From an uncultured virus (IMG/VR IMGVR_UViG_3300009499_000296) (Duplodnaviria > Heunggongvirae > Uroviricota > Caudoviricetes): a stretch of 20,000 bases of DNA. The first letter of the stretch is position 1, and each line of letters starts with the position of its first letter. Location: IMG/VR virus record IMGVR_UViG_3300009499_000296; one strand, given 5' to 3'. A program made the position numbers and the translations under genes. Of the stretch, positions 1 to 20,000 are shown one piece after another. The notes beneath the pieces were generated by a model, which was given only the letters and a program-made list of their open reading frames with translations, was not told where the DNA came from and did no database searches.

Positions 1-417
1 CCTTTTACCATCAACCATTCGTGTGAGCCTAAGGCCATGATAGCATGCCTTCACGTCAGCGTTCTCCTTGAAAAACCTGTCTATCTCCTCAAGACAATTA
101 GGGTAGAGGATGTCATCATCAGCCAGCCAGAGAATCAGCTCTGCTTGTTGCTTCAATTCTCTGAAGTACTTGTCATGAAGCACCACATGAACCGGCAGCC
201 GTTTTCTCTCATCGTCTGAGAACGCTTCTTCAAAGAGAGTGATCCTAGAGTCATTGAATGACTTAATCACCTCCATCGTCTTGGTCTTCTCAGTTGTACT
301 ATTGTCAACCACAGCGTAGATGAAATCGCCAAAGGTCTGAGCCAGCACGCTGTTGATCGCATCGCCAACATACCCTGGCTTATTGTACGACAGCGTCAAT
401 ATCCCGAACCTCTTCAA
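1..417 (-). CDS. Glycosyltransferase family 2 (GT-A fold), 3' end outside window
   Basis: Not in the ORF track. Manual translation from TTG at 417 (SD AGGAG upstream): MKRFGILTLSYNKPGYVGDAINSVLAQTFGDFIYAVVDNS...ILWLADDDILYPNCLEEI. Typical GT2 N-terminus (YN, SVLAQT, VVDN) and DxD motif (ADDD); open to position 1. Confidence 0.88.
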   Translation of the reverse strand, partial: MKRFGILTLSYNKPGYVGDAINSVLAQTFGDFIYAVVDNSTTEKTKTMEVIKSFNDSRITLFEEAFSDDERKRLPVHVVLHDKYFRELKQQAELILWLADDDILYPNCLEEIDRFFKENADVKACYHGLRLTRMVDGKR

Positions 418-420
418 TCT

Positions 421-1077
421 CTATCTCCTTCTCAAGTACCCACCAGGATTGGCAGTCACGAAAAATTTCTCCCGGGACCTATCTATGATGAATTGGTCGT
501 TGGTCTTCAGGAACTCTTGCACTGCTTCAAACGGCCCTTCCCCCCAGCCAGGCAACGTTGGGTGCCCATTGAGAGCCGTGTCCTCCACTATCATGTAGCT
601 ACCGGATGACACCAGCCCAGCATACACTTTCATCTCGGCAAGAACATGCGCCTTAATGTGATTTGAATCGAGATCAACTAGCACAACATCACCTGGTCGA
701 ATCAGCGACCTCACCCTGCCTACAATCTCAGGCGCAATAGATGAGCCCTTCAAAAAGGTGATTCCCTCGTGTACCGGCAACCCTTCAGGCTTGAACCAAT
801 CAAAGTGATGGTCTCCATGAATCGGCGGGTACTGAACATCTATACTCACCACCCTACCGCGACCAACAAGATCAAGAATGTTAGCCATGAACAGGGCGCT
901 GCCACCGAACTGCGTCCCGCACTCCACAATGATGTCAGGCTTCACCTCACTTATGATCTCCTGCAACGTCCAGAGATCCTGCGGATACTTTGACACCGGG
1001 TAGCCAAACCATCTCGTGTTCTGCCACACGTGTGAGTCAGAGTAGAACCGCTGAAACTCCTCAACTATCTTCTCCAT
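421..1077 (-). CDS. CmcI / cephalosporin hydroxylase-family SAM-dependent methyltransferase
   Basis: Motifs KYPQDLWTLQEII, KPDIIVECGTQFGGSALF, LVDLDSNH, GSYMIVEDT, GPFEAV and TANPGGYL are characteristic of the family. Confidence 0.9.
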   Translation of the reverse strand: MEKIVEEFQRFYSDSHVWQNTRWFGYPVSKYPQDLWTLQEIISEVKPDIIVECGTQFGGSALFMANILDLVGRGRVVSIDVQYPPIHGDHHFDWFKPEGLPVHEGITFLKGSSIAPEIVGRVRSLIRPGDVVLVDLDSNHIKAHVLAEMKVYAGLVSSGSYMIVEDTALNGHPTLPGWGEGPFEAVQEFLKTNDQFIIDRSREKFFVTANPGGYLRRR

Positions 1078-1111
1078 TTTACGGTCTGTCCCCCAAAGTT
1101 TAAGATACTTA

Positions 1112-1612
1112 TCATTTCCGTATCCAGCCTACTATTTCTGAGCCAGGCGTATTGGCTCTGCCATCTGTGGCTGTCTCCATACCTAGTCTCCTGAGACTTG
1201 GGCGGTACACCGACCAGTAGTGCTGCTCTGTTGGGTTGCCTTGATATACACCTTGGGGATACCTCCCCCAAGGCGCTGCTACTGCCAACAATTGATGTGT
1301 GATAGCAAGTAATCGCTCTATCACATGTGGAAACTCTTTCTGCTCAACGTGCTCAGGGCCATGCCACCACCAGACATAATCAAACCCATCCGATATAGGC
1401 AGCGCCCGCACATCACCAAGCACAATGTTACACAGACGCGGATCCCCCGTAAAGTCACGGGCGTTCTTGGGCCAGATCTCAAGAAGCGTAATTTCATTTC
1501 CAGCGTCAGCTAACTCGGTAAGCCAGGCACACGCATCTAGCCGGGCACCGATATACAACAGTGTCCCTGGCTTCTCAAAGGGCTCAGGAATATGGGGCCG
1601 AATGTCGTGCAT
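1112..1612 (-). CDS. Putative class I SAM-methyltransferase-fold protein
   Basis: TLLYIGA, TLLEIW, VLGDVRAL, FDYVWWWHGPEHV and AAPWG match the motif order of methyltransferase domains; lies in the glycan cluster. Confidence 0.6.
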   Translation of the reverse strand: MHDIRPHIPEPFEKPGTLLYIGARLDACAWLTELADAGNEITLLEIWPKNARDFTGDPRLCNIVLGDVRALPISDGFDYVWWWHGPEHVEQKEFPHVIERLLAITHQLLAVAAPWGRYPQGVYQGNPTEQHYWSVYRPSLRRLGMETATDGRANTPGSEIVGWIRK

Positions 1613-1723
1613 TATGTGACTAACTCCTTACCATAGTATGGATGAAGCTGCATCTTTGGGGGCATTATGCCCTTGTCAAACGGTTCGGGATACCACCACA
1701 CAACAGCGGGGTGTACGCTGTGA

Positions 1724-2602
1724 TCATACTATCTCCATAGTAGAGGGCATAGGTAGCCCACCTACTGCCTGCCTGACCATCTTCCCAAAGGTGTACTCAC
1801 CACACATCATCCGGTGAGTCCTTCGCCCCATCGCTTGCCACCAGTTGTAGTCATCGTTCAGCAGCCGAGCTGCTCTGCCTATTAGCTCATCGTACTCTAC
1901 TTCTATGATACAATGGTCGTCACCACCACGGGTGTAGGGGTAGGCGTCGCTACATGCCTCGGTAAGGATGGGCAATCCAAAGGCAGCGGCCAACGAGAAC
2001 CGCAGGGGCTCCAGGGCAGGGAAGTCATCCTGGTGAACGTTCAGCATGAAACCCGATTCACACAAGGCCTTCTTCCGCTCATCACCCCAACCGTTGGGAG
2101 CCATGCGGATGTTACGTTTTGTGAATTGGGCGCAGATGTGGTTACGTCTCCCATTCTGGTAGCTCATGTGAGCAAAGTCATACTCTCGGGGTCCCTTCTC
2201 TGTGGTGCCCAGCCCTGGGTGGCTCCCCAATATCACAAACCTCACCCGGTCATCATGCATGTGGAACACCAGGTATTTGTCACTGAGCCACACCTCATCG
2301 AAATACCAGTCATCCAGCGCCTCTTTGCATCCCTGCCTATAGGCTGCCATGCCGTAGGAGCCACCGGGGCGCTCAAGGCACCACCAGACCACTCTTGCTC
2401 TGTAATTATCATCTCGGTGTGCATCCCGGTGTGGCTTCCACTCCCCATTGAGAGGGGACACGATGTAGACTGCCTCACGAGAAAAGTTCACCTCATCCAC
2501 ATAACAAGTGGGAAAACCAGACAGCCCTACGAGCTTCCAGTAGTCAGTATATGAATCATATGAGTAGCGGGTTTGGGCGAATACTATGGGCCGTTCTGTC
2601 AC
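1724..2602 (-). CDS. Putative GT-B-fold glycosyltransferase-like protein
   Basis: GTG start at 2602 after GGAGG. C-terminal YDFAHMS...GWGDERKKALCESGFMLNVHQ...LEPLRFSLAAAFGLPILTE resembles GT-B nucleotide-sugar binding domains. Confidence 0.6.
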   Translation of the reverse strand: MTERPIVFAQTRYSYDSYTDYWKLVGLSGFPTCYVDEVNFSREAVYIVSPLNGEWKPHRDAHRDDNYRARVVWWCLERPGGSYGMAAYRQGCKEALDDWYFDEVWLSDKYLVFHMHDDRVRFVILGSHPGLGTTEKGPREYDFAHMSYQNGRRNHICAQFTKRNIRMAPNGWGDERKKALCESGFMLNVHQDDFPALEPLRFSLAAAFGLPILTEACSDAYPYTRGGDDHCIIEVEYDELIGRAARLLNDDYNWWQAMGRRTHRMMCGEYTFGKMVRQAVGGLPMPSTMEIV

Positions 2603-2606
2603 TTGG

Positions 2607-4229
2607 TTACCTCCATGGATGCCACCCGATAAGGGCCTGGAGTTCAGCGATCCTATCCAACCAGGTGTATTTCTCATGGACTAACTCGCTGCCCTCTCGG
2701 GCTATACGTTGTCGGATACTGTCGTGCTCCAAATAGTAGTCAATCTTGCGCACCAAATCATCGTAATCCGACCATGTTTCAAGGTGTATGCCCCGCTTAA
2801 ACTCTTCCTCGATGCCAGGGTAGTCGTGGGTCACGTAGAAAGCACCACTGCCCATCGCGCGAAACAGGCGGTTAGATGTGTAGCGGCGCAAAGAAAGGTG
2901 GGATTGTCCAACGGCGATCTTGCAAGTCCTGTAGCAGGCTGCTTCTTGGCACCAATCCAGCCTCTTGGTAGGAAAGGGCCAGCCAGCACCGTAGACACCG
3001 AAATTGTCGCCGTACCTTTGCCGAAGAAATTTCACCATATCCAAGCGGTGATCCGAGAGTGGGAAGTGACCTGGGTAATTGTTGCCAAGGAAGACAATCG
3101 GTGGGTAGCTATCCCCTGCATGGCTCCAAGGATGAAGAAGGTGATGCCACCAGCCAATCTGTAGGTAGTCTGCCTGTATACCACCCTTGCGGAACTCCTC
3201 TACCCAGTCCATGTTAGTAACCAGCGTCCAATCAATCTCCTTGCCCAGCTCGAAGTACCATCCAGGAATAGGAGCTCGCACGTCACCTGACCAGTTGACA
3301 ATCACCCGTCCCTCATCTTTCATCAGGCGAGCCGTTCTCACATCTATAATACCTGGGGTCTGCAACTGCATAAATACCAAACTGGGGTCCCATTGGTCAC
3401 AGGCAATAATCGCCTCCTCCCTGACCCTTGGCCCCAGCTTTCTCCAGTCTAACTGCTTGTATTCCCCCATTGACCTCAAGGCTCTCTCTAAGCCCGGTTG
3501 GTTTTCGCCTGGTACATTTAGAGCTATATGGAGTATCCTTCTTCTAAATCCTGTAGGTTCATCAATCCCTTTTCTCAAGGAGTAGAACTTCTCGCTATCA
3601 GGATTTACCCCCTCAGGGTTATTTATGTCTCTGAGTTTGTCTTTGGTTGCTAGGTCATGTACTCGGCAATCTCTCAACCCTACAACCTCGTAGCCCATCT
3701 CCATGATGCGACAACTTAACTCGCAGTCCCCTCCATAAGTGTAGAACATGTCGGACCACCACCCCGCTCTATCCCCCAGTTCCCTACGAGTCATCCCCTT
3801 GTTGGCGTAGACTCTTCCAAATACGTGGTCAAACCGATAGTCGGGGCTATACAGGTCGAAGGCAAAAGCCACCTGCCCCACTTCGGGATGGGCCTTCATG
3901 TAATTGTACGCCCGGGCAATGCAATCACCCTGTACTTCATCATCGTCATTGATGTGAACGCAAAAGGGAGCTCTTGCCAGCCTCCATCCAGCAGTGAAGG
4001 CCCGACAGGCTCCCGTGAGTTTGCCCTGTTCCACAACCAGCACATCTTCTTGTTGATGCAACCACGCCAGCGTACCATCTGTACTTCCAGCGTCTACGAC
4101 TATAATCTCATAGGGAATGTCTTCCACCGAGTCCCTAACGCAATAGATACACGACTTGAGTGCTTCCAGCCTATTCCAGGTGCCGAGGATGATACTTATC
4201 TCCACGTCACCTATTTGGTTTCCACCCAT
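2607..4229 (-). CDS. Two-domain glycosyltransferase: N-terminal GT2 plus C-terminal CgeB-like GT-B domain
   Basis: ISIILGTWNR, EIIVVDAGSTDGT and HINDDD (GT2); IVFLGNNY, FGVYGAGW, YTSNRLFRAMGSGAF and DLVRKIDYYLEH...RQRIAREG...YTW (CgeB-like). The true start may be GTG at 4205. Confidence 0.9.
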   Translation of the reverse strand: MGGNQIGDVEISIILGTWNRLEALKSCIYCVRDSVEDIPYEIIVVDAGSTDGTLAWLHQQEDVLVVEQGKLTGACRAFTAGWRLARAPFCVHINDDDEVQGDCIARAYNYMKAHPEVGQVAFAFDLYSPDYRFDHVFGRVYANKGMTRRELGDRAGWWSDMFYTYGGDCELSCRIMEMGYEVVGLRDCRVHDLATKDKLRDINNPEGVNPDSEKFYSLRKGIDEPTGFRRRILHIALNVPGENQPGLERALRSMGEYKQLDWRKLGPRVREEAIIACDQWDPSLVFMQLQTPGIIDVRTARLMKDEGRVIVNWSGDVRAPIPGWYFELGKEIDWTLVTNMDWVEEFRKGGIQADYLQIGWWHHLLHPWSHAGDSYPPIVFLGNNYPGHFPLSDHRLDMVKFLRQRYGDNFGVYGAGWPFPTKRLDWCQEAACYRTCKIAVGQSHLSLRRYTSNRLFRAMGSGAFYVTHDYPGIEEEFKRGIHLETWSDYDDLVRKIDYYLEHDSIRQRIAREGSELVHEKYTWLDRIAELQALIGWHPWR

Positions 4230-4246
4230 GCTCCATTCACCCCCTT

Positions 4247-4288
4247 AAATGTAGTCGGGCGATGGCCAAATGTAGTCGGATGATGGCC
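4247..4288. repeat. 2 x 21-bp imperfect tandem repeat
   Basis: AAATGTAGTCGGGCGATGGCC / AAATGTAGTCGGATGATGGCC; on the minus strand it encodes WPSSDYI-WPSPDYI* of a 16-aa micro-ORF. Confidence 0.9.
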
Positions 4289-4291
4289 AGG

Positions 4292-4429
4292 TCATCTTTC
4301 CCTCCGTCCCCTGTAGGGGCTGCGGTACCCCCTAGGGAGTCTCATCGGGACGTTTAAATCTTCTTCTGGCAAGCTGCCTCCCAGTCTCTTAATGGCCCAG
4401 TTCTTTATTCGTTGCCACAGCTTCTTCAT
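4292..4429 (-). CDS. Hypothetical basic protein, 45 aa
   Basis: ATG at 4429 after GGAGGG; MKKLWQRIKNWAIKRLGG... Confidence 0.6.
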   Translation of the reverse strand: MKKLWQRIKNWAIKRLGGSLPEEDLNVPMRLPRGYRSPYRGRRER

Positions 4430-4463
4430 TGTCCCTCCAGCAGTGGACTCGCTGCCAACCACT

Positions 4464-4715
4464 TCACGCCCGACGGTTCCGCTTGCGTGATTTTTTTGCC
4501 TGTTTTCGGGCCTTGCGCCGCTTGGCAGCCCACCCAGACAGCTTCCCACCCGAAGTCAGACTCACGTGTGCCTCCATAGAACCCGCTAGTTTCTTCTGAG
4601 CTGCTGTCTCGAGTTTGGGAGGCAGAACTTCATAGAGCTTAGCCCGCTCGGGAAAGTGGGCGCGTATTTGTTCTAGCAGTTCCTCTGATATGAGATGCCC
4701 GTCATTGGGATTCAT
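4464..4715 (-). CDS. Hypothetical protein with very basic C-terminus
   Basis: AAGGAGG SD; ends KRRKARKQAKKSRKRNRRA. Confidence 0.75.
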   Translation of the reverse strand: MNPNDGHLISEELLEQIRAHFPERAKLYEVLPPKLETAAQKKLAGSMEAHVSLTSGGKLSGWAAKRRKARKQAKKSRKRNRRA

Positions 4716-4759
4716 GTGTGCCTCCTTGTGGTCTAACCGGGCGGCATCCCGCCCAATCG

Positions 4760-5014
4760 CTACTCCTCCTTCGGCTCATCTTCCATCTCCTCCAGGATCG
4801 CAATAGTTTGGTCAGCCTCTTTGCGATCTGAGTCCTTTTTGGCTTCAAGCAGATCTGCATAGAAAGTATCCATGAGTTTCTGCCACCAGATAGCGTCAGG
4901 AGCTAGGATTACAAAAGCGCCTTGTTCTGTTTTGGTACATCGGCTAAATAAATGCCTCATCCAGCGAGACCATCTATCGTGCTCTAACTCTGCCAACCGC
5001 TCTCTCAGATTCAT
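4760..5014 (-). CDS. Hypothetical phage protein
   Basis: Starts at the terminase stop; MNLRERLAELEHDRWSRWMRHLFS. Confidence 0.75.
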   Translation of the reverse strand: MNLRERLAELEHDRWSRWMRHLFSRCTKTEQGAFVILAPDAIWWQKLMDTFYADLLEAKKDSDRKEADQTIAILEEMEDEPKEE

Positions 5015-6525
5015 CTACCTCTCCTCACACCCCTGTTCGCTCTCCTTATTCCTCTTCTAGCCCAAAGGTACGGAAGATTGTCCTGTCTCGGTTCTTTCAT
5101 CTGCCTCAAAGGGCGGATCATCCAGGCACTCATCATCAGACATGCCACCAGGTCCTGCGCTATCTTGTCGTCGGGAAGATCGTATTTCCGAGCTTGGGAT
5201 TTCATTCCCCGAATGAAGGGGAAGGACATACCCCGCAGCTCTAACACCATTCTCAGAGCATTGAGGAATCCGAACTTATCCCTTCTGAAGTTTAGCGGCT
5301 CGACTATGATTCCCTCTCTCTCGAAGACGAGCTCGTCCATGTACTTCTGCGTTCCGGTGGTGTCAAACCCACTGTGCCCAGGATACTTCTCCAGGCCATA
5401 CTTGAAGGATGTCATCCACGGCCCGATGCTACCGTTCCCGTACACCCAGTCAAGATAGACTAGTTCCGCCGGCTCCGCCGTTACGTCCCAGCTCATTACT
5501 ACGCCCGATCCGCGTTTGGGGGGGTTCCCCGAGCCCGGATCGCCTGCCGTGATATAAACGTGCCCGTCCTCGTAGGGAAGTTCCCATCTCACACAGCCTA
5601 TTCTTTCCACCTCCTGGTAGTCAGCTCCCATGACGCCATGCTCGATGAGGTCGTCCATCTGCTCCATCATTTCTACGCTCTCGCAGTTGTCGTAGTGACG
5701 CGCAGGGAGGAGCCTCCCCCTTACCTCGGGCCATTCACACTCAATGTAGGTCGGGACGTCCTCTTCCGGGGTGTCCGCTATTATCAAGCGCAACTGCTCC
5801 TCGGTCACGAAGGGGTTGTGCTTGGCCAGTATCTTGATGGAGATATGATCCGGGTTGTTCCCAAGCCCCCGCTCGTACCTCTCCTTGAGTACATCATCTG
5901 TCCCAGGGACGGTAGTGATGGTAAGAAGGCACAGTCTGGGAACTTGTGTACGTTGTCGGATGCCGCGAAGGCGGCTCCTCAGTGCCTTGACCGTCTCAGC
6001 AAAGTCTGCGATCAGAGCACCCTCGTCGATGTTGCCCTGGTCGAACTCCTCCCCCTCAAGGTAGTCCAGGTACTCCGGTTTAGCCGTCAGGAACTCCATC
6101 GTGGACCCGTTCCGGAACCTGATCTGGGGATAAGGGGCCGCTACAACCCTATCAAGGAGGTGCTCAAGTTTGTCGTTGTTGACGATCTCGTCCCTCAAGA
6201 AATCGTACATCAGTCTGGCCTGCCGCCCAATCGGAGCGAGATTGACGAACTTGAAATAGCTCTTGGTCAGACAGTTTGTAAACCCGAAGGCAGCCATGTT
6301 CGTAGTTTTCCCGCTGGCCCAAGAACCTAACCAAAACTGGTTAGGTTGAGGAGCATAGTACATGGGCTTGACAGCAGGGAGGAACTTGCGCCCCCAGTAC
6401 CACTCCAGGAGAATGTCCACATCCCCCGTCTGTTGGGCAGCTGCCAGTATCGCTATGTCATCGGGTTTCATGGCTCCGAGATGAGTGTCAAGGAGCTCAT
6501 GTTGGAATGTCTGTGGAAATTGCAA
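5011..6525 (-). CDS. terL: Phage terminase large subunit
   Basis: Walker A GSWASGKT, LAPIGRQA, IRFRNGSTMEF, Walker B GNIDEG, HNPF, RNase H-like ITAGDPG and C-terminal DLVACL. The start may be ATG at 6471 (MKPDD). Confidence 0.9.
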   Translation of the reverse strand: MQFPQTFQHELLDTHLGAMKPDDIAILAAAQQTGDVDILLEWYWGRKFLPAVKPMYYAPQPNQFWLGSWASGKTTNMAAFGFTNCLTKSYFKFVNLAPIGRQARLMYDFLRDEIVNNDKLEHLLDRVVAAPYPQIRFRNGSTMEFLTAKPEYLDYLEGEEFDQGNIDEGALIADFAETVKALRSRLRGIRQRTQVPRLCLLTITTVPGTDDVLKERYERGLGNNPDHISIKILAKHNPFVTEEQLRLIIADTPEEDVPTYIECEWPEVRGRLLPARHYDNCESVEMMEQMDDLIEHGVMGADYQEVERIGCVRWELPYEDGHVYITAGDPGSGNPPKRGSGVVMSWDVTAEPAELVYLDWVYGNGSIGPWMTSFKYGLEKYPGHSGFDTTGTQKYMDELVFEREGIIVEPLNFRRDKFGFLNALRMVLELRGMSFPFIRGMKSQARKYDLPDDKIAQDLVACLMMSAWMIRPLRQMKEPRQDNLPYLWARRGIRRANRGVRRGR

Positions 6526-6528
6526 CTG

Positions 6529-6765
6529 TCATGTCCTTGCCTCCGTAATCGTGCGAGTGGATATGTGCCATTCTACGGCCTCGCCAACCGCAGTCCCAGA
6601 GCCGGTTACCTCCCCGTTCTGAAGTATCGTGGCATCCCTATCTCCTATCTGGACATTCAGGGCCGGCTGACCGTAGATGTCATCGAGCCTCCGCGTCTTG
6701 ACAAAGCCGAGCGGCAGAAACGGGGGGCCAAACCTTTCTAGCAGCCTCTCCAATTCCTGAATCAT
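6529..6765 (-). CDS. Hypothetical protein, 78 aa
   Basis: AAGGAGG SD before ATG at 6765 (MIQELERLL). Confidence 0.7.
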   Translation of the reverse strand: MIQELERLLERFGPPFLPLGFVKTRRLDDIYGQPALNVQIGDRDATILQNGEVTGSGTAVGEAVEWHISTRTITEART

Positions 6766-6807
6766 CAGTAGCCTCCTTCGTGGGTGCATGGACTTTAATA
6801 GACACAA

Positions 6808-6973
6808 TGGAGATGCCGGGAGTCGAACCCGGGTCCGGGGATCAGTTGCGGAGCTGGTGTAGTCCCAGGGGTGTCCACTCCGGCCCGTTTGGGTCCCGTC
6901 GAGGCCCGGGTTGCGCTGGGATGCGCCGGCACATCCCCTGTAGCACTACCCCGTCGAAGCCTATTCCATCCCC
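6808..6973 (-). ncRNA. ssrA: tmRNA-like RNA, 166 nt, tRNA-like domain only
   Basis: 5' end GGGGATGGAATAGGCTTCGACGGGG; 3' end CCCCGGACCCGGGTTCGACTCCCGGCATCTCCA. Acceptor stem GGGGATG/CATCTCC with G3-U70 and discriminator A; T-arm CCGGG-TTCGACT-CCCGG; CCA not encoded. Confidence 0.88.
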
Positions 6974-7071
6974 TGTTGTAAACATCGCTGGTGGGTCCCC
7001 TATTTCCCCGTTACGGCCCTGTGAATGGCCTACCCACCCCGTCCCACTTGAAGGGGGGAGAATCAAGGAGG

Positions 7072-7350
7072 TTATAGTCTGCCCAGCTCGCCTACGATAC
7101 TGACCAGCGTCTCCAAGGCCTCCCGCGTGCGTCCCGAGATATAGGTTATGCCCCGGAGGATAGAGTCGATAGTAAATATTGGCGAGGTTTGGCCCTCAAC
7201 ACCCTTCCCTCTCGGCTCCATCTTCAAGACCGCCAGGATCTGGTCAACAACGTCCAGCAGCTCTGCTGTCTCTTTAGTTAGCTCTTCGAGACGCTCTCTT
7301 ACTGTAGTCTCTCTCGGATCTGTCCCCGTATGTGTTTGTGCCGTTGGCAT
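7072..7350 (-). CDS. Hypothetical protein, helical
   Basis: GAGGAG SD; tight packing with neighbours. Confidence 0.7.
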   Translation of the reverse strand: MPTAQTHTGTDPRETTVRERLEELTKETAELLDVVDQILAVLKMEPRGKGVEGQTSPIFTIDSILRGITYISGRTREALETLVSIVGELGRL

Positions 7351-7353
7351 CTT

Positions 7354-7749
7354 CTACTCCTCTCTCCAGGCATCGAGTGTCTCGGGATGTTCCCCGACAA
7401 ACCTCACCGCAATGGTAGCCAGGAGCTCATCCCACTTACCCCACTCAATGATGTCCACGAGGAGTTCTGCATCCTGCGGGTTGAGTCCCTGCCTGTTAGC
7501 CTCTAACAGTACTGCCTTAATTCGATTGCTCATTCGAGCCTCCTTGTATTCATCGAAAGCCTCGCGACCTTGCCAATCAAGTTCTGAGCTTAAGTGGATA
7601 GAAACCGTTGGTGCTTCTTCAATCGCGCCACAGAACAGGGGCCCCATTGTAAAATGCGCCAAGTAATCCCCTGCCTCTATAGGACTACCATCCCACGTCC
7701 CAGTGTTGCCAGCCGTATCTTTTGTGTCGCCTGTGTCACAAACGCTCAT
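7354..7749 (-). CDS. Hypothetical protein
   Basis: GAGGAG SD; overlaps the 3' end of the HNH gene. Confidence 0.65.
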   Translation of the reverse strand: MSVCDTGDTKDTAGNTGTWDGSPIEAGDYLAHFTMGPLFCGAIEEAPTVSIHLSSELDWQGREAFDEYKEARMSNRIKAVLLEANRQGLNPQDAELLVDIIEWGKWDELLATIAVRFVGEHPETLDAWREE

Positions 7750-8065
7750 ATTTCTCCTCGACTATTGCCCTGAGATAGTCCCTCATTCTCTCGCCTTGAT
7801 ACATCAGCAGCCGCAACTTCCTTGCCTTGCTCTCTGCTATTCTCCTTCCAGGTACAAGATACCCGTGGTGAGCAGCGTCGTGACAAGTGAGACAGAGGGT
7901 GACTACGTTGGTTTCAATGTCTAATCCCCCGCTCCCCCTGCTCTTGATGTGGTGAGGAGATAGCCCCATCGCCCCTCCGCAATTCAAACACTTCCCGTCA
8001 CGATGTAGAACCATTTCTCGTAACTTCAGCCAATCTGCCCCCTCGCTTCTATCCGACAACATCAA
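7736..8065 (-). CDS. HNH endonuclease
   Basis: W..LREMVLHRDGKCLNCG...PHHIKSRGSGG.D..TNVVTLCLTCHDAAH: zinc-binding HNH; near terL, as for HK97 gp74-type proteins. Confidence 0.9.
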   Translation of the reverse strand: MMLSDRSEGADWLKLREMVLHRDGKCLNCGGAMGLSPHHIKSRGSGGLDIETNVVTLCLTCHDAAHHGYLVPGRRIAESKARKLRLLMYQGERMRDYLRAIVEEKYERL

Positions 8066-8256
8066 TCTCCCTTCACTGCCCCGGCAAGCAACGCAAGCTG
8101 CTTTTCGCTCCTCTGCTCCAAGGCGAACAGCCAGTGATTGTGCGCATTCTGCGCAAACCCAATGGCCAACGCCTCCTCACACCCCAACTTCTTGGCGTGT
8201 TCGTACGCTGCATACGCCAGGTCTACCGCCCTCTCGTTTACCTGTGAGTACTTCAT
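8062..8256 (-). CDS. Hypothetical protein
   Basis: GGAG SD; start and stop overlap the neighbouring genes. Confidence 0.65.
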   Translation of the reverse strand: MKYSQVNERAVDLAYAAYEHAKKLGCEEALAIGFAQNAHNHWLFALEQRSEKQLALLAGAVKGD

Positions 8257-8414
8257 TATCGTAAACTCTCCTGTAGGACTATCCCAATCAAGGTCATCCG
8301 AATCTCCTCCTGAATTTCTGGGTCTGTGCTGTCCCAGACTGCATCGTACCCCTTCCGCTCGAAAAGATCGCGAATTATCGCCTCCGCTATGCGCTCCGCT
8401 TTCTCAAAGTTCAT
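8256..8414 (-). CDS. Hypothetical protein, 52 aa
   Basis: Manual translation: MNFEKAERIAEAIIRDLFERKGYDAVWDSTDPEIQEEIRMTLIGIVLQESLR*; ATGA and TAATG overlaps. Confidence 0.7.
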   Translation of the reverse strand: MNFEKAERIAEAIIRDLFERKGYDAVWDSTDPEIQEEIRMTLIGIVLQESLR

Positions 8415-8608
8415 AGTTCCTCCTCTCTCCGAATCTGCCCGCTGTTATCAGTTCGCAAGTCTTTGATAACGCGCCACACACCCAAGTCTAGCAACGCATG
8501 TTTGGTTAGGGCTTGCAACATAGCATTTGTAGCCCGAGAATCACCAAAGAGCAATCGCGCCACTGCAAATACGATCTCATTGAACGCCTCATTATATTTG
8601 TCCCTCAT
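8411..8608 (-). CDS. Hypothetical protein
   Basis: AAGGAGGT SD upstream. Confidence 0.65.
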   Translation of the reverse strand: MRDKYNEAFNEIVFAVARLLFGDSRATNAMLQALTKHALLDLGVWRVIKDLRTDNSGQIRREEEL

Positions 8609-8637
8609 TTCTCTTGCACCTCCTTACGACAACGCAA

Positions 8638-8823
8638 TCACCACCAACCCATTACACGACCAGCCACGATAAGCGTCAATGCAAAGTTGACCAGCAAGAC
8701 GAACTGCACCTCGAACAGTGCTTCCCCATCAATAACCAGCAAGCTACTGCTCTCAAAAAGTGCCCAGAGAAACTGCGCCCCGCTGAGGATTATCAGAGCC
8801 AAGGCAGTACCCCTGACAAACAT
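8638..8823 (-). CDS. Small membrane protein, two hydrophobic segments
   Basis: GAGGAGG SD; ALALIILSGAQFLWALF and FVLLVNFALTLIVAG. Confidence 0.65.
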   Translation of the reverse strand: MFVRGTALALIILSGAQFLWALFESSSLLVIDGEALFEVQFVLLVNFALTLIVAGRVMGWW

Positions 8824-8903
8824 ATTCTCCTCCTCGAATCACAAACTCAGCTGACAGACTCAGCAAATGCGATGGCCATGCGCTTGCAATCTTTTCACCT
8901 TGC

Positions 8904-8996
8904 CTATCGTCGCCCCAACTGCCTCAGCACTACTACCAGCACCACAATCACAACCGCAAATACCGTATACCCTACTCGAATCAGATTTGGGGTCAT
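8904..8996 (-). CDS. 30-aa single-TM peptide
   Basis: AAGGAGG SD; MTPNLIRVGYTVFAVVIVVLVVVLRQLGRR*. Confidence 0.6.
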   Translation of the reverse strand: MTPNLIRVGYTVFAVVIVVLVVVLRQLGRR

Positions 8997-9071
8997 ACTT
9001 GCCTCCTTTCTGCCGCGCTAGGCGGCCTAACGGACTAGACTGAGTTACACAGTCCTAAGTACAGCACATTC

Positions 9072-9176
9072 GTAGTGGGGCGGGCTGCTGCCCGATTCTC
9101 TAAGGACTAAGGAGCCCCAGCGGGACTGAAGTTCTCGGTGCTCTCGGCACCAACTGAACTATACCCGCCCCACTAC
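9072..9176 (-). ncRNA. Structured leader / tRNA-derived RNA candidate
   Basis: Perfect 13-bp terminal inverted repeat GTAGTGGGGCGGG/CCCGCCCCACTAC; contains a tRNA-like 5' half GCGGGTATAGTTCAGTTGGT...AGAAC; begins at the predicted start site of the 9181-9208 promoter. Confidence 0.5.
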
Positions 9177-9180
9177 CCAT

Positions 9181-9208
9181 AGTATAGCACAATTCCAGGA
9201 TTTGTCAA
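9181..9208 (-). promoter_or_regulatory. sigma70-type promoter for the leftward operon
   Basis: TTGACA-16 nt-TATACT with extended -10 (TGc). Confidence 0.8.
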
Positions 9209-9311
9209 GTTCTCTGTACACATACACAAATACCCCCAAAATTCTCGCGGGTTGTTAAGTGTATGTATGTGAATGTTCAAAGTGAGCATACCCCCTCGTA
9301 TCTCATGAATA

Positions 9312-9342
9312 ACTAGGGCTCCTGGTAGTCAGGAGCCCTAGT
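9312..9342. other. Perfect 13-bp hairpin (GGGCTCC/GGAGCCC family)
   Basis: ACTAGGGCTCCTG-GTAGT-CAGGAGCCCTAGT. Confidence 0.8.
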
Positions 9343-9375
9343 ATATTGCCCCAGTGGGGCTAGGAAGGGACCACA

Positions 9376-9579
9376 GTGTTCTATCTCTACGTTCCGGTCA
9401 AGGTTTCCTCTAACCCGATGGTCTGCGAGCGCCTGGGTGAGTACAGGGTCGTCCGCGCTCGCCTGGCCGTCTCTGGTCTGAAGGCTGCTCTGGCTTTGGC
9501 TGAGTCCAAGCGGATGGACTTGCAAGAGGCTGGAGTTCCAGAGGCAGTGGTTGCCTCCATGCGCCTGGTGACCTGCTAA
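9376..9579 (+). CDS. Hypothetical protein
   Basis: Purine-rich GGAAGGGA before GTG; first rightward ORF. Confidence 0.55.
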   Translation: MFYLYVPVKVSSNPMVCERLGEYRVVRARLAVSGLKAALALAESKRMDLQEAGVPEAVVASMRLVTC

Positions 9580-9588
9580 CAATCTATA

Positions 9589-9651
9589 ACTCCTCTGCAT
9601 GGTGCAGCACACTATAAACGTGTGTGGGGGTTCGAATCCCCTAAGAGGAGT
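9589..9651 (+). ncRNA. Degenerate tRNA-like element, 63 nt
   Basis: Acceptor-like stem ACTCCTCT/AGAGGAGT, anticodon-like arm CACAC-TATAAAC-GTGTG and T-arm GGGG-TTCGAAT-CCCC; D-arm minimal, no variable loop. Confidence 0.55.
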
Positions 9652-9870
9652 GTGGTGTCTATTGGGCTCTCCTCTCACGAGAGTCGCTGAGAGAGGCTCA
9701 CCCGTGGGGCATAGAGGCGCTCACACCTGGAGTGAGGCGGCCAGGGGCTGATCCCCCCGTTTGCCTTGGCTTCTATTGCGGGTGCAAGGGTGTGTGGCTG
9801 GTACGGTATTGACCGTACCTACATCACTCAGGGCCTCTCGTGAGGGGAGAGACATAGAAAGGAACGAGCA

Positions 9871-10092
9871 ATGACCCGCAAGTACATCAATGGGATGGTA
9901 GCAGCCCTTCGGCGAAATGGGCTGGTGACACTGGACACAGAGAGCATCTTCCAGAACCTGCGCCAGTTAGAGCAGTATCACGGTGTCACCATCACCGATG
10001 CCGTGATACGCAGAGAGCTAGGCCGACTGGGGATTCCCTCTTTTCGGGGAGTGTCTCAGGGCTCTCGTCGGATGGCACACTCGCCTGCATAG
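9871..10092 (+). CDS. Hypothetical protein
   Basis: GAAAGGA SD. Confidence 0.65.
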   Translation: MTRKYINGMVAALRRNGLVTLDTESIFQNLRQLEQYHGVTITDAVIRRELGRLGIPSFRGVSQGSRRMAHSPA

Positions 10093-10210
10093 CATCCGAC
10101 AATGCATAACCGAATAGCAAACAGGCCATCTGCCCTTCATTGCCACGCTCTCCAGGGAGATAGATGAAGGGCAGTTGCGTGTCTGTTATTCAACATGAAA
10201 GGAGAGAAGC

Positions 10211-10384
10211 GTGTACGAAGTCTTTGATGTCGTTAGCAAGAGGAGACTTGCCACCGCCACGTCTTTGTGGATGGCAGAGATAGAAGCCCGTCACCGGACA
10301 CTGAAGGGGCAGGTTGTGGGTATCAGGTACATCCCCCTGTTGTATAGCCAATACAAAAGGCCATCTGCTGCCAGAAGGCGCTAG
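10211..10384 (+). CDS. Hypothetical protein, 57 aa
   Basis: GAAAGGAG SD, GTG start; MYEVFDVVSKRRLATATSLWMAEIEARHRTLKGQVVGIRYIP... Confidence 0.6.
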   Translation: MYEVFDVVSKRRLATATSLWMAEIEARHRTLKGQVVGIRYIPLLYSQYKRPSAARRR

Positions 10385-10400
10385 TAGAAAGGGGAGAGAC

Positions 10401-10628
10401 GTGATAGCGTTCTCTATTGAGTTGGGAAATCCAAGCAACACTATAACAGTCTACGATGTCGTAGACGCAATATGGTACGAGAAGAAGGTGTATCCAGTCA
10501 CCCATGAGGAGGCGCTGGATGCAGCAGAGAGGCTAGGGGTAAAGCCCTGCTTTAAGGGTCCCTTCCTAGCCTCCACACTGTGTAATGATGGCAGCCCACG
10601 GAAGTGGGCCAATAATGGTATCGGCTAG
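10401..10628 (+). CDS. Hypothetical protein
   Basis: AAAGGGGAG SD before GTG at 10401. Confidence 0.6.
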   Translation: MIAFSIELGNPSNTITVYDVVDAIWYEKKVYPVTHEEALDAAERLGVKPCFKGPFLASTLCNDGSPRKWANNGIG

Positions 10629-10637
10629 GAGGCATAC

Positions 10638-11264
10638 GTGAACGTTAAGCAAAGCAAGGCCCTATCCCGGGCAACCAACGTATTGGCTACAATGGGGTGG
10701 CTGAGAGAAGACATAAAGGAAGCCCGCGAGAGACCCAAGGACATGATGGATGTCATCGCTTACTACACTGATGACAAGGAACTGAAGCAATGGGCCTGGG
10801 ATGCTCGTGAGCTCTTCCCTGAGCCCGAGCCTCCCTGCACAGCCCTGGTGTGCACAGACCAGGGCCGTGTCACAGTGGAGGCTGTGGGTATTCTGGAGCT
10901 CCAGAGACCCACAGTTAACAGAATAGCAGCAAGGGAGCTGCTAGAGTTAGGTGCACCCTTTACCACTATCGTTGAGTCCGTGCCAGTCATTCCCCTAAAG
11001 GAGGGATCTGTGAACCTCGTAGACGACCTAGTAAGTGCCGTTGACGCCTTTCTTCCCTTGGATGTCCCGGAGGAGGGAATTGAGGACATCGCCGAGGTGA
11101 CGCTAAAGGAACTTGGTACCATTCATTCTCAGTTCCCAGTCCTTAACGGATTGAGAGTGGTCACCTGGGAGAGGGACAGTAAGAGGTTCTCCATTCCCGT
11201 GAGGGAAGAGAACCTGGAGAGACATCTGTCTCTCTATCTAAACGCCGGCTGGGCTACAGCCTAA
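10638..11264 (+). CDS. Hypothetical protein, 208 aa
   Basis: AGGAGG SD, GTG start; no family recognised. Confidence 0.75.
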   Translation: MNVKQSKALSRATNVLATMGWLREDIKEARERPKDMMDVIAYYTDDKELKQWAWDARELFPEPEPPCTALVCTDQGRVTVEAVGILELQRPTVNRIAARELLELGAPFTTIVESVPVIPLKEGSVNLVDDLVSAVDAFLPLDVPEEGIEDIAEVTLKELGTIHSQFPVLNGLRVVTWERDSKRFSIPVREENLERHLSLYLNAGWATA

Positions 11265-11286
11265 CCAGCCAGACCTTACCACTCAG

Positions 11287-11344
11287 ACGGGATGGCAGTT
11301 CCTGTCTCTCTATCATCCGGTGGACTGCCATCCTGTTCTTTTTT
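11287..11344 (+). terminator. Probable intrinsic terminator
   Basis: GGATGGCAGTTC...GGACTGCCATCC stem followed by a T-rich tract, between convergent genes; the loop is long. Confidence 0.55.
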
Positions 11345-11397
11345 CCAAGCCTCTGCTGCGCTTCACCCACAGAGCAGACCTGCTCTAGGGGGTCAGG

Positions 11398-11517
11398 TCA
11401 GCCGCCAGACTCCCAAAGGGCCACTAGCTTCTTTCGGGCCCGAATGAAGGTGCTGATGTTCTGTGTAATCACAGCAGCCTGCATCTCGTCCAATAGCTTC
11501 TTGACTCTCTTGTCCAT
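11398..11517 (-). CDS. Small protein, 39 aa, under a divergent promoter
   Basis: MDKRVKKLLDEMQAAVITQNISTFIRARKKLVALWESGG*; the ORF-track start at 11580 overlaps the -10 box, so 11517 is preferred. Confidence 0.55.
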   Translation of the reverse strand: MDKRVKKLLDEMQAAVITQNISTFIRARKKLVALWESGG

Positions 11518-11574
11518 GTTACACCTGTAACCTCGCACGGGGTGGAAACACCCCTCAACTGTTACACCTGTAAC
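11518..11574. promoter_or_regulatory. Two identical palindromic operator-like sites
   Basis: GTTACA-CC-TGTAAC at 11518-11531 and 11561-11574. Confidence 0.7.
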
Positions 11575-11578
11575 ACTC

Positions 11579-11607
11579 ATTATAGCACACTTAAGGCGTC
11601 AAGTCAA
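11579..11607 (-). promoter_or_regulatory. sigma70-type promoter, leftward
   Basis: TTGACT-17 nt-TATAAT with TGc extension. Confidence 0.8.
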
Positions 11608-11626
11608 GTGAATACGTGAGATAAAC

Positions 11627-11655
11627 TTGACAAAACCGAATATCTGTGCTATAAT
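11627..11655 (+). promoter_or_regulatory. Perfect-consensus sigma70-type promoter, rightward
   Basis: TTGACA-17 nt-TATAAT with TGc extension. Confidence 0.9.
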
Positions 11656-11801
11656 ATGGGGTACAAAGAGACAGTTGCTAGATACCTTATTGCGACAAGT
11701 TGCAATAAGAGGGGGGAAAAATAATACCTCTGTGTGGGGTAGTGGGTATCCGCTGTAAAACTAGGTCGGTTTCATCCGACAACGCATGAAAGGAGTGTTC
11801 G

Positions 11802-12038
11802 GTGAATAAAGCTCTACAGAATGCCCTTGAGCAACTGAAAGGCAGCATTAGGGAGAAGCGCGGGGTCGCAATATTCCCCTACGAGGCCCAAGCCCTGCTG
11901 GATGAACGGACTGCCCTGCGGGACGTGTGCAAGGCACTTAGCGCCTGGTTTGACCAAGCAGGGGTGCCAATGCGGGGCTACAATCCTATCGTAGAGAGGG
12001 CCCGTGTCGCTATTGCCAAGTCATCTGACAACGTATAG
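11802..12038 (+). CDS. Hypothetical protein (unit 1)
   Basis: SD supplied by the repeat; ends ARVAIAKSSDNV* inside the next repeat copy. Confidence 0.75.
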   Translation: MNKALQNALEQLKGSIREKRGVAIFPYEAQALLDERTALRDVCKALSAWFDQAGVPMRGYNPIVERARVAIAKSSDNV

Positions 12039-12052
12039 AAAGGTGAGTAGAA

Positions 12053-12352
12053 ATGAGGTATCAAATCTTCAGTGACGATAAAGTTGGCACATGGGCTGTT
12101 CTGTTTGATCGGTCGCCCTTCTGTTATGGCGAATTGTCGCAAGAGGAGCGGCAAGGGATTGAGGAGATTCTCACGCAGAATAGCCTCATTCGAGACGAGC
12201 AGATAGCAGATGCAATAACCCATCGCAGTGTGCGGGTTCGGGTAAAGCCGCAATTCTGCCTAACACTCGTTGCACCTAACGCGGCTAGTCGCTACGATGA
12301 ACTGCCAGGATATAGCTATTGGGATGATCCTACTCCTGGCGAGGAAAGGTAA
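12053..12352 (+). CDS. Hypothetical protein (unit 2)
   Basis: AAAGGTGAG SD. Confidence 0.7.
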   Translation: MRYQIFSDDKVGTWAVLFDRSPFCYGELSQEERQGIEEILTQNSLIRDEQIADAITHRSVRVRVKPQFCLTLVAPNAASRYDELPGYSYWDDPTPGEER

Positions 12353-12430
12353 TACCTCTAAGTGGGCTGGGGTTCTTGGGGTGTGTGAGTGTGACAATTT
12401 CATCTGACAACGTATGAAAGGAGAAACGGA

Positions 12431-12634
12431 ATGACAGACGCACGCTATTTTGAGTGCCAGACTTGTAGCCAAGTCGTACAGGGCTGGCACGCAGCACACG
12501 AGTGGATTCAGTGTTGCTCCCGTCCCCATTATCATGAAGTCCCGGGGCCGCAGGAGGAGCCGGAGAGGTTCTGGTGCGCATACTGTGGCACAGAGTATGA
12601 TGGGCATCACGACTGCCCTAATCCCAGGCTATAG
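12431..12634 (+). CDS. Small Cys/His-rich putative Zn-binding protein (unit 3)
   Basis: CQTC...CC; CAYCG...HDC. Confidence 0.7.
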   Translation: MTDARYFECQTCSQVVQGWHAAHEWIQCCSRPHYHEVPGPQEEPERFWCAYCGTEYDGHHDCPNPRL

Positions 12635-12680
12635 CTTGCACGGGCTATGTCATCCGACAACATATGAAAGGAGTGAAGGC

Positions 12681-12896
12681 ATGGCTGCTTCGATTATCCC
12701 AGCGGCAGGGTCAGCGTTTGGGCCTTGCCTGAAGGCATGTGAACACAGAGATTGTGCCGAGCTTCGACAAATGGCATCAGAACTCTGTGTCATTTGTGAC
12801 GAGCCTATCAGATACGAGAGACTGTTCTATCGAGAGGGCAAGTGGTTTTACCATGCGCTCTGTCTGTTACGAGAGAAGTGGGTTGTCGGTGTGTAG
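12681..12896 (+). CDS. Small putative Zn-finger protein (unit 4)
   Basis: GPCLKACEHRDC; CVICDEPI...YHALC. Confidence 0.75.
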   Translation: MAASIIPAAGSAFGPCLKACEHRDCAELRQMASELCVICDEPIRYERLFYREGKWFYHALCLLREKWVVGV

Positions 12897-12940
12897 GACT
12901 AGGCTGATTCCATCCGACAACATATGAAAGGAGGCAATGA

Positions 12941-13195
12941 ATGGAAACACCGTGGCAGGAGGTACAGAGAGCCTTTCTTGACAGGCAAGAGGTAACCGTA
13001 ACCGTCTCTAAGATAGACTGGTTGGGTTGTTTGGAATGGCTCATCCACTATGACTGTGTTGTACAGGTTAAGCATAGTGGCCCCAACTATCGTGTAACCT
13101 TGGTGATGGGCCCCTCTGCTCGGAAGTACTGGAACATCAAGAGCGGCCAAGCCCGCGCTGCCATCGCCCAAGCTACGTCATGCGACAACGTATAA
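12941..13195 (+). CDS. Hypothetical protein (unit 5)
   Basis: AAAGGAGG SD; ends ARAAIAQATSCDNV* inside a repeat copy. Confidence 0.7.
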   Translation: METPWQEVQRAFLDRQEVTVTVSKIDWLGCLEWLIHYDCVVQVKHSGPNYRVTLVMGPSARKYWNIKSGQARAAIAQATSCDNV

Positions 13196-13229
13196 AGCTG
13201 GGGCTGCTATAGTAGGAGGAGCAAGAAAG

Positions 13230-13388
13230 ATGATGTTCTCAGTTCCCGAAGTGATCGGGTTGTGTGTGTTGTGTTTGCTCATGGGTCGTGCTATCCAGAA
13301 CTGGTGCAACCGCACAAGAGAGGCCGACGCTGAGGCATACCGCCTGGGTTACGACGATGCCCGAATGGGCAAGGAGGCACAGCTATGA
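13230..13388 (+). CDS. Small membrane-anchored protein, 52 aa (paralog of 16891-17046)
   Basis: MMFSVPEVIGLCVLCLLMGRAIQNWCNRTREADAEAYRLGYDDARMGKEAQL*; AGGAGG SD. Confidence 0.8.
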   Translation: MMFSVPEVIGLCVLCLLMGRAIQNWCNRTREADAEAYRLGYDDARMGKEAQL

Positions 13389-13498
13389 AGATCGTAATTG
13401 GCGGAGCGCGGTGCAACAAGAAGCGCTGGCGGGCCCATCGTGGCAAGGGCAATCTGCTTGTGTGGCTCTGGCCGTTGTTTGTAGGTTTCTACACATAA
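13385..13498 (+). CDS. 37-aa basic/hydrophobic peptide (paralog of 17599-17712)
   Basis: MKIVIGGARCNKKRWRAHRGKGNLLVWLWPLFVGFYT*; AAGGAGG SD, ATGA overlap. Confidence 0.7.
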   Translation: MKIVIGGARCNKKRWRAHRGKGNLLVWLWPLFVGFYT

Positions 13499-13513
13499 TT
13501 CGCAGGATAGCCC

Positions 13514-13664
13514 AAGCTCTGCCCCGCACGAGACGCCTGAGGCTCGGCGGATGATGCAGGAGGGGCAAGTGGCCGAAGTTGACGGGCGATGCCCGTCAAT
13601 GCGGGAGCCGCCCGTTGGCGAGAGCCTAAATAGCGGTTGGCCACTAGACGGCGGGGTAGAGCTT
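13514..13664 (+). ncRNA. Multi-helix structured RNA candidate upstream of the LAGLIDADG gene
   Basis: Closing helix AAGCTCTGCCCCGC/GCGGGGTAGAGCTT, inner helix AGTGGCCGA/TTGGCCACT, hairpins TTGACGGGC/GCCCGTCAA and GGC-GAGA-GCC. Confidence 0.6.
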
Positions 13665-13686
13665 CGCTAATGTGGAAGGCGATCAG

Positions 13687-14190
13687 ATGGCAAACTCTTT
13701 TTCGCTTCAATGGTTTGTTGGCTTCGTAGAAGCAGACGGCTGCTTTTCGTCAAGAAATGACCGAAAGTGGGTGACTCCCCGCTTTCAGCTTGCGCTCAGG
13801 GCGGATGACTACCCGCTACTTCTGATGATGCAAGAACAACTCGGGATCGGACGGCTGGGCAAGAGCTGGCGGACGCACTACCGTGTTGACACTGAGGGTC
13901 GAGTTTACACGACTACGACGCCAATGGCCCGGTGGGACGTCAGGTCAAAGCTAGAGCTATTGGCATTGGTAGAGATTTTCGACGCGAATCCGCTGTTGAG
14001 CAGGAAGGCCGAAGATTACCGCGTATGGCGTGAATTGGTGATGGAATACCGCAAACCAGCGATAGAGCGTGACAGGAGCCACATGCGCTATCTAGGCCAG
14101 AAGCTCACGTGGGTCAAGAAGATGAGGGACGAAAGTGAGGCCGCTGAACCGGAGAAGGACTGGGAACAGCTATACCTGTTCCCATGGTGA
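13687..14190 (+). CDS. Single-motif LAGLIDADG homing endonuclease-family protein
   Basis: WFVGFVEADGCF motif with the acidic catalytic position retained; PRFQLAL...DD.PLL..MQEQLGIGR; FDANPLLSRKAEDYRVW. Confidence 0.92.
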   Translation: MANSFSLQWFVGFVEADGCFSSRNDRKWVTPRFQLALRADDYPLLLMMQEQLGIGRLGKSWRTHYRVDTEGRVYTTTTPMARWDVRSKLELLALVEIFDANPLLSRKAEDYRVWRELVMEYRKPAIERDRSHMRYLGQKLTWVKKMRDESEAAEPEKDWEQLYLFPW

Positions 14191-14254
14191 TCCGCGCGGC
14201 TTTAGCGGGGCGGAGCGCGGAATTCTGGATAGTATCTAGTTAGGAGGCTAAGAC

Positions 14255-14566
14255 ATGCACACATACAAAGGCAAACCAGTTGAACTACTCGCTGTGACGT
14301 ATGTCTCGAATGGCAAGCAATACTGCACCATCCTGATGGAAAATCGCCTGGGGCGCAAACAGCGTCAGAGCGTGCTATTGCGCCACCTAACTCCCGTTGC
14401 ACCTGACGCGGCTACTCCTGCACCGCTACGACGGCGCTGTTGTGTCCACGGTGAAGATTTAAATGCTCCCTGTGAGGCATGCGATGAGGAAACAGAAAGC
14501 GGGTATGACCGCCTAGTATGCGGGCCTGATCCAGATGGTGAGCCCGGATACCCGCCGCGCAGGTGA
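14255..14566 (+). CDS. Hypothetical protein with a C-terminal Cys/His cluster
   Basis: AGGAGG SD; CCVHG...CEAC. Confidence 0.7.
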   Translation: MHTYKGKPVELLAVTYVSNGKQYCTILMENRLGRKQRQSVLLRHLTPVAPDAATPAPLRRRCCVHGEDLNAPCEACDEETESGYDRLVCGPDPDGEPGYPPRR

Positions 14567-14599
14567 GCTTAGACGATGGACGGAAAGCCGAGGTAGAGA

Positions 14600-14908
14600 A
14601 TGGAAAGAGTACAATTGGGAATATGGCAACTTTGGTGGGAATGCCCGCATTGTCTCCATGACAACGTTGTGGAGATAGATGAGGGCGAAGAACCGCCGAT
14701 AGAACTCTCTGTGCGTTGCCAGATATGCAAACGGGAATATATCGCGGAGTTTGATCCCCTTCTGCCTAGAGGGATTCATGATACAGCCGCTTTCCGCCCT
14801 TCTCCCGCTGCACCTGATAGCGCGTTCCCGTGTCCCGAGTGTGGCGGTACGATTGGCCATCGCGTCAATTGCCCCGATGGGATCGCCTTTTCACGCCCCG
14901 TAGGTTAG
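14600..14908 (+). CDS. Zn-ribbon protein
   Basis: CPHC, CQIC, CPECG...HRVNC. Confidence 0.75.
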   Translation: MERVQLGIWQLWWECPHCLHDNVVEIDEGEEPPIELSVRCQICKREYIAEFDPLLPRGIHDTAAFRPSPAAPDSAFPCPECGGTIGHRVNCPDGIAFSRPVG

Positions 14909-14932
14909 CTTAGTCCGTTAGGAGGACAACGA

Positions 14933-15046
14933 ATGTTCCGCTACTGCCGAGACTGCAACCGCATCACCTGGCACAGATGGGTGGGCAACAAACAGTACTG
15001 CTCGGTGTGCGGGCGGGTGTATGCAGTGCAGGAGAGGCTGCTGTGA
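14933..15046 (+). CDS. 37-aa Zn-ribbon peptide
   Basis: AGGAGG SD; MFRYCRDCNRITWHRWVGNKQYCSVCGRVYAVQERLL*. Confidence 0.75.
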   Translation: MFRYCRDCNRITWHRWVGNKQYCSVCGRVYAVQERLL

Positions 15047-15057
15047 GAGGAGGAAGC

Positions 15058-15276
15058 GTGGATGATTCCTGGAGATTGCGCAAGGCCCTGAGCGATATAG
15101 CGGAGAATGCCGTAGACCACCGTGACAAACGTCCAGACCTGCGCATGATTGTTGAGGAGATAGGAGAGCTGGCAAAGGGCTTGGCGGGTGATCACGAACA
15201 CTCGGCCAGGTACGAGTTGGTGCAAATCGGGGGTATAGCGGCGAACTGGGCCGCGCAGTTGGATGAGAGGACGTAG
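15058..15276 (+). CDS. MazG-like all-alpha NTP pyrophosphohydrolase-family protein
   Basis: IVEEIGELAKGL...YELVQIGGIAANW; GAGGAGG SD before GTG. Confidence 0.6.
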   Translation: MDDSWRLRKALSDIAENAVDHRDKRPDLRMIVEEIGELAKGLAGDHEHSARYELVQIGGIAANWAAQLDERT

Positions 15277-15337
15277 AGCATGAACAAGAATCCACCCAAT
15301 AGAAGATTGAAAGGAGAACAATTCATGATGCAGTACA

Positions 15338-15898
15338 CTAGTCGGAATCCGTTGGACCTTCTAATATACGATACTCGCCCTTGATGATTGTACCATCGTC
15401 CTCGCGCCGCAACTCAATCTTCTGGGTGAGTTCGGAGCCAACTCCAATACCCAATCCCTGCAAGAAAGCCAAGGCACCCTTGCTCATCGAGGCCTCTCGG
15501 GAGTGAAGGCCGGCCATCTTCTTCACGTCCCTCACGGCCTCTAGCCACAGCCTCTTATAGGTCTTGGGACCCCCCCGGACGATGGACTCGTATCCCTGAA
15601 CGACTGAGTCTTTGAACAAGGTTCCTGCCCAGTACTGGACTCTCTCGGTGAGGCCCTCATTGCGTACCAGGCTCTCGTACTTCTGCTGGTACAGCTCCTT
15701 CTTACGCCAGCTTTTTAGGGTGCCGTGGTAAGGAGGATGGTCCCACCAAGGGAGCTTGTCGCAGATGATCTGAGCAGCCTCTTCGTCCGTTGTCGGATGC
15801 ATCAAATCGAGGTCGAGGGCCAGGAGAAGGTCAATCTCCCTCTCTCGGCGCCCTTGTTTTCTCTCTTTGTATGTGAGTTTGTACTTTCCTCGGGGCAT
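15338..15898 (-). CDS. Putative HTH DNA-binding protein, possibly terminase small subunit-like
   Basis: TDEEAAQII...GTLKSWRKKELYQQKYE resembles HTH regions of phage TerS-like proteins. The ORF-track start at 15937 is the -35 box, so ATG at 15898 is preferred. Confidence 0.5.
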   Translation of the reverse strand: MPRGKYKLTYKERKQGRREREIDLLLALDLDLMHPTTDEEAAQIICDKLPWWDHPPYHGTLKSWRKKELYQQKYESLVRNEGLTERVQYWAGTLFKDSVVQGYESIVRGGPKTYKRLWLEAVRDVKKMAGLHSREASMSKGALAFLQGLGIGVGSELTQKIELRREDDGTIIKGEYRILEGPTDSD

Positions 15899-15908
15899 AG
15901 TACCCCCT

Positions 15909-15937
15909 ATTATAGCAGAAAGGACCGTACATGTCAA
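15909..15937 (-). promoter_or_regulatory. Perfect-consensus sigma70-type promoter
   Basis: TTGACA-17 nt-TATAAT with TGc extension, 10 nt upstream of ATG 15898. Confidence 0.88.
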
Positions 15938-16227
15938 GTATTACAGTCGGACCGTGGACGACAGATGGTCAGGTAGTCTTTCCAGAGGGTGATTCCGCTA
16001 ATATCGTGGCGGCTGTCAGGACACCCAAAGGGGGAATGCGGGAGCTGTTTGCCAACGCTTATCTCATGGCTGCGGCACCGGAGCTGCTGGAGGCTTGCGA
16101 GCGAATGTTCAATAGCCTTGCCGCTTACCTTGATTATGCCCGAGATTCGCTAAAGGAGCAATGCTACGCACCGCGGGAAAGCCTAGAACTTGGCCGGGCC
16201 GCTCTTGCCAAGACGAAGGGAGAATAG
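15931..16227 (+). CDS. Hypothetical phage protein
   Basis: GPW...ANAYLMAAAPELLEACE...RAALAK, a pattern common in small phage proteins. Confidence 0.8.
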   Translation: MSSITVGPWTTDGQVVFPEGDSANIVAAVRTPKGGMRELFANAYLMAAAPELLEACERMFNSLAAYLDYARDSLKEQCYAPRESLELGRAALAKTKGE

Positions 16228-16228
16228 A

Positions 16229-16483
16229 GTGCATACACCCATCTTAGAGAAGGACGGTCAACGGTTCATCGTCAACGTCAAGAACTTCGTGGGCGAGGAC
16301 GAGCTGGAGGCAATGGAAATCGGCATTGGCGCCGGTTTTGTAGAGTGCATCATCTGGGGAGCGAAGTTCACAGGTGATGTACTAGACATTGAGCTAGCCG
16401 AGGAAGATGATTTGAGAGTTACGGCGGCTACATTGGGAGACTGCCCAGTGTTCCTTCTAGACCCTGTCATAAGGCAATCCTGA
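16229..16483 (+). CDS. Hypothetical acidic protein
   Basis: AAGGGAG SD, GTG start 1 nt after the previous stop. Confidence 0.65.
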   Translation: MHTPILEKDGQRFIVNVKNFVGEDELEAMEIGIGAGFVECIIWGAKFTGDVLDIELAEEDDLRVTAATLGDCPVFLLDPVIRQS

Positions 16484-16496
16484 AAGGAGCCTTGCC

Positions 16497-16727
16497 ATGA
16501 GCTATCTACTGAAGGCTGAAGGACTACAGCAACGAATACAGAAGCTCAAAGAAGAGCTGAAGGAGAAGGAACAGCGCATCTCTGTCTATGTGAAGAGAGA
16601 TGAGTGGCACTATCACATGGCTGCCAGACGACTGGAGAAGAGCGTAAAGATACTAGACAAACAGATCCTGGATTTTTCGGTGCGGCTTCGAGACATTGAA
16701 GCTGTTATTGAATGGGAGGGAAGATGA
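16497..16727 (+). CDS. Hypothetical coiled-coil protein
   Basis: GAAAGGAG SD; heptad-like sequence. Confidence 0.7.
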   Translation: MSYLLKAEGLQQRIQKLKEELKEKEQRISVYVKRDEWHYHMAARRLEKSVKILDKQILDFSVRLRDIEAVIEWEGR

Positions 16728-16879
16728 CCTGGACGGACTTTGAGAGTAAGTTAACACAGGAGCTGGGCGACTTTGCAGAGGAGCGCGGACTGGACGACGC
16801 CGATCTGTTTTACTTGGTAAGCCAAGTAGCCGTCTTTGTGTGGCTGCACTTTGGGCTAGAACCAGATGCCCAAACATGA
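16724..16879 (+). CDS. Hypothetical protein, 51 aa
   Basis: MTWTDFESKLTQELGDFAEERGLDDADLFYLVSQVAVFVWLHFGLEPDAQT*; ATGA overlap, GGGAGG SD. Confidence 0.65.
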   Translation: MTWTDFESKLTQELGDFAEERGLDDADLFYLVSQVAVFVWLHFGLEPDAQT

Positions 16880-16890
16880 AGGGAGGGAAA

Positions 16891-17046
16891 ATGATATCAA
16901 TACAGGAGACAGTCCTTCTGTGTGTACTAGCATTTCTCATCGGCCGTGCTGTCCAGAACTGGTCCAACCGCACTGGTGAACTAGTGAACATAGCCTACCG
17001 TGCCGGCTACGAAGACGGACGGTCTGGACGGGAGCCCTTAGCATGA
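16891..17046 (+). CDS. Small membrane-anchored protein, 51 aa (paralog of 13230-13388)
   Basis: MISIQETVLLCVLAFLIGRAVQNWSNRTGELVNIAYRAGYEDGRSGREPLA*. Confidence 0.8.
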   Translation: MISIQETVLLCVLAFLIGRAVQNWSNRTGELVNIAYRAGYEDGRSGREPLA

Positions 17047-17072
17047 TAACCCCAATACAAGGAGACCAGACT

Positions 17073-17336
17073 ATGATAAAACTGTACAAGGTGGAAGGCA
17101 CGCCCTACGAGTTGGAGCTGGAGAGGACAGGCCGCGTCACAATCTGGGACACCCGCCTGGAGCCGGCTATGCACGAGTGGGACCAGCGCTCGGAGGAGCC
17201 AGCCCCAGATGAGGTCCCGCCGCCCAGCCCCATCATGGCCGTGGCCCTCAACGGCGATGAGGCTCGAGACTGGGTTTTCAATGCTATGGGGTGGCCTTTA
17301 GACCACCCTATTCCTGAACTTACCAGGCTCCAGTAG
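17073..17336 (+). CDS. Hypothetical protein
   Basis: AAGGAG SD before 17073; an in-frame ATGA-coupled start also exists at 17043. Confidence 0.7.
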   Translation: MIKLYKVEGTPYELELERTGRVTIWDTRLEPAMHEWDQRSEEPAPDEVPPPSPIMAVALNGDEARDWVFNAMGWPLDHPIPELTRLQ

Positions 17337-17339
17337 TTA

Positions 17340-17579
17340 ATGAAAGGACACAACATGAATCTCATAGCAGGGGCTCTCGGCAAGCCTGCACGCATAGAGC
17401 AGCTCTCAACCCATGTGATAAAAGACCTTGCTGCTGGTTGTGGTAGTTGCTTATCACTGATGGTTTTCGAAGAGTGCCAGCTTGCTAAGAGTGGGGCTTA
17501 CATAAACGTCCTATTCTGGTGCCCCAATTGTGGACAGCGCACCAAGGTGCAGTACAAGGCGTACAACAGGGAGATATGA
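17340..17579 (+). CDS. Zn-ribbon protein
   Basis: CGSC...CPNCG. Confidence 0.7.
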   Translation: MKGHNMNLIAGALGKPARIEQLSTHVIKDLAAGCGSCLSLMVFEECQLAKSGAYINVLFWCPNCGQRTKVQYKAYNREI

Positions 17580-17598
17580 GAGCTGAAGGGAGAGGACA

Positions 17599-17712
17599 GT
17601 GAAGATAGTACTTGCTCGCAGAAGGTTGTACTTCCATAGGTTCTGGACCTCTAAGGGCAAAAGAAATCTACTGTTCTACTTAGGGCCAGTGTTCTTTGGG
17701 CTCTACTGGTAG
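17599..17712 (+). CDS. 37-aa basic/hydrophobic peptide (paralog of 13385-13498)
   Basis: MKIVLARRRLYFHRFWTSKGKRNLLFYLGPVFFGLYW*. Confidence 0.7.
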   Translation: MKIVLARRRLYFHRFWTSKGKRNLLFYLGPVFFGLYW

Positions 17713-17722
17713 ACAGGAAAAC

Positions 17723-17753
17723 ACCCAGGGTCCCCTTAGTGGGGACCCTGGGT
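17723..17753. other. Perfect 13-bp intergenic hairpin
   Basis: ACCCAGGGTCCCC-TTAGT-GGGGACCCTGGGT; no T-tract. Confidence 0.8.
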
Positions 17754-17765
17754 TGCAAAGGAGAA

Positions 17766-18050
17766 ATGATGAGCTATCTTGTAGGAGTTGAATGGCCCTG
17801 GACAGGGATCGCCAATACAGCAAGTCTCATGGTGGTAGTCACGGATGACTACGAGGGCTTCGGGCCTGACCTCTTAGCAAGTTGGGACGGTCAGGACACA
17901 CCCATTGCCCGAATAGATGATGAGCCTCTTGAGGCAGCCCTGCGTTACATTGATGCCCTGAGTCTTGATCCGGAGTCCATCTCTATTAACCTCGACGAGT
18001 ATGAATACTATACTCGGACAGAGGGTGGATGGCAAGTTGTAGTCATCTGA
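17766..18050 (+). CDS. Hypothetical acidic protein
   Basis: AAAGGAG SD. Confidence 0.7.
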   Translation: MMSYLVGVEWPWTGIANTASLMVVVTDDYEGFGPDLLASWDGQDTPIARIDDEPLEAALRYIDALSLDPESISINLDEYEYYTRTEGGWQVVVI

Positions 18051-18066
18051 CTACAAGGGAGGAAGT

Positions 18067-18270
18067 ATGACAGACCTAAAGTGCCCCCACTGCGGAGCAG
18101 AACTAAGAGAGGTGTGGTTCAATATCCAGTCTGGCTGGGAAAACTGGGCTGTTGAGGAGGGCAGCCTGCTCTTTCTTGAGACCACAGTTGATGAGGCTGT
18201 AGGCCCCTTGTGTTCAGACTGCGACGAGGAAGTACAGGCATACCTGACCAAGATGGGTGTAAACTACTAA
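18067..18270 (+). CDS. Zn-ribbon protein
   Basis: CPHCG...CSDC; GGGAGG SD. Confidence 0.75.
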   Translation: MTDLKCPHCGAELREVWFNIQSGWENWAVEEGSLLFLETTVDEAVGPLCSDCDEEVQAYLTKMGVNY

Positions 18271-18282
18271 CCGTTACGATAA

Positions 18283-18312
18283 AGAGGGGGCTCCTCAATT
18301 GGAGCCCCCTCT
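18283..18312. other. Perfect 12-bp intergenic hairpin (GGGCTCC/GGAGCCC family)
   Basis: AGAGGGGGCTCC-TCAATT-GGAGCCCCCTCT. Confidence 0.8.
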
Positions 18313-18326
18313 AGGAAGGAGAAAGA

Positions 18327-18545
18327 ATGACTGTCTATGACTACATTAAGAGAGCTAAGAGTCTCGTAGGGACAGACAATGAACTGGCAGCCTTTATGCT
18401 GAGGGACTTGCCAGAGACTAGGGCAGCAGGGCTTCAGGAACTAGCTTGGGACCTGGCAATCCCCCGGACTGGATACACCAGTGACGGTGACATAGAGTAT
18501 CTAATCGGGCAGTTAGGGGAATCACTGTCAAAGGAGGCCAAGTGA
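18327..18545 (+). CDS. Hypothetical protein
   Basis: AAGGAG SD. Confidence 0.7.
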   Translation: MTVYDYIKRAKSLVGTDNELAAFMLRDLPETRAAGLQELAWDLAIPRTGYTSDGDIEYLIGQLGESLSKEAK

Positions 18546-18685
18546 CGATCTACGACATTCTGGAAGCAGGCTACAATTTAGAGCCACTTGTATGTCTATT
18601 CTGCGGCAGTGAGGAAGTGACCTATCATCAGTACATAGGTGATGCCTACTGTGCAAGCTGTGGCAGGTGGCAGATAGATGGTTAG
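18542..18685 (+). CDS. 47-aa Zn-ribbon protein
   Basis: AAGGAGG SD, GTGA overlap; CLFCG...YCASCGRWQ. Confidence 0.75.
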   Translation: MTIYDILEAGYNLEPLVCLFCGSEEVTYHQYIGDAYCASCGRWQIDG

Positions 18686-18773
18686 CACTATAGGCATTCT
18701 GCTATGCGTTGTCGTAATCGCCACGTCTCTCATTCAGTTGGCTAATCCGAATAGCCATGAGAGACCTAGATAG
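18678..18773 (+). CDS. 31-aa putative TM peptide
   Basis: MVSTIGILLCVVVIATSLIQLANPNSHERPR*; fills the gap exactly. Confidence 0.45.
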   Translation: MVSTIGILLCVVVIATSLIQLANPNSHERPR

Positions 18774-18782
18774 GAGGCAGCG

Positions 18783-19127
18783 GTGAAAGTAATCAAAAAG
18801 GGCGATGTAGCATTCTGCTGCGACGTGTGTGGAAGAGAAGCGGCGAGTCACCCGGACGAACGGGAGGCACTGTGTAATGCTAGGCGGGTGGCGCGCCGAG
18901 ATGGCTGGGGGTGGAAGCACCCTCGCTGGGGATTGCGGTGCCCAATATGCCTTTCTTCGGAGGAGAACAATATGTACTGGACAGAGTTTGACGAGCCTAG
19001 GGATCCGTGTCAGGGCTGTCCCTTTTGGGAAGCTGAAGAGTGTGATGGCGAAATCGAAAACTGCACCTGCCTTGGGCCCGATGCTGAGGAGGTGGCTGTA
19101 CCCATTGTTCAAGAGAAGGAGGAATAG
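18783..19127 (+). CDS. Cys-rich protein
   Basis: CDVCG...ARRDGW...CPIC; second cluster CQGCPFW...C...C; AGGAGG SD. Confidence 0.7.
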   Translation: MKVIKKGDVAFCCDVCGREAASHPDEREALCNARRVARRDGWGWKHPRWGLRCPICLSSEENNMYWTEFDEPRDPCQGCPFWEAEECDGEIENCTCLGPDAEEVAVPIVQEKEE

Positions 19128-19128
19128 A

Positions 19129-19338
19129 ATGATGGAAGGGAATTGCACACTTGATTGGTTTGCCGAGCAGGTAGCCCTGGTTCTTACAGGGGACGACCGG
19201 GACAATATCGAGGAGATGCATGTCAGGAGTATTGATGTGATTGAGGCTATAAATGAGGTCTTTGAGAAGAATGCTGAGAACGTAGATGGTTCGCCCGACA
19301 TTTGCGCCCAGCTTTTGGTGCAAGCCATGGATTGGTGA
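19129..19338 (+). CDS. Hypothetical acidic protein
   Basis: AAGGAGG SD before ATG 19129. Confidence 0.7.
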   Translation: MMEGNCTLDWFAEQVALVLTGDDRDNIEEMHVRSIDVIEAINEVFEKNAENVDGSPDICAQLLVQAMDW

Positions 19339-19452
19339 GGAGAGCCCTGCAAACTATCTGACAACATATGAAAGGATGCGCATAGAGACAATCTACAGGG
19401 CTCCTGCTGGAAGAGTAACGGGAGCCCTGTGTTTACCCAAAAGGGAGGGATA

Positions 19453-19698
19453 ATGACAAGCGAAATTGACGGACTAACTGGTGCTGAACATGCTGAGTTC
19501 TTCGGCCCAGAGTGGTACGATGAGGACGATGACGAAGAAAACTTGTCCTCTTTCGCATACCAGGGATTTGGACCAGTGTGCCTTCCCCTTGGATGCCCAC
19601 ACTGGGGAGGGGACAATCTGTGCGACTTGGCTATAAGTTGGATGATAATTGACAATACTGGCCCAGAGGGGCCTAAAGAGATCTGCCCCCTAGCCTAA
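19453..19698 (+). CDS. Hypothetical acidic, Cys-containing protein
   Basis: AGGGAGGG SD before ATG 19453. Confidence 0.65.
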   Translation: MTSEIDGLTGAEHAEFFGPEWYDEDDDEENLSSFAYQGFGPVCLPLGCPHWGGDNLCDLAISWMIIDNTGPEGPKEICPLA

Positions 19699-19734
19699 CC
19701 AACCACGCATCAAGCAAACTGAAAGGAAGGTAGA

Positions 19735-19881
19735 ATGCCCACAATTGTCACATTTGACCCCAAGACTAAGAGCTTGATTTCCTTCAACCCCAATTCAGAT
19801 GCCAAGACAGGGCGCTGGTGCTATGCACCAGGGGTCCCTGACTTGTGTTACACCTGCTTTGACAGGGGGCTTCGGCACTAG
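19735..19881 (+). CDS. Hypothetical protein, 48 aa
   Basis: GAAAGGAAGG SD; MPTIVTFDPKTKSLISFNPNSDAK... Confidence 0.5.
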   Translation: MPTIVTFDPKTKSLISFNPNSDAKTGRWCYAPGVPDLCYTCFDRGLRH

Positions 19882-20000
19882 GTAGCTCCACACTTAACCG
19901 TGGTCACGTACACCACTGAGCAATGAGTGCTTTCATGGCACTTGATGGCCTCCCGCGCCGTTTCGGCGGCCGCCAGGGCGGTGGAGGCACGCGAAAAGAC

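Follow-up and report, generated by a model that had tools for sequence, protein, structure and literature searches.

The window analysed here, the whole 20,000-nt stretch of phage DNA, carries on its minus strand a short tmRNA gene that keeps an intact alanyl tRNA-like domain and has no tag frame. The gene is one member, of unusual length and the least well supported by comparison, of a class of short tag-less tmRNAs in uncultured phages, and it is the census of this class that carries most weight. By analogy with characterised forms, its RNA is tentatively best read as an alanylated competitor for SmpB and stalled ribosomes, a reading that we hold at slightly less than even confidence. The gene and its parts are:

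6808..6973 (-): short tag-less tmRNA gene, 166 nt up to the discriminator base (RF00023, pattern versus shuffles, sequence)
6967..6973 (-): 5' strand of the acceptor stem, RNA 1-7, bearing G3 of the G3-U70 alanine identity pair; 7/7 pairs with 6809-6815
6808..6815 (-): 3' strand of the acceptor stem (RNA 159-165) with U70, plus the discriminator A
6953..6961 (-): D-loop analogue GGCUUCGAC, RNA 13-21, SmpB-facing (RF00023 consensus alignment)
6949..6953 (-): 5' arm of helix 2a, RNA 21-25; 5 pairs with 6836-6840, predicted probability 0.03
6836..6840 (-): 3' arm of helix 2a, RNA 134-138 (sequence)
6816..6832 (-): T-arm, RNA 142-158, with 5/5 pairs and the loop UUCGACU
6841..6948 (-): 108-nt G+C-rich interior in place of the mRNA-like domain, with competing folds and no tag frame

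The Rfam tmRNA model RF00023, a search proposed by the first-pass annotation of this DNA, matches at 6973-6805 with 53.2 bits (E 1.3e-18; cut-off 47) and is the sole Rfam family with an E-value up to 1 in the window. Both ends of the model are matched and its middle is skipped, which bears out the earlier description of two tmRNA termini in normal order only 166 nt apart and supplies the strand, minus, that this description lacked. A pattern of the 5' and 3' ends likewise found one match in the window and none in 200 shuffles. The G3-U70 pair, the discriminator A, the D-loop analogue, helix 2 (arms CGGGG/CCCCG) and the perfect T-arm that had been listed are all seen in the sequence; CCA is not encoded (UUG follows). 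The RNA thus combines a D-loop motif without D-stem, a helix 2 that replaces the anticodon arm and a T-arm, the features by which a tmRNA is recognised. The other proposed search found nothing: ARAGORN made no call at the 166-nt RNA in the window.

Three other explanations were rejected. First, a tRNA-Ala or pseudo-tRNA does not fit, as there is no D-stem or anticodon arm, ARAGORN makes no call and the best Rfam match is tmRNA. Second, an attP site or ssrA fragment of an integrating element is contradicted by the presence of both, complementary, gene ends; no integrase was found among the 43 and 30 window ORFs scanned. Third, against a misassembly of the 166-nt gene, a contig from a separate assembly of a run that may be the source, and hence not an independent sample, covers 5500-8500 unbroken, with 0 differences and no joints.

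The interior measures 108 nt between the helix 2a arms and not about 95 nt as first estimated, and is indeed GC-rich (69% G+C over RNA 22-138). The interior pairings that had been named exist, but they form one of several competing folds lying within 5 kcal/mol, and the folding energy of the RNA is no better than that of shuffles (z -0.64). A 16-pair interior helix (RNA 25-43/100-115), picked after looking, failed to beat 12 of 1000 shuffles with one choice of segment and 107 of 1000 with a second. When the acceptor and T stems are constrained, helix 2a has a probability of 0.03 in nearest-neighbour folding, its fold being 3.4 kcal/mol worse than the competing one. As helix 2a is predicted below 0.1 also in 21 of 117 other short forms (among the matches listed), we take this weakness as a caution and not as a refutation.

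In agreement with the first-pass annotation, no Ala-Ala-stop tag is present: three-frame translation of the RNA yields no tag-like peptide, and no A-nnn-GCN frame ending in a stop was found inside it, a test by which 8/10 distinct 211-238-nt viral forms (among the matches listed) yield a frame ending Ala-Ala-stop. Downstream of the helix 2 5' arm the only stop is the TGA at RNA 130 (6844-6842), as had been noted, but the claim that no stop precedes it overlooked TAG triplets at RNA 11 and 26, both of which precede any point at which translation could resume. The place of the resume codon is occupied by AAACGG-GCC (RNA 84-92), whose frame has no stop in the RNA; A86 is given as the key frame determinant in tmRNA in the accessible text of PMC2481249. 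Pseudoknots 1-4 of standard tmRNA are missing, with no room for pseudoknots 2-4, and a possible pseudoknot or pseudoknot-1 relic seen by eye at RNA 64-92 resembles full-length tmRNA bodies no better than shuffles do. For the interior as a whole, comparison with full-length tmRNA bodies gave no likeness above shuffles in 9/9 scored.

The genes around the RNA identify the window as phage DNA, with terminase, HNH, glycosyltransferase and methyltransferase genes all on the strand of the RNA:

5011..6525 (-): terminase large subunit, packaging operon (PF03237, E 9.2e-06; 8 homologs)
6529..6765 (-): 78-aa orphan ORF directly downstream of the RNA (near-length search)
7072..7350 (-): 92-aa ORF of no known family, directly upstream of the RNA
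7736..8065 (-): HNH endonuclease gene, which abuts or lies near terL in relatives without the RNA

A near-length search among 5.8 billion clusters found only the 78-aa ORF itself. The glycosyltransferase and methyltransferase genes (PF00535, PF13524, PF04989) lie right after the terminase gene at 421-4229 (-), as they also do in one relative (L222). No sigma-70-like promoter was found within 6400-7500, from which we infer that the RNA is co-transcribed with the packaging genes.

Relatives of the terminase were absent from IMG/VR, and tblastn gave no match among cultured phages. Three terminase-related metagenome loci were obtained, two of which span the HNH-terminase interval (62% identity) and are not close relatives of the window phage; the HNH and terminase genes abut in one (L221) and are separated by about 490 bases of other sequence in the other (L223). 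Neither carries a tmRNA end or a full-length ssrA in this slot, which argues that the RNA is accessory, and the slot between the HNH and terminase genes is variable. Of the observations that the first-pass annotation had named as fatal to its proposal, a misassembly, a full-length ssrA in relatives (2/2 spanning loci inspected) and a tag frame were looked for and none was seen.

The position of the RNA within an operon-like run of same-strand genes would also suit a cis-acting processing signal, an RNase P site at which the packaging transcript is cut ahead of the terminase gene. Across the class, the nearest ORFs are on the strand of the RNA in 85/114 cases upstream and 73/115 downstream (among the matches listed), and in a predicted fold, itself no better than shuffles, a leader at about 7071-7062 is able to base-pair with the ribosome-binding site of the gene that follows. 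RNase P, however, needs only an acceptor stem and T-arm, leaving the tmRNA-specific D-loop motif, helix 2 and G3-U70 unexplained, and we regard this explanation as very improbable. A decoy for, or a replacement of RNA lost to, host defence RNases that cut tmRNA or tRNA is improbable too, if slightly less so. Defence systems are predicted to target tmRNA through SmpB-like domains (according to the accessible text of PMC11090510), and a second tRNA-like element is present in the phage DNA (9589-9653); but the prediction is computational, nothing ties the window RNA to such a system, and a decoy need not retain alanine identity so strictly. Both the decoy and the processing signal have little direct support.

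The second tRNA-like element (9589-9653, +) has an 8-pair acceptor-like stem, a shrunken D-arm, a 6-pair arm with a 7-nt loop and a T-arm (z -2.8), and is missed by both ARAGORN and Rfam. It is directly followed by a strongly structured 185-nt element (9667-9851, +; z -4.6; no Rfam match) that is closed by 28-nt inverted arms and precedes a ribosome-binding site. Elsewhere in the window, near-consensus sigma-70 promoter-like stretches that are convergent and mutually alike lie at 11625-11664 (+) and 15900-15939 (-), and a motif of about 24 nt with a ribosome-binding site at its end recurs before several small genes (11754-12935, 13172-13194 and 19356-19379, +; families D1-D3), where it probably serves the phage as a regulatory site.

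The census was drawn from IMG/VR scans for the two tmRNA ends at differing spacings, which returned 2, at least 120, 43 and 55 loci; 220 rows, window included, were analysed, with 54 of the 55-locus scan taken in. A filter for a GGG start, at least 6/7 acceptor pairs and at least 4/5 T pairs was passed by at least 150 rows (113/120 among the matches listed, 24/43, 10/54, 2/2 and the window), and helix 2 was present in only 3 of the 70 rows dropped (among the matches listed). The retained rows comprise at least 128 distinct sequences, which by length (among the matches listed) divide into 62-95 nt with 95 sequences, 116-137 nt with 21, 162-166 nt with 2 and 211-238 nt with 10.

Two lines of evidence indicate that the short phage forms are maintained. 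First, at least 116 distinct forms of 62-137 nt (loci L003-L165) have co-varying stems: helix 2 positions 2-7, left free by both the pattern and the filter, form pairs in 114, 111, 104, 107, 102 and 90 of 116 (among the matches listed) against shuffle means of 47-52, with all pair types in use, these counts being inflated by related sequences. A MAFFT alignment of 78 short forms had its 5' ends misaligned, and as RNAalifold recovered from it nothing but the T-stem, pairs were counted by position instead. Second, the pattern with U70 returned TLD-only genes at 113/120 loci (among the matches listed), whereas the same scan with C70 in place of U70 returned tRNA pairs at 14/14 loci and TLD-only genes at 0/14, which argues that alanine identity is selected in the class. 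Judged from these sequence comparisons, there is class-wide selection on the SmpB- and AlaRS-facing parts of the short phage forms. Rfam scored 6/6 viral examples tried above the cut-off, and ARAGORN called 0/117 short forms (among the matches listed). Flanking genes vary, the largest protein cluster touching only 8/128 distinct forms (among the matches listed), and the lack of a common neighbour suggests that the RNA acts alone with host factors.

Some longer forms depart from this scheme. The 162-nt form of an unrelated A+T-rich phage (L001:3001-3162, -) has, after a resume-like context, GCA directly followed by UAA, a possible one-codon tag, and some 130-137-nt viral forms (L124, L125, L140, L143 and L155), in which a resume-like context accompanies a short open frame whose end is not Ala-Ala, may add non-degradative tags.

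The first-pass annotation had called for phage homologs of conserved short length, and what emerged is a class of short forms but no homolog of the 166-nt form, either in the IMG/VR or in the GTDB genome pattern scans. A strict pattern retrieved from IMG/VR two contigs of one unrelated phage. A relaxed one retrieved 33 loci, of which a 153-nt form (L264) and the 162-nt form (2 loci) pass the tests for acceptor stem, T-stem and helix 2; L256 is a doubtful case, and all others were discarded because they fail. Of the 14 loci of the GTDB scan, 8 are matches inside full-length tmRNAs and 4 are short forms; the other two are a tRNA pair and a chance match. In cultured phages the window RNA was matched at its 3' end only, to other tmRNA or tRNA ends, and BLAST against 5 genomes gave T-arm matches only, thus pointing to no donor or host lineage; a search for a holder of the RNA listed none. 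Neither its interior (L264 being outside the alignment) nor its flanks are shared with any other short form. With no homolog of the 166-nt form, selection on the window copy is not shown by co-variation. The earlier proposal of selection rather than decay therefore stands for the class, through the co-variation and the U70/C70 control, and only indirectly for the window copy, where it is partly supported by a perfect tRNA-like domain and an interior unlike full-length bodies.

Short ssrA genes also occur in bacterial genomes. In addition to a full-length ssrA close to smpB, two MAGs labelled Saccharibacteria have a tag-less ssrA paralog of 152-156 nt close to rplJ; the loci noted in this connection are:

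L232:4001-4156, L237:2225-2376, L285 and L289: Saccharibacteria and related loci

A second short RF00023 match over the cut-off is present in 7/31 related genomes (G001, G002, G010, G013, G019, G023 and G025), and 4/9 of the Saccharibacteria-related loci examined were confirmed, with 7/7 acceptor pairs. This paralog is a chromosomal counterpart of the tag-less phage RNAs. Of another type are L236:4001-4161 (161 nt) and L239:4001-4174 (174 nt), each the sole ssrA of its MAG and internally deleted, either as a deletion allele or through misassembly; L239 adjoins smpB and keeps a complete tag frame, and L236 has no complete tag frame. According to the accessible text of PMC11915505, curators reject such deletion-type short ssrA in older MAGs.

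Because deletion-type genes occur in MAGs, one can conceive of the window RNA, a singleton, as a decaying remnant, a full-length phage ssrA that lost its middle and is now neutral or vanishing. Its absence from both terminase relatives that span the slot, its weak helix 2a and the lack of a folding signal would all be consistent with decay. On the other hand, its tRNA-like features are flawless, its interior shows no likeness above shuffles to the 9/9 full-length bodies scored, the deletion-type genes retain pseudoknot 1 sequence recognisable by eye, and phages have a large and conserved class of short forms. We therefore consider a remnant unlikely, though less so than a decoy.

In the competitor reading, the window gene would have arisen from a tmRNA that lost its mRNA-like domain and would serve the phage as an accessory RNA gene. 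Transcribed with the packaging operon, the RNA would, going by tmRNA biology, be excised by host RNase P and 3' nucleases and receive CCA; host AlaRS would charge it with alanine, and host SmpB and EF-Tu would bind it. Offering no template to switch to, it would compete for SmpB and stalled ribosomes with the tmRNA of the host, so that fewer phage proteins would be ssrA-tagged and degraded late in infection. This reading presumes that the phage benefits from less trans-translation, and some hybrid lambda phages need tmRNA (stated in the accessible text of PMC2481249). Moreover, titration reportedly works whether or not the molecule is chargeable, so that a pure sponge does not explain the strict G3-U70.

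That strictness, kept across the class, favours a more active role, in which Ala-RNA with SmpB enters stalled ribosomes and accepts the chain, further copies follow, and a template-free alanine tail or tag-less release results, as has been suggested for mitochondrial tmRNA. Polyalanine synthesis by TLD-only tmRNA and SmpB proceeds in vitro without mRNA (as cited in PMC2481249 and PMC3929946), TLD with SmpB accepts peptides (accessible text of PMC3895274), and tag-less mitochondrial and plastid tmRNAs persist (accessible text of PMC11915505). However, what the same text reports from the one in vivo test of a phage form is that host tmRNA is inhibited, and the RNA offers no stop codon, so that release would need another factor, no gene for which recurs beside the RNAs (among the matches listed). 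We give this active-donor explanation a minor chance of about one in several; it overlaps with the competitor reading because entry into the A site would itself inhibit tagging.

Taken across the class, and with a similarly modest probability, the tag-less tmRNAs could be a widespread, annotation-invisible phage RNA family kept chargeable by acting on the ribosome, an RNA-only takeover of rescue. This proposal draws on an IMG/VR count of at least 116 distinct forms, which fall into several size classes, the 166-nt gene being the longest tag-less one found. Together with host SmpB such RNAs would seize stalled ribosomes, adding template-free alanine or releasing chains without a degradation tag. 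The 2014 and 2025 tmRNA surveys (PMC4131195 and PMC11915505), as far as their accessible text goes, name the tag-less form for a single phage; more than 100 distinct, co-varying, alanine-specific forms missed by ARAGORN turn a curiosity into a recurrent, testable phage strategy against trans-translation and offer naturally occurring RNAs with which to inhibit a pathway that many bacteria cannot do without.

That single phage is mycobacteriophage DS6A, whose tmRNA is entered as 'TLD only' in PMC4131195. Strong inhibition of tmRNA by a DS6A-like molecule, whether or not this can be charged, and titration of SmpB as its possible cause are what the accessible text of PMC4131195 states and that of PMC11915505 repeats. 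The latter survey covered RefSeq viruses and added CDS-less plastid forms, and its accessible text names no phage case but DS6A. The TLD-only phage tmRNA and the SmpB-titration idea are thus already published, and the first-pass annotation, which had offered an SmpB sponge among its proposals, overstated the novelty. What is new is the scale in IMG/VR, with the proviso that the tmRNA sequence database of PMC11915505 may already list some forms; no wide phage family of tag-less tmRNAs appeared in the literature searched, most subscription papers lying outside that search.

Compared with standard tmRNA, the window RNA scores above the RF00023 gathering cut-off through both ends, but it has less than half the length, no resume context, no tag frame, no pseudoknots 2-4 and no ARAGORN call; lacking the tag frame and the pseudoknots, it falls outside the standard tmRNAs. 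Organellar tmRNAs without a CDS (mitochondrial RF02544, which has no match in the window, and plastid forms of about 65 nt in Mallomonadaceae) likewise have a tRNA-like domain without tag frame, but they are the organelle's only tmRNA and usually permuted, whereas the window RNA is an extra copy in a cell that presumably has its own ssrA. The 116-162-nt tag-less forms (L001, L056, a subset of L123-L165, and L264) also join a tRNA-like domain and helix 2 to a structured insert, but share neither interior sequence (L264 being outside the alignment) nor flanking genes with the window RNA.

The closest comparison is with DS6A itself. We located its gene at JN698994 28478-28557 (80 nt; 43.2 bits on RF00023 versus 53.2 for the window RNA), unannotated in its record between same-strand genes and listed as Phage__Mycobacterium.9 in the tmRNA database. 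Both RNAs are phage-borne, with tmRNA ends in normal order, G3-U70, T-arm, helix 2 and no tag frame. However, a small hairpin caps helix 2 in DS6A, whereas the window RNA lacks both this hairpin and the length of about 80 nt, having 166 nt with a 108-nt interior. As this interior is unrelated to DS6A, the window RNA is probably an independent reduction, judging from sequence. The motif of the DS6A apical hairpin is found again in the IMG/VR class of 76-82 nt, which identifies that class as the DS6A family. With a phage genome, an intact tRNA-like domain and no tag frame in common, the window RNA belongs to the same kind as the DS6A TLD-only RNA, though outside its 80-nt family, and may work like it, a mode of action to which we give not quite an even chance.
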